DNA of 64,000 bases from Acidobacteriota bacterium (GTDB lineage Bacteria; Acidobacteriota; Terriglobia; Terriglobales; SCQP01): NCBI GenBank assembly GCA_027315185.1, contig DAHUYO010000004.1:3005-67004 (forward strand), written 5' to 3'. The notes under the pieces were generated by a model. That model was not told the DNA's origin. It searched no databases and worked only from the letters and a program-made list of their open reading frames with translations. This document shows, piece by piece, positions 1-64,000 of this stretch (the first letter of the stretch is position 1; every line of letters begins with the position of its first letter). The position numbers were made by a program, and so were the translations under genes.

Positions 1-153
1 TACGGGGCGCGCATCTTCACGCTGCAACTGCGGCAGCGGCTGTTCGCCGTTTCCGGTGTGTTTCTGCTGGCGCTGGGGGCGGCGGCGATGTGGCATGGGC
101 TGCAATGGGCTCATGGCGGCGGAATGATGATGATGGTGCGGGCGGGGCTGTAG
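1..153 (+). CDS. 3' end of a membrane protein (partial, runs off window start)
   Basis: Frame 1 reads YGARIFTLQLRQRLFAVSGVFLLALGAAAMWHGLQWAHGGGMMMMVRAGL* with a hydrophobic helix; family not determinable. Confidence 0.5.
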   Translation, partial: YGARIFTLQLRQRLFAVSGVFLLALGAAAMWHGLQWAHGGGMMMMVRAGL

Positions 154-274
154 GCGCCGCCTGGAATCGTCCCCCCGCGCCAAAACCGCGGACGGTTTTG
201 ACCACCCATTGCCGCCCCTCGCGCGGCGCGCTGGCGGACCAACCCCGGTGCGATGCTGCGGCGGCCGGCCAAGC

Positions 275-280
275 TATAAT
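275..280 (+). promoter_or_regulatory. Candidate -10 box of tRNA promoter
   Basis: Perfect TATAAT about 46 nt upstream of the tRNA in very GC-rich DNA; no clear -35. Confidence 0.35.
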
Positions 281-326
281 CAACGGGAACGTCGCCTTGG
301 GCGGGCGCAACGCCCGCCGTCACCAC

Positions 327-400
327 TGCCGGGTCGTTCAATGGTAGGACAGCAGACTCTGGATCTGCCTATCGGGGTTCGAGTCCCTGCCCGGCAGCCA
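327..400 (+). tRNA. tRNA-Gln (anticodon CTG)
   Basis: Acceptor stem TGCCGGG/CCCGGCA, D loop with TGG, anticodon arm GCAGA-CTCTGGA-TCTGC, GTTCGAGTC T loop, encoded 3' CCA. Confidence 0.95.
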
Positions 401-520
401 CACCGCGGCCGTGGGTCCTGTGGGGCGGGCGGCGTGGCCGCAGGTGATGAGGGCGTGCCCTTCGCGCGGCATACCTATTGGCTACCTCTTGGCAGCGGCT
501 GCGGGACCGGCTGCCGGTTT

Positions 521-580
521 CCGCCGCCCGGAGGGCGACGCTGCGCAGGGCAGGAGCCCTACCCCGCAAGCAGCGGCACG
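521..580. repeat. 60-bp dispersed REP-like repeat, copy 1
   Basis: 53/60 identical to 26681-26740; contains hairpin AGGGC-AGGA-GCCCT followed by AC (GTAG on the minus strand). Confidence 0.8.
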
Positions 581-645
581 TAAGGCGGGGGCGAGCACGC
601 CCGCAGGATGCCAGCGCTCCCGGAAAATAGGAGCAGGAGGCGGAG

Positions 646-1248
646 ATGAAAGTGATCGTGATTGGGGCGAGTGGAACGATCGGCGCGGCGGTGGCAAAGG
701 CGCTGGCGGCGAAGAAGCATGAGTTGGTCGGCGCCAGCCGCCGGGGCGAGTTGCGCGTGGACATTGACGATGCAGCCTCGATCCGGGCGATGCTCGAACG
801 CGCGGGCGAGGCCGATGCGGTGATCTGCTGCGCCGGCAACGCGGTATTCAAGCCCTTCGCGCAGCTGACCGACGCCGACTATGCGCTGGGGCTGCGGAGC
901 AAGCTTATGGGGCAGGTGGCGGTGGCGCGCATTGCCGCGGAACGGCTGCGGGACGGCGGCGCGATCACGCTGACGACCGGCATTCTGGCCATGCAGCCCG
1001 CGCCGGGCAGCGCGGCCATCTCGCTGGTCAATGCCGGGCTGGAAGGCTTCGTGCGCGCGGCGGCGCTGGAGATGCCGCGCCGGATTCGCATCAACGCCGT
1101 CAGCCCGCCGTGGGTGACGGAGACGCTGATTCAGTTCGGCATGGACCCGGGCCCCGGGCAGCCGGCGGCGGAGGTGGCGCAGGCTTATGTAGCCAGCATC
1201 GAGAGTGGCGCGCAGGGGAAGATTTTCGATTCGCGGCGCCTCGGCTAA
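646..1248 (+). CDS. Short-chain dehydrogenase/reductase (SDR)
   Basis: N-terminal Rossmann motif IGASGTIG, CCAG, RINAVSP; GGAG RBS upstream. Confidence 0.9.
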   Translation: MKVIVIGASGTIGAAVAKALAAKKHELVGASRRGELRVDIDDAASIRAMLERAGEADAVICCAGNAVFKPFAQLTDADYALGLRSKLMGQVAVARIAAERLRDGGAITLTTGILAMQPAPGSAAISLVNAGLEGFVRAAALEMPRRIRINAVSPPWVTETLIQFGMDPGPGQPAAEVAQAYVASIESGAQGKIFDSRRLG

Positions 1249-1299
1249 TAACGGGCAGCGGGCGGCCCGCGGCCGGCGTCGGCCGCCCCGGGCGCTACC

Positions 1300-2940
1300 T
1301 CACCCGGCCTGCGTGCCTTTCGCCAGCTGCTGCTCCTTGAAGCCGGTGTTGCAGTAGGGGTGCGTGAACTGGAGGTTGCTGAGGGATCCGGCCCCCCCGG
1401 CGGCGGCCCTCCCGACGTGGTCCTTTGACCTGCAACCGGGCGGCAGCCGAGCACCGCAGATCGCGCACCGCTCCCTGTGCTCGAGGATTTGGCGCACCAC
1501 GGCGGCCCGCTGGACAGATTTCGAAAACCGCCGCCGGCGGGTCGGATCTTCCGCTGCGGGCGCATCATCCCTGAGATCCTTGAGCCGCGTGTCAGCCTTG
1601 AGCCTCGCTATGATTTCGCCTTCGTCCTTTACGCCCTGGCGCATGCTGTCGAAGACGATGTTGAGCATCGCAACCTCGGACTCCAGCGGCCGGGTCCGGC
1701 TGCCCTTCATGTGGCCGAGCTGGTTGATAAACCCCTGGTGCCGAACCAGGAATTCCTCGAACTCCGCCCTCACTTCCGTAAACGGCGTAAGCATGCCCCT
1801 GTCGCGTAGCATGACGGCGAACTTGTGCGCGCCAAGGAACGCCGCCGCGTTGAGCGTACCGGATCCGCCGTACGCGTAGACGGCCATGTCCATTCCAAGC
1901 GAGCCGGGAGAGGTTGCGCCGTTGTCTCCTACGAGCGCGGCAACCTCGCCGACGCGCCTGAGGTATCGCAGGACGACGTCGCCGGTCTCGTCATCCTGCA
2001 GAGACGGGCCGCCCTTCTGCGACTTCCCCTTCGCCCGCCCCTCCTCCCACATAGCCGCAGACACCTCGTTGAAGTAGTTCACCATGTCAAGGACAAGGCG
2101 GAACGCCTCCTGGGAATACGGCTTCCCGGCCCGGGGAACGTCCGGGCTTTGGGAGTCGATCTCCCTAACCTGCCCGAAAACGATACCGTAGACTTTTTTG
2201 GCGAGGTCGGTGATCTCGGCTGCGCGCGGAAGGTGCGAATAATATTGGCCCCCGGCGCGCATGAGGGCCCTTGTAGCTAGCACGTTTGGCTTCTTTCGGG
2301 CCTTTGTGACTGAAAGCTCCGTGGGATCTATCTTCACGGGGAATTCATTGATCGCGAGAAACGAGCGCTCGGCCGCGCTGGCCCCACCCTCTACGGTCTG
2401 CACGTCGATAAGCCGGTTGCAACGGCGCCCCCGGCGCACCTTTTTTTGGTATCCCTCGTCCCCCGGGCCCCCCTCCGTCCCTGCGGCGAGGACCTCCTGG
2501 TAGGACCCGACGCGCTCGTGCATGAGCTTTCTGGTCTCATCGTGAAGCCTCTTGTAGTCGCCCGTCTCACCGCCATAGAACTTGCGCGAAATTGGCCCGT
2601 CGCCGTAGTCGTCGTTGACCCACCCAATGAGCACCCCCAGGCGGTGGGCGCCATCAATAACAAAAAAGCGCCCGGAGTCGGAGGAATGCCAGATGATTAC
2701 CGCCGGAATCAGCATGCCGTCCAAGAACGCCTCGACGAGCCGCACGATGGCCTCCGGCGTCCAATTATTGGTCGGCCGCTGGAAATCGGGCTTTCTGAGG
2801 TTGTTATAGACAAGGCCGGTAGCGGCGAGCTGCTGAAGCGTAATTGCCCCGGAACCCTGGTCAGCGGGCAGCCCCTTGTCGCCTGACTCGAAATCCTCCC
2901 GGGCGATGAGGGCGTCGAGGTTTACGCGGTGGGTGGGCAA
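1300..2940 (-). CDS. DUF262 (ParB/GmrS-like) domain protein with C-terminal HNH nuclease
   Basis: LRKPDFQR...W and VIDGAHRL motifs; C-terminal CxxC...DH...GG...N...HPYCN; GGAGGAG RBS before a TTG start. Confidence 0.8.
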   Translation of the reverse strand: MPTHRVNLDALIAREDFESGDKGLPADQGSGAITLQQLAATGLVYNNLRKPDFQRPTNNWTPEAIVRLVEAFLDGMLIPAVIIWHSSDSGRFFVIDGAHRLGVLIGWVNDDYGDGPISRKFYGGETGDYKRLHDETRKLMHERVGSYQEVLAAGTEGGPGDEGYQKKVRRGRRCNRLIDVQTVEGGASAAERSFLAINEFPVKIDPTELSVTKARKKPNVLATRALMRAGGQYYSHLPRAAEITDLAKKVYGIVFGQVREIDSQSPDVPRAGKPYSQEAFRLVLDMVNYFNEVSAAMWEEGRAKGKSQKGGPSLQDDETGDVVLRYLRRVGEVAALVGDNGATSPGSLGMDMAVYAYGGSGTLNAAAFLGAHKFAVMLRDRGMLTPFTEVRAEFEEFLVRHQGFINQLGHMKGSRTRPLESEVAMLNIVFDSMRQGVKDEGEIIARLKADTRLKDLRDDAPAAEDPTRRRRFSKSVQRAAVVRQILEHRERCAICGARLPPGCRSKDHVGRAAAGGAGSLSNLQFTHPYCNTGFKEQQLAKGTQAG

Positions 2941-3104
2941 ATTCTCCTCCCTGCGGTGACCCAGCGTACGCCAACCTGGCCCCGCGCGGCAAGCGCGCCC
3001 CCCCCTTTTCCGCCGTGGGCACGGCCCGCGGGCCCCTCGGGGCAGCTGCCGGCTAGTCTAAGGGCCTTCCGCGCCGGTGCCCGGCCGCGCGCAGCGCGAC
3101 CGTA

Positions 3105-3304
3105 CGCAAGGCGGAGGCATACCCTACGTTGGGCGCGCCGGAGACATTTCCCGCGGCGGGGGCATCCGCGCTAGCGCGCGGGGTATCGCTTGAACGGCAT
3201 CTCGTCGTGCTCCCAGGCGGCGGGGTAATGACAGCCGAGGACGGCTGCCCTACCTTCGCCGCGGGCGGCGCGATGGGTTTGGCAGCCGAGGACGGCTACC
3301 CTAC
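3105..3304. repeat. Cluster of REP-like palindromes
   Basis: CAGCCGAGGACGGCTRCCCTAC at 3232-3253 and 3283-3304; related GCAAGGCGGAGGCATACCCTACG at 3106-3128. Confidence 0.75.
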
Positions 3305-3453
3305 TGCCGCTGCCCAACTTCGCCGCACTGCGCGGCCGCGGCGGCGCTGCACCTAGGGGCGGATCGTACTTACCCCGCGAGATTCGCCTTATAGGACGCC
3401 GGGCGCGGCCGCCCTAAGCTGGCCTCACGCTGGCTTCGGCTGGCGCCCGCGCC

Positions 3454-5664
3454 GTGTTCCACTCTGCTCCATCGGAATCCAAGCCGGCGAAACCCATGAC
3501 GGGCGCTGGCCCCAGCGCGGCTGCGCCGCGCGTCCCCCGCGGTTCGCGCACGTCGCGCTGGCGGCTGCTGGGGCGGGTGCTGCGGCCGTACCGGGGATGG
3601 ATCGCGCTGGCGGCGGCGCTGGGCGTGGCCGGGGCGGCGGCGGGGGCGGCGGAGCCATTGTTCTACCGCTATCTGCTGGACGTGGTGATCCGCGCCACGC
3701 ACCACGCTGCGCTCCACATAGCGCCACACGCCGCGCACCATACCGCGTGCGGGGCCGCGCACGCGCGGCGGCCGATTTGGCGGGAGCTGGCGCTGGCGGT
3801 GGCGGGACTGGCGGCCGTGGGCCTGGGGCAGCAACTGCTGGGGGCGGGAACGTCGCTGTGCGTGAACAAGGCGCGGTTCGATTCCAGCTTCGCGTTGAGC
3901 CGGCGGATGGTGGCGGCGGTGCTGCGGCAGCCGCTGGCGGCGCACCTGGGCGGAACGGAAAGCAATCCGGAAGAAAGCGGCGCCGGGGCGGTGATGACGC
4001 GGATCGACCGGGGCGTGGGGGCGCTGGGACAACTGGTCGGAGACAGCGTGCAGTCGGTGCTGCCGAACCTGGCGAATTTGGCGCTGATCGCCGCGCTGCT
4101 GTTCGCGCTGTCGCCGGCGCTGGGCTGGCTGGCGCTGGCGCCGCTGCCGCCGTTTCTGTGGGCGACGCTGCGGGCGACCAAGGCGGGAGTGGCCGCGGAA
4201 GAAGACGTCCAGGCGGGATGGCGGCGGATCTACCGGCGCGTGTACGAGGTGCTAGGCGCGATCAAAACGGTGAAGTCGTTGGGCGGCGAGGAGGCGGAGG
4301 CGCGGCGGTACCAGAGCGCGGCGGCGCGGTTGTTTGCCCGGCTGTGGCGGCTGGTGTGGGTGGATACGGCCTATGCCGGAATACGGGGAATGCTGGCCAC
4401 GGCGGGACGCGCGGCGGTGCTGGTGGCGGGAGCGGCGTTAGTGATGGACCACCGGCTGTCGGCGGGGAGCTGGATCGCGGCGGTGGCGTACGCGGGGATG
4501 CTGTATGCGCCGCTGACCGGGCTGACCGGCGTGTACGCCTCGCTGAGCAAAAACTGGGTGACCGCTGGCGCGGCGCTGGGATTGCTGGCGGCGACGGACG
4601 AAGATGAAGCCGCGCCGGTTCGCGGCGAAGCTGGGCGCGGACCGGCGGTGGCGAGGGCGCCGGAAATGCCCGCGGTAGGGATCGAGTTCGATGGCGTGTC
4701 GTTTGAATATGGAGCCGGCGGCGGCGCCGACCAAGGGCCTGTTTTCGGCGCCCGCGACGGGACCGGCAGAAGCGCGGGGCCGGTGCTGCGGGAACTGAGC
4801 TTCGCGATCGCGCCGGGGGAGATCGTGGCGCTGGTGGGGCCGAGCGGCGGGGGCAAGACGACGATCGGCGACCTGCTGTTGGGATTGTACGACCCGACCT
4901 GCGGGGCAATCCGGGCGGATGGGCGGGATCTGCGGGAGATGCGGGGCGCGCGGGGCGAAGCTTGGCGGCGGCAGGTCTCTGCGGTGCTGCAAGACCCGGT
5001 GCTGTTCGACGGAACCATTGCCGACAATATCGCCTACGGCGCCGAGGACATCGCCTACGGCGGCGCGGAAAGCGCTATTGGCGGGGCCGCGCAAGACATC
5101 GCCTGCGGGATTTGCGGAGAGGGCGCGGGCAAGAAGGATACGGGCGCGGGGCACGACGGCGGGGCGGCGCCTAACCCGGCAGCAACGATGACGGCCGTGG
5201 CAGCGGCGGCGCGGGCGGCGCAGGCCGACGCATTTATCCGCGCGCTGCCGGAGGGATACCAGACGCGCGTGGGGGAACGGGGCGCGTGCCTGTCGGGCGG
5301 GCAGAAGCAGCGCATCGCGATCGCGCGCGCGCTGCTGCGGGATACGCCGGTGATGGTGCTGGATGAAGCCAGCGCCAGCTTGGATGGGGAAAGCGAAGCG
5401 GGGCTGAATGCGGCGCTGGCGCGGCGGCTGCGGGGGCGGACGGTGCTGCTGATCAGCCACCGGCTGACCAGCCTGAGCCTGGCGGATCGAGTGCTGGTGA
5501 TCGCCGGCGGCAAGATCGTGGAGCAGGGACGGCCGGCGGATTTGCTGGCGGCGGACGGGGCGTTCGCCGCGCTGTTCGGCGCGGCAGGGCCGCGCCAAGA
5601 TGGCGGGGAGGCGCCGGCGGATGATGGCGCGGCCGCGGCGGAGCTCGCGGCGGCGCGGGGTTAG
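3454..5664 (+). CDS. ABC exporter, fused permease/ATPase (MsbA/MdlB-like)
   Basis: N-terminal TM helices, Walker A GPSGGGKT, signature LSGGQKQR, Walker B VMVLDEA, H-loop ISHR; start may be ATG 3496. Confidence 0.9.
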   Translation: MFHSAPSESKPAKPMTGAGPSAAAPRVPRGSRTSRWRLLGRVLRPYRGWIALAAALGVAGAAAGAAEPLFYRYLLDVVIRATHHAALHIAPHAAHHTACGAAHARRPIWRELALAVAGLAAVGLGQQLLGAGTSLCVNKARFDSSFALSRRMVAAVLRQPLAAHLGGTESNPEESGAGAVMTRIDRGVGALGQLVGDSVQSVLPNLANLALIAALLFALSPALGWLALAPLPPFLWATLRATKAGVAAEEDVQAGWRRIYRRVYEVLGAIKTVKSLGGEEAEARRYQSAAARLFARLWRLVWVDTAYAGIRGMLATAGRAAVLVAGAALVMDHRLSAGSWIAAVAYAGMLYAPLTGLTGVYASLSKNWVTAGAALGLLAATDEDEAAPVRGEAGRGPAVARAPEMPAVGIEFDGVSFEYGAGGGADQGPVFGARDGTGRSAGPVLRELSFAIAPGEIVALVGPSGGGKTTIGDLLLGLYDPTCGAIRADGRDLREMRGARGEAWRRQVSAVLQDPVLFDGTIADNIAYGAEDIAYGGAESAIGGAAQDIACGICGEGAGKKDTGAGHDGGAAPNPAATMTAVAAAARAAQADAFIRALPEGYQTRVGERGACLSGGQKQRIAIARALLRDTPVMVLDEASASLDGESEAGLNAALARRLRGRTVLLISHRLTSLSLADRVLVIAGGKIVEQGRPADLLAADGAFAALFGAAGPRQDGGEAPADDGAAAAELAAARG

Positions 5665-5700
5665 CAGGCTGGCGACAAGCGGGGACGGCAGCTGCGCTGG

Positions 5701-5770
5701 GCAGCCGAGGACGGCTACCCTACTGGTGCGCGCGGCGCGGAGAAAGTGGGATGGGCGTCCTCGCCTGTCC
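5701..5770. repeat. Inverted REP pair (REPIN-like)
   Basis: GCAGCCGAGGACGGCTACCCTAC at 5701-5723 facing GTGGGATGGGCGTCCTCGCCTGTCC at 5746-5770. Confidence 0.65.
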
Positions 5771-5926
5771 GCTCTGTGAAAGCGGGGTATGCGCGCCGGC
5801 TCGGGCCGCGCCGCCAGGGGTTATGGCGACGCAACGCCGCAATTGGGCGAGACCGCGCAGGAATGCGGCGAAGCGGCGGTGAAGCAAATCGCCGCGCGAC
5901 CGCGCAGGCGTGGTACTTTAGCCGCC

Positions 5927-7357
5927 ATGACCTCAAGTTCCGTTGCCCGCGTTTCCCAGCTCCGCGGTGCCGTGCAACACAATTCCCCGTCGCGGCGGCT
6001 GCGGCTGCCGCTGGCGCTGGTTTTGCTGTGCGCGCTGGCGCCCGCCGCGCTGGCGCAGAAGCTAGCGCCGCCGATTCCGCCGCCGGACGCCCGCTACAAA
6101 GCCGACATTTTGGTCATCGTCGCCCACCCGGATGATGAGACGCTGATCACCGGCTATTTGGCGCACGCGATTTACGACGAACACAAGCGCGTGGCGGTGG
6201 CCTTCTGCACGTGGGGAAACTCAGGCGGCAATTTGGTGGGTCAGGAGCAAGGTCTGGCGCTGGCGGCGGTGCGGGAGATCGAGGCCCGCCGCGCGCTGGC
6301 GTATATGGGCATTCACAATGTGTGGTATCTCGGCGGGCGGGACCATCCCGGCAACGACGTGCTGCATTCCCTGGAGCGCTGGGGCGAAGGCGCGGTGCTG
6401 GAGCGGGCGGTGCGGATCATCCGCCTGACGCGGCCGGAAGTGGTGATGACCATGGCGCCGGACAACGACTGGGGCGAAAACCATCCCGACCATCACGCCT
6501 CGGGCGTCATCGCCACCGAGGCGTTCGACCTGGCCGGCAACCCGACCGCGTTCGCCGAGCAGGTGGCGCCGCCGCGCAACCGGCTGGGCTACGCCAACCT
6601 GACCGAGGGGCTCCAACCCTGGCAGGCGGAGAAGCTCTATTACTTCTCCAACGCCAATTCACACCGTTACATGGACAAATACGGCCCGACGTTCCAGGTG
6701 ACCGGCATCTGCCGCGCCAAGGGCCTGACCTATGCGCAGATCGCGGCGCACGAGGCGGCGTTTCACGCCACCCAGCAGGGCACCGGCGACATTGCGGCGG
6801 CGTCGCTGCGCACGGGCAATTACACCTTCTGGAACGTGCCGGTGCAGTTCGTGCTGGCCAAGACCTTGGTGCCGGCGCCACCGACGGCGCGCGTCTTCGC
6901 CGGCGTAATTCCCGGGCCGCTGCCGTACAGCCCGCCGCCCGGCTACCGCACGGCGGCGGACCCCACGCTCGACCGCGCGATTCAGCTGGGCAATCCCTGG
7001 CGCTTCTACCGGCAGTTTTGGGCGGCGCACGGATTGCCGCAGATGCCGCATCTATACGAACCGGAGGAGACCACCGGCGCGGGCGCGATCCTGACCGTGC
7101 CGGTGGTGCTGCGCAACGTGTCGGCGCGGGCGGCGCGGATGCGCATCCAGCCGACGCTCCCGCCGGGCTGGCGGGCGGTGACGGCGCCTGAGTTGTATCC
7201 GGTGGCGGCGGGGCAGTTCTATCCGCTGCGGTTTCGGGTCGCGGTGCCCAAGTCGGCGGCCACGGGCTGGCATCAGCTGCGCTGGCGGGCGGTGGGCGGC
7301 GGCGCCGCCGGCGCGAAAGTGCGCACGGCGCGTTTGCACGTCTACGTCAACCGGTAG
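5927..7357 (+). CDS. Secreted PIG-L/LmbE family deacetylase
   Basis: AHPDDE and NHPDH metal-binding motifs, signal-peptide-like segment; start approximate. Confidence 0.85.
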   Translation: MTSSSVARVSQLRGAVQHNSPSRRLRLPLALVLLCALAPAALAQKLAPPIPPPDARYKADILVIVAHPDDETLITGYLAHAIYDEHKRVAVAFCTWGNSGGNLVGQEQGLALAAVREIEARRALAYMGIHNVWYLGGRDHPGNDVLHSLERWGEGAVLERAVRIIRLTRPEVVMTMAPDNDWGENHPDHHASGVIATEAFDLAGNPTAFAEQVAPPRNRLGYANLTEGLQPWQAEKLYYFSNANSHRYMDKYGPTFQVTGICRAKGLTYAQIAAHEAAFHATQQGTGDIAAASLRTGNYTFWNVPVQFVLAKTLVPAPPTARVFAGVIPGPLPYSPPPGYRTAADPTLDRAIQLGNPWRFYRQFWAAHGLPQMPHLYEPEETTGAGAILTVPVVLRNVSARAARMRIQPTLPPGWRAVTAPELYPVAAGQFYPLRFRVAVPKSAATGWHQLRWRAVGGGAAGAKVRTARLHVYVNR

Positions 7358-7550
7358 CCCTGGCGGCCAGCGACCGGCACCAGGCGGCCGCGTTTCTGCC
7401 CGCGTGCGGCAGCCGCGCCGCACGCGAGCGAGCCGTGCACGGACCCCCGGGCGGGAACCCACGCGGCTAAGTCACCAGGATGAGTCCTGCTCCGATCCTG
7501 TACCCACGACCGCCGCATAGGATGTTAGGCTGGCCCCATTCAGTGCTGTT

Positions 7551-8849
7551 ATGCCGCGCGTTGGCCAAATTAGTGATCGTGCGCGAACCCTGCTCCGGCC
7601 CGAAGGGCTCCCCTGGCTGACCGCCGCGGTCGGTGGGGGGTTCGTACCCGGCGCCGCCTACCTGCTCGCAGGGGAGCCGGGCATCGGCAAGACTACTCTC
7701 GCGATCCAGATACTAGGGGACTTCGCCAGGCAGGGCATGAAGGTTCTCTACATCAGCACAGAGCAGGGATTGGCCGACTTGCGCAGCGTGCTCTATCGGG
7801 TGCACGCCGATCAGGACGGCAGGCTGCCGGAGGAAATTGAGCGGAATTTTTTCTTAGACGACTCCGTCGAGGACGTTGACCGCCTGCCGCATTTTTTGGC
7901 GCACCGGGTCCTGCCGCCGGAGCAGGAATACCACGGCACGGAGGTGCTTGTCTTCGACTCGGTCCAGGGCAAGGGATTGGCCGCGGCCGCCACCAAGAAG
8001 TACCAAGCCCTCTACCAGTACATGGACAACGCGAAGGCGCACGGGCTGGTCTCCCTCCTGATCGGACACGTGACAAAAAGGGGCCAGATCGCCGGGCCGA
8101 AGGATCTTGAACACAACGTAGATGCCGTCGTTTACCTGCGCCGGGCCTTCCGACTCCGGCCCCTATTCGTGCCCAAGAACCGCTTCGGGCCGGCGGTGGT
8201 GGATCCGGTGGTTCTCGTCGCGGACGCGAGGGGCCGCCTCAAGCAGTCCGAGCTGGCAGCGGCGAAGAGCGCGGCGATATACGGCTATGCCGGTATCGGC
8301 GAAGAGTTCGCGGAGGCACAGGCATCCGTGAGCCTCCCGAAATACGGCAGCCGGTCCCAGTTGAACGCACCCTTCCTCCCGTCCAAGAAAATCCGACAGC
8401 TCCTGACCGTGCTGAGTACGCTAAAGGAGATCGACCTCTCCGACCTGTCCTACGAAATCAACTGCTACTTCCCGGCGAAGCAGGGCTACCAGGAGGAGCT
8501 TGACCTTCCGCTGGCGGTTGCACTGCTGAGCTCTTATCTCCAGCAGCCGGTTCCGGAAGGAAGCCTGTTCGTTGGAGAGCTCGACTTGATGCGGCGGATC
8601 CGGAACCCCGAGAAGCGCTATCTGGCTGTGCTGGCGACGCTGCTGGCCGAGGGCGGCGCCGCCCGCGTGCGGCAGGTCTTCCTAAGCGAGGAAGCCGCCG
8701 GTGAGCTGACGAGGATCAGGCCGAAGGAAGGCGGGCCGGCCGTAGGGGACCTCGTGCGGGTAACGGGAACGGCGGAGCTCCCCGCGCTATTGCGCCAGCT
8801 CTGGCCGGCGCTTTTCGAGGGCGGCCGCGCCGCGGCCGCGAGCGGATAG
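7551..8849 (+). CDS. RadA/Sms-like ATPase lacking the N-terminal C4 zinc finger
   Basis: Walker A GEPGIGKT, Walker B VFDSVQ, GHVTKxGxIAGP, LEHxVD, KNRFG, and a Lon/S5-like tail (DLPLAVALLSS, FVGELDL); in-frame TAG at 7518-7520 rules out an upstream extension. Confidence 0.85.
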   Translation: MPRVGQISDRARTLLRPEGLPWLTAAVGGGFVPGAAYLLAGEPGIGKTTLAIQILGDFARQGMKVLYISTEQGLADLRSVLYRVHADQDGRLPEEIERNFFLDDSVEDVDRLPHFLAHRVLPPEQEYHGTEVLVFDSVQGKGLAAAATKKYQALYQYMDNAKAHGLVSLLIGHVTKRGQIAGPKDLEHNVDAVVYLRRAFRLRPLFVPKNRFGPAVVDPVVLVADARGRLKQSELAAAKSAAIYGYAGIGEEFAEAQASVSLPKYGSRSQLNAPFLPSKKIRQLLTVLSTLKEIDLSDLSYEINCYFPAKQGYQEELDLPLAVALLSSYLQQPVPEGSLFVGELDLMRRIRNPEKRYLAVLATLLAEGGAARVRQVFLSEEAAGELTRIRPKEGGPAVGDLVRVTGTAELPALLRQLWPALFEGGRAAAASG

Positions 8850-8853
8850 GCAG

Positions 8854-9381
8854 GTGCCACGAGCACAGGCAAGAACGGGGGCGGCGCGCGGGCCGGCCGT
8901 GCCGAGAATAACCGCGGACTATATCTATTACTATTACGCGAAGCTGGTAATCGCGCCCGCGGCGGGCGAAGCGGGCAATTACCGCTTCATCATGGACCGC
9001 TACAAGCGGCTGCGCGATGGCACGCTGCAGATGTCCCATTATGATCGCGAACTGCTGGCGCTGGCCGGGGCTGACGCCTGCGCCTACTGCGGAGCGAAAG
9101 GCGACCTCCGTGCCGAGCCCGTCGTACCGCGGGCCTCGGGTGGGCCACTCGGTCTCCAGAACTCCGTGCTCACCTGCCAAGAGTGCGCTGCCGAGAAGGG
9201 CGTCCGCGACCTGGTCGAGTGGTGGTTGTCTCGCGCCGGGCGAGACCTGGACAACCTGCCGCGCCTCCCGATCGGCCTCTATTTGAAGATGGCCTTTGAG
9301 GCCCACCAAACACATTTCACGCTCAACTCCCCGTGCCAGTCCCTGGCGGGGCTGTTCCCACAGCACACGCGGGGCGGCTGA
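8854..9381 (+). CDS. HNH-fold zinc-binding protein with substituted catalytic residues
   Basis: CAYC...EPVVPxxxGG...N....CQECAAEKG follows HNH spacing, but H->P and N->A; start GTG 8854 or 8899. Confidence 0.7.
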   Translation: MPRAQARTGAARGPAVPRITADYIYYYYAKLVIAPAAGEAGNYRFIMDRYKRLRDGTLQMSHYDRELLALAGADACAYCGAKGDLRAEPVVPRASGGPLGLQNSVLTCQECAAEKGVRDLVEWWLSRAGRDLDNLPRLPIGLYLKMAFEAHQTHFTLNSPCQSLAGLFPQHTRGG

Positions 9382-9392
9382 CCCGGCAGAGG

Positions 9393-10607
9393 TCAGGCCC
9401 TGCGGCGGCGGGTGGCGGCGGCGGTGAGCAGGAGCACGCCGGTGGAGGCGACCAGAGGCAGGGCCAAAACCCAGCGCGGGCCGATGGCGGCGAGGCGGGA
9501 GGCGATCCAAGGGCCGGCGGAGCCGCCCAGCAGGGAAAGCGTGATGACGGCGCCGAAAGCGGTGCCGGTGTCGGCGGGGAAACGGTCGGCGGCCAAGCCC
9601 AGGCCGGTGGGATAGATGGCGGCAAAGCCGAAGCCCACCAGAAGAAACGCCGCGACCATCAGCGCATAGCTGCCGGCGGCGATGGCCAGCAGCGAGCCGG
9701 CGATGACCGCCGAGGCGGAAGCCCACAACGTCCAGCGATTGCCCAGCCAGCGCAGCCAGCCGACCGCTAGCAAGCGCCCGGCGCCGAGCGCGGCGCTCAG
9801 CACGACCAGCACCAAGGCGGCGCGGCGGACATCGGCGCCGAGGGCCGATTGGGCGATTTTGCCGGCCCAAACGAACATGGCGTTCTCCTGGCCGGATTCA
9901 AAGAACAGCAAGGTGCCGAACAGCCAGACGATGGGCTGATTCAGCACGCGCAGCAGATCGCGGGGATGGCTGCCAGGGCGCGAGGCCGCGGGAAAGGGCA
10001 GTAGGAGGACGGGCAGCAGCACCAGGGCGGTGAGGGCGGCGAGGGCGTGGATGACGGCGCCGGCGGCATGGGGCCCGGCGGCGGCCATCAGCAGCGGCGA
10101 GCCGATGGCGCCCAGGCTGAAGAAGAAGCCCAGCAAGTTGAGGGCGCGGCCGCGAGCCGCCGGATCCGCGTCCTGCGGGGTCAGGGCGGCCAGGTCAGCG
10201 ACCAGCGCGTTGGTCGCGGTGTTGAGCAAGCCGCCGCCGAGGCCGTAGACGAACGCCGCGGCGAGCAGCAGTTCGCTGCCGGCCAGGCCGGGCATGACCG
10301 CCAAGGCCGCGGCCACCAGGGCCAGACCGGCGGCGAGCACGGGACGGGCGCCGGCGCGATCCAGCCAAGGGCCGCAGACGACGGTGGCGGCGAGAATGCC
10401 GAGCAGCGGCAGCGACCCGAGATAGCCCGCTTGGGCGGTGGTGACGGACAGCGACGGCAGCCATGCGCCCATCAGCAACAGCACGATGCCGAAAATGAAC
10501 ATGCCGGCGTCGGCGGTGGCGAACAGCGGCCAACGCGGCCCGGAAGGGGCCGTGGTGGAGATGGCGCCGGGGATGGAAGGTCCGGTGGTCACGGTTGCGG
10601 CCATCAT
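9393..10607 (-). CDS. MFS transporter (FucP/TsgA-like sugar permease)
   Basis: About 12 hydrophobic helices, GPWLDRAGAR motif A. Confidence 0.85.
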   Translation of the reverse strand: MMAATVTTGPSIPGAISTTAPSGPRWPLFATADAGMFIFGIVLLLMGAWLPSLSVTTAQAGYLGSLPLLGILAATVVCGPWLDRAGARPVLAAGLALVAAALAVMPGLAGSELLLAAAFVYGLGGGLLNTATNALVADLAALTPQDADPAARGRALNLLGFFFSLGAIGSPLLMAAAGPHAAGAVIHALAALTALVLLPVLLLPFPAASRPGSHPRDLLRVLNQPIVWLFGTLLFFESGQENAMFVWAGKIAQSALGADVRRAALVLVVLSAALGAGRLLAVGWLRWLGNRWTLWASASAVIAGSLLAIAAGSYALMVAAFLLVGFGFAAIYPTGLGLAADRFPADTGTAFGAVITLSLLGGSAGPWIASRLAAIGPRWVLALPLVASTGVLLLTAAATRRRRA

Positions 10608-10745
10608 ACGGCAGGCAGCCAAGCGCCATTGCGCCGGCCGCGCCGTGGGCGAACGGATTCGAGCCGCTTGTTCAGGCCGCGCGGCGGCGGCGCCGTCGCG
10701 GCCGGGCGTTACGGCTTTTCGCTCCGCTCTGGTTCCGGCCCCGCG

Positions 10746-11522
10746 CTAGCCGTTTATCCCGCGGGCGCGGGCGGCGTGTTGGGCGCGGCGGCGGCGATAC
10801 TCGGCGAAGACCTGGGCGTTGTTTTCCGGGCCGACCTCCTTCACGTTGGGCGAAACAAAGGGCTGGGGCGTGACGCCGCGGCGGCGCAGCTGGGCGGCGA
10901 CTTCGCTGACCAGGGCCATGCCGATGGTGATGACGGCAACGGTGGAACCGGCCCCGACCTTGCCGGCCATGCCCTCCACCGGCACCAGCGCGTCCTCGGC
11001 GGGCACGCAGTTGTCAATGACCAGATCGCAGGCGTCGGCCAGCTTTTTGCCGGAGCTGTGCGTCGCGGTCTTTTGCCGGGCATTGTCCAGGGAAGTGACC
11101 GCGACGGTCTTCAGGCCCCGCGCTTTGGCTTCCAAGGCCACGTCAATGCCGGCGGCGTTGATGCCGCCGTGGGAGAAGACCAGCAGCACGTCGCCGGGAA
11201 CCAGGTCCTGGGTCTCCAGGAAGATTTTGGCGTAGCCTTCCTTGCGTTCCAGCCACAGCAATTCATGCACGCCGCCGGCGTCCAAAACGCTGAACCACAT
11301 GAGCCGGGAATCCATCATCGGATGGAAACCGGCGTAACTGCCGTAGCGCGGAAAAATGTCCATGACCGGCAGGACGGAGTGGCCGCTGCCGTAAACATGG
11401 ACCAGGCCGCCGGCGGCGATGGCGTCCGCCATCCACTCGGCCGCCTGGCGGAGGTTGGAGGTTTGCGTTTGCCACAGGCGATTCAAGACGCCGGTGATTT
11501 CCCGTTGGTAGGTTTCAATCAT
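10746..11522 (-). CDS. SIS domain sugar-phosphate isomerase-like protein
   Basis: YGSGHS, FSHGG, AVTS motifs. Confidence 0.85.
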   Translation of the reverse strand: MIETYQREITGVLNRLWQTQTSNLRQAAEWMADAIAAGGLVHVYGSGHSVLPVMDIFPRYGSYAGFHPMMDSRLMWFSVLDAGGVHELLWLERKEGYAKIFLETQDLVPGDVLLVFSHGGINAAGIDVALEAKARGLKTVAVTSLDNARQKTATHSSGKKLADACDLVIDNCVPAEDALVPVEGMAGKVGAGSTVAVITIGMALVSEVAAQLRRRGVTPQPFVSPNVKEVGPENNAQVFAEYRRRRAQHAARARGING

Positions 11523-11532
11523 GAGTGTCTGC

Positions 11533-12564
11533 CTAAGAAATGGACCGGTCCCGCGGCGGGCGGGCGCTCAGCTGCGCCAGCCGTGCCGCGCCCAGCAGCG
11601 CCGCCTGGGGGCCGAGGGTGGAACGACGCACGCGCACCTGGCGCGCGGCTAACGGCTGGGCCCAGCGGCGCAGCTCGCGGCGCGCGGGAACCAGCAGCCA
11701 GCCGCCGGCGGCGGCCACGCCGCCGCTGAGGACGATGACCTGGGGATTGAGGATGCTGACCAAATTGGCCATGGCGCGGCCCAGCTCTTCACCCGCCTGG
11801 CGCAGCAGGCGGCGGGCGGCGGCATCGCCGCGGCGGGCGCGCTGGGCGAGTTCGCTGGCGGTCAGCGGCTGGCCGAATTCGGCCTGGGCGGCGCGGGCCA
11901 GCGCGGGACCGGCGGCGTGCGATTCCAAGCCGCCGCAGCGGCGGTAGCCGGGAAGAAAATCGGGGCGCAGCGCCATCCAGCCAACGGAGCCGGACAATTC
12001 CGCGTGGCCGCGCAGCAGGCGGCCGCCGCTCCAAATGCCGGCGCCGATGCCCGTGCCGACGGCCAGCAGAATGGCGTCGCTGGCGCCGCGAGCGGCGCCG
12101 CGCCAAACCTCGCCGGCGATGAACGCGTTGCGGTCGCTTTCCACCAGCACCGGCAACCGCAGGCGCCGGCGCAGCAGGCGGCCGAGCGGCATGCGCCGCC
12201 AGCCGGGAAGATTCGGCGCCCAAACGTCGCCGTTGGGATAGGCCAAGCCGGGAATGGAGACGGCGACCCGCGGCGGGAGGAGCATTATGCCGCGCTTCCC
12301 TGCCTCGCGCCGGCCTGCCCCGCGCCGGCCTGCCCCGCGCGCGCCTTCCACGCCTGTGCCCGCGGCGCGCTCGCCGCCGGCTGGCGGCAGCAGCGAGGCC
12401 AGCATCTCCGCCAGGCGATCCACGACGGCCCTGCCGCCGGCGGGGGTGGGTGCGGTGGCGTAACCGCTGACTCGTCCGCCAGCGCTGACGCGGGCGACGG
12501 CGATCTTGGTGCCGCCCAGATCCGCGGCCAGCGTGGCGCCGGGCGCCAGGCGCGCCGAACTCAC
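11533..12564 (-). CDS. ROK family sugar kinase
   Basis: DLGGTK, VGTGIGAG, CGGLES; GTG start overlaps the GntR stop (GTGA). Confidence 0.85.
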   Translation of the reverse strand: MSSARLAPGATLAADLGGTKIAVARVSAGGRVSGYATAPTPAGGRAVVDRLAEMLASLLPPAGGERAAGTGVEGARGAGRRGAGRREAGKRGIMLLPPRVAVSIPGLAYPNGDVWAPNLPGWRRMPLGRLLRRRLRLPVLVESDRNAFIAGEVWRGAARGASDAILLAVGTGIGAGIWSGGRLLRGHAELSGSVGWMALRPDFLPGYRRCGGLESHAAGPALARAAQAEFGQPLTASELAQRARRGDAAARRLLRQAGEELGRAMANLVSILNPQVIVLSGGVAAAGGWLLVPARRELRRWAQPLAARQVRVRRSTLGPQAALLGAARLAQLSARPPRDRSIS

Positions 12565-13328
12565 CGCAGTTCCACCGTTAGGCGGCAACGGTCGCCGCGC
12601 AGTAAGCCGGAGGAGAACTCGATGGCCCGGCCATCGCCGCCCAGCGTCAGCCGCTCCAACTTCATGCCCGCGGCCCGGGGCCGCACCCCGAGCAGCTTGG
12701 CTTCCTGCTGGTGCAGCAGCACCGGCTCGTAGCTCTCGCGGCAACTCACCGGGGGACGCTGATAGTCGGTGGCGAAAATCTCATACAGCGAACGTCGGGC
12801 ATGGTCCTTGTCCATCAAGCCCGGGAACAGCGCCAGCGGGACGTAGGACGTGTGCAGAAAGAAGGGCTCGCCGTTGACCAGCCGCAGGCGCTCGATCGCG
12901 ACGACCTTTTCCCGCCGCCTAAGGCCCAGCCGCGCGGTCACCTCCGGCGCCGGCGTTTCCAGGGCGATGCGCCGGTTGCGCCAGCTGGGCTCCAGGCCCT
13001 GGCTGGCGACATGCGTGGTGAATCGGTAGAAATGATCCAGTTCCTGGGAGATGCGCGGCTGGGCGATGTGCGTGCCGCGGCCGCGATGGCGGGTCAGCTG
13101 GCCGGCGGCCTCCAACTCGTCCAAGGCGCGCTTGGCGGTGATGGCGCTGACGGCGAAGCGTCGGCAGAGGATTTTTTCCGTGGTGAAGAAGTCGCCCGGG
13201 CGCAGGCGGCCGGCCTGCAGGCCGGCTTGGATTTCGCCGGCGAGAATGCCCTGGATGCGCGCGTAGAGGGGCGCGCTGGGTTGCTCGCCCGCGCCGCCCG
13301 CTTCCGCTTCCACGATGGTTGCCGCCAT
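12561..13328 (-). CDS. GntR (HutC/UTRA) transcriptional regulator
   Basis: wHTH TEKILCRRFAVSAITAKRAL...RGRGT followed by a UTRA-type domain. Confidence 0.9.
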   Translation of the reverse strand: MAATIVEAEAGGAGEQPSAPLYARIQGILAGEIQAGLQAGRLRPGDFFTTEKILCRRFAVSAITAKRALDELEAAGQLTRHRGRGTHIAQPRISQELDHFYRFTTHVASQGLEPSWRNRRIALETPAPEVTARLGLRRREKVVAIERLRLVNGEPFFLHTSYVPLALFPGLMDKDHARRSLYEIFATDYQRPPVSCRESYEPVLLHQQEAKLLGVRPRAAGMKLERLTLGGDGRAIEFSSGLLRGDRCRLTVELR

Positions 13329-13368
13329 GCTCCTGCCTGAGAACCGCTCCCGTCATCCTACACCAAGT

Positions 13369-13380
13369 TTGATATATGAA
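13369..13380. promoter_or_regulatory. Candidate GntR operator in divergent promoter
   Basis: Near-palindrome TTGATATATGAA in the only AT-rich patch between the GntR and GH42 genes. Confidence 0.4.
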
Positions 13381-13437
13381 TTGGGGAGCGGGGCGGGTAG
13401 GATGGGAGGTTCACCGCAGTCCGGAGGAAAAATCGCC

Positions 13438-15750
13438 ATGCATCGTTCTGCTTCGCCGCGGCCGCGAGCGGCCCTGGCCGCCCTGTGGTTCGCCGTATTC
13501 GCCGCGGCGCCCCTGGCGGCGCAAACCTGGCAGATCCCCACCAAGCCGCTGCGGGCGCGGCAGACGGCGGCGAACCGTAACTTCTTTCCCATCGCGGTGT
13601 GGTACTCCGGCGGCAAATCGCGGGCGCCGATGATCTCCCGCCATCCGCGGCGGGAAAAGCAGGAATGGCTGCGCGACCTGCGGACGATCAAGGCGACGGG
13701 CTTCAACACGGTGAAGACCTGGGTGGATTGGTCCACGGCGGAACCGCGGCCCGGGCAGTTCCACTTGGCGGGCCTGCGGCAGATGCTGGCGCTGGCGCAC
13801 CAAGTGGGGCTGCGGGTGATCGTGCAGGTCTACGCCGATTCCGCCCCGTCCTGGGTGGGAGAAGAAAACCCAAAGGCGCGGTTCACCACCGCGACGGGAG
13901 TGAAGATCCACTCCCAGGCGGCGCCGGGATATCCCATGGACGCCCCCGGCGTGCGCCAGGCGGAGTTGGGGTTCTACCAAGCCGTGGCGCGGGTGGCGGC
14001 GGCCAGCCCCGCGTTTTACGGCTATGACCTGTGGAGCGAGCCGCACCTGGTCAACTGGGTTTGGTTCAACGACCTGCCGCACGTCCAGTTCGGCTATAAC
14101 CCCTACACGCAGGCTCGCTTCCGGCTGTGGCTGAAGCAGAAATACGGCGGCAGCCTGGCGCGGCTGAACCAGGCCTGGTACCGCACCTACACCGCTTGGA
14201 GCCAGGTGCAGGCGCCGCGCTTCGGAACCATCTTGTCGTACACCGATTTTCTCGATTGGCAGGACTTTTTGTCCGACGATTTGGCCCTGCAACTGCGCGC
14301 CATGTCGCGGGCGGTGCATCAGGTGGACCCCACGCACCTGACCAGCAGCCACTCCGATATTCCGGGCGTTCTGAACACGCCGTTGAGCGGCTACGTGAAC
14401 CCGGACGACTGGAAGATGGCGCCGCAGGTGGATTATTACGGCGCCAGCTTTTATCCCAAGCACGCGGATACGGTCTTCGGCGGCTGGAAGCCGGCGTTCC
14501 GCGCTTTCGCCTACGACGGCTCCTACGCCGCCAGCGGCGGGCGGGGCTTCTATGTCGGCGAGCTGCAAGCCGGGCAGGGGGCGACGGGCCTGCGGGTGAA
14601 TGTGCCGGTGACCGCGGCCGACATCCGCGACTGGACCTGGTCGCTGATCGCGCATGGCGCCAAGGCCATCTGCTACTACGCCTGGTATCCGATGAACGCG
14701 GGGTACGAATCCGACGGCTATGGCTTCATCCACCTGGACGGCACGCTGACGCCGCGGGCCCGGGAGGGCGGCCGCATCTCCCGCATCGTCACCCGGCATG
14801 CGCGGCTGCTGCACCAGGCGCAGCCGGCGCCGGCGCGGATCGCGATTCTCTACAACCCGCTGTCATACATGAGCGGCGGCGACACCGTCGGGCCGGGGGA
14901 ACGGGTGCGGAACTCCATGCTGGGTTTCTACCGGGCGCTGTGGCGGGAAAACATTCCGGTGACCTTCATCCACGCCCATCAAGTGGCCCAGGGCGGCTTG
15001 GCGCAATACCGGGCGGTGTATCTGCCCTACGCCATCACGCTCAGCGACGCCGACGCGCGGGCCATCCGGCGCTATGTGCGCGACGGCGGCATCGCCATCG
15101 GCGAGGCGCGGCTGGCGTGGAACAACGGCCGCGGCTTCGCCAACGCCCGCATTCCCGGCGGTGGGCTGGCGCGGGTGTTCGGCGTGCGGGAACAGACCCT
15201 GGTGCCGGGCGCGAAATCGCACTATACGTTTCTTCCCTCCGCGCCGGACGGCCTGGCGGGACTGACGCTGCCAGCGGCGCAGTTCCAGGAGGACTTGCAG
15301 GTCACGCGCGGCCAGGTCCTGGCGCGGTTCTCCGACGGCGAGCCGGCGGTGGTGGCCTCGCATTACGGCCGCGGCAAGACGATTTTCGTGGGCACCTTTT
15401 TGGGGCTGGCGGCGGAGCAGGCCAAGACGCCGGACGCGGACTGGGCCATCCAGGCGATGGCCCGCTGGGCCGGCATCCGCGCGCCCGTGCAGGTGACCGG
15501 ACCGGACGCGGCGGCGGTCGAGGCGCGCCTGCTGGAGCGCGGCGGAACGACGGTGCTGATCGCCGTCAATCGCGGTCCCGCGGGGTCGTTCCAAATTACC
15601 GTGCACCGGCCGGCGGCGGCGGCGTCCAATTGGCTGGCCCACGGCGCGTCGGCGCCCCTGCACGCCGTGGCCGGCGGCGCGCGGCTGGAGGTGCGCTTGA
15701 AGCATGAAGGCGTCGCCGTCATCGAGCTGACGCCGGCGGCGCTAAAATAA
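13438..15750 (+). CDS. Secreted GH42-like beta-galactosidase
   Basis: Signal peptide, GFNTV, WSEP acid/base, GELQ nucleophile, trimerisation-type domain; GGAGG RBS. Confidence 0.8.
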
Positions 15751-15754
15751 AGCC

Positions 15755-16318
15755 ATGAGCATTGGCACCGAGCGCTACCAGAATCTGGACCCGCACGACT
15801 ATCGGCCGGGAACGCAGGAAATTTATTACGGTAGCCAGCAGCATGAAGGCTTGGTGCTGACCACGCTGGACCGGGCGGTCAACTGGGTGCGGAAAAACTC
15901 GATTTGGCCGATGACCTTCGGCCTAGCCTGCTGCGCCATCGAGATGATGAGCATGTCGGCCTCGCGCTTCGACATCGCCCGCTTCGGCGCCGAGGTCTTC
16001 CGGCCCTCGCCGCGGCAGTCGGATCTGATGATCATCGCCGGCCGGGTTTCGCAGAAGATGGCGCCGGTGATCCGGCAGCTGTATGAACAGATGCCGGAGC
16101 CGAAATACGCCATCAGCATGGGCGCCTGCGCCACCTCGGGCGGGGTGTTCAACAATTACGCGCTGGTGCAGGGCGTCAATCAGGTGATCCCAGTCGACGT
16201 CTATTTGCCGGGATGCCCGCCGCGGCCGGAGCAGTTGATCTACGCCATTCTGATGCTGCAAAAAAAGATCGAGGAAGAGCGGGGCAGCTTCAAGCGCGCG
16301 CTGAACCTGAGCAGCTAA
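15755..16318 (+). CDS. nuoB: NADH-quinone oxidoreductase subunit B
   Basis: [29 protein letters not shown]. Confidence 0.95.
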
Positions 16319-16498
16319 CCGCCCTAGAGGCGGGGCGATCACACCTCGTATCGCTGCGGGGAGCGTTCGGTCGTTCGCCCGCGATCCTCATCCCACCATC
16401 GCCGGCGCCGCGTCAACCACGAACTGTCCGCAGCGTTTTCGCCGCGCCGCCGCGCGCTGCGCGCCGTTTACCCCTCACCTCGCCGCCGGCGGGAGCGC

Positions 16499-17563
16499 CT
16501 ATCGGCAGTTGACCGCGCAGGCCCCGACCAAATAGCCCAACATGCCGCCGACCACCAAATCCGAGGAGAAGTGCACCTTGCCGGTGAAGCGCAGCACCGA
16601 AATTGTCGTGGCCAGCCCGTAGCCCACCCACGCCACCCATTTATGGCGGGGATAGCGGTGGGCCAGGAACGAGGCGACGGTGAACGAGGCCATCGCGTGG
16701 CCGGAGGGAAAGCTGTTGCCGCCTTGGAAAAAGCCGCCGTCGCCATCCCCGGTCAAAAACGGCCGCTCCCGACCAGCAGCGAGCTTCAGCGCCTGCACCG
16801 CGGCAGTGGTATACCCGATGGCGGCGACGCCGGCCAGTAGCGTTTTCCATGGATTGTGATCGCGCCGCAGGAGGAAGCTGTCGGCCACGCCTTCGATCGG
16901 CAGGGCGATCAGCAGCAGATCGTTGGAGACGGTGCGGGAATCGTAGGCGCCGTCGTTGGGGGCAACCTGGGCGGAGGCGTTCTGGTCCACGAACGCGATC
17001 AGCGCCGCCGTGCCCAAGACCGCCGGAACGGTGAACTTCCAGTGATGCACCGCGGCGACGGGCAGATGCAATGTGCCGCGCCATAGGCGTCCGAGGGTGG
17101 CCCCGGGCGAGGCGTCGAAGCCGCCCGGAGGGGCTTCGACGGCGCTGGGACGGATCCATTTACCCGACAGTCCACTCGACAATGCACCCGAAAATGGCGC
17201 GACCGCCAAGGCGCCGCTTGCAAGCGCGACCGGGGCGCCGCTTGGGGCCGGGATTAGGGCGGCGGCCACCGCATCCGCCGGAGCGCCTGTCAAAGTGCCG
17301 GCTGGCGCGGCGGCCGCGCCGATGTTGGGAGCGGCGCTGGCCGGGGCGGCGGCCGGCGTCAAGGAATCCGCCGGCGGCGGCGTCTGGGCCGGCCGTTGCG
17401 CGTGAGCCGCAACGCAGAACGTTATCAGCAGGGCGGCGGCGAGATGGCTGCGGCGAACCCCGGGGAGCCGCGCGGCGGCGCGGCGGTTCGCGCCTGGGGC
17501 GGAGCGGTACAAATGGTCTTCCGAAGCGCCGCAACCGCCTGGCGCCGAACCCGATTGGTGCAT
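16499..17563 (-). CDS. PAP2 family phosphatase (paralog 2)
   Basis: KxxxGRERP, SFPSGHA, RxxxxxHFxSD; start uncertain. Confidence 0.8.
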   Translation of the reverse strand: MHQSGSAPGGCGASEDHLYRSAPGANRRAAARLPGVRRSHLAAALLITFCVAAHAQRPAQTPPPADSLTPAAAPASAAPNIGAAAAPAGTLTGAPADAVAAALIPAPSGAPVALASGALAVAPFSGALSSGLSGKWIRPSAVEAPPGGFDASPGATLGRLWRGTLHLPVAAVHHWKFTVPAVLGTAALIAFVDQNASAQVAPNDGAYDSRTVSNDLLLIALPIEGVADSFLLRRDHNPWKTLLAGVAAIGYTTAAVQALKLAAGRERPFLTGDGDGGFFQGGNSFPSGHAMASFTVASFLAHRYPRHKWVAWVGYGLATTISVLRFTGKVHFSSDLVVGGMLGYLVGACAVNCR

Positions 17564-17760
17564 TTCCGTCAGAGTAGCCGAGCCGCGGTCAGCGCGCCAT
17601 CCGGAAACGCTCGCGGTACGCAGTCCAAGCAGCCTACGCACGCTTGCGGCCATACAACCGTGCGTTGCCGTCCGCCAGCGCCATCTCCGCGCGCCCGGGC
17701 GCCGCGCCCGGAGGAAACCCGCGGGGCCGCCGGCGCGCCGCGGCGGCGGCACGGTCCCGG

Positions 17761-18717
17761 TCAACGGCAGGCTATGGCGCAACGGCCGACCAGGAATCCC
17801 ATCACGCCGCCGAAAAACACGTCCGCGGGAAAATGCTCCTTGGCGGTGACGCGAAGGATGGCGACCGCCGTGGCCAATCCGTAGCCAACCCGCGCCACCC
17901 ACTTTTGGCGGGGATAACGATAGGCGAGAAAGGAGGCCACGGTAAAGAAGGCCATGGCGTGGCCGGAGGGAAAACTGTTCCCGCCCGCGATGAAGGCGCC
18001 GTCACTGTCGCCGGGAAGGTAGGGGCGTTCGCGTCCGGCGGCCAGCTTCATGGCTTCCATCGCCGCGGTGGCGTATCCGATCGTGAACGCGCCCATCACC
18101 AGGGTGCGCCACGCATTGTGTTCGCGCCGCAGCAGCAGGCTGTCGGTGACGGCTTCCGCGGGCTCGGCGATGAGCAGCAGGTCGTTAGAGAGGTTTTTCG
18201 AATCATGCTCGCCGTCGTAGTTGGTAATGTGCGACGCAACCGGACGGTCCACGAAGGCAATCAGGGCGGCAGTGGTCAACACCACCGCGGCGGTAGGCTT
18301 CCAGTGCTTGACGGCGGCGGCGGGCAGGCGGAGCGTACCATGCCAAAGGCGGGACAACGTGGGGATCGGGGCGGTGCGGAGCGGAGCGGACGGCGGCTGC
18401 CCGAACGGCGCAACCCGGGGGAGCGCCGCTCCATCCTGAGCGCCGCTGCTCGGAGCGGGGCGGACCCAGCCCGCAGACCGAGGCTCCGGATGTCGCGATA
18501 TCGCCGGGAGCGGAGAGAACTCGCGTTCTCGCCCGCGCTCCGCGCGCGGCGCGGGAAAGCGCCGCGCTAAAGCGGGCATGGAGCGAAGCGGTGCGGCCCG
18601 CGGCGCGTGCCGGGTGGGCGCGACGCCGGCGGTCCGCGGCCCGCAGGCGGCGGGCGCCTGCGCCCAGGGGGCGAGCGAGAACCAGACCACCAGCACCGCC
18701 GCCGCCGATTTTGCCAC
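17761..18717 (-). CDS. PAP2 family phosphatase (paralog 1)
   Basis: KLAAGRERP, SFPSGHA, RVTAKEHFPAD; start uncertain. Confidence 0.8.
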   Translation of the reverse strand: MAKSAAAVLVVWFSLAPWAQAPAACGPRTAGVAPTRHAPRAAPLRSMPALARRFPAPRAERGREREFSPLPAISRHPEPRSAGWVRPAPSSGAQDGAALPRVAPFGQPPSAPLRTAPIPTLSRLWHGTLRLPAAAVKHWKPTAAVVLTTAALIAFVDRPVASHITNYDGEHDSKNLSNDLLLIAEPAEAVTDSLLLRREHNAWRTLVMGAFTIGYATAAMEAMKLAAGRERPYLPGDSDGAFIAGGNSFPSGHAMAFFTVASFLAYRYPRQKWVARVGYGLATAVAILRVTAKEHFPADVFFGGVMGFLVGRCAIACR

Positions 18718-18763
18718 GCGCCATCCAGATGCCCGGCGGCGCCGCCGCGTCGCCCCGGCCGCG

Positions 18764-19228
18764 TTAAGCCGCGGGCGCGATGACCACGAACCGGCCTTGT
18801 GCCCGGACCAGAACCTCGCCCGCAGCGGAACGGATCTCCGCGCGCTGGAAAAGATTGCGGCCCTGGCGCTCCACCGCTTCGGCTTCGACCACGATCTCGG
18901 CGTCAACGGGCGTGGGGCGGAGATACTCGATCCGCAGTTCGGCGGTGACGGCGCGCGCCTGTTCAAAGCGCGCCAGCTTGCCCATGGCCTCATCCACCAG
19001 CACGGCGATGATGCCGCCGTGGGCCATGCCGCCGCTGCCTTGGTACGGCGGCCCGAGAACGAACCGGCCGCGAATGCGGCGCTGCGCATGGTCCTGCTGG
19101 AAGGTCAACTGCATGCCGCGCGGATTGGCGCCGCCGCAGCCGAAACAAGGGTTCTCGGGGCGCGGAGGCAAAGGCTGGAGGTCCGGACCGGCAGGCTGCG
19201 GGGTGGAGGAATCGGCCGACGAGGTCAT
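18764..19228 (-). CDS. PaaI/hotdog thioesterase
   Basis: CFGCG..NPxG, HGGIIAVLVDEAM. Confidence 0.9.
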   Translation of the reverse strand: MTSSADSSTPQPAGPDLQPLPPRPENPCFGCGGANPRGMQLTFQQDHAQRRIRGRFVLGPPYQGSGGMAHGGIIAVLVDEAMGKLARFEQARAVTAELRIEYLRPTPVDAEIVVEAEAVERQGRNLFQRAEIRSAAGEVLVRAQGRFVVIAPAA

Positions 19229-19454
19229 CGCCCCAGCATAGCGGCCCCTGCATACCGGCAGCGCCGGTTCCGGCGGGGCGGCCGCTGGCTGCGGCCCGCT
19301 CGCCTTCCAGACCCCGCCCCGCGCGCCTGCGGCGCGTCAACGCCTTTGGCGGCGGGAGAGCGCGGCCAAGGCCAAGTTCCGTCAATACGGCCGATTGAAG
19401 TTTTGAATGACCGTGGGGCTGGAAAGCGGCGGCGCCGAAGCGGAAAATAGGCAC

Positions 19455-19625
19455 ATGAATGAGGTATATGTTGTGTGCCGACCGGCGCCGGGTGGAACCC
19501 AGGCGGAGTTGGAAGTGGCGGCCACGTTTGGCAGCAAGGATCAGGCGGTCCGGGAATTGGATCGCTTGAACCTGATCGCCACCCCGCAAGCGCCTAGTTG
19601 GCGGCTGCTGGTTAAGCACAGCTAG
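19455..19625 (+). CDS. Small hypothetical protein (56 aa)
   Basis: ATG start with purine-rich leader and plausible codon usage. Confidence 0.5.
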   Translation: MNEVYVVCRPAPGGTQAELEVAATFGSKDQAVRELDRLNLIATPQAPSWRLLVKHS

Positions 19626-19874
19626 CCTCTACCCGCTGCCGGTCGTCACCGCCCGGAGAAAGCGGGACAAGCGTCCCCGCCCGTCGGGCAATTCGTTTTT
19701 CGCGGCAACATTAATTGGCGCAAGCCCCAGCGCGGCTGCGTCGGGCGTCCCGCTCGACACGCGGGCGAGATTGGGAAACCCATTCGGCCGCCCCCGCTGG
19801 ACAGAACCGGAATATTCGGTGGACGGAACGGCGGCCCCGGAGTTCGCCAATTCCTTGCCCGCCGCGCCCTGGCC

Positions 19875-22841
19875 TCAGCCCGTATTTCGCATACCAGCGG
19901 CGATGCCCTGGAGCGTGAGCAGCAGCGCCTGTTCGCTGCCGGCGTCCCAGGCGCTTGCTTGCCCACCGGCGCGGCCGCCGCTTCCCGCGCGGTCGTCTCC
20001 TGTGCCGCCGCCTGCGGCGGCTTGGCGCTGCCGGGCGAGCAAGCCGACTTGCAGCAGGCTGAGGGGATCCACATAGGGGTTGCGGAGGCGGATGGACCGG
20101 GCTAGGACCGGCGAGCGGTCGAGCAAGTCCTTTTCCCCGGTTATGGCCAAGACGCCGCGCACGGCGCGGGCAAATTCCTGCTCCCAATCGGCGGCCATTC
20201 GCTCGGCGGCGGCGGGATCCGGGGCCAGGGACTGGTAGGCGCCGGTGATCGGCAGATCCGTTTTTGCCAGCGCCATCTCCGCGTTATCCATCAGGTCGCG
20301 GAAAAAGCCCCATTGGCGATAGAGGAGCTGCAAACGGCGGCGGCCGCCGGGACGCGCGAGTTCCGCCGCCAGCGCCGTACCCAAGCCGTACCAAGCCGGC
20401 AGCAGCGCGCGGTTTTGGGTCCAGGCGAAAACCCAGGGAATGGCCCGCAGGCTATGGAAATCGGGCTGTCGGGCGCGAAAGCTGGGGCGGGAACCGAGAT
20501 TGAGCTGGCCCAGCTCGGCGACGGGCGTGGCGCGCCAAAAATAGGCCAATAACTCCGGCGTCAGCAACTGGCGGTAGGCGGCGAGCGAGTCCGCCGACAG
20601 CCGCGCCAGCACCGCCGGCCCGGTCGTGGACGGGCGCATGGGGCGGAGCGCGCCGGCCGGCGTTTGCGCGGGCTGCAACCCGAGGGTGGCCAAAAGCAGC
20701 CCGGAAAAGGCCAGTTCGAGATTCCGCCCGGCGATCTCGGGGTCGGCGTATTTGGCGGAGATGACCTCGCCCTGCTCGGTCACGCGCACGCGGCCCCGCA
20801 CCGTGCCGGGGGGCAGGGCCAAAAGCGCTTCATAGGCGCGGCCGCCGCCGCGGGCGACGGTGCCGCCGCGGCCGTGGAAGAACTCCAGCTCCACGCCCGC
20901 GGCCTGGGCGGCGCGGGTCATGCGCTGCTGCGCCTGATACAGCAGCCAATGCGCGGCGACGTAGCCGCCGTCCTTGTTGGAATCCGAATAGCCGATCATC
21001 ACCAACTGCCTGCCGCCGCGCTGCCGCAGGTAGGCGGCGTAGGCGGGGTCGGCGAACAGGCGGGCCAGAACCTCCGGCGCTCGGTCCAGGTCGGCGATGG
21101 TCTCAAACAACGGAACGGGATGCAGCTCGGCTTCCAGGCGCGGGGCGCCGGAAGCGTCGCGGCGCAGCCGGGCCATGCCGGCGGCGGCTTGCAGGGCCAG
21201 GGCTGCCCAAATGTCGCTGGCCTCGCGGGTCATGCTGATGACGTAATACTGCGCGGCATCCCGCACGTGGCGCCGCCCCGCCGCGGCGGCGGCGAGACGG
21301 CCGAGCAGAGCGGGACGCCCATCCTCCGCGGTGGGCGGATGGGGATCCTCGAGCAACTGGCGCAGGGCGCGCAAGCGGGCGGCCTCGTCCCAATCGGCAT
21401 ACGCGGGAAAAGCCCAAGCCGCCAGGGTGGCGTCTTGCGCGGCGGAGTTCTCGCGCAGGTCCAAGGTCGCCAGATGCAGGCCGAAGGTGCGCAGGGCCAC
21501 CAGCAGGTCCTCGACGCGCCGGGCGGCGCGCGGCGCGGCGCGGGCTAGGGCGGCGCGCAACGCCTGGAGATCGGCGGCGAACTCGTCGGCGCTGGCATAG
21601 GCGGGAGCGGCGGCATGCGGCTCGGCCGCCCAACTGGCGCCCGCACCTGGCACGGCGGCGCCGGGGCGCTCTGGGTTCCCGCCGCCGGTCGGCCCGGTGG
21701 AGGCGGTTGCGTTCCCGTCGCCGCCGCCCGCGGCGGTGGGCGCCGGCTCGACCGGCAGGCCGGCAATCAGGCGCAAGCGGGCGTAATTCAACAGTTCCCG
21801 GGCGGGCTCGGCGGCGAAGCGAGGCGGCGGCGGGCCGAAAGCTTCCCGGTAGGCGGCCAAGCGGGCTTCCAGGGCCGCGAAGCCCGGGCCCGGCAGCGCC
21901 CGGCGGGTATGGCCCAACTCGAAGAACAACGCCTCTACCTGGCGGCGGTAGAACTCGGCGGCGACATGGCGATGCAGGCCCAGCGCGCGGCGCACGACGT
22001 CGGGCGTGACGTAGGGGTTCCCGTCGGCATCGCCGCCGATCCAAGATCCGAACCGCACCGGAGCCGATGGGCCATCGAGCGGCCATACCCGGGCGGCCAG
22101 CCGGGGATAGTGCGGCGCCAAGGCCGCGATCAGGCGGCGGCGGAGCTGGGGAATAGCGGCGAAGAAGACGTCTTCGAAATAGACCAGCGTGCCGCGCGCC
22201 TCGTCCAAAACCGAGAGGCGCTCGGAGCGGACTTGATCGGTCAGCCAGAGGGCCTCGATCTGCTCCAGGATTTGCTCCTCCAGCTGGTGCTTTTCCGGCG
22301 GCGTCGGCTGGCCGCGCTCCAGGCGTTCTAGACGCCGGCTGATCTCCTCCAGGCGGTGCAGCACGGTGCGGCGCAGCGCTTGGGTGGGATGCGCGGTCAG
22401 AACCAATTCCAGCGATAGGGCGTCCAGCGCGCGGCCCAGGCGGGCGGAAGAAACGCCGGCGCGGCGCAGGGCGGCGATGGTGGCCGCCAAGGACCCGGGC
22501 TGGGCTTGACCGCGGGCCTCATGCTCGCGTTTGCGGCGCACGCGGTGGCGCTGTTCGGCCAGGTTGGTGAGGTGGAAATAGAGGGTGAACGCGCGGGCGA
22601 TCGCGGTGGTTTGGGCGGGAGTGAGGCGGGCCAGGCGGGCCAGCAGCGCGGCCCGGCGCCGGGCCTGCGCCGCTGGCGCGCCGCCGGCGCGCAGTTGCTT
22701 GCATTCGCGTCGGATCTGCTCCTCCAGGGCCAAAAACTCCCGGCCCTCGCGCTCGGCGATGATCTGGCCCAGCCAGCGGCCCAATTCATGGACCTCCCGC
22801 TGCAGCGGGCGGTCGGCGGCGGAAAACTGTACCTCCCCCAT
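19875..22841 (-). CDS. ppc: Phosphoenolpyruvate carboxylase
   Basis: VLTAHPT, MIGYSDSNKDGG, FHGRGGTVARGGG, RVTEQGE, LRAIPW, C-terminal MRNTG; start trimmed to ATG 22841. Confidence 0.95.
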   Translation of the reverse strand: MGEVQFSAADRPLQREVHELGRWLGQIIAEREGREFLALEEQIRRECKQLRAGGAPAAQARRRAALLARLARLTPAQTTAIARAFTLYFHLTNLAEQRHRVRRKREHEARGQAQPGSLAATIAALRRAGVSSARLGRALDALSLELVLTAHPTQALRRTVLHRLEEISRRLERLERGQPTPPEKHQLEEQILEQIEALWLTDQVRSERLSVLDEARGTLVYFEDVFFAAIPQLRRRLIAALAPHYPRLAARVWPLDGPSAPVRFGSWIGGDADGNPYVTPDVVRRALGLHRHVAAEFYRRQVEALFFELGHTRRALPGPGFAALEARLAAYREAFGPPPPRFAAEPARELLNYARLRLIAGLPVEPAPTAAGGGDGNATASTGPTGGGNPERPGAAVPGAGASWAAEPHAAAPAYASADEFAADLQALRAALARAAPRAARRVEDLLVALRTFGLHLATLDLRENSAAQDATLAAWAFPAYADWDEAARLRALRQLLEDPHPPTAEDGRPALLGRLAAAAAGRRHVRDAAQYYVISMTREASDIWAALALQAAAGMARLRRDASGAPRLEAELHPVPLFETIADLDRAPEVLARLFADPAYAAYLRQRGGRQLVMIGYSDSNKDGGYVAAHWLLYQAQQRMTRAAQAAGVELEFFHGRGGTVARGGGRAYEALLALPPGTVRGRVRVTEQGEVISAKYADPEIAGRNLELAFSGLLLATLGLQPAQTPAGALRPMRPSTTGPAVLARLSADSLAAYRQLLTPELLAYFWRATPVAELGQLNLGSRPSFRARQPDFHSLRAIPWVFAWTQNRALLPAWYGLGTALAAELARPGGRRRLQLLYRQWGFFRDLMDNAEMALAKTDLPITGAYQSLAPDPAAAERMAADWEQEFARAVRGVLAITGEKDLLDRSPVLARSIRLRNPYVDPLSLLQVGLLARQRQAAAGGGTGDDRAGSGGRAGGQASAWDAGSEQALLLTLQGIAAGMRNTG

Positions 22842-23117
22842 TCCGCTATGGTAGCGGCTCGGGACTTGTCGGCCCGGAAGTGTGCCCCATCGCACCCGAG
22901 GAACCGGCGGCGCGGAAGCCGGGTGGGCGGGCCCGCGCTCGGAACCCGCGCTCGCAAACGGCGCGGCCGCCGGCGCGGGTCCGGCGCCCGCGGCCGAACC
23001 GCCATGGGCACAGTGAGTTGGCGGATTAGATGGTTCTAAGGTAAAAACTCGCCCTTTTCTCGGGTCACTGACTCGGCCAAACACGGGTAAAATGGCCAGA
23101 CCCCCCGATAGACAACC

Positions 23118-26100
23118 ATGCGACTTCGTGATTGGCCCGTTCTGGCGGCCGCCTTGGCGGCGATGCTTTTTTTGTCGGCGTGTGGCGGAGGGGGCGGTGG
23201 GAACAACAATCCCCCTCCACCCGCGGTCACCGTAACGGTGAGCCCGGCGACGGCGACCGTGAATGCCGGCCTGACGGTGCAGTTCACCGCCGCGGTCGCC
23301 AACATCAGCAACACCGCCGTGACCTGGACGGTCAGCGGCGGCGGCACGATTTCCACCGGCGGGCTGTATACCGCGCCGGCCACCCCGCCCTCCGGCGCGG
23401 TCACCGTCACCGCGACCTCGCAGGCCGACACCAGCGCCAGCGGCTCGGTGACGGTAACGGTCAAACCCGCAATCACCGTGACGGTGAGCCCGGCGACGGC
23501 GAGCGTGAACGCCGGACTGACGCAGCAATTCACCGTGGCCGTTGCGAACACGACCAATGCCAATGTGACCTGGGCGGTGGTGGGTGGCAGCGCGAACGGG
23601 ACGATCTCGGCCTCGGGGCTTTACACGGCGCCCGCAACGCCGCCCTCCGGCGCGGTAACCGTGACCGCGACCTCGCAGGCGGACCCCAGCGCCAGCGGTT
23701 CGGCGACCGTGACGGTGCAACCGGCGATCACGGTAACGGTCAGTCCGGCGACGGTGGCGGTCAACGCCGGCCTGACGCAGCAGTTCACCGCAGCGGTGGC
23801 CGACACCACGAATACCGCCGTGACCTGGACGGTCAGCGGCGGCGGCACGATCACCAGCAGCGGTCTGTACACGGCGCCTTCAGCCCCGCCCTCCGGCGCG
23901 GTCACCGTAACCGCGACCTCGCAGACGGACACCAGCGTCTCCGGCGCGGCGACGGTGACGGTGAAACCGGCGGTCACGGTTAGCGTGAGCCCGGCCACGG
24001 CGACGGTCAACGCTGGTCTGACGCAGCAATTCACCGCGACTGTCGCCAACACGGCCAACTCCAACGTCACCTGGACGGTGGTGGGCGGCACGGCGAATGG
24101 AACCATTTCATCCTCGGGGCTTTACACCGCGCCTTCGACCCCGCCCTCCGGCGCGGTGACCGTGACCGCGACCTCGCAATTGGACACGAACGCCAGCGGC
24201 TCGGCGACGGTGACGGTGCAGCCGGCGGTCACGGTCAGCGTGAGCCCGGCGACAGCCACGGTGAACGCCGGTCTTACGCAGCAATTCACCGCGACCGTGG
24301 CCAACACGGCCAACGCCAATGTGAATTGGACGGTGGTGGGCGGCACGGCGAATGGGACCATCTCGTCTTCGGGCCTTTACACCGCGCCTTCGACCCCGCC
24401 CTCCGGCGCGGTCACGGTGACCGCGACGTCGCAGCTGGACACCAACGCCAGCGGCTCGGCGACGGTGACGGTGGCGCAAGCGATTACGGTGACGGTGACC
24501 GCGGCCGCGAGCACGGTGAACGCCGGGCTGACGGATCAGTTCAGCGCCACGGTGAACAACAATTCCGACCAGAACGTCACCTGGCAGGTGAACGGAACCA
24601 CGGGCGGGGACAGCACCAACGGAACCATCTCCGCCAGCGGCCTCTATACCGCTCCGGCGACGCCGCCCACGGGTGGAAACGTGAACATCACCGCGACCAG
24701 CGCCACGGGCAGCGTTGTTTCCAGCCCCTACGCATTGACCATTAGCCCCGCCGTGACGGTGACCATCTCGCCGGCCAACCCGAGCACGGTGGTGGCGGGG
24801 GCGACGCAACAGTTCACGGCGACGGTGAACAACAACAGCGACCAGACGGTGACTTGGGAAGTCAACGGCGTCACCGGCGGCAACAGCACCTACGGAACGA
24901 TCACCAGCACCGGGTTGTACACCGCGCCCAAGCTGCTGCCGCAGGGAGGCGGCGTGACCGTGACCGCGGTGGCGCAAGCCGACAGCAACGCCGTCGCTAA
25001 CGTCTCCGTAACCGACGGCTGGAGCAAGGCCAGCCTCGACGGAAACTACGTCTTCGTGGTCCAGGGCACGGACGGATCTGGGCAGCAAATCACCGGCATT
25101 GGCGAGTTCAGCGCCAATGGCAGCGGCGGTATCAGCGGCGAGGAAGATCTCTGCGGCAGCACCTGCGTTGCCGCAACGTCAGCGTCCGGCGCATTGACGG
25201 GTACCTATAGCGTGCTGGCGGACGGTCGGGCCGGATTGGATTTCTCCGCTTCCCCGGAAGGGGCGAACCTCGTATTCGCGCTCACCCTAGACGCGAACGG
25301 CAACGGGCGGCTGATCGAACAGGACTCGAATGCCTCGGTCACCGGCAGCGTGTGGGTGCAGAGCAGCACCGCCCAGCCGAGCGGCAACTACGTCTTCTCC
25401 CTGCCGCATGAAATCGGCTTGCTGAACGCTGCGAGCGCAGCATTGACGGGAACGGAAGACGTCAACAGCAACTCGGGCACGCTCACCACCGACGGCGCCA
25501 TTGCGGGGACGCTCGGCACGCCCGACGCCAACGGCCGGGCGGCGATGACCCTGGCGCTGGGCGCCGGAACGCCGGTGAACTACGTCTATTACGTGGTCAG
25601 CGCCGGCCAAATCGAGATCATGGAAAATGGCGGTGGCGGCGCCTTCGCCATCGGCCGGGCGGATGCGCAGACTTCGGGCAGCTATAACGCCGCCGCGTTC
25701 ACCGGCGGCTACGTCTTCCAGAACGCCGGAACCCAGAGCGCGTCCGCCGGCGGCGCCAGCATCAGCGCCAGCGGCCAGATCAACGCCAACGGTAGCGGCG
25801 GCATCACCAGCGGAACGTTGGATGAGCGGGTGGGCACGACCAACTCGTTGGCGCAATCGGTCAGCGGCACTTCGTCCTATACCGCCGGCTCCGGCACGGG
25901 CGAATACACGCTGACGCTGACTACAGCCAACGGCACGCAGACCTACGCGGCGTGGATGTATTCGGCGACCGGCGGCTATCTGCTGGAGATGGACGCCAAC
26001 GGCGATGCGCAAGGCACGATCGCGCAGCAGCAGAACGGGCCCTTCGCCGTCAACGCGCTGCTGGGCGAGTACACGCTGCAAATGAATGGCGGCGCGAACG

Positions 26101-26453
26101 GAACCACGGCCGCGATCGTGCAAGGCGAACTGACCGCGCTGAATGGCGATTTCGCCGGGCAGGTGGATTCCATGATCAACGGCGCGGTGAACAACAGCCT
26201 CTACCTCACGGGAAGCTACACCGTCAGCGCCAGCGGCGAGGCCGTGGGCACGCTCTATGCCTGCTCCGGCAGCACCGCGCCGACGGGGCCGAGCAGCTGT
26301 CCGACGGGCGACACGCTGGCGTTCAGCACGAAGCTTGACTTCTGGATCGCGACGGCGACGAACTCAACCACCGGCACGCAATCGGGCCGCGCCTATGTCG
26401 GCGAAGGCGACTCGACCGGGCACTGGCAAGGCACGCTGACGCAGCAGTATTAG
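23118..26453 (+). CDS. Surface lipoprotein with 7 Ig-like repeats and a beta-rich C-terminal region
   Basis: Lipobox LSAC, Gly/Pro linker, repeated VTVSP...QFTA...VTW...GTI...GLYTAP units. Confidence 0.85.
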   Translation: MRLRDWPVLAAALAAMLFLSACGGGGGGNNNPPPPAVTVTVSPATATVNAGLTVQFTAAVANISNTAVTWTVSGGGTISTGGLYTAPATPPSGAVTVTATSQADTSASGSVTVTVKPAITVTVSPATASVNAGLTQQFTVAVANTTNANVTWAVVGGSANGTISASGLYTAPATPPSGAVTVTATSQADPSASGSATVTVQPAITVTVSPATVAVNAGLTQQFTAAVADTTNTAVTWTVSGGGTITSSGLYTAPSAPPSGAVTVTATSQTDTSVSGAATVTVKPAVTVSVSPATATVNAGLTQQFTATVANTANSNVTWTVVGGTANGTISSSGLYTAPSTPPSGAVTVTATSQLDTNASGSATVTVQPAVTVSVSPATATVNAGLTQQFTATVANTANANVNWTVVGGTANGTISSSGLYTAPSTPPSGAVTVTATSQLDTNASGSATVTVAQAITVTVTAAASTVNAGLTDQFSATVNNNSDQNVTWQVNGTTGGDSTNGTISASGLYTAPATPPTGGNVNITATSATGSVVSSPYALTISPAVTVTISPANPSTVVAGATQQFTATVNNNSDQTVTWEVNGVTGGNSTYGTITSTGLYTAPKLLPQGGGVTVTAVAQADSNAVANVSVTDGWSKASLDGNYVFVVQGTDGSGQQITGIGEFSANGSGGISGEEDLCGSTCVAATSASGALTGTYSVLADGRAGLDFSASPEGANLVFALTLDANGNGRLIEQDSNASVTGSVWVQSSTAQPSGNYVFSLPHEIGLLNAASAALTGTEDVNSNSGTLTTDGAIAGTLGTPDANGRAAMTLALGAGTPVNYVYYVVSAGQIEIMENGGGGAFAIGRADAQTSGSYNAAAFTGGYVFQNAGTQSASAGGASISASGQINANGSGGITSGTLDERVGTTNSLAQSVSGTSSYTAGSGTGEYTLTLTTANGTQTYAAWMYSATGGYLLEMDANGDAQGTIAQQQNGPFAVNALLGEYTLQMNGGANGTTAAIVQGELTALNGDFAGQVDSMINGAVNNSLYLTGSYTVSASGEAVGTLYACSGSTAPTGPSSCPTGDTLAFSTKLDFWIATATNSTTGTQSGRAYVGEGDSTGHWQGTLTQQY
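23223..25014 (+). repeat. Intragenic tandem repeats (246-270 bp units)
   Basis: Units begin near 23223, 23469, 23724, 23970, 24225, 24480 and 24750. Confidence 0.85.
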
Positions 26454-26680
26454 GGGCAGCATTTCGTGTTGCGGGTCCGCGATAGGGCCCGCAACTCAGA
26501 CCCTTGCGCGCCCTTTGCCCTCTCATGCTTTTTAGTGATGTACGGTACTGTTTGTACGGAAAATAAACCGCTTAACTGCGTCATGCAGATGAAAAGTTTC
26601 TAGGAATGGGAGACTCTTCCTCGCGCTGATTTCTCACACTCGGCGCGGCCGGGTCCAGGGCGAGGGGCAGAGTTGAAGGC

Positions 26681-26796
26681 CTGCCGCCCGGGGGGCGACG
26701 CTCCGCAGGGCAGGAGCCCTACCCCACGAGGAACGGCACGCAGCGCAGAAGCCCAACCCCGCGCACGGCCGCACGTGGGGTACGCCTCTGACTTGC
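26681..26796. repeat. 60-bp REP-like repeat copy 2 with inverted partner
   Basis: Matches 521-580; CGTGGGGTACGCCTCTGACTTGC at 26774-26796 is an imperfect reverse complement of 26705-26728. Confidence 0.75.
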
Positions 26797-26843
26797 GTGC
26801 GGCCGCGCTCGGCGCGGCCGGCGCGGCGCGCGGAACAGGCGCC

Positions 26844-27725
26844 TCAGCCCTCCGCCGGCGCGGCGGCGCGGGCGAGGAGGCGCAGGGTGGCCGCGAGCGC
26901 TTCCGCCGAGGCGGTCGGCTCGGCCCAGGCGATGGTCCGTTCGGCGCCGGCAAGCCAAGTGGCGGTGAGCACCGTACCGCTGGGCGGAGCGGTGGCCAAA
27001 GCGGCCGCAAGCGCCGCGCCGAGCTGCGGCGCCCAGATCAGCGGCGCGGGGACTTTTTCTCGGACGGCGGCCAAAACCCGCGGGGCTTGCAGGACGCCGT
27101 GATCGTAGAAGAACGGGCTATAGAGCTCGACGGCCTGCACATCGCCGTGAGCGCGCAGCGTGTCTTCGACCGCGACGGCGCGGGCGTCGGCGGAATGCGA
27201 GAAGTGCACCACGACCGGGGTGAGGCGGAGATCGAGAGCCCGCCCGATGGCCTGCCGCGCGGAGGTGAGGGCGGCCGCGGCGGCGCCGGCCGCCTCTGGG
27301 GCGGCAGCCAGGAGGGCAAAGGCGGGAGCACCGTCCACGGAAAACGCCAGGCGCAGGGGCGCGAGGGAGATTCCCGCGGCGGGCTCCAGCAGGCCGGCAG
27401 CCGCCTGGGCGGCGGATTGCGGAGCGATGAGGAGCAGCGCGGCGGGATGACCGGCGGCGGCGCCGGAGACCGGCGCGCGCAGTAGGCGGACGACCGCACG
27501 CCAAACCGGATCGGCCGCCCGCAGGCGGATTTCCCCGGCGTCCCAACCCCGAGCCGCGCGGCGCTCCCGCAGCACGCGCTCATAATCGGCACGCACCGGG
27601 CTGGAGAGCGGCGCATCGGCGGCTGGCGCTAACCGGACATTGAGGCCGGCCGCGGCGGCTTGGCGCAGCGCCTCCGCCACAGCGGGAGAGGGCGACGGGG
27701 CGGCGATCTCGATCAGCGGGGACAC
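26844..27725 (-). CDS. Hypothetical protein, degenerate phosphotransacetylase (PTA/PTB)-like
   Basis: Colinear weak motif matches: YxxxxxExRxxxG...DP, PxVxxxSxS, HGVLQA, LIWAPQL, LAGAER. Confidence 0.45.
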   Translation of the reverse strand: MSPLIEIAAPSPSPAVAEALRQAAAAGLNVRLAPAADAPLSSPVRADYERVLRERRAARGWDAGEIRLRAADPVWRAVVRLLRAPVSGAAAGHPAALLLIAPQSAAQAAAGLLEPAAGISLAPLRLAFSVDGAPAFALLAAAPEAAGAAAAALTSARQAIGRALDLRLTPVVVHFSHSADARAVAVEDTLRAHGDVQAVELYSPFFYDHGVLQAPRVLAAVREKVPAPLIWAPQLGAALAAALATAPPSGTVLTATWLAGAERTIAWAEPTASAEALAATLRLLARAAAPAEG

Positions 27726-27833
27726 CTGGGCAGTGTAGCCGATCGGTCCGGCTTCGAGCCGCCGCCGGCGCAGCGAAAGTGGACGCAGCCCCCGGCGGTC
27801 ATTCCCGCCGCCTCCACCGGACTATCCACCGGG

Positions 27834-28904
27834 CTAGGCGCTGACCTGGATGCAAATGGGAGAATCGGCGGGGGCGGACGCAACCTCGCCGATTTGCGCG
27901 GCGGGAAACCCGGCGGAGCGCAGTTGGGCCACCAGCGCCGGGCCTTCCGCCGCGGACAGGGCGGCGAGCAGCCCTCCGGAGGTCTGCGGATCGAACATCA
28001 GCGTGCGGCGGGCCTCGGGCACTTCGGCAGCGAACGCCACGGACGGGGCGGCAAAGGCGCGGTTGTCCTGCAAGCCGCGCGGCTGGAAACTGCCGGCGTA
28101 GTCCTCCGCGCCGGGCAGCAGCGGCAGCGCCGCGGCGGAAAGATGGATCTGCAAGGGCTGACCGGCGGCGCATTGGCTGGCGCGGGCCAGTTCCAAGGCG
28201 TGGCCGAGCAGGCCGAATCCGGTGACGTCGGTGACCGCGTGGGGATGCAACGGTCCGAGGGCCTCGGCGGCGGCGCGGTTCAACTGGACCATGGAATCGG
28301 CGGCCGCGCGCGCATGCTCCGGCTGGGCTTTTTGCTGCTTCACCGCGGTGCCGATGACCCCAGTACCCAGGGCTTTGGTCAAAACCAGAACGTCACCGGG
28401 AAGCGCGCCGCCGTTGCGCCAGATCCGTTGGGGATGAATGAGGCCGGTGACGGCGAACCCGAACTTCAACTCCTGGTCGCGGACGCTATGCCCGCCCGCC
28501 AAGGCGCAGCCGGCTTCATCCAATTTGTTTTGGCCCCCGGCCAAAATCGCCGCCAACAGCTCGGGCGGAGCATCGGCGGGAAACCCGACCAGGCTGAGGG
28601 CGGTGATGGGACGCCCGCCCATTGCGTAGATGTCGCTGAGGGCGTTGGCCGCGGCGATCTGCCCGAAGGCAAATGGATCGTCCACGATGGGCGTAAAAAA
28701 GTCCGCCGTTTGCACCAGGGCCAATTCCGGCGTCAGTTGATACACCGCCGCGTCGTCGGCGTTTTCAAAGCCGACTAGCAAATTGGGATCCGCCGAACGG
28801 GCAAGGCCGCGCAGCGCCTGGTCCAACACCGTTGGACTCAGCTTGCTCGCTCAACCGGCCGCTTTGGCCATTTCGGTCAAGCGGCGAACCGGTGCCGAGG
28901 GCAT
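27834..28904 (-). CDS. selD: Selenide, water dikinase (selenoprotein, Sec at codon 18)
   Basis: MPSAPVRRLTEMAKAAG-TGA-ASKL in frame with DDAAVY, DFFTPIVDDP, TDVTGFGLLGH, DPQTSGGLL; GGAGG RBS before ATG 28904. Confidence 0.93.
28821..28837 (-). promoter_or_regulatory. Bacterial SECIS-like hairpin
   Basis: GTCCAAC-GGT-GTTGGAC perfect 7-bp stem with G-containing loop, 13 nt after the UGA. Confidence 0.7.
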
Positions 28905-29122
28905 CACTTTACCTCCGCCCAAATTATAGGCGGGGCGGAGCGGAGCGGGCGGGGGTCGCCTTCGGGCATTCCGCGGGCTTCGCTCCGCCGGCGCTGCGCT
29001 CCGGCCTCTTGCACGGGGTTGGCATCACTTCGCTCTCGCGGCGAACTCGCGGCCTGCCGCCGGCAGCCAATGCCCTTGCCGCCAGCTCGGTTTGCTGCTT
29101 CCAATCCCAGCGGGAGGCGTGG

Positions 29123-29773
29123 ATGGCCAGCAGCTCGTGCCTGCGCAGTTGTTTGCTCGTAGCGTTGTTGGCGGCGGCGGCGCTGCCCGGCCGGTGCCAG
29201 ACGTTTCGCCCGCGCTGGACCGGCGAGGCGAGTGTTGGCGTCGCCCCGGTCGTGGGCGGAGTCGGCAAGCACCTGTCCACGGGCTGGGAACTGACCGGGG
29301 CGCTCGGACGCCGGTTGACGCGGAGCTTTGCCGTGGAAGGCGAATTTGCGTTCGACAGCCTGGGCGTGACCGCTGCGGCGCTGCGGCGTTTGCATGTGCC
29401 GGCGGGGGCGGCGGACGCGTGGTCGCTCAGCCCGGAGGCGGTATGGAACTTTGCCCACGGGCAGTTGGGCGGCTATCTGCGCGCCGGCGTGGGCTATTAC
29501 CGGCGGACGGTGCAGTTTCTGCAACCGACGTTTGCCGGCACCATCATCTTCGATCCTTGGTGGGGCTATTTCGGCCCGGCGATCGTCCCGGTGAACGTCG
29601 TTTTAGGGTCGGTCTCGGAGAATGCCTTTGGCGCCAATGGCGGGATCGGCATAACGGCGCGATTGCCGCATGGCCGCGGCGCGCGGGTATTTTTGGAGCT
29701 GGATTACCGTTGGGCCAACACCCATCCCACGGCGACGACGCTGCTGCCCGTGACCCTCGGCATCCGCTGGTAG
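29123..29773 (+). CDS. Outer-membrane beta-barrel protein
   Basis: Signal peptide, amphipathic strands, terminal aromatic residue (VTLGIRW). Confidence 0.75.
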   Translation: MASSSCLRSCLLVALLAAAALPGRCQTFRPRWTGEASVGVAPVVGGVGKHLSTGWELTGALGRRLTRSFAVEGEFAFDSLGVTAAALRRLHVPAGAADAWSLSPEAVWNFAHGQLGGYLRAGVGYYRRTVQFLQPTFAGTIIFDPWWGYFGPAIVPVNVVLGSVSENAFGANGGIGITARLPHGRGARVFLELDYRWANTHPTATTLLPVTLGIRW

Positions 29774-29902
29774 GCGCGCCGCCCCATCCGCCGCTTCGGG
29801 CTGCCCCCCATTACCCGGGCGCCGCGCCGCGCTGGGCCCTCGTCTGACAACTGGCAAGACGCCTCTCGCCGAACACCGCGGCGGACCTGTATCCTCAGGA
29901 TC

Positions 29903-30796
29903 ATGGGCACGAACGTCTCCGCCATTCGCAAAGCCGTATTTCCCGCCGCCGGCCTCGGCACGCGGTTTTTACCCGCGACCAAGGCGCAGCCCAAGGAAAT
30001 GCTGGCGCTGGTGGACAAGCCGATCATTCAGTACGGCGTCGAGGAAGCGCTGGCGTCGGGGATGGACAACATCATCATCGTCACCGGCCGGGGCAAAAAT
30101 TCGATCGAGGATCACTTCGACGTCAGCTTCGAGCTGGAAACGATTCTGGAGCAAAAAGGCAAAACCGATTTGCTGGCGGTGGTGCGGGAAATCTCCGACA
30201 TGATCCATGTCTCCTACATTCGGCAAAAGGAGGCGCTGGGTCTGGGTCACGCGGTGCTGATGGCCAAGGATTTGGTCGGCAACGAGCCGTTCGCGGTGCT
30301 TTTGGCCGACGACGTGATTGACGCCGAGGAACCGGCGCTGCGCCAGATGCTGGCGATCTATGAGCAAACCGGCGCCTCGGTGATCGCGGTACAGCAGGTG
30401 CCGCGGGCGGCGATCTCCAGCTATGGCGTGGTGCAGCCGGCGGAGGCGGCGGAGACGCGCTGGGGCGGGCGCGTCTGCCGGGTGGCCAACTTGGTGGAGA
30501 AGCCGCCGGCGGCCGAGGCGCCATCCGATTTGGCGGTGGTGGGGCGGTATTTGCTGACGCCGACGATTTTCCGCCTGCTGGAGCAAACGCCGCGCGGCCG
30601 CGGCGGGGAGATTCAGCTCACCGATGCGCTGCGCGCCCTGGCGGCGAAGGAACCACTGTACGCGCTGCGCTTCGAGGGGCGCAGGCATGACACCGGCGAC
30701 AAGCTCGGCTTCTTGCAGGCTACCGTGGAGCTGGCGCTGAAACGGGAGGACCTGGGCAGCGAGTTCCGCGCCTACCTGCGCGGTTTGGCGTTGTGA
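29903..30796 (+). CDS. galU: UTP-glucose-1-phosphate uridylyltransferase
   Basis: KAVFPAAGLGTRFLPATKAQPKEML, VEKP, GEIQLTDA. Confidence 0.95.
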   Translation: MGTNVSAIRKAVFPAAGLGTRFLPATKAQPKEMLALVDKPIIQYGVEEALASGMDNIIIVTGRGKNSIEDHFDVSFELETILEQKGKTDLLAVVREISDMIHVSYIRQKEALGLGHAVLMAKDLVGNEPFAVLLADDVIDAEEPALRQMLAIYEQTGASVIAVQQVPRAAISSYGVVQPAEAAETRWGGRVCRVANLVEKPPAAEAPSDLAVVGRYLLTPTIFRLLEQTPRGRGGEIQLTDALRALAAKEPLYALRFEGRRHDTGDKLGFLQATVELALKREDLGSEFRAYLRGLAL

Positions 30797-31545
30797 GCGC
30801 TGCGCGCATCGGCCCGTCCCGTCCCCTCGGCCGGGCGTTTTTCCGCCGCGCGACGGAGCGGGTGGCGCCGGACCTGCTCGGGCAGCTCGTGGTGCGCCAG
30901 ACCGGCGGCCGGCGGATTGTGGGACGGATCGTCGAGGTCGAGGCCTACCTAGGACAACACGACCCGGCGGCGCACGCCTTTCGCGGCAAGACTCGGCGCA
31001 ACGCCACGCTGTTCGGGCCGCCGGGGCATGCCTACGTCTACACTAGCTACGGACTGCACCAATGCCTCAACGTCAGCACGCAACCGGCCGGGCAAGCGGG
31101 CTGTGTGCTCATCCGCGGGCTGGAGCCGTGGCTTCCGGCGCCGCCGGTGTTGCGCTGGCTGCAAGCGCGGGCGCCGGCTCGCGATGAGCGCCGGCTGCTC
31201 TCCGGACCGGGCCGTCTTTGCCGCGCGCTGGCGATTGGGCGAGATTGGGATGGTGCGGACCTAACCGCGCCAGGCGGCCTGTGGCTTGCCGCCGGACCGG
31301 CGCCGCGGCGGATCGCCGTGACCCGGCGGATCGGCATCCAGAAGGCGGTCGAGCGGCCGCTGCGGTTTTATGACCTGGAGAGCGCGGCCGTCTCCGGCCG
31401 GCGGGGCCCTGTGGTCATGCTGCTATCGGGCGGGCGCGGACGCTGGCGCATCGCCGGCGCGGCAGCGCCGCTGCGCCACTCCGCGTTGCCCGCCGCGGTT
31501 CGCGGCAAGCACCTAGCGCGCCAGCTTGGTGGCTCGGCGCAGTGA
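30793..31545 (+). CDS. mpg: DNA-3-methyladenine glycosylase (AAG/MPG type)
   Basis: GRIVEVEAY, YVYTSYGLH, VLIRG, GPGRLC, RIGI. Confidence 0.9.
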   Translation: MSAARIGPSRPLGRAFFRRATERVAPDLLGQLVVRQTGGRRIVGRIVEVEAYLGQHDPAAHAFRGKTRRNATLFGPPGHAYVYTSYGLHQCLNVSTQPAGQAGCVLIRGLEPWLPAPPVLRWLQARAPARDERRLLSGPGRLCRALAIGRDWDGADLTAPGGLWLAAGPAPRRIAVTRRIGIQKAVERPLRFYDLESAAVSGRRGPVVMLLSGGRGRWRIAGAAAPLRHSALPAAVRGKHLARQLGGSAQ

Positions 31546-31681
31546 CCGCTGCATTGGGACGCCCCATGCCGGACGCCCGCCGCGGCGGGCGGGATGCCGT
31601 TCTAAGGTAAGTTTTTGCTGGCCACGGACATCGCGACGGGAGCAAACTAAAAATCGAAATTTGCCGTGCCCGTCAGACGTT

Positions 31682-31975
31682 ATGCCCGCTGAACCGCAGT
31701 CCACTCCCCAACCCACCCTCGTGGCCGATGGCCTCGCCGACTTTTTCCGCCTGGAGGAAAAAATCCACGGCATTACCGCTGCGCTCCGCCAGGCCCAGTC
31801 CGCTCGCCAGGAAGCCGAGGCGAAGGCCGAGCAGGCGCAGGCCAAATACGGCGAACTCAAGCGCGACTATGCCGTGCTGGAGAAAGAATTGGTGGGGCTG
31901 CGCAAGGAGCGGGAAGAGGTGCGGCGGCGGGTGGAGAAATTGATTCAGCAGATCGAGGCGCTGCCGGCGGAATAG
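31682..31975 (+). CDS. Coiled-coil protein (ZapB-like)
   Basis: Heptad-rich sequence immediately upstream of zapA. Confidence 0.65.
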   Translation: MPAEPQSTPQPTLVADGLADFFRLEEKIHGITAALRQAQSARQEAEAKAEQAQAKYGELKRDYAVLEKELVGLRKEREEVRRRVEKLIQQIEALPAE

Positions 31976-32048
31976 TGCCGTTTGGGCGCCGCGCGCCCGG
32001 CCCTGGGAGGGTTGACCGGGCCGCCAGGGGGTGCACAAAGGAGGTCCG

Positions 32049-32333
32049 ATGACTGTGCAGGTAGAGATTTACGATCAAACCTATCATCTGACCGGCGCCG
32101 GCGGCGAAACGCAAACCCAGCGGCTGGCGGAGCGCGTGGACGCGGTGATGCGGCAGATCGCGCGGCAGACGCGGGTCATTGATTCGCTGCGGGTGGCGGT
32201 GCTGGCGGCGGTGAACTTGGCGGATGAAAACGAGGCGCTGCGGGAACGCTGCCGGCGGCTGGAAGCGGCGGTCGGCGAGAAGACCGCGGAGTACCATCAG
32301 ATCCTCGATGGCGCCATGTCTCGCGCCAGCTAG
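32049..32333 (+). CDS. zapA: Cell division protein ZapA
   Basis: VxVEIYDQTY, LAxxVDxxM, AVLAAVNLADE; GGAGG RBS. Confidence 0.9.
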   Translation: MTVQVEIYDQTYHLTGAGGETQTQRLAERVDAVMRQIARQTRVIDSLRVAVLAAVNLADENEALRERCRRLEAAVGEKTAEYHQILDGAMSRAS

Positions 32334-32467
32334 GCTGATCTTTTCGCATCCTTGGCGGGCCGCGGGCTTCTCGCCGCGCACGCGTTTGGCCCACACCGCC
32401 GGGCCCTCGAACCCTTGCAACGGGAAATGACCCCGCCCGCCGCTCCTACCCTCCATTTGCACCTCGA

Positions 32468-32884
32468 TTGGCCCACCTCGCCGGCAACCTGGCCGACCAG
32501 GCGGACACGGCCACGCCGGGACCGGTGGGCATCAACATCAACAGCGGCGGGGGCGGATCGCCGGTGATGGGCACGGTGATCGCCCGCAACACCATCCGGG
32601 ATGAAGCGGTGGACATGGCGGTCGATACGCCGGCGTTGGTCGGCGTGCACCTGAATAACCTGCTCGGAGGCCAGACCGGCGTGGCCGACGTTGGCACGCT
32701 CGACGGAGCCACGATGTGCACCGGCGCCATCGCGGCTGCGCAGAACTACTGGGGCTGCCCGGCCGGTCCCGGCGCGCACGGCTGCTCCACCGTGAGCGGC
32801 GGCGACATCACCTATGCGCCGTGGCTGCTGCGGCCAGCCACTCCGCCGGGGCGGCCGAATCAGGACCAGCACGGGCGGCACTGA
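32468..32884 (+). pseudogene. C-terminal remnant of a parallel beta-helix secreted protein
   Basis: NTI/NNL turns and NYWGC..GP...C...PWL tail; no RBS, signal peptide or credible start. Confidence 0.5.
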
Positions 32885-33074
32885 GACGAACGCCTGGAAA
32901 CCGCCGGGCCGGATTCCGCCGCTCGCCGCCCGTCATTTCGAGCTGGGAACGCTGCGCCGGAAGGGTGCACGCGCGTGGCTGCGCTGCGTTCGCGGAACCC
33001 GCAAGAGTGCAATTTTGCTTCCGTCGCCAGCCTGGAATGGTAGCTTAGAAGGGCGGCGTTAGCACAGCGAACTC

Positions 33075-33974
33075 ATGAAAGTTGCATTCTTGGGAACTGG
33101 GATCATGGGTGGTCCCATGGCCAGTAATCTGATCAAGGCCGGCCGTGAGGTCACCATTTGGAACCGCAGCGCGGAAAAGGCACAGCGGATTCAGGACGCG
33201 GTGGGCGGACGGATAGCGGTTTCGCCGGCGGAAGCGGCCGCCGACAGCCAGATCGTTTGGATCTGCGTCAGCGACACCGCAGCGGTGGAACGGGTGGTGC
33301 TGGCCGAGGACGGCATTTTGGGGGTGGCGCGGCCGGGGCTGCTGGTGGCGGATTCGAGCACGATTTCACCCACCGCCAGCCGCGCGCTGGCCAAGCGCAT
33401 TCGCGAGCGGGGCGGGGACTGGGTGGATTGCCCCGTGACCGGCTCCAAGCTGGGAGCGGAGGAAGGCAAGCTGGTGTTCATCGTGGGGGGAGATAACGCC
33501 GCGGTGGAAAAGCTGGAGCCGCTGTTTCAGGTGATGGGCCAGCGCGTGATCCACGTCGGCGGCCTCGGCATGGGGCTGTCCGCCAAGCTGGCGATGAACC
33601 TGAACATCGCCTTGATCTTCGAGGGACTGGCGGAAGGCTTGGTGCTGGCCCAGAAGGCGGGCGTGAGCATGCGGCAAATGCTGGAAATTATCGGCGCCAC
33701 CATGCTGCGCTCCGGCGTGAGCGAGTACAAGGGGCCGTTCTTGGAGCGGCGGGACTTCAGCCCGAACTTTCCCCTGCATCTGATGCTGAAGGACATCCGC
33801 CTGATGCTGGAGTACGCGCGCGAGCTGCGCGTGAAGCTGCCGGCGCTGGAAACCGTCGAAGAGGTGTATGCGGTGGCGGCGGACGAGGATCTGGGTAACG
33901 CGGATTATGCGGCGACGCTGACCCTGCTGGAAAAATGGGCGGGGATTAGCGCGCCGGCGGAAAACCCAGCGTAG
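33075..33974 (+). CDS. Beta-hydroxyacid dehydrogenase (GarR/MmsB family)
   Basis: FLGTGIMGGPMA, DSST, DCPVTGS, KLAMN, KDI. Confidence 0.9.
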   Translation: MKVAFLGTGIMGGPMASNLIKAGREVTIWNRSAEKAQRIQDAVGGRIAVSPAEAAADSQIVWICVSDTAAVERVVLAEDGILGVARPGLLVADSSTISPTASRALAKRIRERGGDWVDCPVTGSKLGAEEGKLVFIVGGDNAAVEKLEPLFQVMGQRVIHVGGLGMGLSAKLAMNLNIALIFEGLAEGLVLAQKAGVSMRQMLEIIGATMLRSGVSEYKGPFLERRDFSPNFPLHLMLKDIRLMLEYARELRVKLPALETVEEVYAVAADEDLGNADYAATLTLLEKWAGISAPAENPA

Positions 33975-34070
33975 GGTGCCGGCCTGACAGTAGCTGCGCG
34001 GCGGGAGTTGGCGGACGGGGAGCCTCGCGTCGCCGCGATCCGCGTTCTAAGATCGCCGACCTCGCTGGAC

Positions 34071-35672
34071 CTAGTCGCTGATTTCCAGGCCGGCGGGAGT
34101 GTCGGTAAGAACGGCGGCGGTGGTAGGAAAACGCCGGCGCAGGGCGGCGACATCGGCCGGGGCTTCCAGGAAAAGTGCTTCGGGAGCGAAATCCGGCTCT
34201 GGCGAGCGAAGGCCGAGATGAGCTCCGAGACGCGCTAGCGGCGGTGACGGCGGTTCGCCGCCCATGCCATCGCCGGGCAAGGCGCGGGCAACCAAACCCC
34301 ATTCCTCAAACCAGGCGGCGGCGTCGCCCAGACCGGCCGAGAGGACCAAGACGCGGCGGAAGCCGCCCTGGTGCAAACACGCCAGGGCATGGTTGAGGTG
34401 CACGCGGCGAATGCGGCCGAGCAAGGGAACCGTCTGAAGAAATGCCTGCTCGGAGGGTTCGATGCTGTCCATCTCCGGCATCTCCAAGGCCGTGCGTAGA
34501 TTCTGCCCCGCTTGCGCGGCACCCAGGCCGAAGGCATCCTGGGCGGCGGCGAGCATAGGCGCATAACCCAGGCGCAGGGCTAGGGTAGGTTCGCGGGCCG
34601 GCAGAGCGGCGGCAAGGGCCCGCCAAGCGGCGAGCGTGGCGGCGGCTTCGGCTTCCCGATGGCGGCAAGCCGCGACCGCATCCCAGGCGGAAGAGAAGGC
34701 GGATTGCAGCGCCTCCGCCAGCGAGAGCGGATCCTCGGGGTCGGCGAGCAGCCCGTTGAGGCCGTGAACCAGCCGCTCCGGCATCGCGCCGATCGCGGTG
34801 GCCACGGGGACGGCGCCCGACCATTGCGCGGCGTCGAGCAACGGGCCATAAGCCTCCTGCCAGCGGGAGGGTAAAACGGCTGCGGCGGCGGCGCGGAGGC
34901 ACAGATGTAGGGCATCTCGGTCCAGGGCTCCGGGAAACTCCACTTGGTGCGGCGGCGGGAACGCGGCGCGGAAGCGGTCCTGAGCGGCGGGATCCATCGC
35001 ACCGGTGGCGAGAAGGCGGACCGGGGACTCGAGCTGGCGCACCGCCTCGGCCAAGAGCCCGACGCCATTGGCCTCATCCCAACCGCCGGCATAAAGGATG
35101 GAACGCGGCGCCCGCGGCGGCAGAATGGGCGGCGGTGGTGGGAGATAGGTCGAGGCTAGCGGGGGCAGGACGATCAGCCGGTCGGCCGGAGCGCCGTGGT
35201 CCAGCCAAGCGTCGCGGAGAAAACGGGTGGGCGCCAGCAGAACCTCGGCGCCGGCCATGGCGGCCTGCCATTGTGCTGGGCGTTGGCGGAATTGGGGCAG
35301 CACCAGCGGCCAATCCAGCTTGCCGGGTGCGGCGCAGAGGGCGCATTTCAGTCCATTGCGGCTGGGGCCGGAACAGATTTCGCCGCGGCGGCGCCATAGC
35401 CGGCGGATCGGGCAGATTTGCAGAAAATCGGTGAGGGCGAGGGCGTAGGGAATTTCGCGCTCGCGCAACTGCCAGAGGGCTTCGGGAGGCAGCGGGCCGG
35501 GATCGTGGACGATGACCGCGGCGGGGTTTTGCCGACGCAGGCAGCGGGCCCAGGCTTGCATGGGGGTCTCGCCGGATTGAATGTCAGCGGGAGAGAACGC
35601 CGCGCCGCCAAGCGATGCGGCGGCGGCGGGCGCGGCGGCCGCATCGGCGGCGACGTGAAGCGCGGAACCCAT
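34071..35672 (-). CDS. Divergent GT4-like glycosyltransferase with extra C-terminal domain
   Basis: DFxxICP..C..CxxC segment, PSRWQEAYG, GAMPE...NGLL. Confidence 0.7.
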   Translation of the reverse strand: MGSALHVAADAAAAPAAAASLGGAAFSPADIQSGETPMQAWARCLRRQNPAAVIVHDPGPLPPEALWQLREREIPYALALTDFLQICPIRRLWRRRGEICSGPSRNGLKCALCAAPGKLDWPLVLPQFRQRPAQWQAAMAGAEVLLAPTRFLRDAWLDHGAPADRLIVLPPLASTYLPPPPPILPPRAPRSILYAGGWDEANGVGLLAEAVRQLESPVRLLATGAMDPAAQDRFRAAFPPPHQVEFPGALDRDALHLCLRAAAAAVLPSRWQEAYGPLLDAAQWSGAVPVATAIGAMPERLVHGLNGLLADPEDPLSLAEALQSAFSSAWDAVAACRHREAEAAATLAAWRALAAALPAREPTLALRLGYAPMLAAAQDAFGLGAAQAGQNLRTALEMPEMDSIEPSEQAFLQTVPLLGRIRRVHLNHALACLHQGGFRRVLVLSAGLGDAAAWFEEWGLVARALPGDGMGGEPPSPPLARLGAHLGLRSPEPDFAPEALFLEAPADVAALRRRFPTTAAVLTDTPAGLEISD

Positions 35673-36093
35673 CTACCTTTACGGTAACCGCTCGGGCAGG
35701 CGGCGGGCAGCGCCGCTTGCTGGGCGCGGTTGGAGGCTGGCGCGTGGTCGCCGGCGACCGGCATAGGCCCGGCAGCGGCGCAGCCGCCGGCCTCCGGCTC
35801 TCTGAATCTCGCCGTCACCCGGCCTGGCGGCAAACTCACGGACCGCCGCCCCGCTGGGTGCGGCTAATGGCGGGCGGTGGGTGCGAACATCAGCGACTGG
35901 GGCCGTGCGGCGTGGGTTTGGTTACCCTTTGGCGGCCCCGCCGAGGCTGAGCCGCGTGCCAATTGACGCCATCCAACACATGGCCCATCAGTCGTTTAGC
36001 TGAGGACGCCGCGAATCGCAAACGCGGCCATGGCAGGAGTTATTGGGGGCATAAAAACTTCCCATTGGCCATGGCGGCGGGCAGCGGGCGATA

Positions 36094-37446
36094 GTGAGCG
36101 GCATGAGGTTGGACCTATTGGCGGGAGCCGTGCCCGTCGCGATTTCCGGGGCGGACAATGCGTGGCTGCTGACGTGCACGGCGCTGGTGCTGCTGATGAC
36201 CGGGCCCGGCCTGGCGCTGTTCTACGGCGGCTTGGTGCGGCGCAAGAACGTGTTGTCCGTGCTGATGCAAAGTTTCAGTCTGATGGCGCTGATCAGCGTG
36301 CTATGGGCGGTCGTGGGCTACAGCCTGTGCTTCGCGCACGGTGGGTGGTTCTTGGGGGGACTGCAGTTTTTGGGCCTGCACGGAGTCGGCGCGGCGCCTA
36401 ACCTGGCGTACGCGCCAACCATCCCGCAGAGTTCCTACGCGCTGTTCCAGCTCATGTTCGCCATCATCACGCCGGCGCTGATCACCGGCGCCTTCGCCGA
36501 ACGGATGAAGTTCAGCTCGATGATGGTGTTTTTGGGCGTGTGGTCATTGGCCGTGTATGCACCGATGGCGCACATGGTGTGGGGTCAGGGGGGACTGTTC
36601 AACGCCGTCTCGGGGCGGATGCCGGTGCTGGATTTCGCCGGCGGGACGGTGGTGCACGTTACCAGCGGCGTTTCCGCCCTGGTGTGCGCGCTATATTTAG
36701 GGCGGCGGCTGGGATATGGCGAAGACAAGATGGAGCCGCACAACTTGGTGCTGTCGGTGACCGGAGCCTGCCTGCTGTGGGTGGGGTGGTTCGGCTTCAA
36801 TGCCGGCAGCGCGCTGACCTCGGGCGCTCTGGCTTCGACGGCATTTCTGACCACGCAGTTGGGCGCCTCCGCGGGCGTGCTGAGCTGGAGCGCGATTGAA
36901 TGGGCGCGGACCGGTCGGCCGACGGCGCTGGGCGCAATCAGCGGGGCGGTGGCGGGGCTGGTGGCGATCACGCCGGCCTGCGGCTTCGTGACGCCGATGG
37001 CGGCGCTGTTGATCGGTGCGGCAGCGGGGCTGGTCTGCTATGGCATGGTCACCGGCGTCAAGCACTTCTTCGGCTATGACGACGCGCTGGACGCTTTTGG
37101 CGTGCATGGCGCGGGGGGAACGCTGGGAGCGATCCTGACCGGCGTGTTCGCCACGGCGGCGGTGAACCCGATTTTCGGCGCCGGACGCGCGGTCGGAGCC
37201 GTGGACGGACGCTGGACGCAGGTCGGGCATCAACTGGCGGCGGTGGGCGTCGCGTGGGGTTTGTCCGGCGCCGGGACGTTCGTGCTGCTGTGGGCGGTGG
37301 ACCATGTGCTGGGACTGCGCGTCAGCCCCGATCACGAGGCGCAAGGGCTGGATTTGGCGCTGCACGGCGAGCACGGCTACCATCCGGCGGCGGAGGACGT
37401 GGCGGGCGGCTGGGGCGAGGTAGGCGCCGAGGAAGCGGCCAGCTAG
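36094..37446 (+). CDS. amtB: Ammonium transporter
   Basis: LFYGGLVRRKN, FQLMFA, DFAGGTVVH, WFGFNAGS, DDALDAFGVHG. Confidence 0.95.
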   Translation: MSGMRLDLLAGAVPVAISGADNAWLLTCTALVLLMTGPGLALFYGGLVRRKNVLSVLMQSFSLMALISVLWAVVGYSLCFAHGGWFLGGLQFLGLHGVGAAPNLAYAPTIPQSSYALFQLMFAIITPALITGAFAERMKFSSMMVFLGVWSLAVYAPMAHMVWGQGGLFNAVSGRMPVLDFAGGTVVHVTSGVSALVCALYLGRRLGYGEDKMEPHNLVLSVTGACLLWVGWFGFNAGSALTSGALASTAFLTTQLGASAGVLSWSAIEWARTGRPTALGAISGAVAGLVAITPACGFVTPMAALLIGAAAGLVCYGMVTGVKHFFGYDDALDAFGVHGAGGTLGAILTGVFATAAVNPIFGAGRAVGAVDGRWTQVGHQLAAVGVAWGLSGAGTFVLLWAVDHVLGLRVSPDHEAQGLDLALHGEHGYHPAAEDVAGGWGEVGAEEAAS

Positions 37447-37618
37447 CGCCGGCGGGAGCGGCGGCGATTGGAACCGACCACGCAGTGCGCGGGGCGGGGG
37501 CGTGCCGGGGCGCTGGCACGCCCATCTGCTCTTTGTTCGCCGCCGCTCGTGGCGCATGAGCTGCGGGGACCGGCAACGGCCGCCGGACGGCCTCCAGGCG
37601 CTGGCGAGGAGCCGCGAG

Positions 37619-38650
37619 TTAGCGCAACTGCGCGAGGTGGCGCCGGAAGGCGGCGGCGAGGCCATAGGCAGGGCGGCCGCGGCGGGGCTTGAGTGCCGCC
37701 AATTTCAACAAATTCATGACATAGCGCTGGGTGAAGGCGTCGGCGGCATGGGCGATGACCGGCACCGAAGAAACCGTGACCAGCCCGCGGCCGAAACGAA
37801 AACGAAACCAGGCGTGGCAACCAGCGTACCCGGCGCCGCCCGGTGCGCGGACCAACAGGCGGAGATCCGGCGCCAGCAGGTTGATGTCCCGCTCCTGAGA
37901 CAAATCGTAGGCAAAGTCGGGGCGGAGCACCTGGGAAGCAGCGGGAGGCAGACCCGCGTGCAGTTCGGGCAGAGCGCCAGGAAAGGCGGCGCCGCAGGCC
38001 GGCGAATAGTTGACCAGATGGACCCGGAAGGGCCAATAGGGCGCCATGTCCGGAGCCGGGGGGCTGAGCAGCAGGAGATTGGCGCCATCGGCGACGGCGG
38101 CCCAAATGCGGCGGTAGCGGGCGGCGATGCGATCGCCGGGCAATTTCGGCTCGGCGATGGCGATAAGGCGGGGATGGGCGGGCCCGAGACCGTTGCGCAG
38201 GGCGAAGCCATGCCTGCGGAGAGCCCCGGCTAGGTCGCGCGGGAAGCCGTACGCAGCCACGGAAAGGACGCCGCCGTAATAGGGCGGCGGGGGAGCGACG
38301 GCGAGAAGATCGAGCGCGGCGGCGCCGGTGTCGGCGCCGGGAATGATTGCGGTGAGGCGATAGGCGCCCGGCTTGGGGAGGAATCCGTCGAGGCGCCAAA
38401 ACCCGGCCTTGGAAACCGGCAAACGCTGGCGCCAGAGAGCCTTACCGTGGGCCAGGACCAGGCGCACCACGATGCTGTCACTGGCGGGCAGCGGGGCGCT
38501 GCTGGTGACTTCGATCAGAAACTGCTGGCCGGCCATGTAATGGCGGGCGCTGGTGCGCACGCGAAGCTGGGGAACCGGGCGGGCTCGGGCGCAGCCGGCG
38601 AGCAGGACGCAAAGGGCCAGCGCGGCGGGAAGGGAGCAACGTCGGAGCAT
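37619..38650 (-). CDS. Hypothetical lipoprotein
   Basis: Lipobox LAGC after a hydrophobic leader. Confidence 0.6.
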   Translation of the reverse strand: MLRRCSLPAALALCVLLAGCARARPVPQLRVRTSARHYMAGQQFLIEVTSSAPLPASDSIVVRLVLAHGKALWRQRLPVSKAGFWRLDGFLPKPGAYRLTAIIPGADTGAAALDLLAVAPPPPYYGGVLSVAAYGFPRDLAGALRRHGFALRNGLGPAHPRLIAIAEPKLPGDRIAARYRRIWAAVADGANLLLLSPPAPDMAPYWPFRVHLVNYSPACGAAFPGALPELHAGLPPAASQVLRPDFAYDLSQERDINLLAPDLRLLVRAPGGAGYAGCHAWFRFRFGRGLVTVSSVPVIAHAADAFTQRYVMNLLKLAALKPRRGRPAYGLAAAFRRHLAQLR

Positions 38651-38882
38651 CGAGGGCGAGTATACCGCGACGGAGCGGGCGGAACTTAGCCGTAAGGCGC
38701 GGCACGCGGGGAGAGGGCGAGCACGCCGGGAGGATGCCGGCGCTCCCAGGTCTTGGCGGCAGCCGCGGGACCGGCTGGCGGTTTCCGCCGCCGGAGGGCG
38801 GCGCGATTGGCCTCCGCGCCGGGCGGACAGCCGGCGCACCCGCGAGTCGCGGCCAACAAGTCTGAGGTACAATCGGGGCGCC

Positions 38883-40160
38883 ATGAGGGCCGGGCTTTGC
38901 ATTTTGGCGCTGGCGTGCCTCCTGCCGCTGCGGGTTTGGGCGCAAGAGGGCTTTTTCCACACGGAAAACCGCGATGGCATCTGGTGGCTTGTGAACCCCC
39001 AGGGCCGGCGCACCTTGTCCATTGGGGTGGATCACATCAGCTACTACGGTGATCGGTTGAAGGGCGGCGGGCCGTCGCCCTACCTGACGGCAGTGAAGCG
39101 GGAATATCCCAGCGAAATGGGCTGGGACCTGGGCACCTTGGGCCGGCTGGAGCGGTGGGGGTTCAACACCATCGGCGCGTGGTCGGACCCGCGGTTGTGG
39201 AATTATCACGTGCCCTACGTGATGATCCTGAACATCGCCGCGCGGGCCGGCGCGAATTGGCGGAAGGGCAAGCCGGTGGACGTGTTTTCGCCGGAGTTTC
39301 CCAAGGTGGCGCGGGAGGTGGCCGACCAGGCCGGCATTCCGCGCACCGGCGACCACAATTTGATTGGGTATTTCAGCGACAACGAGCTGCGCTGGGGCGC
39401 GGATTGGCGGGGCAAGCAAAGCATGTTGATGATGTACCTGGCGATGCCGCTCAGTTCACCGGGGCATCAGCATGCCACGGAATTTCTGCGCGAGCGCTAT
39501 CGCGATAACGTTTCAGCGCTGGTGCGCGCCTGGGATATCCACAAACCCAAGGATTTCGACTACATCCGCCAGGCGGGAAAAACGCCGGCGTACCGCCAAG
39601 ACGCCGCCCGGTTTTTGGCGCGGGTGGCGACGCGGTATTTTCAGGTCTGCGCCAGCGCCATCCACCAGGCCGATCCCAATCATTTGTATTTGGGCGCGCG
39701 CTTTTCCTTGCCCGTGCCGGACGCCGTAGCCGAGGCGGCGCGGATCGCCGACGTGGTTTCGGTCAACATCTACGCGCGCAATCCGCGGCCCATCGTGCAA
39801 AAACTATACCGCCTCACGGGCAAGCCGATCCTCGTGACCGAATTCGCCTTTCGCGCGCAAGACTCCGGGCTGCCAAACACCCGCGGCGCGGGGCCCAAGG
39901 TCGCGAATGAAGCGGCGCGCGGAGCGGCCTACCGCGCCTTTGTCAGCGACTTGGAGAGCCTGCCGCAAGCGATCGGCTATCACTGGTTCGAATGGGCCGA
40001 TGAGCCGCCGCAGGGGCGGTTCGACGGCGAGAACTCCAATTACGGACTCGTCAACATCCACGATCAGCCGTATGCCCAATTCGTGGCCACCGTTCGGAAA
40101 GCCAACGCGGCGGCTGTGAACATTCATGCCCACTCCGCGCCGGGCGGACATGGGCCATAG
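38883..40160 (+). CDS. Secreted clan GH-A glycoside hydrolase (agarase/GH50-like)
   Basis: WWLVNPQG, WGFNTIGAWS, GYFSDNEL, PILVTEF, GYHWFEW.D. Confidence 0.75.
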   Translation: MRAGLCILALACLLPLRVWAQEGFFHTENRDGIWWLVNPQGRRTLSIGVDHISYYGDRLKGGGPSPYLTAVKREYPSEMGWDLGTLGRLERWGFNTIGAWSDPRLWNYHVPYVMILNIAARAGANWRKGKPVDVFSPEFPKVAREVADQAGIPRTGDHNLIGYFSDNELRWGADWRGKQSMLMMYLAMPLSSPGHQHATEFLRERYRDNVSALVRAWDIHKPKDFDYIRQAGKTPAYRQDAARFLARVATRYFQVCASAIHQADPNHLYLGARFSLPVPDAVAEAARIADVVSVNIYARNPRPIVQKLYRLTGKPILVTEFAFRAQDSGLPNTRGAGPKVANEAARGAAYRAFVSDLESLPQAIGYHWFEWADEPPQGRFDGENSNYGLVNIHDQPYAQFVATVRKANAAAVNIHAHSAPGGHGP

Positions 40161-40244
40161 ATCCGCGCCGGCAGGGCGCAGCCCTAAACTGCCCAGCCCG
40201 GCGGACATTTCAGGAAAACACGTGATCCCGTAGAAGGACCGACG

Positions 40245-42812
40245 ATGATGCGCAAACTGGCGAACTGCTCTTCCCTGCTGTTGATGCTAGCGATGATGAT
40301 GACCGCGGCGCCCGCGGCGCGGGCGCAGGATGCGCCGGCCAAGATTCCAGACATCGGCTGGCAGCGCGGCATCGGCGTGCCGCCGGCCGATCCCGGCCAC
40401 GCCAAGGACCATCCGATGATTGACGACGGCTACTTCAACGGGGCGCCGGTGGGGGGCTTTGGGGCGGGAACGATCGGCCGCAGCTACAGCGGGGATTTCG
40501 TGCGTTATCACCTCAAGATCGGGGCGCACAAATACGGCAATATTCCGTCCAATCAATTCGCCATCTTCACCCAGACCGCCGGCGGCAAGCGCTATGCGCA
40601 GGCGCTATGGACCGGCCAGCCGCAAGTGTTGAAAAGCTGGAATTGGCGCTACCCGGTCGGCGGCGGCGATTACCACGCGCTCTATCCCAAGTCTTGGTTC
40701 GTGTACCGCAACGCCCAACTGCCGATCCAGGCGACGGTGGAGCAATTCTCGCCCATCCTGCCCAACAACTACCGGCAGACGAGCTACCCGGTGGCGCTGT
40801 ACAACTGGACCCTGCACAACCCCACCAGCCAGCCGGTGAAGGTGGGCATCCTGTTTTCCTGGACCAACATGGTCGGCTGGTTCCGCAACTTCTCGCACGA
40901 CTTGGACCAGAACTCGACCGACGACTATGACACGGTGCGCAGCCAAATGACGCCCGCGGGGCGGATGGTGGGGGTGGTTTTCAACCGGCGGCGCTTCGGA
41001 CCGGTCACCCAGGACTGGGATGGCGAGTACGCCATCGCCTCCCTGGACTTGCCGGGGGTCAAAATCAGCACGCACGCGACGTTTTTGGCGGATGGAAACG
41101 GCGGGGTGATTTGGCGAAGCTTTTCCCGCACGGGGGCCCTGGATAATGGCGGGCCGAACTGGACCTCCAGCGGCGAGGCGCTGGCCGGAGCGCTGGCGGC
41201 AACGGTGACCTTGGCGCCGGGCGAAACGCGGGTGATCCCGATGGTGCTGGCGTGGGATTTGCCGCGGGCGCAGTTTGGCGACGGCACGCAATGGTTCCGG
41301 CGGTACACGGCCTTCTTTGGCGCCAGCGGGCAAAATGCCTGGCGCATCGCGGCCGACGGCTTGCGGCACGACGCGCAATGGAGCGCGGCGATTGACCGCT
41401 GGCAGGCGCCGTACATCGCCGATCATTCCACGCCGGCCTGGTACCGCGGCATGTTGTTCAACGAGATGTACGACCTGGCCGACGGCGGTACGCTGTGGAC
41501 CAACGGCAGCCATCCGGCACGGCCCGGGGCTCCGCCTCCGCTCCCCAGCGCCGCGCGGGCGCGCAACGTGGGCCAATTCACCTATATGGAGTGCTTCGAC
41601 TATCCCTTCTACTCCACGCTGGACGTCAGGTTTTACGGCTCGATGGCGTTGGTGTATTGGTGGCCAAGGCTGGACAAGGCGGTCATGGACACATTCGCCG
41701 ACAGCGTGAAGCAAAACCTGACGACGGTGCGCAGGGTGCAGTGGTCGCAGAAGTTGGCGCCGCGAAAGCTGCGGGGCGCGGTGCCGCACGACCTGGGCGC
41801 GCCGGACGAGGATCCGCTGATCGCCTTCAACAATTACGACTGGCAGAACGTAAACATCTGGAAAGACCTGAACACAAAATATGTGCTGCTGGTCTGGCGA
41901 GACTATTATCTGACCGGAAAAAAGGACCGCCGGTTCTTGGCCTACAACTGGCCTTCGGTGGTGCTGGCGCTTGATTACCTGAAGCGGTTCGACACGCAAC
42001 ACCTCGATTTGCCGGAAAACAGCGGCGTTCCAGACCAGACCTACGATGTCTGGCCGATGCGCGGCGTCAGCGCCTACTGCGGAGGACTGTGGCTGGCGGC
42101 GTTGAAGGCCGCGGTCAAGATGGGCGATGCGCTGGGCCACCGGGCTGCGGCGGCGAAATTCGAGCGCTGGTTTCGGACCGGGCAGAGAAATTATGAGCGG
42201 CTGTTGTGGAATGGGCGGTATTTCAACTTCGATACCGGCAGCCCCTACAAGAACAACGTGATGGCGGACCAATTGTGCGGGCAATGGTATGCCGACATCA
42301 CCGGTCTGGGAGCGATCGTGCCGCCGGCGGAGGTGAAGAAAACCCTGCGCACGATCTTCCGGCTGAACGTCATGGATTTCGAGCATGGCCAGATGGGCGC
42401 GGTGAATGGCATCGAACCCGATGGACAGTTGCTGCACAGCAACGAACAGATTCAGGAAGTGTGGACGGGCGTCACCTTCGGGCTGGCGTCGTTTTACCTC
42501 TCGGAAGGCATGCCGCGGCGGGCGTTCGCCACGGCCAAGGGCATCTACAACGTGGTGTACAGCCGGGGGTATTGGTTCCGGACGCCGGAGGCCTGGAACG
42601 ACACGGGTAATTTTCGCGCCTCCATGTACATGCGCCCGCTGGCGATCTGGGCCATGCAGATTTCCCTCCAGCAACACGGCGCGGGGGCGCCCGGCGGCGG
42701 CGCAGGGTGGGTGCGGCGAGGCCACGCGCCCGTTCGCCTTGGGGGCTGGCGTCGCGCAGCGGCGCCCGGCGCGGCGATGGTACCGGCCGCGCACCCACCG
42801 TCAACCAAATAG
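40245..42812 (+). CDS. GH116 beta-glucosidase/glucosylceramidase, secreted
   Basis: GGFGAGTIGR, YMECFDY, TLDVRFY, PHDLG, DQTYDVW, FRTPEAW, YMRPLAIW. Confidence 0.9.
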   Translation: MMRKLANCSSLLLMLAMMMTAAPAARAQDAPAKIPDIGWQRGIGVPPADPGHAKDHPMIDDGYFNGAPVGGFGAGTIGRSYSGDFVRYHLKIGAHKYGNIPSNQFAIFTQTAGGKRYAQALWTGQPQVLKSWNWRYPVGGGDYHALYPKSWFVYRNAQLPIQATVEQFSPILPNNYRQTSYPVALYNWTLHNPTSQPVKVGILFSWTNMVGWFRNFSHDLDQNSTDDYDTVRSQMTPAGRMVGVVFNRRRFGPVTQDWDGEYAIASLDLPGVKISTHATFLADGNGGVIWRSFSRTGALDNGGPNWTSSGEALAGALAATVTLAPGETRVIPMVLAWDLPRAQFGDGTQWFRRYTAFFGASGQNAWRIAADGLRHDAQWSAAIDRWQAPYIADHSTPAWYRGMLFNEMYDLADGGTLWTNGSHPARPGAPPPLPSAARARNVGQFTYMECFDYPFYSTLDVRFYGSMALVYWWPRLDKAVMDTFADSVKQNLTTVRRVQWSQKLAPRKLRGAVPHDLGAPDEDPLIAFNNYDWQNVNIWKDLNTKYVLLVWRDYYLTGKKDRRFLAYNWPSVVLALDYLKRFDTQHLDLPENSGVPDQTYDVWPMRGVSAYCGGLWLAALKAAVKMGDALGHRAAAAKFERWFRTGQRNYERLLWNGRYFNFDTGSPYKNNVMADQLCGQWYADITGLGAIVPPAEVKKTLRTIFRLNVMDFEHGQMGAVNGIEPDGQLLHSNEQIQEVWTGVTFGLASFYLSEGMPRRAFATAKGIYNVVYSRGYWFRTPEAWNDTGNFRASMYMRPLAIWAMQISLQQHGAGAPGGGAGWVRRGHAPVRLGGWRRAAAPGAAMVPAAHPPSTK

Positions 42813-44333
42813 TTCGAGGGACTCCGGGGAGCGGGAGTGGACGCGCAGCCTGCCGGATTCGAGGCCCAGAAGGTCAACACCGAGATGGGCGTTCAGGAAG
42901 TCGACCGGCCACGAGTCTGCATTGATCCGCGCCGCGAGCGCGATGACGATCCTGCGGGGTGAATCGGACTCCCTCGCGCGCAGCCAGTCGTAGTGGAGCG
43001 CCTGCCCCAGCGCGTACCGCAGCCTTGGCGCGAGGTTCCGCTGAGTGACGCTCTTCACCTCGACGAGGAACTCAACCTGGCGGTGTGCGATGAGCAGGTC
43101 GACGGAGCTCGGATCGTCGAATACGCGGGCGCCCTTCGCGCTGCAGGTTTGCGCGATCAGCAGAACCATCTCGTCGTGGAGGCGGTGGGCGCTGGTGGCC
43201 AGATCCGCGCGGTACACGGATTGGATTGTCGCGCCGCCCGGCGGGGGCGTTGGGAGCTCGCCAGCGCCGAACGGGCGGAGCCGGACCGCGCCGCCGGGGC
43301 TGCCGGGCGGCGCGCCGCCGCGGAGATCGTCCTCTTCTGGGCCGCCGACGAATTCTGTCCGCGTATCCTCCGCCGCGGTGGTGGGGTCAGGCAGCGCAGG
43401 GATGCTGAGGTCTATGCCGCCGAATTCCGAATACCAGCGCAGGCGATCCTCGGTGGCCATCCCCCCGGGCTCCCAGAAGCTTCCCGGGGCGGCCAGAGCG
43501 GCGCAGATCCCGTCAATCTCCTCAGCGTGGGCGCGGCCGAAGTCGCTCAGCGTCAGGCGCGTCGGCCGGCCCGGGTCGCGGGAGAAGATCAGCGTGCCAC
43601 CGAGGAACTTGGCCCAATCCTGCGCGTTGCGGAGGTTCCCCGCGGGCGGGAGGCCGGGCCCGCTGGTTCGCCCGGTTTCGATCGCCTGCGCACACGCCGC
43701 CGCCTCCCCGTTGGTCGCACAGCGCATCAGGTAGCACTGGAGGTCTGCGACGGAAAGCTCGGGGACGGACCCGATGTCGCCGAGCCTCCGGATGACGCTC
43801 CACACAAGGGCCGCCGGGCGCAGCCGGACCCCCGCAAGCCATTGCACGGTGGCGAGGGTGCCGCCCTCGCGGCCGCCGCCGGTGCCGCCCGCGGCGCCCA
43901 GCGCAACGTGGTGCCCGTTCGGATACTGGAACCGCAACGCCTGGAGGGTCATCGTCTCGGAGAAGCCCATTGATCCGTCGAGGAACGCCATGCCGAGCGG
44001 CGTCAGGGTAATCGCCCGGGTGGCCGTGAGGGAATAGATCAGCCCGAGTTCGCTGAGGCTCTGCTGGTAGTCGCGCCACGCGTCGGGCTGGCCGCTGTCC
44101 TCCCGGATGTTGGGCGTCCACTGCCGGTTGGCGATCAGATAATCGTTGATCCGCGCGGCGGGGTCGGCGTCGCCCGAGAACCGGTTGGCCGCCCACAAGG
44201 TGTGGTAAAGGTGAGCGGGCGTAACGCGGCCCATGTGGTGGGTAATGCGCCATGTGAACCCGGGGTAGGGTGGATCGGGAAACAAGGTCTCCTCAGCCGA
44301 AGCGCTCGATCGCTTCGCGGATCTTCCTGCCAA
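42801..44333 (-). CDS. Putative restriction endonuclease (AlwI-like N-terminus, C-terminal PD-(D/E)XK domain)
   Basis: ELGLI...LTPLG...FQYPN segment; C-terminal VDLL...EVKS...ALGQ..Y; overlaps the MTase stop. Confidence 0.7.
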   Translation of the reverse strand: MAGRSAKRSSASAEETLFPDPPYPGFTWRITHHMGRVTPAHLYHTLWAANRFSGDADPAARINDYLIANRQWTPNIREDSGQPDAWRDYQQSLSELGLIYSLTATRAITLTPLGMAFLDGSMGFSETMTLQALRFQYPNGHHVALGAAGGTGGGREGGTLATVQWLAGVRLRPAALVWSVIRRLGDIGSVPELSVADLQCYLMRCATNGEAAACAQAIETGRTSGPGLPPAGNLRNAQDWAKFLGGTLIFSRDPGRPTRLTLSDFGRAHAEEIDGICAALAAPGSFWEPGGMATEDRLRWYSEFGGIDLSIPALPDPTTAAEDTRTEFVGGPEEDDLRGGAPPGSPGGAVRLRPFGAGELPTPPPGGATIQSVYRADLATSAHRLHDEMVLLIAQTCSAKGARVFDDPSSVDLLIAHRQVEFLVEVKSVTQRNLAPRLRYALGQALHYDWLRARESDSPRRIVIALAARINADSWPVDFLNAHLGVDLLGLESGRLRVHSRSPESLELFG

Positions 44334-45486
44334 CCTCGTACGCCAAGAGGGGGGGAACCGCGTTTCCCACCTGCCGGTATTGGGCGGTCGAAGTCCCGCG
44401 GAAGGCGTACCAGTCGGGGAAGCTCTGGAGCCGGGCGGCCTCCCGGACGGTGATCACGCGCGGTTCGTGCGGGTGGATATGCGGGCGTCCGCCGCCGCCA
44501 CCGGAACCGACGAGGACGGTGCCGGATGGGCGGTCAGGGTCGATCCGGTCGGTGTGGTCGGTCCGGTCGCGGCCCCCGGGCTCGACCCAGCGGTAGCGCT
44601 CACGCACCCGCGGGCCGTGCTCGCGTACGCTGTGGTTCGGCAGGCCGTCGACGGCCTGCAGGGCCCATGAGCTGGGGAGCCCGCCCCCCCTTGCGGTTAG
44701 CGCGGAGATGACTGCGTCCGCCCCGGGGCCGGTGGGGCTCCGCGGAAACTCGAATCGGGCGTTCTCCCGGAGGCCGACCATAATCACGCGCTCACGGATT
44801 TGGGGCACGCCGAGGTCCTGCGCGTTCAGCCGCGTAACGTGGAGGTGGTAGCCCGTTTTTTGCTGGGCGTAAGCGGCGAGCCTCCTCCAATCCTCGCCCC
44901 TGTTCACGGTGAGGAGACCTGGGACGTTCTCGAACAGGAACGCCTTCGGGCGGATCTCCGCGACGAGGTCGAAATATTTGAGTGCGAGCTTGCCGCGCGG
45001 GTCGGCCAGGGCGCCGCGTTGGCCAAGGATGCTGAACGATTGGCACGGGGGCCCCGCTGCGACGAGGTCGACGTCGGCGGTACCCGCGAGGGCGCACAGC
45101 GCCTCTTTGGTCAGCGCAAGGGCGTCCATCGTGCAGCCCCTTGCCCCCGGCAGATTGCTCACGACGGTGTCGACGAACGCCGGCGCTACGTCGCTCGCCA
45201 CGACCGTTCCGAACCCGGCGAAGCCGAGGCCGAGATCGAGCCCGCCTCCCCCGCAGAACAGGGAGATGAGGGTGTGGGGCGGCTCTCTCAACAGCGCCTT
45301 CCTAAACGCCCTAAGGCGCGCAAGGTACGGGTTGGGGGATCCCCCACTGCTGCTCGAAACGCGCCGCAGGGCGCCCCAGAACGGGAGCGGCAGGCTCTCC
45401 GGCGCCGGCGGCCGGAACGGCCCAGGCGCGGGCCCGCGGCCATGCCGCGGGCCCGCCTCCACAGGGTTTGCGCGAGTACGGTCCAT
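44293..45486 (-). CDS. DNA (cytosine-5) methyltransferase
   Basis: LFCGGGG (motif I), GPPCQSFS (IV), ENVPG (VI), QIRER (VIII), REAARLQSFPD (IX), QVGNAV (X); start uncertain. Confidence 0.95.
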   Translation of the reverse strand: MDRTRANPVEAGPRHGRGPAPGPFRPPAPESLPLPFWGALRRVSSSSGGSPNPYLARLRAFRKALLREPPHTLISLFCGGGGLDLGLGFAGFGTVVASDVAPAFVDTVVSNLPGARGCTMDALALTKEALCALAGTADVDLVAAGPPCQSFSILGQRGALADPRGKLALKYFDLVAEIRPKAFLFENVPGLLTVNRGEDWRRLAAYAQQKTGYHLHVTRLNAQDLGVPQIRERVIMVGLRENARFEFPRSPTGPGADAVISALTARGGGLPSSWALQAVDGLPNHSVREHGPRVRERYRWVEPGGRDRTDHTDRIDPDRPSGTVLVGSGGGGGRPHIHPHEPRVITVREAARLQSFPDWYAFRGTSTAQYRQVGNAVPPLLAYEVGRKIREAIERFG

Positions 45487-45568
45487 GTTTAATCTCGACA
45501 AAAGATAGCAGACCCGGGGCCCTTAGTATACGGGAGCCCCGCGGCCAAGCTCCCGCGGCGGCCGCCCG

Positions 45569-45976
45569 CTAGCCAGAGAGGAAGGCGCTGACGCGGCCCG
45601 CCAGCGCTTGTCGGTCCTCCGTTTGGCATTCCCAGATGACCAAGCAGCTCCAACCCATCGCGGCAAGCCGCCGGCGCACGCGCTTGTCCCTCGCAGCGTT
45701 CCCCTCCAGCTTCGGTCGCCAGTAATCGAGCCGCGACTTGGGCGGGCGGCACCTGCGGCACCCGCGGTGAAGGTGCCAGAAGCAGCCGTTGACGAAGATA
45801 ACCTTCCGCCTCGCCTTGAACACCAGGTCCGGCCGCCCCGGCATCCCCGCCGCGTGAAGGCGGTAGCCGTACCCGAGGCTCCGCACGACGCGGCGGACGG
45901 CGAGCTCCGGCCGGGTTCCCCTCGACCGGATCAGCGCCATCCGCGCGCTGCGCTGGGCCCGTGTCAGTATGTCCAT
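45569..45976 (-). CDS. vsr: Very short patch repair endonuclease
   Basis: MD...RS..M..I....TRPE, PGRPD, FVNGCFWH, IWEC. Confidence 0.95.
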   Translation of the reverse strand: MDILTRAQRSARMALIRSRGTRPELAVRRVVRSLGYGYRLHAAGMPGRPDLVFKARRKVIFVNGCFWHLHRGCRRCRPPKSRLDYWRPKLEGNAARDKRVRRRLAAMGWSCLVIWECQTEDRQALAGRVSAFLSG

Positions 45977-46182
45977 CCGCCGGCCCCCTCCCTCGAATTT
46001 ACGACCCCGCGGGTTGCCGCGGCAAGCGGGGCGGCTGCCGTTGCCTCGAGCCGCTCCGGCTACGGTCCGGCACGAGTCATTTGCCTGCGCGCCCTAGGGC
46101 CGGGCGCTAAGAGCACCCGCCGGAGGCGCGGCGGCCCAAGCCGCCGTGCGTGGCACAATCAGAACGGAAGGAGACACACCGC

Positions 46183-46638
46183 TTGGGAAACGTCAATCAC
46201 GATCAGGCCAATTTGGTTCTGCGTTTGTATGAAGAACGGCGCGAGGCGCGGCTGCGCGAGGCGCGGGAATGGTACATCGCCCACTATCATCCGCAGAAGC
46301 CCGAGGATACGGTGACGCTGGCGCCGCCAGGCTCGCGGGAGAACGCCAACGTACGCATGATGACCAGCTATTGGGGCATGGTGGCGGCGATCGTGAACCG
46401 GGGACTGATTGACGAAGAGTTCTTCTATGAAACCTCGGGCGGCGAACTCTGGATCGTGTGGGAACGGCTGAAAGCGGTCGCGCCAGAGATGCGAAAACGG
46501 ATGAAGAATCCGCATGCATGGGCGGGAATCGAACGGCTGGCCACGGGCTTCGAAGCCTGGCGGGAGAAGAACGCTCCGGGCGCCAATGACGCCATGCGGC
46601 AGATGATGGCGGCCCCTGCGGCGGCACGGAAGAGCTAG
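46183..46638 (+). CDS. Hypothetical protein (DUF4760-like)
   Basis: LRLYEERRE..LREAREW, SYW...A; GAAGGAG RBS before TTG. Confidence 0.65.
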   Translation: MGNVNHDQANLVLRLYEERREARLREAREWYIAHYHPQKPEDTVTLAPPGSRENANVRMMTSYWGMVAAIVNRGLIDEEFFYETSGGELWIVWERLKAVAPEMRKRMKNPHAWAGIERLATGFEAWREKNAPGANDAMRQMMAAPAAARKS

Positions 46639-46743
46639 GCCCCCGCGCGGCCGGCGATAGCCAGCCGGTGCGGTGGTGGCGTGCTGGTTTTGGTCTTTCC
46701 GCACACGTGCGGACGGTGGCGGCAATCTTCGGACAAAGCGCGG

Positions 46744-47496
46744 CTAGACCCCGTGCAGCGCGGGATCCCAGATGAACTTGTGAATCTGGAAGCTCAGGCG
46801 GACGGGAAGCCCGTCGGCCAGAATCCACTCCGCCAGTTCGCGGGGATCCAGTAGGCATTGGCCAGCCGAACGCTCGCCCTGCGCGGTCGGCCGGAACGCG
46901 GGAGAAAAATGCAGGTGGGCGACGCGCTCCGCCAAGCGGTGGCGGCGGAGAAAATCGCGGGCAAATTCGTAATCGCCGCGGTCCGCGAGGACGAATTTGA
47001 TCTCATCGTGCGGCTGGAGCGCGGATAGGTTTTCGTGGCGAAAGGCTCCGGCCTCGCCGCTGGCGGGGCATTTGACGTCCACGATCTTGACCACCGCCGG
47101 CGGCACCGCTTCCAAGGGTCGTTCCCCGCTGGTCTCCAGCAAAACGGTGTGGCCGCGGGCCAGCAGCTCGCGCGATAGAGCGACGACGGCGGGGGTTTGC
47201 AGCAGGGGCTCGCCGCCCGTGATCTCGACCAATGGGGTGGCGAAGGCGGCAACGGCAGCGGCGACCTCATCCAGCGCCATGCGGCGGCCGCCGTGGAAGG
47301 AATACACGGTGTCGCACCAACCGCAGCGCAAGTTGCAGCCGGTGAAGCGAACGAAGACGCAGGGGCGGCCCGCAAAGCTGGACTCGCCCTGAAGGGAGCG
47401 AAAAATCTCCGTGATCTGCGCGAAGACGGGACGGTCGTTGGCCGCGGCCTCGGCGTCAGCCTTCGCTATAGGTGGCTGAAGTGGTGTCGGTTTCAT
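46744..47496 (-). CDS. queE: 7-carboxy-7-deazaguanine synthase (radical SAM)
   Basis: EIFRSLQGE, CNLRCGWCDT, TGGEPL, QIHK. Confidence 0.92.
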   Translation of the reverse strand: MKPTPLQPPIAKADAEAAANDRPVFAQITEIFRSLQGESSFAGRPCVFVRFTGCNLRCGWCDTVYSFHGGRRMALDEVAAAVAAFATPLVEITGGEPLLQTPAVVALSRELLARGHTVLLETSGERPLEAVPPAVVKIVDVKCPASGEAGAFRHENLSALQPHDEIKFVLADRGDYEFARDFLRRHRLAERVAHLHFSPAFRPTAQGERSAGQCLLDPRELAEWILADGLPVRLSFQIHKFIWDPALHGV

Positions 47497-47827
47497 AGAC
47501 CGTCACCGCGTTGAGGCGCGCCCCATTGGCCGAGAAGCGGGGCCGAAGCAGGTCATAGAAGCGCTTGGCAATATTCTCCGCGGAGGGATTGACCGCGGCG
47601 AAGTCGGGGAGATCGTTGAGGAACTGATGGTCAAAGGTGGCAACAACGGCGCGCAACTCGGTCTTGATGGCCGCGAAGTCCTGGAGCAGGCCGATGGCAT
47701 CGAGGTGATCGCCGCGCAACTGCACGCGGACGCGATAGTTGTGGCCGTGCGGATTCTCGCACTTGCCGCGGTAACCGCGCAGGGCATGGCCGGCGGCAAA
47801 GGTTTCTTCCACGCTGACCTCGAACAC
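47456..47827 (-). CDS. queD: 6-carboxytetrahydropterin synthase
   Basis: FAAGH, CENPHGHNY, DHQFLND, PSAENIA. Confidence 0.92.
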   Translation of the reverse strand: MFEVSVEETFAAGHALRGYRGKCENPHGHNYRVRVQLRGDHLDAIGLLQDFAAIKTELRAVVATFDHQFLNDLPDFAAVNPSAENIAKRFYDLLRPRFSANGARLNAVTVYETDTTSATYSEG

Positions 47828-47907
47828 AGAAACATTATCGCAAAAGACACCCGGCGCCTGGGCGGCGCGGCGCTCCCGGCGGCGCATCCCATCGCCGGGA
47901 GCGAGCG

Positions 47908-48306
47908 GTGAACTGGGCAGCGTGGATCCAAAATGCGGCATTGGGCATGCTGGCGGCGAGCCTAGTGGATTTTGTCGAGCGGAAGCCGCCGGAAAAGGGC
48001 GATTGGACGCAGGTGGCGGGCGTCGTGGGCCGTTGGGCGGTAGGCGGCGCGATGGCGGCCGGCTATGCCCGCCTGGTGCCGCGGGAGCATTGGGGCGTGA
48101 GGTCGGGCATCGCCTTCGCGCGGTTGCCGGTGGTGATGACCCTGCAGGAAGCGCTGGGCGCCGGCGGCGCAGCGGGACGGACGGCGGAATTCGCCGCTTG
48201 GGGAGCAGTCGCCGGAGTGCTGGTCCGCCTGTTTGGGGCGGGGCCAGGAAACGACGCGGAAAGCGAATTGGTGCTGCGGTTACCGCGACGTGCCTTGGGC
48301 CGGTGA
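47908..48306 (+). CDS. Hypothetical membrane protein
   Basis: Several hydrophobic segments, GTG start. Confidence 0.45.
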   Translation: MNWAAWIQNAALGMLAASLVDFVERKPPEKGDWTQVAGVVGRWAVGGAMAAGYARLVPREHWGVRSGIAFARLPVVMTLQEALGAGGAAGRTAEFAAWGAVAGVLVRLFGAGPGNDAESELVLRLPRRALGR

Positions 48307-48517
48307 TGGTGGGCTGTTGCTCTGGCCGGCCGCGGGCCGCCCGGCGGAATGTCGCAGCCGTTTCCGTTTCCCGCCATTTTTCCCCCAGTGCAAATGGCGC
48401 GACCCGGCGACAGGAGCCCCGAGGCTGCCGGAAGCGCGAACCGAGTGCCGATAGGACACCGCCTTCCGGCGCGCATGCGCTTGCCAACCTCCGCTGCGGA
48501 GGGGTGATTGCGCGATG

Positions 48518-49288
48518 CTAGGGTTTTAGAATGGCGTTGTAACCGTCGGCCTTCAATCGTGCCTGCATTTCCTGCGCCTGCTGCTGGGTGGGAAACGGGC
48601 CGACCTGAACGCGGTAGTATTGCTGGCCGATCGCCGGATCTGGCAAGAGCACATAAACCGGATATTGCCGCGCCTTGAGCGCCGCGGCGAGATTTTCCGC
48701 ATCCGATCGATTGACGCCGGCAAAGACCTGCACCGCAAAGTTTGCGGCTCCTGGGATCTGAACGGGCGGCTTGCTGCCGACGGGAACATCGCCGGGAATG
48801 TTGGGGCTAGGTTTGGGCGTTTGCGCGCCGGACAACGCGGGTTCGGGGGGCAGTTGCGCCGAATTCGCGTTCGTGGCGCCGTTGGCCGAAGGCTGTAGTG
48901 TCGGAGAAACCTTATTTTGTTCCGCCTGACTGAGGCCATTGGGATTGGGCGGCGCCGCAAAGCTGGCGGAGGAAGAGGAATTGGCGGCGGGGCTGTTGGC
49001 CCCGGGGGAGACGGCCAGACTGTTGCCGGCGGCAGCGGGATTGAGCGGCAGGGTGGTGCTCGGACTGGGCTTGTCAATGCTGGCCTGGGCCCCGCTGGCG
49101 GGCACCACTTGATTGCCGAGCGTGAAATCCGCTGGGATGGCGTGCTTGCCGAAGGTGTAACCGATGGCAAAGAACATCCCACAGAGCACGGCCACCGCGC
49201 AGAGCATGGCGACGATGCTCCATGTGCCCAATTCGAACTGGTAACCCGTATCGGCTTCCTCGCGGGTGCGATCAAGATAACGCGGCAT
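48518..49288 (-). CDS. SPOR domain cell-division protein (DedD/FtsN-like)
   Basis: N-terminal TM helix, Pro/Ser linker, FAVQV...YRVQVGPF. Confidence 0.85.
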   Translation of the reverse strand: MPRYLDRTREEADTGYQFELGTWSIVAMLCAVAVLCGMFFAIGYTFGKHAIPADFTLGNQVVPASGAQASIDKPSPSTTLPLNPAAAGNSLAVSPGANSPAANSSSSASFAAPPNPNGLSQAEQNKVSPTLQPSANGATNANSAQLPPEPALSGAQTPKPSPNIPGDVPVGSKPPVQIPGAANFAVQVFAGVNRSDAENLAAALKARQYPVYVLLPDPAIGQQYYRVQVGPFPTQQQAQEMQARLKADGYNAILKP

Positions 49289-49319
49289 AATCCCTTTCAG
49301 CAGTCATGGCGAATCGCGG

Positions 49320-50138
49320 CTAATCGCCGCCCGCTCCCCCCGCCGGAGGCGGTGCGGCAGCGGCGGCGGCGGCCGCGGCCGCGGCGGCGGCCTTGGTGTT
49401 CTTGGCGTAGGTCAGTGCCTCGATCATATCCAGCGGAAGCGGAAAGACGATCGTGGTGTTTTTCTCCACGCCGATTTCGGTCAGGGTCTGCAGATAGCGG
49501 AGCTGCAGAGCAATGGGCTCCCGGGCCATGATGGCGCTGGCCTCGGCGAGGCGCTCGGAGGCGGCGTACTCGCCCTCGGCATGAATGATCTTGGCGCGCT
49601 TCTCGCGCTCCGCTTCCGCCTGCCGCGCCATGGCGCGGCGCATGCTTTCGGGCAGATCCACGCTTTTGATCTCCACCTTGGTGACCTTTACGCCCCAGGG
49701 ATCGGTGTGCTGGTCGAGGATGACCTGAAGGCGATTGTTGATCAAATCGCGGGAGGAAAGAAGGTCGTCCAATTCCACCTCGCCGAGGACGGAACGCAGC
49801 GTGGTTTGGGCGAATTGCGAGGCGGCGAAGCGGTAATTTTGCACCTCGACGATGGCCTTTTCCGGGTCAATGACGCGGTGATAAACGACCGCCACCACGG
49901 TCGCGGTCACATTGTCGCGGGTGATAATGTCCTGCGGCGGAACGTCGAGCGCCGATTCGCGCAGCGTCACCCGCTGCACGCGGTCAATCACCGGGAAGAC
50001 CAAAATCAAACCCGGGCCTTTGGGATGGCCCAAGATGCGGCCGAGGCGGAAGATGACGACCCGGTCGTATTCCGGGACGACCTTAATGGCCGCGAGCAGG
50101 AACAACACAACGATAATGACGGCAACGAAAATGGCCAT
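49320..50138 (-). CDS. SPFH/stomatin (slipin) protein
   Basis: [31 protein letters not shown]. Confidence 0.92.
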
Positions 50139-50226
50139 GGGAACCTTCCCAGCGGAAACGGCAGTCCTGGCTTATTCTACCCGCCGGCTCTGTCGGCGGC
50201 CAGCGGCGGGACTCCAAACGTACACC

Positions 50227-51594
50227 CTACGGGCGCTGGCCTTGGGCGGCCGACTGCGAGGCGGGGTTCTGGGGGACGGGCTCAACTTCCAGCAAGAGCC
50301 CCTGCAGGGCGCGAACGCGCACCTGGGCGCCGGGAACGGCGGGAACGGCGGAACGGGCGCGCCAAATTTCGCCGTGGATGCGCACCGTTCCCTCCGGCGC
50401 CAGGGCCGTGCGCACGATGGCGAGGGCGCCGACCATGCCCTGAGCCCCCGTGTGGACCTTGTTCGCGCGGGCGCGCAACACCAGACGCATCAAAAACACC
50501 GTAATGCCGGCCATCGGCAGCGCGACGCCCAGAGCCACGCTCCAATGCACCTGGAGAGCGGGAACGGAGGTGTCCACTAGGAACACCGCCCCGAACACCA
50601 TGGACACCACGCCGCCAATCGCCAGAACGCCATGGGACGGAAACTTGGCTTCCAGGATGAACAAGATAAATGCAAGCAATAGTAGACCGGCGGCGGCCCA
50701 GTTGAGCGGCAACAACGATAAGGCGAACAGCGAGACCGCGATCATGATGATTCCGGCCACGCCGGGAACGATGACACCCGGGTGGGTGAACTCGATGTAG
50801 ACCAGCAGGGCGCCGATGGCCAGAAGCGCGAACGCCAGATCGGGATCCATGTCCAGCACGCGCTCTCGTAGGCTCATCCGATAGGGGACCAGCCGGGCGT
50901 GGGCCAGGTCGAAGGTCTGGACTTGGCCGTTGATGCGGTGAATCGGCTGGCCGTTGAGATCCGCCAGCAACTGCCGCGGCGAAGCGGCGATGTAGTTGAT
51001 CAAGCCGCCCTGGAGCGCCTCCTGGTCGGTGAAGGACTTGCTTTGCAGCACCGCCGAAAGCGCCAGCTTAACGTTGTGCCCGCGCCCGCCCGCCAAGGTG
51101 CGAATGTAGGCGGCAGCGTCGTTTTGGATCTTCTGCGCCTCGATCTTGCCCGGTTGCGGCCCGCCCAGCAGGACGGGATGGGCGGCGCCGGTATTGGTTC
51201 CGGGCGCCATGGCGGCGGCGTCGCAGCTCATCAGGATATAGAAGCCCGCGGAGGCGGCACGCGCTCCACTGGGATAGGCGTAGCCGAAGACGGGGGCTTT
51301 GGACGCGAGAATCGCCTGGATGATCTGCCGCATCGAGGTGTCCAGCCCACCGGGAGTGCTCAGTTCGAGGATGACAGCGGTGGCTCCGCTTTGGTTAGCG
51401 TAGCGGATGCCGCGGGTGACGTACTCGGCGGTAACCGGCGCGACGGCGCCTTGCAAGGCGATGACGACCACCTTGGGCTGCGATTGCGGCGCAGGCGCGG
51501 AACTAGCCGCGGTGACTGCAAGGACCGCCAGTACGGTGCAGGCCAGCCAGCGGCCAAACGAGCGGCGCCCGAGCAGATGGAGCGGGGTGGACAT
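50227..51594 (-). CDS. nfeD: NfeD-family membrane serine protease
   Basis: TPGG, AASAG, GAAHP, C-terminal GEIWRA OB domain; adjacent to the slipin gene. Confidence 0.9.
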   Translation of the reverse strand: MSTPLHLLGRRSFGRWLACTVLAVLAVTAASSAPAPQSQPKVVVIALQGAVAPVTAEYVTRGIRYANQSGATAVILELSTPGGLDTSMRQIIQAILASKAPVFGYAYPSGARAASAGFYILMSCDAAAMAPGTNTGAAHPVLLGGPQPGKIEAQKIQNDAAAYIRTLAGGRGHNVKLALSAVLQSKSFTDQEALQGGLINYIAASPRQLLADLNGQPIHRINGQVQTFDLAHARLVPYRMSLRERVLDMDPDLAFALLAIGALLVYIEFTHPGVIVPGVAGIIMIAVSLFALSLLPLNWAAAGLLLLAFILFILEAKFPSHGVLAIGGVVSMVFGAVFLVDTSVPALQVHWSVALGVALPMAGITVFLMRLVLRARANKVHTGAQGMVGALAIVRTALAPEGTVRIHGEIWRARSAVPAVPGAQVRVRALQGLLLEVEPVPQNPASQSAAQGQRP

Positions 51595-51749
51595 GGCAAG
51601 CGAGCGCAGACCCAGAGCGGCGCTGGAGCTATTATGCGACCAGCGAGAGGGCGCGGAGGCAAGCGCCTCCGTCCCCAGCTGGACACCGCCCCGGCCGGCC
51701 AAGGGCGGGCAATGGCCTGCTGGGGCTGGCATCGGACCGCCCCCGGGAT

Positions 51750-53309
51750 TCAGCGCCGTTGGGGCGCGCGCGTGGTGAGCGCCGTGATCCGCCGTTCCAA
51801 GCCGACGATGGCATGGTCGCGAGGCGCGATGGCGCGCAGCACCGCAACCTGGGCCCGCGCGGCAGGGGCATTGTGGCGCGCCAGGTCGAGTTCGGCCAAG
51901 CCGACATGTGCGGCGGCATCACGCGGATCCAGCACCAAGGCGGCCAAAAATTCCTGTTGCGCGGCATCCAGTGCGCTTTGCCGGAGTAAGCGGCGCCCCT
52001 GGCGGAGATGAAAAGCCAGCCGTTGGGAGGGCGGCATTCGGGCCGCTTTGGCAAGGTTGGACCGCTCCACCGTGGCTTCCATCCGCCGAAACCTGCCCAG
52101 CGGCAACGAGCGCGCTGGCTGTTCCAGGGCGCGGGCAGTGGCATTGGGACAGGCCGCGGCCGGCGCCTGCAGCTGGGTGCGCAACGAGGCCAGAGGCGTG
52201 CCCGCCGCCGGCGCAGCGGCTTGCGCCATGCTGATAGCCAGGGTACGGTTGCCGAGTTCGCAGGCCACGGCGGCGCTGTTGGCCGCCAGGCGCGAGCGGA
52301 TCGCACCCTCGGCGCCAGCGGAGTGGCGGGCCCGATCCAGGATGGCCAATGCGTCCTGGCGTCCAAGGCGAGCTTCGGCGAGGGCCCAATTGTTGAGCAC
52401 CTGCGGCAGCGGCCAGAGCGCCGCCAAGCGCTGACTCAACTCCGCGGCGCGGGCATAACGGCCCAGGCGATACGCGCAATGGGCAGCCAGAAACAGCGCA
52501 CGCGGATAATTGGGGTCGCGCGTGTCCACTTGGGGCAGCCAAAGCAAGGCGGTGCGGTAATCATCGTTGTGCCAGTACCAAAGACCGAGGCGGTACACCG
52601 CTTGGCTATAGTCGGGGTCCAGGTGAACCGCAGCCACCAAGAACTTATGCCGCACGGCGGGTTCCGTGGCCAACAGTGCGCGGATATAACGCTCATAGGC
52701 AGCCAACGGCACCTGCTGGCGCTGGGCCAGTACCTGGGCCGCGGTCACCGTGGTATTTGGCGCCAGCACGCGCAGGACGCGCCACGCGAGGCGGGCCTGG
52801 ATGGTTTCCAACTGCGCCAAGCCGCCGGGGCGGGAATGGACCCGGACCAAATGCTGGCGGCGCAGATCGAAAATCGTGGCGCGGGCACGGAACTGGCCGT
52901 GAACGTAGTCGAAACGGCCCAAGATCAGCCAGCCGGCATGGGCTTTTTCGGCAACTTGCATCAGCGTGGCTTGGCTGAGCGTGGAAAGATCGGGTACACC
53001 TTCTTGATTGAAGGCGGTTGCCCGCTCCTGCGCGTTCAGCACCGGCATACCGGCGTCGCCCAGCGTGTCCGACAGCGCCTGGACAAAACTTTCGCCAATC
53101 CAGTCGAGATTGAGGTCGCCGGAACGGTTATTGAATGGGAGAATCAGCACCTGCGGGCTGGCCGGGGTAGGGGGCGCCTGGGCAATCCCCGTGGCCGCCA
53201 CGCTGAATGCGAGGAGCAATCCAATTAGGAGCCGGGGAGACGCCACGAGCGCCCATGGCCGAGCGCGGCGGCGGCGCCGGAATGGTCCGGAAGCTGAGGC
53301 GGCAGCCAT
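51750..53309 (-). CDS. Secreted tetratricopeptide-repeat protein
   Basis: Signal peptide, LILPFNN..LDWIGE N-domain, TPR-like helices. Confidence 0.75.
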   Translation of the reverse strand: MAAASASGPFRRRRRARPWALVASPRLLIGLLLAFSVAATGIAQAPPTPASPQVLILPFNNRSGDLNLDWIGESFVQALSDTLGDAGMPVLNAQERATAFNQEGVPDLSTLSQATLMQVAEKAHAGWLILGRFDYVHGQFRARATIFDLRRQHLVRVHSRPGGLAQLETIQARLAWRVLRVLAPNTTVTAAQVLAQRQQVPLAAYERYIRALLATEPAVRHKFLVAAVHLDPDYSQAVYRLGLWYWHNDDYRTALLWLPQVDTRDPNYPRALFLAAHCAYRLGRYARAAELSQRLAALWPLPQVLNNWALAEARLGRQDALAILDRARHSAGAEGAIRSRLAANSAAVACELGNRTLAISMAQAAAPAAGTPLASLRTQLQAPAAACPNATARALEQPARSLPLGRFRRMEATVERSNLAKAARMPPSQRLAFHLRQGRRLLRQSALDAAQQEFLAALVLDPRDAAAHVGLAELDLARHNAPAARAQVAVLRAIAPRDHAIVGLERRITALTTRAPQRR

Positions 53310-53353
53310 GGCGAAAGTATAAACGGCAGCTCCGGGCCGGTATCATAGTAGAA

Positions 53354-53797
53354 ATGAGGACCCGACCGATTGGCGTCAGCCTGCTGGCGGCCTTGAATTT
53401 CCTTGTCGTGGCGGGAATGGCGGGTGTGGGCGCGGCTCTGTTGGTGCGCGGCGCCTCGGTGCTGCACTCGCCCGTGGCACAACGGGTGTTGCAACACGAG
53501 GGCGCCGGGGGAGTCTGGTTCCTGGTGCTGAGTACGGTGCTATTGGCGGCGTTGATGGGCGTTGGCCTCCTCCGCCTGCGGGACTGGGGCCGGCAATTGA
53601 TGATGATCTACTGCGGCATTGCCCTGGCCAGCAGCGGTTTGATGGTGCTGGCGGAGATGCTGCGTTTTGCCGTGGATGCGGCGCTGGTGTGGTTGGCGGC
53701 GGCGATCTTGGCGGGGTGGGCTTTGCGTTATTTGACGCGGCCGCAGATCAAGCTCGCCTTTGGCGCGCCGGTCAAATCCAAGGCGCAGGGCGCCTAA
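53354..53797 (+). CDS. Hypothetical 4-TM membrane protein
   Basis: RPIGV...W.R...YL.RP.IK.AF pattern with four hydrophobic helices. Confidence 0.7.
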   Translation: MRTRPIGVSLLAALNFLVVAGMAGVGAALLVRGASVLHSPVAQRVLQHEGAGGVWFLVLSTVLLAALMGVGLLRLRDWGRQLMMIYCGIALASSGLMVLAEMLRFAVDAALVWLAAAILAGWALRYLTRPQIKLAFGAPVKSKAQGA

Positions 53798-53815
53798 GGA
53801 GCGGAGGGTAGGACC

Positions 53816-54757
53816 ATGGACGGCGGCGACAAAACGGTCTTGATCTTGAAGCCGCGAGGGTTCTGCGCCGGCGTGGTGCGGGCGGTGGAAGCGGTGGAAC
53901 AGGCGCTGGAAACCTTTGGGCCGCCGATTTACGTCCTCAACGAAATCGTGCACAACCGCACCGTCATCGGCGATTTGCAGGCCCGCGGGGCGATCTTCAT
54001 TCGCCACCTTGACGAGGCGCCGGCGGGCAGCCGCTTATTCTTCAGCGCGCATGGCGTGGCTCCGCAGATGTGGGAGGCGGCGCAGGCACGGCAGTTGGAG
54101 ATCATAGACGCCACCTGCCCGCTGGTCAGCAAGGTGCATCTGGAGGCGCGCAATTACATCCGCCAGGGATTCAGCCTGGTGATTATCGGCCATCGCGCCC
54201 ACGACGAGATTATTGGGCTGCTGGGCGAGGTGCCGGCCGGCACGCCGGTGGTGGAGACGGCGGAGCAGGCGGAAACGGTGGAGGTGGCTCACCCGGAGCG
54301 GGTGGCGTATTTGACGCAGACCACGCTGAGCTTGGACGAAGCCGCGGAGATCGTCACCCGGCTGCGCCGCAGGTTTCCCGCCATCGTGGGACCGCGGGCG
54401 CAGGACATCTGCTATGCCACGCAGAACCGGCAGACGGCGCTCAAGCAAATCGCGCCGAAGGTGGACGCGGTGTTCGTGGTGGGATCGGAGAACAGCTCGA
54501 ACTCGCTGCGGCTGGTCGAGGTGGCGGCCAACGCCGGAACGCCCGCCTATCGCGTGGACGACGCCGCGGACATCCAGCCCGCGTGGCTGGAAACGGTGCG
54601 GGTGCTGGGGCTAACGGCGGGAGCGTCGGCGCCGGAGAGCCTGGTGCAGCGGGTGGTCGAGGTGCTGCGCGAGCGATTCGGCTTCCGCCAGGTGGCCGAG
54701 GCGGAGGGCATCGAGGAGCACGTTCGCTTTAGCTTGCCGCCAGCGCTGGTCAACTGA
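53816..54757 (+). CDS. ispH: 4-hydroxy-3-methylbut-2-enyl diphosphate reductase
   Basis: PRGFCAGV, DATCPLV, QTTL, ICYATQNRQ, SSNS, TAGASAP. Confidence 0.95.
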   Translation: MDGGDKTVLILKPRGFCAGVVRAVEAVEQALETFGPPIYVLNEIVHNRTVIGDLQARGAIFIRHLDEAPAGSRLFFSAHGVAPQMWEAAQARQLEIIDATCPLVSKVHLEARNYIRQGFSLVIIGHRAHDEIIGLLGEVPAGTPVVETAEQAETVEVAHPERVAYLTQTTLSLDEAAEIVTRLRRRFPAIVGPRAQDICYATQNRQTALKQIAPKVDAVFVVGSENSSNSLRLVEVAANAGTPAYRVDDAADIQPAWLETVRVLGLTAGASAPESLVQRVVEVLRERFGFRQVAEAEGIEEHVRFSLPPALVN

Positions 54758-54908
54758 CCCGCGGCGGCTGCCGGCAGCGCCCATTCGGCGGCTGACGGAC
54801 ACCGCGCATTGCGGCGAATACGGAACCGGGCGAAGCGGCCGCGGCGCGCCCGCCGTATCTCCCCCTGGGCCGCCAAAAACGCCTATCCTGGGAGTTTAGG
54901 AGGACGAC

Positions 54909-56777
54909 GTGCCCAGCCCTGACCGGAAACAATTGATTCCAGCCCTGCATAACATTGCTACCCAGCTACGGATTGATTCGATCCAGGCCACCACGGCTGC
55001 CGGCAGCGGCCACCCCACCAGCTCCATGTCGGCGGCCGAGATCATGGCGGCGCTGTTTTTTCATGTCATGCGCTTCGACGTTCAGGATCCGGCGCGGCGA
55101 GAGAACGATAAATTCGTGCTTTCGAAAGGGCATGCGGCGCCGGTCCTGTATGCCACCTGGGCGGAGCTGGGATTGTTCCCGCGCGAACATTTGTTGACGC
55201 TGCGCAAGTTTGATTCCGACCTGGAAGGACACCCCACGCCAATTCTGAAATTTGTCTCCGTGCCGACCGGCTCGCTGGGTCAGGGACTGCCCGTGGGGCT
55301 CGGCATGGCGTTGGCGGCGCGGGTGGAAGAGCAGCCGTACCGCAGCTATGTGCTGATGGGTGACGGGGAAACGGCGGAAGGTTCGGTCTGGGAAGCGGCG
55401 GAGGTGGCCGGCTTTTACGGCGTGGACAATCTCTGCGCCATCGTGGACGTCAACCGGCTGGGGCAAAGCCAGCCGACGATGCTGCAACACCGGATGGAGG
55501 TCTATCAGCAACGCTGGGCGGCATTCGGCTGGAATGCCTTGGTGGTGAATGGCCACGATCTGGACCAGTTGCTGACCGCCTTCGAGCAGGCGGCCGCGAC
55601 CGAGGGCCGTCCCACCGTGATTTTGGCGGAGACGAAAAAAGGCCGCGGCGTGTCGTTTTTGGAAGACAAGGAAGGCTGGCACGGCAAGGCGCTGAAAACG
55701 GAGGAAGCCGAGGCGGCGGTCAAGGAGTTGCAGGCACAGTTTGTCCCCAGTGAGGGCGCCAAGCCGATGCCGGCGGCGCCCGCCGTGGGACGGAAGGCGA
55801 CGGCCGAAGCCGCGGCCCTGCCCGCGCCCAAATTCGACAAGCCGATGGCCACGCGGGAGGCGTTTGGCTTGGCGCTCGCCGCGCTGGGCAAGCTGGACAG
55901 CCGGGTGGTGGCGCTGGACGGCGACGTGAAGAATTCGACCTTCACCGAGGACTTCCAGCAGATCGCGCCCAACCGCTTCTTCGAAGGCTATATCGCCGAG
56001 CAAAACATGACCGGGATGGGCATGGGCATGGCGGCGGCGGGCAAGATTCCTTTCCTCTCGACCTTCGCCTGTTTTTTGACCCGCGCGGCGGATTTCATCC
56101 GGCTGGCGGCGCTGGCCAAGTCCAATTTGAAGGTGGTGGGCACGCACGCCGGCGTTTCCATCGGCGAGGACGGCTCCTCGCAGATGGGTTTGGAGGATTT
56201 GGCCCTGTTCCGGGCGACGCCGGAGTCCCTGGTGCTATATCCCAGCGATCCGGTGGCGACCTGGCGGGCGGTGGAACTGGCGGCGGGACATCAGGGCCTG
56301 GCCTACATTCGTACCGGCCGGCCGAAGAGCCCGCTGATCTATGGGGCCGAAGAGAGCTTCGCCATCGGCAAGGCCAAGGTGCTGCGGCAGAGCGCGGACG
56401 ACGCCATCACCGTGGTGGCCGCGGGCGTGACGCTGCCGGAAGCGCTAAAGGCGCACGACGAATTGAAAAAGGAAGGCATCGCCATCCGCGTGGTGGATTT
56501 GTTCAGCGTGCGGCCGGTGGATCAAGCGACGCTGCTGGCCTGCGCCAAGGCGACGCGGCAAACTATCGTCACGGTCGAAGACCATTACCGCGCCGGCGGC
56601 ATCGGGGATGCGGTGGCGGAAGCGGTCGAGAGCGCCGGCGTGAGGGTGCTGCGGCTGGCCATCGAGCACATCCCGCACAGCGGCACGGCGCAGGAATTGC
56701 TGCACGCCTATAAAATCGACGCCGCCGCCATCATTGAGCAGGTGCGGGCGGCCGTGCCCACGGCAGCAACGCGCTAA
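54909..56777 (+). CDS. tkt: Transketolase (short, about 620 aa type)
   Basis: SGHPTS, SKGHAAP, LEGHP, GDGE..EG, IAEQN, GEDG.SQ. Confidence 0.92.
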   Translation: MPSPDRKQLIPALHNIATQLRIDSIQATTAAGSGHPTSSMSAAEIMAALFFHVMRFDVQDPARRENDKFVLSKGHAAPVLYATWAELGLFPREHLLTLRKFDSDLEGHPTPILKFVSVPTGSLGQGLPVGLGMALAARVEEQPYRSYVLMGDGETAEGSVWEAAEVAGFYGVDNLCAIVDVNRLGQSQPTMLQHRMEVYQQRWAAFGWNALVVNGHDLDQLLTAFEQAAATEGRPTVILAETKKGRGVSFLEDKEGWHGKALKTEEAEAAVKELQAQFVPSEGAKPMPAAPAVGRKATAEAAALPAPKFDKPMATREAFGLALAALGKLDSRVVALDGDVKNSTFTEDFQQIAPNRFFEGYIAEQNMTGMGMGMAAAGKIPFLSTFACFLTRAADFIRLAALAKSNLKVVGTHAGVSIGEDGSSQMGLEDLALFRATPESLVLYPSDPVATWRAVELAAGHQGLAYIRTGRPKSPLIYGAEESFAIGKAKVLRQSADDAITVVAAGVTLPEALKAHDELKKEGIAIRVVDLFSVRPVDQATLLACAKATRQTIVTVEDHYRAGGIGDAVAEAVESAGVRVLRLAIEHIPHSGTAQELLHAYKIDAAAIIEQVRAAVPTAATR

Positions 56778-56788
56778 ACGCCCGGCCG

Positions 56789-56969
56789 CACCTGGCCGGG
56801 CTCGTGCTGGATCGGCGCGGGCTGAGGGCATACGATGCGCTGCAGCTCGCCAGCTGCCTTCTTCTGCCGGCCGGGCCAGACCCACCATGCTTTCTGCAGC
56901 GACCGCACACTGCTGCCGGCTGCCGAGGAGGAGGGCCTGCGGTTCATTGATCCCGCGGGCGGCAGCTGA
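56789..56969 (+). pseudogene. VapC/PIN toxin C-terminal remnant with frameshift
   Basis: GLRAYDALQLASCL, then after a frameshift near 56891, FCSDRTLLPAAEEEGLRFIDP*. Confidence 0.7.
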
Positions 56970-57092
56970 GAGCTGGCGCCAGCGGTGGTCCGGCCACGCG
57001 CACCTTGCCGTTCAGCGTAGTCACGCAAGCCGCCAGGGCTCGCCCTGGTGACGCCAATACGGGAGGCAGCCCTCGTGGTATAGTCCGAGCCA

Positions 57093-58103
57093 TTGACGGC
57101 GGACGACACGCGCACGATCGGTACGGCAGCCGCGCCGCAAGGCGCTGGCGCGGCGGCGGCTGTCATCGTCTCTGGACTGCGGAAGTCCTATGGCCCGGTT
57201 CGGGCGGTGAATGATGTCAGCTTCCAGATTCAGCCTGGCGAGGTCTTTGGCCTGCTGGGGCCGAATGGCGCCGGTAAAACCTCGACCATCGAGGTCTTGG
57301 CGGGATTGCGGCCCGCGGATGCGGGGTACGTCCGCGTTTGCGGCTTGAATCCGGACCGGGACGGAAGACGGCTGCAAGAGCGCATTGGCCCGCAGTTGCA
57401 GGCCACGATGTTGCCGGATAAATTGCGGGTCGAGGAGGCGCTGCGCCTTTTCGCGGGATTCTACGGCCGCGCCTTGCCGGTCGCTGGGCTGCTCGAACGG
57501 TTCGGCTTAACGGAGAAGCGCCGCACCTATTTTCAGCGGCTCTCCGGCGGCCAAAAGCAACGGCTGGCCCTGGCCCTCGCCCTGGTCAACGATCCGGAAT
57601 TGGTGTTGCTCGATGAACCGACGACCGGCCTGGACCCGCGCGTGCGGCGTGACGTCCACGCTCTCATCGCGGGCTTGCGGGCGGAGCGGCGCACGGTGCT
57701 GCTGACCACTCATTACATAGAAGAAGCCGAACGGCTCTGCGACCGGGTAGCGGTCATGCATCGCGGCGCGATCGTCGCGATTGGGCCGCCGCGAGAGGTG
57801 GTCGCGGCCGCGGGGCTCGCCAGCGAAATCGAGGTGCGGCTCGCCCGGCCGGCCGTATGCGCGGCGCTTGCCGCGCTGGACGGCGTAGCCGCGGCCCACC
57901 CAACGGAGGCCAACGATGGCGCTGCGGTTTACCGCCTACGGGCTGGCGCGGTCGCTCCCGCCGTGGTGGCGCTGGTGCGCTGGCTCGACCAGACGGGCAA
58001 CCGCCTTCTCGATTTGCAATTGCACCAGCCTACGCTGGAGGACGCCTTCGTGCAAATGACCGGTCCTGATGGAGCGGATCGCGGCGAAGAGGGCCTGGAA
58101 TAA
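57093..58103 (+). CDS. ABC-2 transporter ATP-binding protein
   Basis: GPNGAGKT, LSGGQ, LLDEPT, TTHY. Confidence 0.92.
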   Translation: MTADDTRTIGTAAAPQGAGAAAAVIVSGLRKSYGPVRAVNDVSFQIQPGEVFGLLGPNGAGKTSTIEVLAGLRPADAGYVRVCGLNPDRDGRRLQERIGPQLQATMLPDKLRVEEALRLFAGFYGRALPVAGLLERFGLTEKRRTYFQRLSGGQKQRLALALALVNDPELVLLDEPTTGLDPRVRRDVHALIAGLRAERRTVLLTTHYIEEAERLCDRVAVMHRGAIVAIGPPREVVAAAGLASEIEVRLARPAVCAALAALDGVAAAHPTEANDGAAVYRLRAGAVAPAVVALVRWLDQTGNRLLDLQLHQPTLEDAFVQMTGPDGADRGEEGLE

Positions 58104-58106
58104 TCC

Positions 58107-59576
58107 ATGCGCACGCTGCAAGCTGGATGGCGGATGGGGGTGATGGATCTGCGGCTGGCCGCGCGCACGCCGGCGGCGCTGTTTTTCACCTTCGTCTTCC
58201 CGCTGGTTTTTCTATTCGCCTACGGCGCCATCTTCGCCCAAGGCTCGCCGCGCATGGTGGCCTATCTGTTTGGCCCGGTGGTGGTGCTGCAAATCCTGTC
58301 CAGCACGTTTTTCGGCCTTGGCATCCGCGTGGTGGCGATGCGGGAGCGGGGGATCCTGCGCCGTTACCGGCTGGCGCCGGTTGGCGCGGGGGCGATGGTG
58401 TTGGGCAGCCTGTTCACCAATTTCCTGCTGCTGGCGCCCACGGTTGTTTTGCTGTTTCTTTGCGCCCGGCTGGCCTTTGGCATGCCCTGGCCCGGTAACG
58501 GCTGGAAAATCGCCGCGATCGTGATCGTGGGAGATTTCGCTCTGGCTGGGTTTGGCCTTGTCATCGGCGCATTGGCGGAATCCATGCAGGAGGCGCAGGT
58601 CTTCAGCAATGCGCTGTTTTTCCCGCTATTGTTTCTTTCCGGCGCCACCATTCCCTTGGCCGAGCTGCCACATTGGCTGCAGCGCGTAGCCGCCTTCTTG
58701 CCGCCGACGTACCTGGTGTCGGGCTTCCAACAGGCGATGCTGGGAAGCGGCCGTGGCGCGCTTCCGCCTGTGCAGCTCTTGGCTCTGGTCGCGTCCGGCG
58801 TGCTGGGCCTGCTGGCGGCGGTGCAATTGTTCCGCTGGGACAAGGAAGAGCGGCTGCCGGCGCGGCGAAAGCTGGGCACATTGGCGCTAGTGGCGCCGTT
58901 CCTGCTGACCGGCGTCTGGATGAACGCGCACCCGGCGGGCCTGGCGGCCTGGCGCCAGACCCTGTCCGTGGCGACCGAATCAACGGCGGCGAAGCAGCCC
59001 CCAGCCAGCCGACAAAAGGCGGCAGGCGCCGCGCCCCGACACGCAGCGACTGTTGCGGCCGCCGCGGCGATCAGGCCCGTGCTGGTCAGCGCCTTCGCCG
59101 ATCCCGGCGGTCCGCCCCGCACCCGCTTCGGCGCCGGCTGGACCGCCATGACCGACGCATTCCTGGGCGGAAATTCGCAGGCGAGCCTGAAGGTCATCGC
59201 GGGTGGCGCTCCGGGCAGCCGCGGTTCGCTGCTGGTCACGGGCGCCGTCGCCAGCGGCATCGCGCAACCCTGGGCGGGTGCGGCATTCTATCCCGGTCCG
59301 GCCCCCTGGGCGCCGGCGGACCTGTCGGCGTGGCGGTCCATCACGTTTTGGGCCCGCGGCGGCCGGCATGCCACGACTTATGCCCTGGTTCTGCTGACCG
59401 CCCAGCGCCGCAGCGACCCGCCGGTGAAAACCTTTACCGCCGGCCCGCGCTGGCGCCGCGTCACCATTTCCCTCGCCGCGATGACCCCATACCGAAACGA
59501 GGTCGAGGCGGTCCTTTTCGTAGCGGCGCAGCCGGGTAGGTTCCGGCTGCAATTGGACCTGGTGGGCTTGCGCTAG
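58107..59576 (+). CDS. ABC-2 permease fused to a CIA30/CBM11-like domain
   Basis: RERGILRR, FLSG..P; C-terminal W...TD...GG.S, DLS....I.F..RG beta-sandwich. Confidence 0.8.
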   Translation: MRTLQAGWRMGVMDLRLAARTPAALFFTFVFPLVFLFAYGAIFAQGSPRMVAYLFGPVVVLQILSSTFFGLGIRVVAMRERGILRRYRLAPVGAGAMVLGSLFTNFLLLAPTVVLLFLCARLAFGMPWPGNGWKIAAIVIVGDFALAGFGLVIGALAESMQEAQVFSNALFFPLLFLSGATIPLAELPHWLQRVAAFLPPTYLVSGFQQAMLGSGRGALPPVQLLALVASGVLGLLAAVQLFRWDKEERLPARRKLGTLALVAPFLLTGVWMNAHPAGLAAWRQTLSVATESTAAKQPPASRQKAAGAAPRHAATVAAAAAIRPVLVSAFADPGGPPRTRFGAGWTAMTDAFLGGNSQASLKVIAGGAPGSRGSLLVTGAVASGIAQPWAGAAFYPGPAPWAPADLSAWRSITFWARGGRHATTYALVLLTAQRRSDPPVKTFTAGPRWRRVTISLAAMTPYRNEVEAVLFVAAQPGRFRLQLDLVGLR

Positions 59577-59618
59577 CGTTGGCGAGCGGCGGCGGACGTC
59601 GGCCGGCAGGCGGCGGGA

Positions 59619-60374
59619 TTAGCCGCTGGCGCGGGAGGGGCGTTGGACTCGCTGGGCTATCAGGTTTTGTGAGCGCAGCAGGCTTTCGAACGTTCCGGCG
59701 TCGGTCCACCATCCCTCCAGGCGGGAAAACTCCAGCGTGCCTTCGGCGATGTACAGGTTGTTGACGTCGGTGATCTCGAGCTCTTGCCGCGCCGATGGCC
59801 GGCAGCGGGCGATTTTGTCAAACACGGTTTCGTCGTAAAAATAGATTCCAGTCACCGCCAGATTGGAAGGCGGGCGGATGGGCTTTTCCTCAATGCGGGC
59901 GATCTTGGCGCCGGAGGCATCGAGCACCGCAACGCCAAAACGCTCGGGATCGGGAACCTCTTTCAGCAAGAGGCGAGCTCCCCGCGACTGGGAAAGGAAG
60001 GCGTCCTTGGCGGCGATGATGTCGCGCTCAATCAAGTTGTCGCCCAGCACCACGCAGATCGGCGAACCGGCGGCGAAGTCCTTCGCCAGGGCCAAAGCCG
60101 CGGCGATGCCGCCTTCGCCCCGCTGATAGGCGTAGCGCAGTGAGCAGTTCAGCTCCTCGCCGTTTTCCAGCAAGCGAAGAAAATCGCCGGCGTTGTGGCC
60201 GCCGGTGACCAGCAAGACTTCTTCAATCCCCGCCCGCACCAGCATCTCGATGGGGTGGTAGATCATCGGCCGGTCGTAGACCGGCAGCAGATGCTTGTTG
60301 GTGATCTTCGTCAGCGGCAGCAGGCGCGTGCCCAAACCGCCGGCGAGGATGATGCCTTTTAAATGTGGCTTCAT
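59619..60374 (-). CDS. rfbA: Glucose-1-phosphate thymidylyltransferase (short SpsI type)
   Basis: GIILAGGLGTRL.P, NKHLLPVYD, WTDAGT. Confidence 0.88.
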   Translation of the reverse strand: MKPHLKGIILAGGLGTRLLPLTKITNKHLLPVYDRPMIYHPIEMLVRAGIEEVLLVTGGHNAGDFLRLLENGEELNCSLRYAYQRGEGGIAAALALAKDFAAGSPICVVLGDNLIERDIIAAKDAFLSQSRGARLLLKEVPDPERFGVAVLDASGAKIARIEEKPIRPPSNLAVTGIYFYDETVFDKIARCRPSARQELEITDVNNLYIAEGTLEFSRLEGWWTDAGTFESLLRSQNLIAQRVQRPSRASG

Positions 60375-61405
60375 GCTCGCGCCTCCGGGCGGCCCTCGGC
60401 CAAACGGCGACCATACTGGCGCTCGTAATAGCCGCGAAAGCTACCGTCGCGGATGTGGGCGATCCACTCTGGATGCCGCCGATACCACGCCACGGTTTGC
60501 CCCAGCCCGTCGTCAAAGGCCACTTCGGGCCGCCAGCCAAGCTCCCGGCGGGCGCGGGTGGAATCGAGCGAGTAGCGGAAATCGTGACCGGGGCGGTCGG
60601 GCACGAAGCGGATCAGAGATTCGCTGGCCCCGGTCAACTGGAGCAAGCGCCGCACCAGGGAAAGATTGTCCAGCTCGTCATCGCCGCCGAGATTGTAGAC
60701 CTCGCCGGGCATTCCGCGTTCCAGAACGGCGAGGATGCCGGCGCAATGGTCCTGGGCATGAATCCAATTGCGGACGTTCTTCCCCTCGCCGTAGACAGGG
60801 ATCGGTTCGCCGGCAAGGGCGTGCGTGATCACCAGGGGAATGAATTTCTCCGGAAACTGATAGGGGCCGTAGTTGTTGCTGGCGCGGGTGGTCAGCACCG
60901 GCTGCCGATGGGTATGAAAGGCGGCGCGAACCAGCATGTCGGCCGCGGCTTTGGACGCGGCATACGGGGAGTTGGGAGCCAGCGGGCTGGATTCCGTGAA
61001 GCGGCCCTGCGCGCCCAGCGTGCCGTACACTTCGTCCGTGCTCACCAACAGAAAGCGCGGCGTTTGCGCCTGGCGGGCGGCGTCCAACAGCGTTTGCGTG
61101 CCTTGCACATTGGTGCGGATAAAGGCCGTCGCGTCCAAAATGCTGCGGTCCACATGGGACTCGGCGGCGAAATGCACCACGGCGTCCACGCCGGGCAATA
61201 GATGGTCCAGCAAGGCGCGATCGCAGACGTCGCCATGCACAAAGCGGTACCGCGGCTCCGCGTCGAGAGCCGTCAGATTTTCCAGGTTGCCCGCGTAGGT
61301 CAGCGCGTCGAGATTAACGATCTCCCAATTCGGGCGCTGCGCCAACACGTACTGCACGAAATTGGCGCCAATGAAGCCGGCGCCGCCAGTCACCAACACG
61401 CGCAT
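60371..61405 (-). CDS. rfbB: dTDP-glucose 4,6-dehydratase
   Basis: TGGAGFIG, AAESHVDRS, STDEVYG, YAASK, DRPGHD.RY. Confidence 0.95.
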   Translation of the reverse strand: MRVLVTGGAGFIGANFVQYVLAQRPNWEIVNLDALTYAGNLENLTALDAEPRYRFVHGDVCDRALLDHLLPGVDAVVHFAAESHVDRSILDATAFIRTNVQGTQTLLDAARQAQTPRFLLVSTDEVYGTLGAQGRFTESSPLAPNSPYAASKAAADMLVRAAFHTHRQPVLTTRASNNYGPYQFPEKFIPLVITHALAGEPIPVYGEGKNVRNWIHAQDHCAGILAVLERGMPGEVYNLGGDDELDNLSLVRRLLQLTGASESLIRFVPDRPGHDFRYSLDSTRARRELGWRPEVAFDDGLGQTVAWYRRHPEWIAHIRDGSFRGYYERQYGRRLAEGRPEARA

Positions 61406-61428
61406 AAAGGCCCTATTATGCGGCCAAA

Positions 61429-62157
61429 TTACCCTCCAAAGCGGAATAGATCCGCCCCTTGCTCGGCCGCCGCCTGCGCCCGTGCCAGCCGCTCTGGCGT
61501 GCCAATGTCTACCAGCGGCCCTTCCGCCGCCAGCGCGGCCATGCGTCCATCCAGGTACTGGGGCAGAATCTCGCGCTCTAGGGAGACGGCGCGGCCGGCG
61601 GGGATGGCCGCGAGCACCTCGCGGCGGAAGAGATAGATGCCGGCGTTATGCACCGGCGCGCCGGCGACGGCCTGCTTTTCGGCGAATGCGCGCACCCATT
61701 CTTCGGAGTCCACCAGCAGTGAGCCGGCATCCTCGCGATCCTCGGCTGTGGCCGAGACCAGGACAATCTCCGCGCCGGTGGCTCGCTGCCGCGCGAGCAA
61801 CGCGGCGAGGTCGAACGGCGCCCAGCTATCGCCGTTGAGCGCCAAAACGAACTCGCCGCGCAGTTGCGGCAGCGCCAGACGCAGCGCGCCGGCGGTGCCC
61901 AGCGGTTCGGTCTCTTCCGAAAACAACACTTCCGTTCCGCAGTCGCGGCGGTGGAAGTATTCTCGGATCTGTTCCCTGCCCTGGCCCGTGCACAACACCA
62001 CGCGCGGGACGCCTTGCCGCGCCAGCGCGCCGATCAGCCCCGCCAGAAACGGCCCACCTCCGATGCGAACCATCGGCTTGGGCACGCCCAGATCTAGCGC
62101 CTTCAGCCGCGTGCCAAAACCGCCGCACAAAATCGCGGCGTCAGGAGTGGTAGCCAT
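61429..62157 (-). CDS. Sugar-1-phosphate nucleotidyltransferase (HddC-like)
   Basis: LCGGFGTRL, PKPM, PLGTAGA, NGDS, DIGTPE. Confidence 0.8.
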   Translation of the reverse strand: MATTPDAAILCGGFGTRLKALDLGVPKPMVRIGGGPFLAGLIGALARQGVPRVVLCTGQGREQIREYFHRRDCGTEVLFSEETEPLGTAGALRLALPQLRGEFVLALNGDSWAPFDLAALLARQRATGAEIVLVSATAEDREDAGSLLVDSEEWVRAFAEKQAVAGAPVHNAGIYLFRREVLAAIPAGRAVSLEREILPQYLDGRMAALAAEGPLVDIGTPERLARAQAAAEQGADLFRFGG

Positions 62158-63451
62158 CGTGCGGATTCCGCGTTGGCGGGGACGCGCGGGCCACGCCGGC
62201 GGCGGCGGCCGCCGCCGCCGTTGGCGGCGCGGCATCGCCGCCCTCGTCGTGCCATCGCTCCAAACAACTGGAGACGAAATCCGCCATGCGCGGATAGAAG
62301 CGGCTGACATCAAAGCGCTCCGCTTGCTTCCGCAACACCGCGGGAGAGAATTCCGCCTCGCGTTCCTCAAAAGCGGTCATGGCAGCCACCAGGCCGTCCG
62401 GGCTCTGCTCCGGAAAGAAAACCCCGGTCGCGTCTGGGGGCATCGGCTGCCCTAGCCACCAACCCCGCACGGTTTCCAGGGCGCCACCCCGGCCGAAGGC
62501 GATCACCGGAGCGCCGCTGGCCTGCGCCTCGATCGGCGTAACGCCTTGATCCTCCTCGCCCGGGAATAACAGCGCGCGGCACCGGCTGTAATGCTCGCGT
62601 ACGGCGGCGCCGGAACAATTACCCAGCATACGCACGGTTGGGCCCGCACGCCGCCGCAGCGCCGCCGCCTCCTCACCGGAACCGATGACCACCAACTGCC
62701 GGCCTAGGCGATTGCAGGCCTCGATGGCCAGGTCCACGCGCTTATACCCAACCAGGCGCGAGACCACCAGATAGAAGGGCTCCCGCTGCGCCGCGGCCTG
62801 GAACGACCCAGTGTCGATCGGACAGTAAATGACCGTGGCGTCCCGCCGGTAGAACTTCCGGATCCTGCGGGCGCTGGTGAGGCTATTGGTGGCGAAGAAA
62901 TCCGGACGGGATGCCGTGGCCAGGTCCCACTGCCGCACATAATGGCTGGACAGCGCGAAGACAGCGCGGCCCAGGGCGCCACCCGGCGCCTGGCGGCGGT
63001 ATTCCGGGTACATCTCCCACAAATAACGCATCGGTGAATGGCAATAACAGATATGGCACGTCTTGGTGCCGGTCACGACGCCCTTGGCCGGGCCCGAGTC
63101 GGAGCTTATGACCAGGTCATAACCGCTCAGATCAAATTGCTCCAGAGCCAGTGGAAATAAGGGCAGAAACAGGCGGTGGTAGCGGCGTGAGCCGGGCACC
63201 TTCTGCAGCCAGGAGGTGGTCAGCTTCCGGCCGCGCAGCCGTATTGGAATCCCTTCGGGCCGGGCAGTGAGGGCAAACAGGTCAGCCTGCGGGAAAAGTT
63301 CGGCGAGGTGGGCGACGAACCCCTCGCCGCCGCCCTGGCGAACAAACCAATGGTGAACGATCGCCACTCGCAGGTGGGCAAAGCGCCGGATCAAATCGGG
63401 CAACGGAGTTGGGCCGTTTCGAGCCCAGTCCGCATTAGGCGTGATGGCCAT
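62141..63451 (-). CDS. GT4 glycosyltransferase (WbaZ-like)
   Basis: HHWF...GGGE, YCHSPMRY.W, SRLVGYKR, EDQG...IEAQASG. Confidence 0.9.
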   Translation of the reverse strand: MAITPNADWARNGPTPLPDLIRRFAHLRVAIVHHWFVRQGGGEGFVAHLAELFPQADLFALTARPEGIPIRLRGRKLTTSWLQKVPGSRRYHRLFLPLFPLALEQFDLSGYDLVISSDSGPAKGVVTGTKTCHICYCHSPMRYLWEMYPEYRRQAPGGALGRAVFALSSHYVRQWDLATASRPDFFATNSLTSARRIRKFYRRDATVIYCPIDTGSFQAAAQREPFYLVVSRLVGYKRVDLAIEACNRLGRQLVVIGSGEEAAALRRRAGPTVRMLGNCSGAAVREHYSRCRALLFPGEEDQGVTPIEAQASGAPVIAFGRGGALETVRGWWLGQPMPPDATGVFFPEQSPDGLVAAMTAFEEREAEFSPAVLRKQAERFDVSRFYPRMADFVSSCLERWHDEGGDAAPPTAAAAAAAGVARASPPTRNPHDGYHS

Positions 63452-64000
63452 AGACGCGCTGGCGGTCCCGCGCCAGGTCGGCGGAAAACGGCTCGCGCCG
63501 CTCGTAGTGAATCAACTCGCTGCCGGAAGCGGAAAAGCGGAAGGGAACCAGAAGCAGCCGGTCCAGCGCCTGGCGCACCCGGGCTTGGCACTCCGGGGGC
63601 ACGAAAAGCAGCATGAATCCGCCGCCCCCGGCGCCCAAAAGCTTGCCTCCCAAGGCGCCCGCGCTCCGGCCCGCGGCGTAGATCTCATCCAGGGCGGCGT
63701 TGCTGATGTTGTCGGCCAGGCGCCGCTTCAATTGCCACGTTTCGTCGAGCAGCGCGCCAAACTCGGACAAGGGGCGCGAGTTGTCGATCAGCACCTTGGC
63801 GGCGGCGTCCACCATCCGCTGCATGGCCGCCAGTTCGTCCTGGCGCTTCGGCGTGTTGGCGATCTGTTGGCGCGCGATCTCCGAGGCGGTGCGCGTAAAG
63901 CCGGTGAAGAATAGCAGGAAGTGGCGCTGGAGCTGCTCCAGGCGCTCCGGCGCCGTGACGACGGGTTGCACGCTGACCGTCCCGTCTTGGGCGAACCGGA
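63435..64000 (-). CDS. GHMP kinase, HddA-like heptose-7-phosphate kinase (partial, 5' end outside window)
   Basis: FFTGFTR.AS, W.LKR, GGKLLGAGGGGF. Confidence 0.85.
   Translation of the reverse strand, partial: RFAQDGTVSVQPVVTAPERLEQLQRHFLLFFTGFTRTASEIARQQIANTPKRQDELAAMQRMVDAAAKVLIDNSRPLSEFGALLDETWQLKRRLADNISNAALDEIYAAGRSAGALGGKLLGAGGGGFMLLFVPPECQARVRQALDRLLLVPFRFSASGSELIHYERREPFSADLARDRQRVYGHHA

What the first reader, a model, noticed from the sequence alone, without database searches (positions are those of the whole stretch)
7551..9381. Two-gene cassette: zinc-finger-less RadA/Sms paralog plus HNH-fold partner, a candidate undescribed DNA-processing or defence system
Seen: a 432-aa protein keeps the RadA/Sms core (Walker A/B, GHVTK, KNRFG) and a divergent Lon/S5-like tail but begins directly at the ATPase domain. 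An in-frame TAG at 7518 excludes a missed N-terminal C4 zinc finger. It is followed at 4 bp by a co-oriented HNH-fold gene. The pair sits between unrelated carbohydrate genes and by eye uses different codons (more CTC/AAG/CTT). Established: RadA/Sms is a hexameric branch-migration helicase whose zinc finger couples it to RecA. Inference: this is an acquired, RecA-uncoupled ATPase working with a dedicated partner, an ATPase+nuclease-fold layout typical of anti-phage modules. I know of no named system with this composition.
Basis: partly seen in the sequence, partly recalled or inferred. Interest (0 to 1): 0.8.

Follow-up and report, generated by a model that had tools for sequence, protein, structure and literature searches.

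The report
RadA-derived motor with dead-nuclease partner
A mobile two-gene cassette pairs a relative of the DNA-repair motor RadA, lacking its zinc finger and its coupling arginine, with a small zinc protein whose nuclease site has decayed and which is predicted to bind the motor; its relatives often sit among anti-phage genes, so it is likely an undescribed, still untested defence module.

Summary
Observation confirmed. A (7551-8849) is a RadA/Sms-derived ATPase without the C4 finger. It belongs to a family set apart from canonical RadA by a long, well-supported branch. B (8854-9381) has an HNH fold but lacks the catalytic residues. A lies directly upstream in 69 of 72 B loci that have room for it, and A and B divergences track each other (r=0.91). 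In 19 of 31 long loci a defence-type gene lies within three genes, against 0 of 28 canonical radA loci. The same slot holds mazEF, or its remnant, in two same-genus genomes. A:B binding is predicted (0.66, best control 0.05) on the Lon-domain loop where RadA's coupling Arg301 is replaced by Gly (117 of 120). No library match or paper describing the pair was found. The scan noted the same cassette before in another genome. Function is untested.

The parts
7551..8849 (+). Gene A: zinc-finger-less RadA/Sms-derived protein, RecA-type ATPase domain plus Lon-like C-terminal domain (432 aa)
   Evidence: best PDB 5LKM/8RXC, E 6e-34; best fold 8RXC, E 5e-28
7518..7520 (+). In-frame TAG that excludes an N-terminal zinc-finger extension
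7671..7694 (+). Walker A GEPGIGKT (residues 41-48)
   Evidence: 119 of 120 homologues
8064..8078 (+). GHVTK DNA-binding loop (T175/K176 = S. pneumoniae RadA T215/K216)
   Evidence: H-[VI]-T-[KQ] in 120 of 120
8175..8189 (+). KNRFG motif (lysine piston / arginine finger)
   Evidence: 115 of 120
8292..8303 (+). G-I-G-E loop (248-251): Gly250 replaces RadA's coupling Arg301; predicted docking site for B
8610..8651 (+). Lon-domain helix (354-367), second part of the predicted B interface
   Evidence: Y357 and L358 invariant
8854..9381 (+). Gene B: HNH-fold C4-zinc protein with a decayed active site and conserved helical flanks (IxYYYAKLVI; PRxPxGLYLK); alternative start 8899
9079..9186 (+). CxxC...N...CxxC treble-clef/HNH core; His site is Pro and metal-ligand site is Ala in this copy; residues 83-91 form the predicted interface
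7379..9399 (.). Variable slot between the PIG-L and MFS genes; holds mazE-mazF in G001, a ~90-bp mazF remnant in G003, and the same A-B cassette in L107
5789..7357 (+). Left flank, PIG-L family deacetylase (host gene, conserved in genus)
9393..10622 (-). Right flank, MFS transporter (host gene, conserved in genus)

Best explanation
A and B form a co-inherited, horizontally spread two-gene cassette that likely acts in defence against phages or other invading DNA: A is likely a ring-shaped ATP-driven DNA motor cut loose from RecA, and B is predicted to be its non-catalytic regulatory subunit rather than a nuclease. Shown: the anatomy, tight linkage, co-divergence, sporadic spread, occupancy of a variable slot, and enrichment beside defence genes. 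Predicted: B's former active-site loop docks on A's Lon-domain loop, where canonical RadA carries Arg301, the residue that couples ATP hydrolysis to DNA binding. Inferred: A has lost both built-in controls (the RecA-binding finger and the coupling arginine), and B restores or gates the coupling. B's other conserved surface (its N- and C-terminal helices, not part of the predicted interface) would sense an unknown trigger. The switched-on motor would then unwind or strip ssDNA-containing intermediates (forks, D-loops) of the invader, with any cutting done by neighbouring RM/BREX-type systems or not needed. Estimated odds: defence role about 0.7; B as non-catalytic regulator, given that, about 0.75.
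For: Linkage: 69 of 72 B loci with >200 bp upstream have A adjacent; the commonest A-B gap is 3 bp; Mantel r=0.91 over 43 non-identical pairs, 0 of 999 permutations as high; purifying selection against L107 (A: 129 synonymous vs 25 non-synonymous codons; B: 51 vs 21). Distinct family: all 38 finger-bearing rows lie on one side of a 1.37-long branch, SH-aLRT 100, quick tree. Spread: 4 of 401 phylum genomes, with source names from Armatimonadota, Gemmatimonadota, KSB1, Bacillota, Chloroflexota, Deltaproteobacteria, Cloacimonadota and Acidobacteriota. Context: by my reading of Pfam hits, 31 of 63 loci, and 19 of 31 loci of 8 kb or more, have an RM, BREX-related, GmrSD, OLD/AAA, SIR2/STAND, AbiE or RT-type gene within three ORFs, against 0 of 28 canonical radA loci. 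Five loci lie between the SNF2 helicase and DUF1156 methylase of DUF499 BREX-related systems. The slot holds mazEF in G001. Motor: Walker A/B, catalytic Glu, HVTK and KNRFG are conserved, and the Lon-ring pair E306-R400 is kept as invariant E255/R351. Binding: score 0.66, best of 3 controls 0.05 (the mark was reached by 116 of 157 solved and 2 of 215 mismatched pairs); runs agree in at least 97% of contacts, partner pLDDT at least 81. The Arg301 site is R in 75 of 77 canonical proteins and G in 117 of 120 clade members; R301A uncouples the ATPase and nearly abolishes helicase activity (PMC11612176 passages). C4 mutants lose RecA binding yet still unwind DNA (PMC6755099 passages).
Against: No functional or expression data. 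Defence evidence is guilt by association: loci are not independent, many come from similar habitats, the classification is mine, and the control is mostly Alphaproteobacteria. 32 of 63 loci show no strict defence neighbour (many are short). This copy sits among carbohydrate genes; the nearest defence-type gene is 4.6 kb away. A occurs without B in 3 loci (L027, L186, L029), and L186 keeps the G-I-G loop. B sits behind an SMC-like ATPase in L176. His is retained at the catalytic site in 49 of 120 B homologues. The complex was modelled 1:1 only, so fit within a hexamer is untested. No canonical radA was found in the 31 genomes of this order searched, which leaves a repair role open.
Confidence: 0.52

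Rival explanations
1. Toxin-antitoxin / abortive-infection switch: A, unbraked by the loss of the finger and Arg301, would be toxic (futile ATP burning or unwinding of host forks), and B would neutralise it until a phage factor displaces B.
For: The predicted docking site is the loop that controls futile ATP hydrolysis; the genes are tightly spaced; a mazEF pair occupies the same slot in G001.
Against: A occurs without B in L027, L186 and L029; the deeper finger-less clades seem not to carry B (G004); B is highly conserved outside the predicted interface, more than simple blocking needs.
Confidence: 0.16
2. A mobile repair or recombination accessory: a RecA-independent branch-migration motor that helps islands move, or makes up for a lost radA.
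For: It is the only radA-like gene found in this genome, and none of 31 genomes of the order has canonical radA; 3 of 5 carriers tested lack canonical radA; integrase, resolvase or transposase neighbours occur in L027, L028, L121, L131, L180.
Against: 29 of 30 relatives have no RadA-like gene covering the ATPase and Lon parts at all; 2 of 5 carriers have canonical radA too; the zinc finger is required for repair in E. coli (PMC4357459 passages); neighbours are mostly defence genes, not transfer genes.
Confidence: 0.13
3. An active helicase-nuclease: A feeds DNA to B, which cuts it.
For: HNH fold; weak PtuB profile hits in 33 of 61 aligned B members, best E 7e-7; His kept in 49 of 120; two members (P0218, P0228) are fully intact.
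Against: Metal-ligand N/H in 7 of 120, and an acidic residue before the His site in 4 of 120; this copy has Pro and Ala at the key sites; the active-site loop is buried in the predicted interface.
Confidence: 0.09
4. An auxiliary part of neighbouring RM/BREX-related systems that has no activity on its own.
For: Nested between the helicase and methylase of DUF499 systems in 5 loci, behind brxL in L178, and beside type I RM genes in L158, L163, L167, L174.
Against: Host systems differ from locus to locus; other cargo (GmrSD, SIR2, RmuC, OLD, Fic) fills the same slots, as expected of hotspots; in this window it stands alone.
Confidence: 0.1

Closest known systems
Bacterial RadA/Sms (TIGR00416; S. 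pneumoniae RadA, PDB 5LKM/8RXC)
   Same: RecA-type ATPase plus Lon-like domain; Walker A/B, HVTK DNA loop, KNRFG; Lon-ring pair E306-R400 kept.
   Different: No C4 finger; coupling Arg301 replaced by Gly; 115 vs 403 bits; separate long branch; sporadic; dedicated partner gene; defence rather than housekeeping neighbours.
Septu (PtuAB) and other ATPase + HNH defence dyads
   Same: Two-gene layout of ATPase then HNH-fold protein; weak PtuB hits in many B homologues. The Septu architecture itself is recalled.
   Different: The ATPase is RadA-type, not ABC/SMC-like; no PtuA hit; HNH catalytic residues lost; this B has no PADLOC hit.
McrA/Cas9-type HNH endonucleases with C4 zinc
   Same: CxxC...N...CxxC core; fold matches to Cas9 HNH domains (Z up to 6.1, rmsd 5.3 over 83 residues).
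   Different: D-H and N/H ligands missing in nearly all members; extra conserved helical flanks; active-site loop predicted as a protein interface.
DUF499-centred BREX-related systems and BrxL (PMC12839542)
   Same: Frequent host locus; BrxL also carries a Lon-like domain (weak hit, E 0.017).
   Different: A and B are not core components; the main text has no mention of RadA/Sms; supplements could not be read.

Membership tests
RadA/Sms | N-terminal C4 zinc finger | tested here: not met
   (0 of 119 homologues) vs 77 of 77 canonical
RadA/Sms | RecA-like ATPase with Walker A/B | tested here: met
RadA/Sms | KNRxG motif | tested here: met
   115 of 120
RadA/Sms | C-terminal Lon-like domain | tested here: met
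   (aligned to residue 355; 5LKQ hit)
RadA/Sms | TIGR00416 equivalog cut-off | tested here: not met
   114.9 vs 403.05 bits
RadA/Sms | Lon-ATPase coupling Arg301 | tested here: not met
   Gly in 117 of 120; Arg in 75 of 77 canonical
RadA/Sms | Hexamer, 5'-3' helicase activity, RecA binding | not testable with these tools
   only inferred from conserved residues
HNH endonuclease | Beta-beta-alpha / C4-zinc fold | tested here: met
   (atlas feature score 0.98 to HNH clusters); fold hits are HNH domains but weak
HNH endonuclease | Catalytic His and metal ligands | tested here: not met
   Pro/Ala in this copy; full set in 2 of 120
Septu (PtuAB) | PtuA ABC-type ATPase | tested here: not met
   no PtuA hit; best structure is RadA
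Septu (PtuAB) | PtuB HNH nuclease | tested here: inconclusive
   no hit for this B; weak hits for 33 of 61 homologues, probably the shared HNH core
Anti-phage defence system (functional class) | Enrichment beside defence genes and patchy spread | tested here: met
   19 of 31 vs 0 of 28; 4 of 401
Anti-phage defence system (functional class) | Protection in a phage challenge | not testable with these tools
   experiment needed

The most novel reading that the evidence does not exclude
A new class of anti-phage system built on a co-opted RadA ring motor. The RecA-binding finger and the coupling arginine were discarded, and a dead HNH nuclease became an external switch that plugs its old active site into the motor's coupling loop. 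It would be the best-defined member of a wider, undescribed radiation of finger-less RadA motors with exchangeable partners.
Probability: 0.4. Interest if true: 0.88.

Novelty: new variant of a known kind. Interest (0 to 1): 0.72.

Why it matters
RadA is described only as a RecA-linked repair and transformation helicase. A family that has shed both of its controls and gained a pseudo-nuclease subunit would show a recombination motor recruited into immunity, and an HNH active site reused as a protein switch. The cassette is small (1.8 kb), stands alone, has a named carrier (Chthonomonas calidirosea), and gives residue-level predictions (Walker A Lys47, Gly250 loop, B residues 83-91), so it can be tested directly. 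It also offers a natural probe of how the RadA Lon ring couples ATP use to DNA movement.

Tried and rejected
Missed zinc finger or wrong start: rejected. Second radA in this genome: not found by tblastn or TIGR00416, nor by the finger family PF18073 (0 of 21 genomes over the cut-off); the genome is 86% complete. Viral contigs: one A locus; none for B or for the G004 sister protein. No clade member in 72,556 plasmid or 50,697 phage records; only ~28% hits over part of the query, annotated as radA where annotated. No target-site duplication or terminal repeat at the slot. No consensus promoter upstream of A. Expression: one RNA run with a 0.07 word share gave two 151-nt contigs at depth 2, which is no evidence either way. 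Fold searches for B gave no match at E<=0.001 and a best Z of 6.1; the helical flanks remain unassigned. The tree is the quick version; the careful search did not finish. Atlas search of the G004 partner did not complete. Literature searches finding no description: 0 papers; 4 papers, none on this pair by listing; listing only; term searches in PMC12839542, 10.1101/2025.01.08.631966 and PMC12881386 found no RadA/Sms mention. Supplements of PMC12839542 could not be read and may list the pair as a neighbour. Subscription journals are not covered.

Full report
Observation. The two ORFs are as described. A (7551-8849, 432 aa) starts 33 bp after an in-frame TAG; B (8854-9381) starts 4 bp after A's stop. 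A matches TIGR00416 only from profile position 84, at 114.9 bits against a cut-off of 403. Its best solved relatives by sequence and by fold are pneumococcal RadA 5LKM/8RXC. B scores below the Pfam HNH cut-offs. Neither has a convincing PADLOC match. The codon difference is real against most neighbouring genes but ordinary genome-wide, using a heuristic set of 2457 long ORFs.

A defines a family. The 120 best homologues listed are at least 50% identical and nearly all start M-P-[RK]. None of the 119 with a Walker A has CxxC upstream of it. All 77 canonical radA loci fetched have the finger, and none has B nearby. In a quick maximum-likelihood tree of 93 ATPase-Lon cores, a 1.37-long branch (SH-aLRT 100) separates all 38 finger-bearing rows, plus 5 rows scored finger-less, from the other 50 finger-less rows. 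The family therefore sits inside a wider finger-less radiation. The catalytic machinery is kept: Walker A 119, catalytic Glu 119, Walker B 120, HxT[KQ] 120 and KNRxG 115, each of 120. The alignment to pneumococcal RadA maps its DNA-binding T215/K216 and its Lon-ring pair E306-R400 (PMC11612176, passages) to conserved T175/K176 and invariant E255/R351.

B is an HNH fold with a decayed site. Four cysteines and the structural Asn are invariant in 61 aligned members, and the model is confident (pLDDT 90.8). Across 120 homologues the catalytic His is kept in 49, the metal-ligand N/H in 7, and all three positions in 2. This copy has Pro and Ala at those sites; an ordinary HNH from locus L149 parsed correctly as a control. 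The best-conserved parts are the helical flanks.

The pair travels together. Of 80 loci holding B, 72 have more than 200 bp upstream, and 69 of those have A adjacent. The three exceptions are L028 (a transposase inserted between A and B), L176 (an SMC-like ATPase upstream) and L184 (a truncated B). Pairwise identities of A and B correlate (Mantel r=0.91, 43 pairs; 0.88 without close pairs), and both genes are under purifying selection against L107. A occurs without B in L027, L186 and L029.

It is acquired, not inherited. No other radA was found in this 86%-complete genome. None of 31 genomes of the order passes the radA cut-off; only one relative, G004, has a RadA-like gene, from a sister clade with a different neighbour. 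That tally includes six genomes flagged unpublished (G002, G012, G013, G015, G016, G018). In a 401-genome phylum sample the clade occurs four times, with B adjacent in the three other carriers. Two of five carriers tested also have canonical radA. In same-genus G001 the PIG-L/MFS slot holds mazE and a frameshifted mazF, in G003 a roughly 90-bp mazF remnant, and in L107 the same cassette. This slot result does not rest on the unpublished genomes.

Neighbourhood. I scanned ORFs of at least 130 aa within three positions of the cassette in 63 loci. I left out six near-duplicate loci (L110, L115, L118, L119, L155, L175) and one antisense ORF, and added 10 further ORFs that did not affect the count. 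By my classification, 31 of 63 loci, and 19 of 31 loci of 8 kb or more, have a strict defence-type neighbour: type I or Eco57I RM, other methylases, Mrr, BglII, GmrSD, HNH_2, NucS, SNF2-NOV_C helicase with DUF1156 methylase, BrxL, OLD/AAA_13/15, SIR2-STAND, Schlafen, AbiE or RT. RmuC, PIN, DUF2130 or SbcCD-like genes alone were not counted. The same scan of 146 neighbours of 28 canonical radA loci gave none; they were alr, cvpA, purF, dnaB, clpC and ispD, with one PIN and one metallophosphoesterase. G062 has Cas3 1.9 kb downstream, and G390 has a DprA-like gene and a DEAD/MZB helicase downstream; these were not counted. The loci are not independent and the control is taxonomically narrow.

Mechanism. 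The A:B model scored 0.66 against a best control of 0.05. The mark was reached by 116 of 157 solved and 2 of 215 mismatched pairs; runs agree in at least 97% of contacts, and partner pLDDT is at least 81. I know of no solved RadA-HNH complex it could have recalled (my own knowledge). The interface joins B's former active-site loop (83-91, 70-72) to A residues 248-251 and 354-367. Position 250 aligns with RadA Arg301, which is Arg in 75 of 77 canonical proteins and Gly in 117 of 120 clade members. In pneumococcal RadA, R301A causes futile, DNA-independent ATP hydrolysis and nearly abolishes unwinding (PMC11612176, passages). B. subtilis C4 mutants lose RecA binding, gain ssDNA-stimulated ATPase and still unwind 5'-3' (PMC6755099, abstract and passages). 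The finger is required for repair in E. coli (PMC4357459, abstract and passages). I infer that A has lost both internal controls and that B replaces them from outside, gating a RecA-independent ring motor against invading DNA. All 65 B-linked A copies parsed have G-[IVM]-G in this loop. Two of the three B-less close copies have changed it (L027, L029), while L186 has not, which is suggestive only. The trigger, the substrate and the outcome (direct interference or abortive infection) are not shown.

Known systems and novelty. It works like a RadA-type ring motor and is laid out like ATPase-HNH dyads such as Septu (recalled), but it fails defining tests for both. Searches, and term searches of three papers' main texts, found no description. 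The BREX paper's supplement could not be read, PMC5512693 was seen only as a search listing, and subscription journals are not covered. The scan's own notes hold one earlier report of the same cassette in another genome with a similar reading. I had recorded my reading before seeing it, and it is not independent support.

Verdict. A real, conserved, mobile two-gene module that I could not find described, probably defensive, with a specific and testable mechanism. New variant of a known kind; interest 0.72.

Noticed in passing
G000 and 30 relatives: Canonical radA, often called universal in bacteria, was not found over the cut-off in any of the 31 genomes of this order searched (26 of them at least 90% complete), while it is common elsewhere in the phylum.
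   Followed up: partly
window 1300-2940 (-): A GmrSD_N (ParB-like) plus C-terminal HNH gene, absent at this position in G001, about 0.9 kb from a tRNA-Gln (window 327-400): a second variable defence-type slot, 4.6 kb from the cassette.
   Followed up: partly
L232:8147-8730 (G001) and L231 (G003): mazE-mazF (mazF frameshifted) or its 3' remnant fills the same PIG-L/MFS slot.
   Followed up: yes
L008 / L220:8034-10401 (G004); P0250-P0252, P0280: Sister clade of finger-less RadA; in G004 it is followed by a 382-aa protein that looks coiled-coil and has no Pfam match. P0252 is fused to an ArsR-type HTH.
   Followed up: partly
window 5678-5775: A ~95-bp dispersed intergenic repeat with many copies in this genome and in G001/G003.
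   Followed up: no
G000:C16, C54, C83: One full recA plus two partial recA matches on other contigs: a second, split recA or contamination.
   Followed up: no
L176:526-3560: A B homologue directly behind an 827-aa SMC/Rad50-like ATPase instead of A, followed by AbiEi/AbiEii.
   Followed up: partly
P0218, P0228: Two B-family proteins keep an intact HNH catalytic set (D/E-H...N), possibly close to the ancestral active state.
   Followed up: partly
L028:1239-5309: A Mu-type transposase insertion separates A from B by about 4 kb.
   Followed up: no
window 16499-19089 (-): Two tandem, similar ORFs with motifs that look like PAP2 phosphatases (recalled, not scanned).
   Followed up: no
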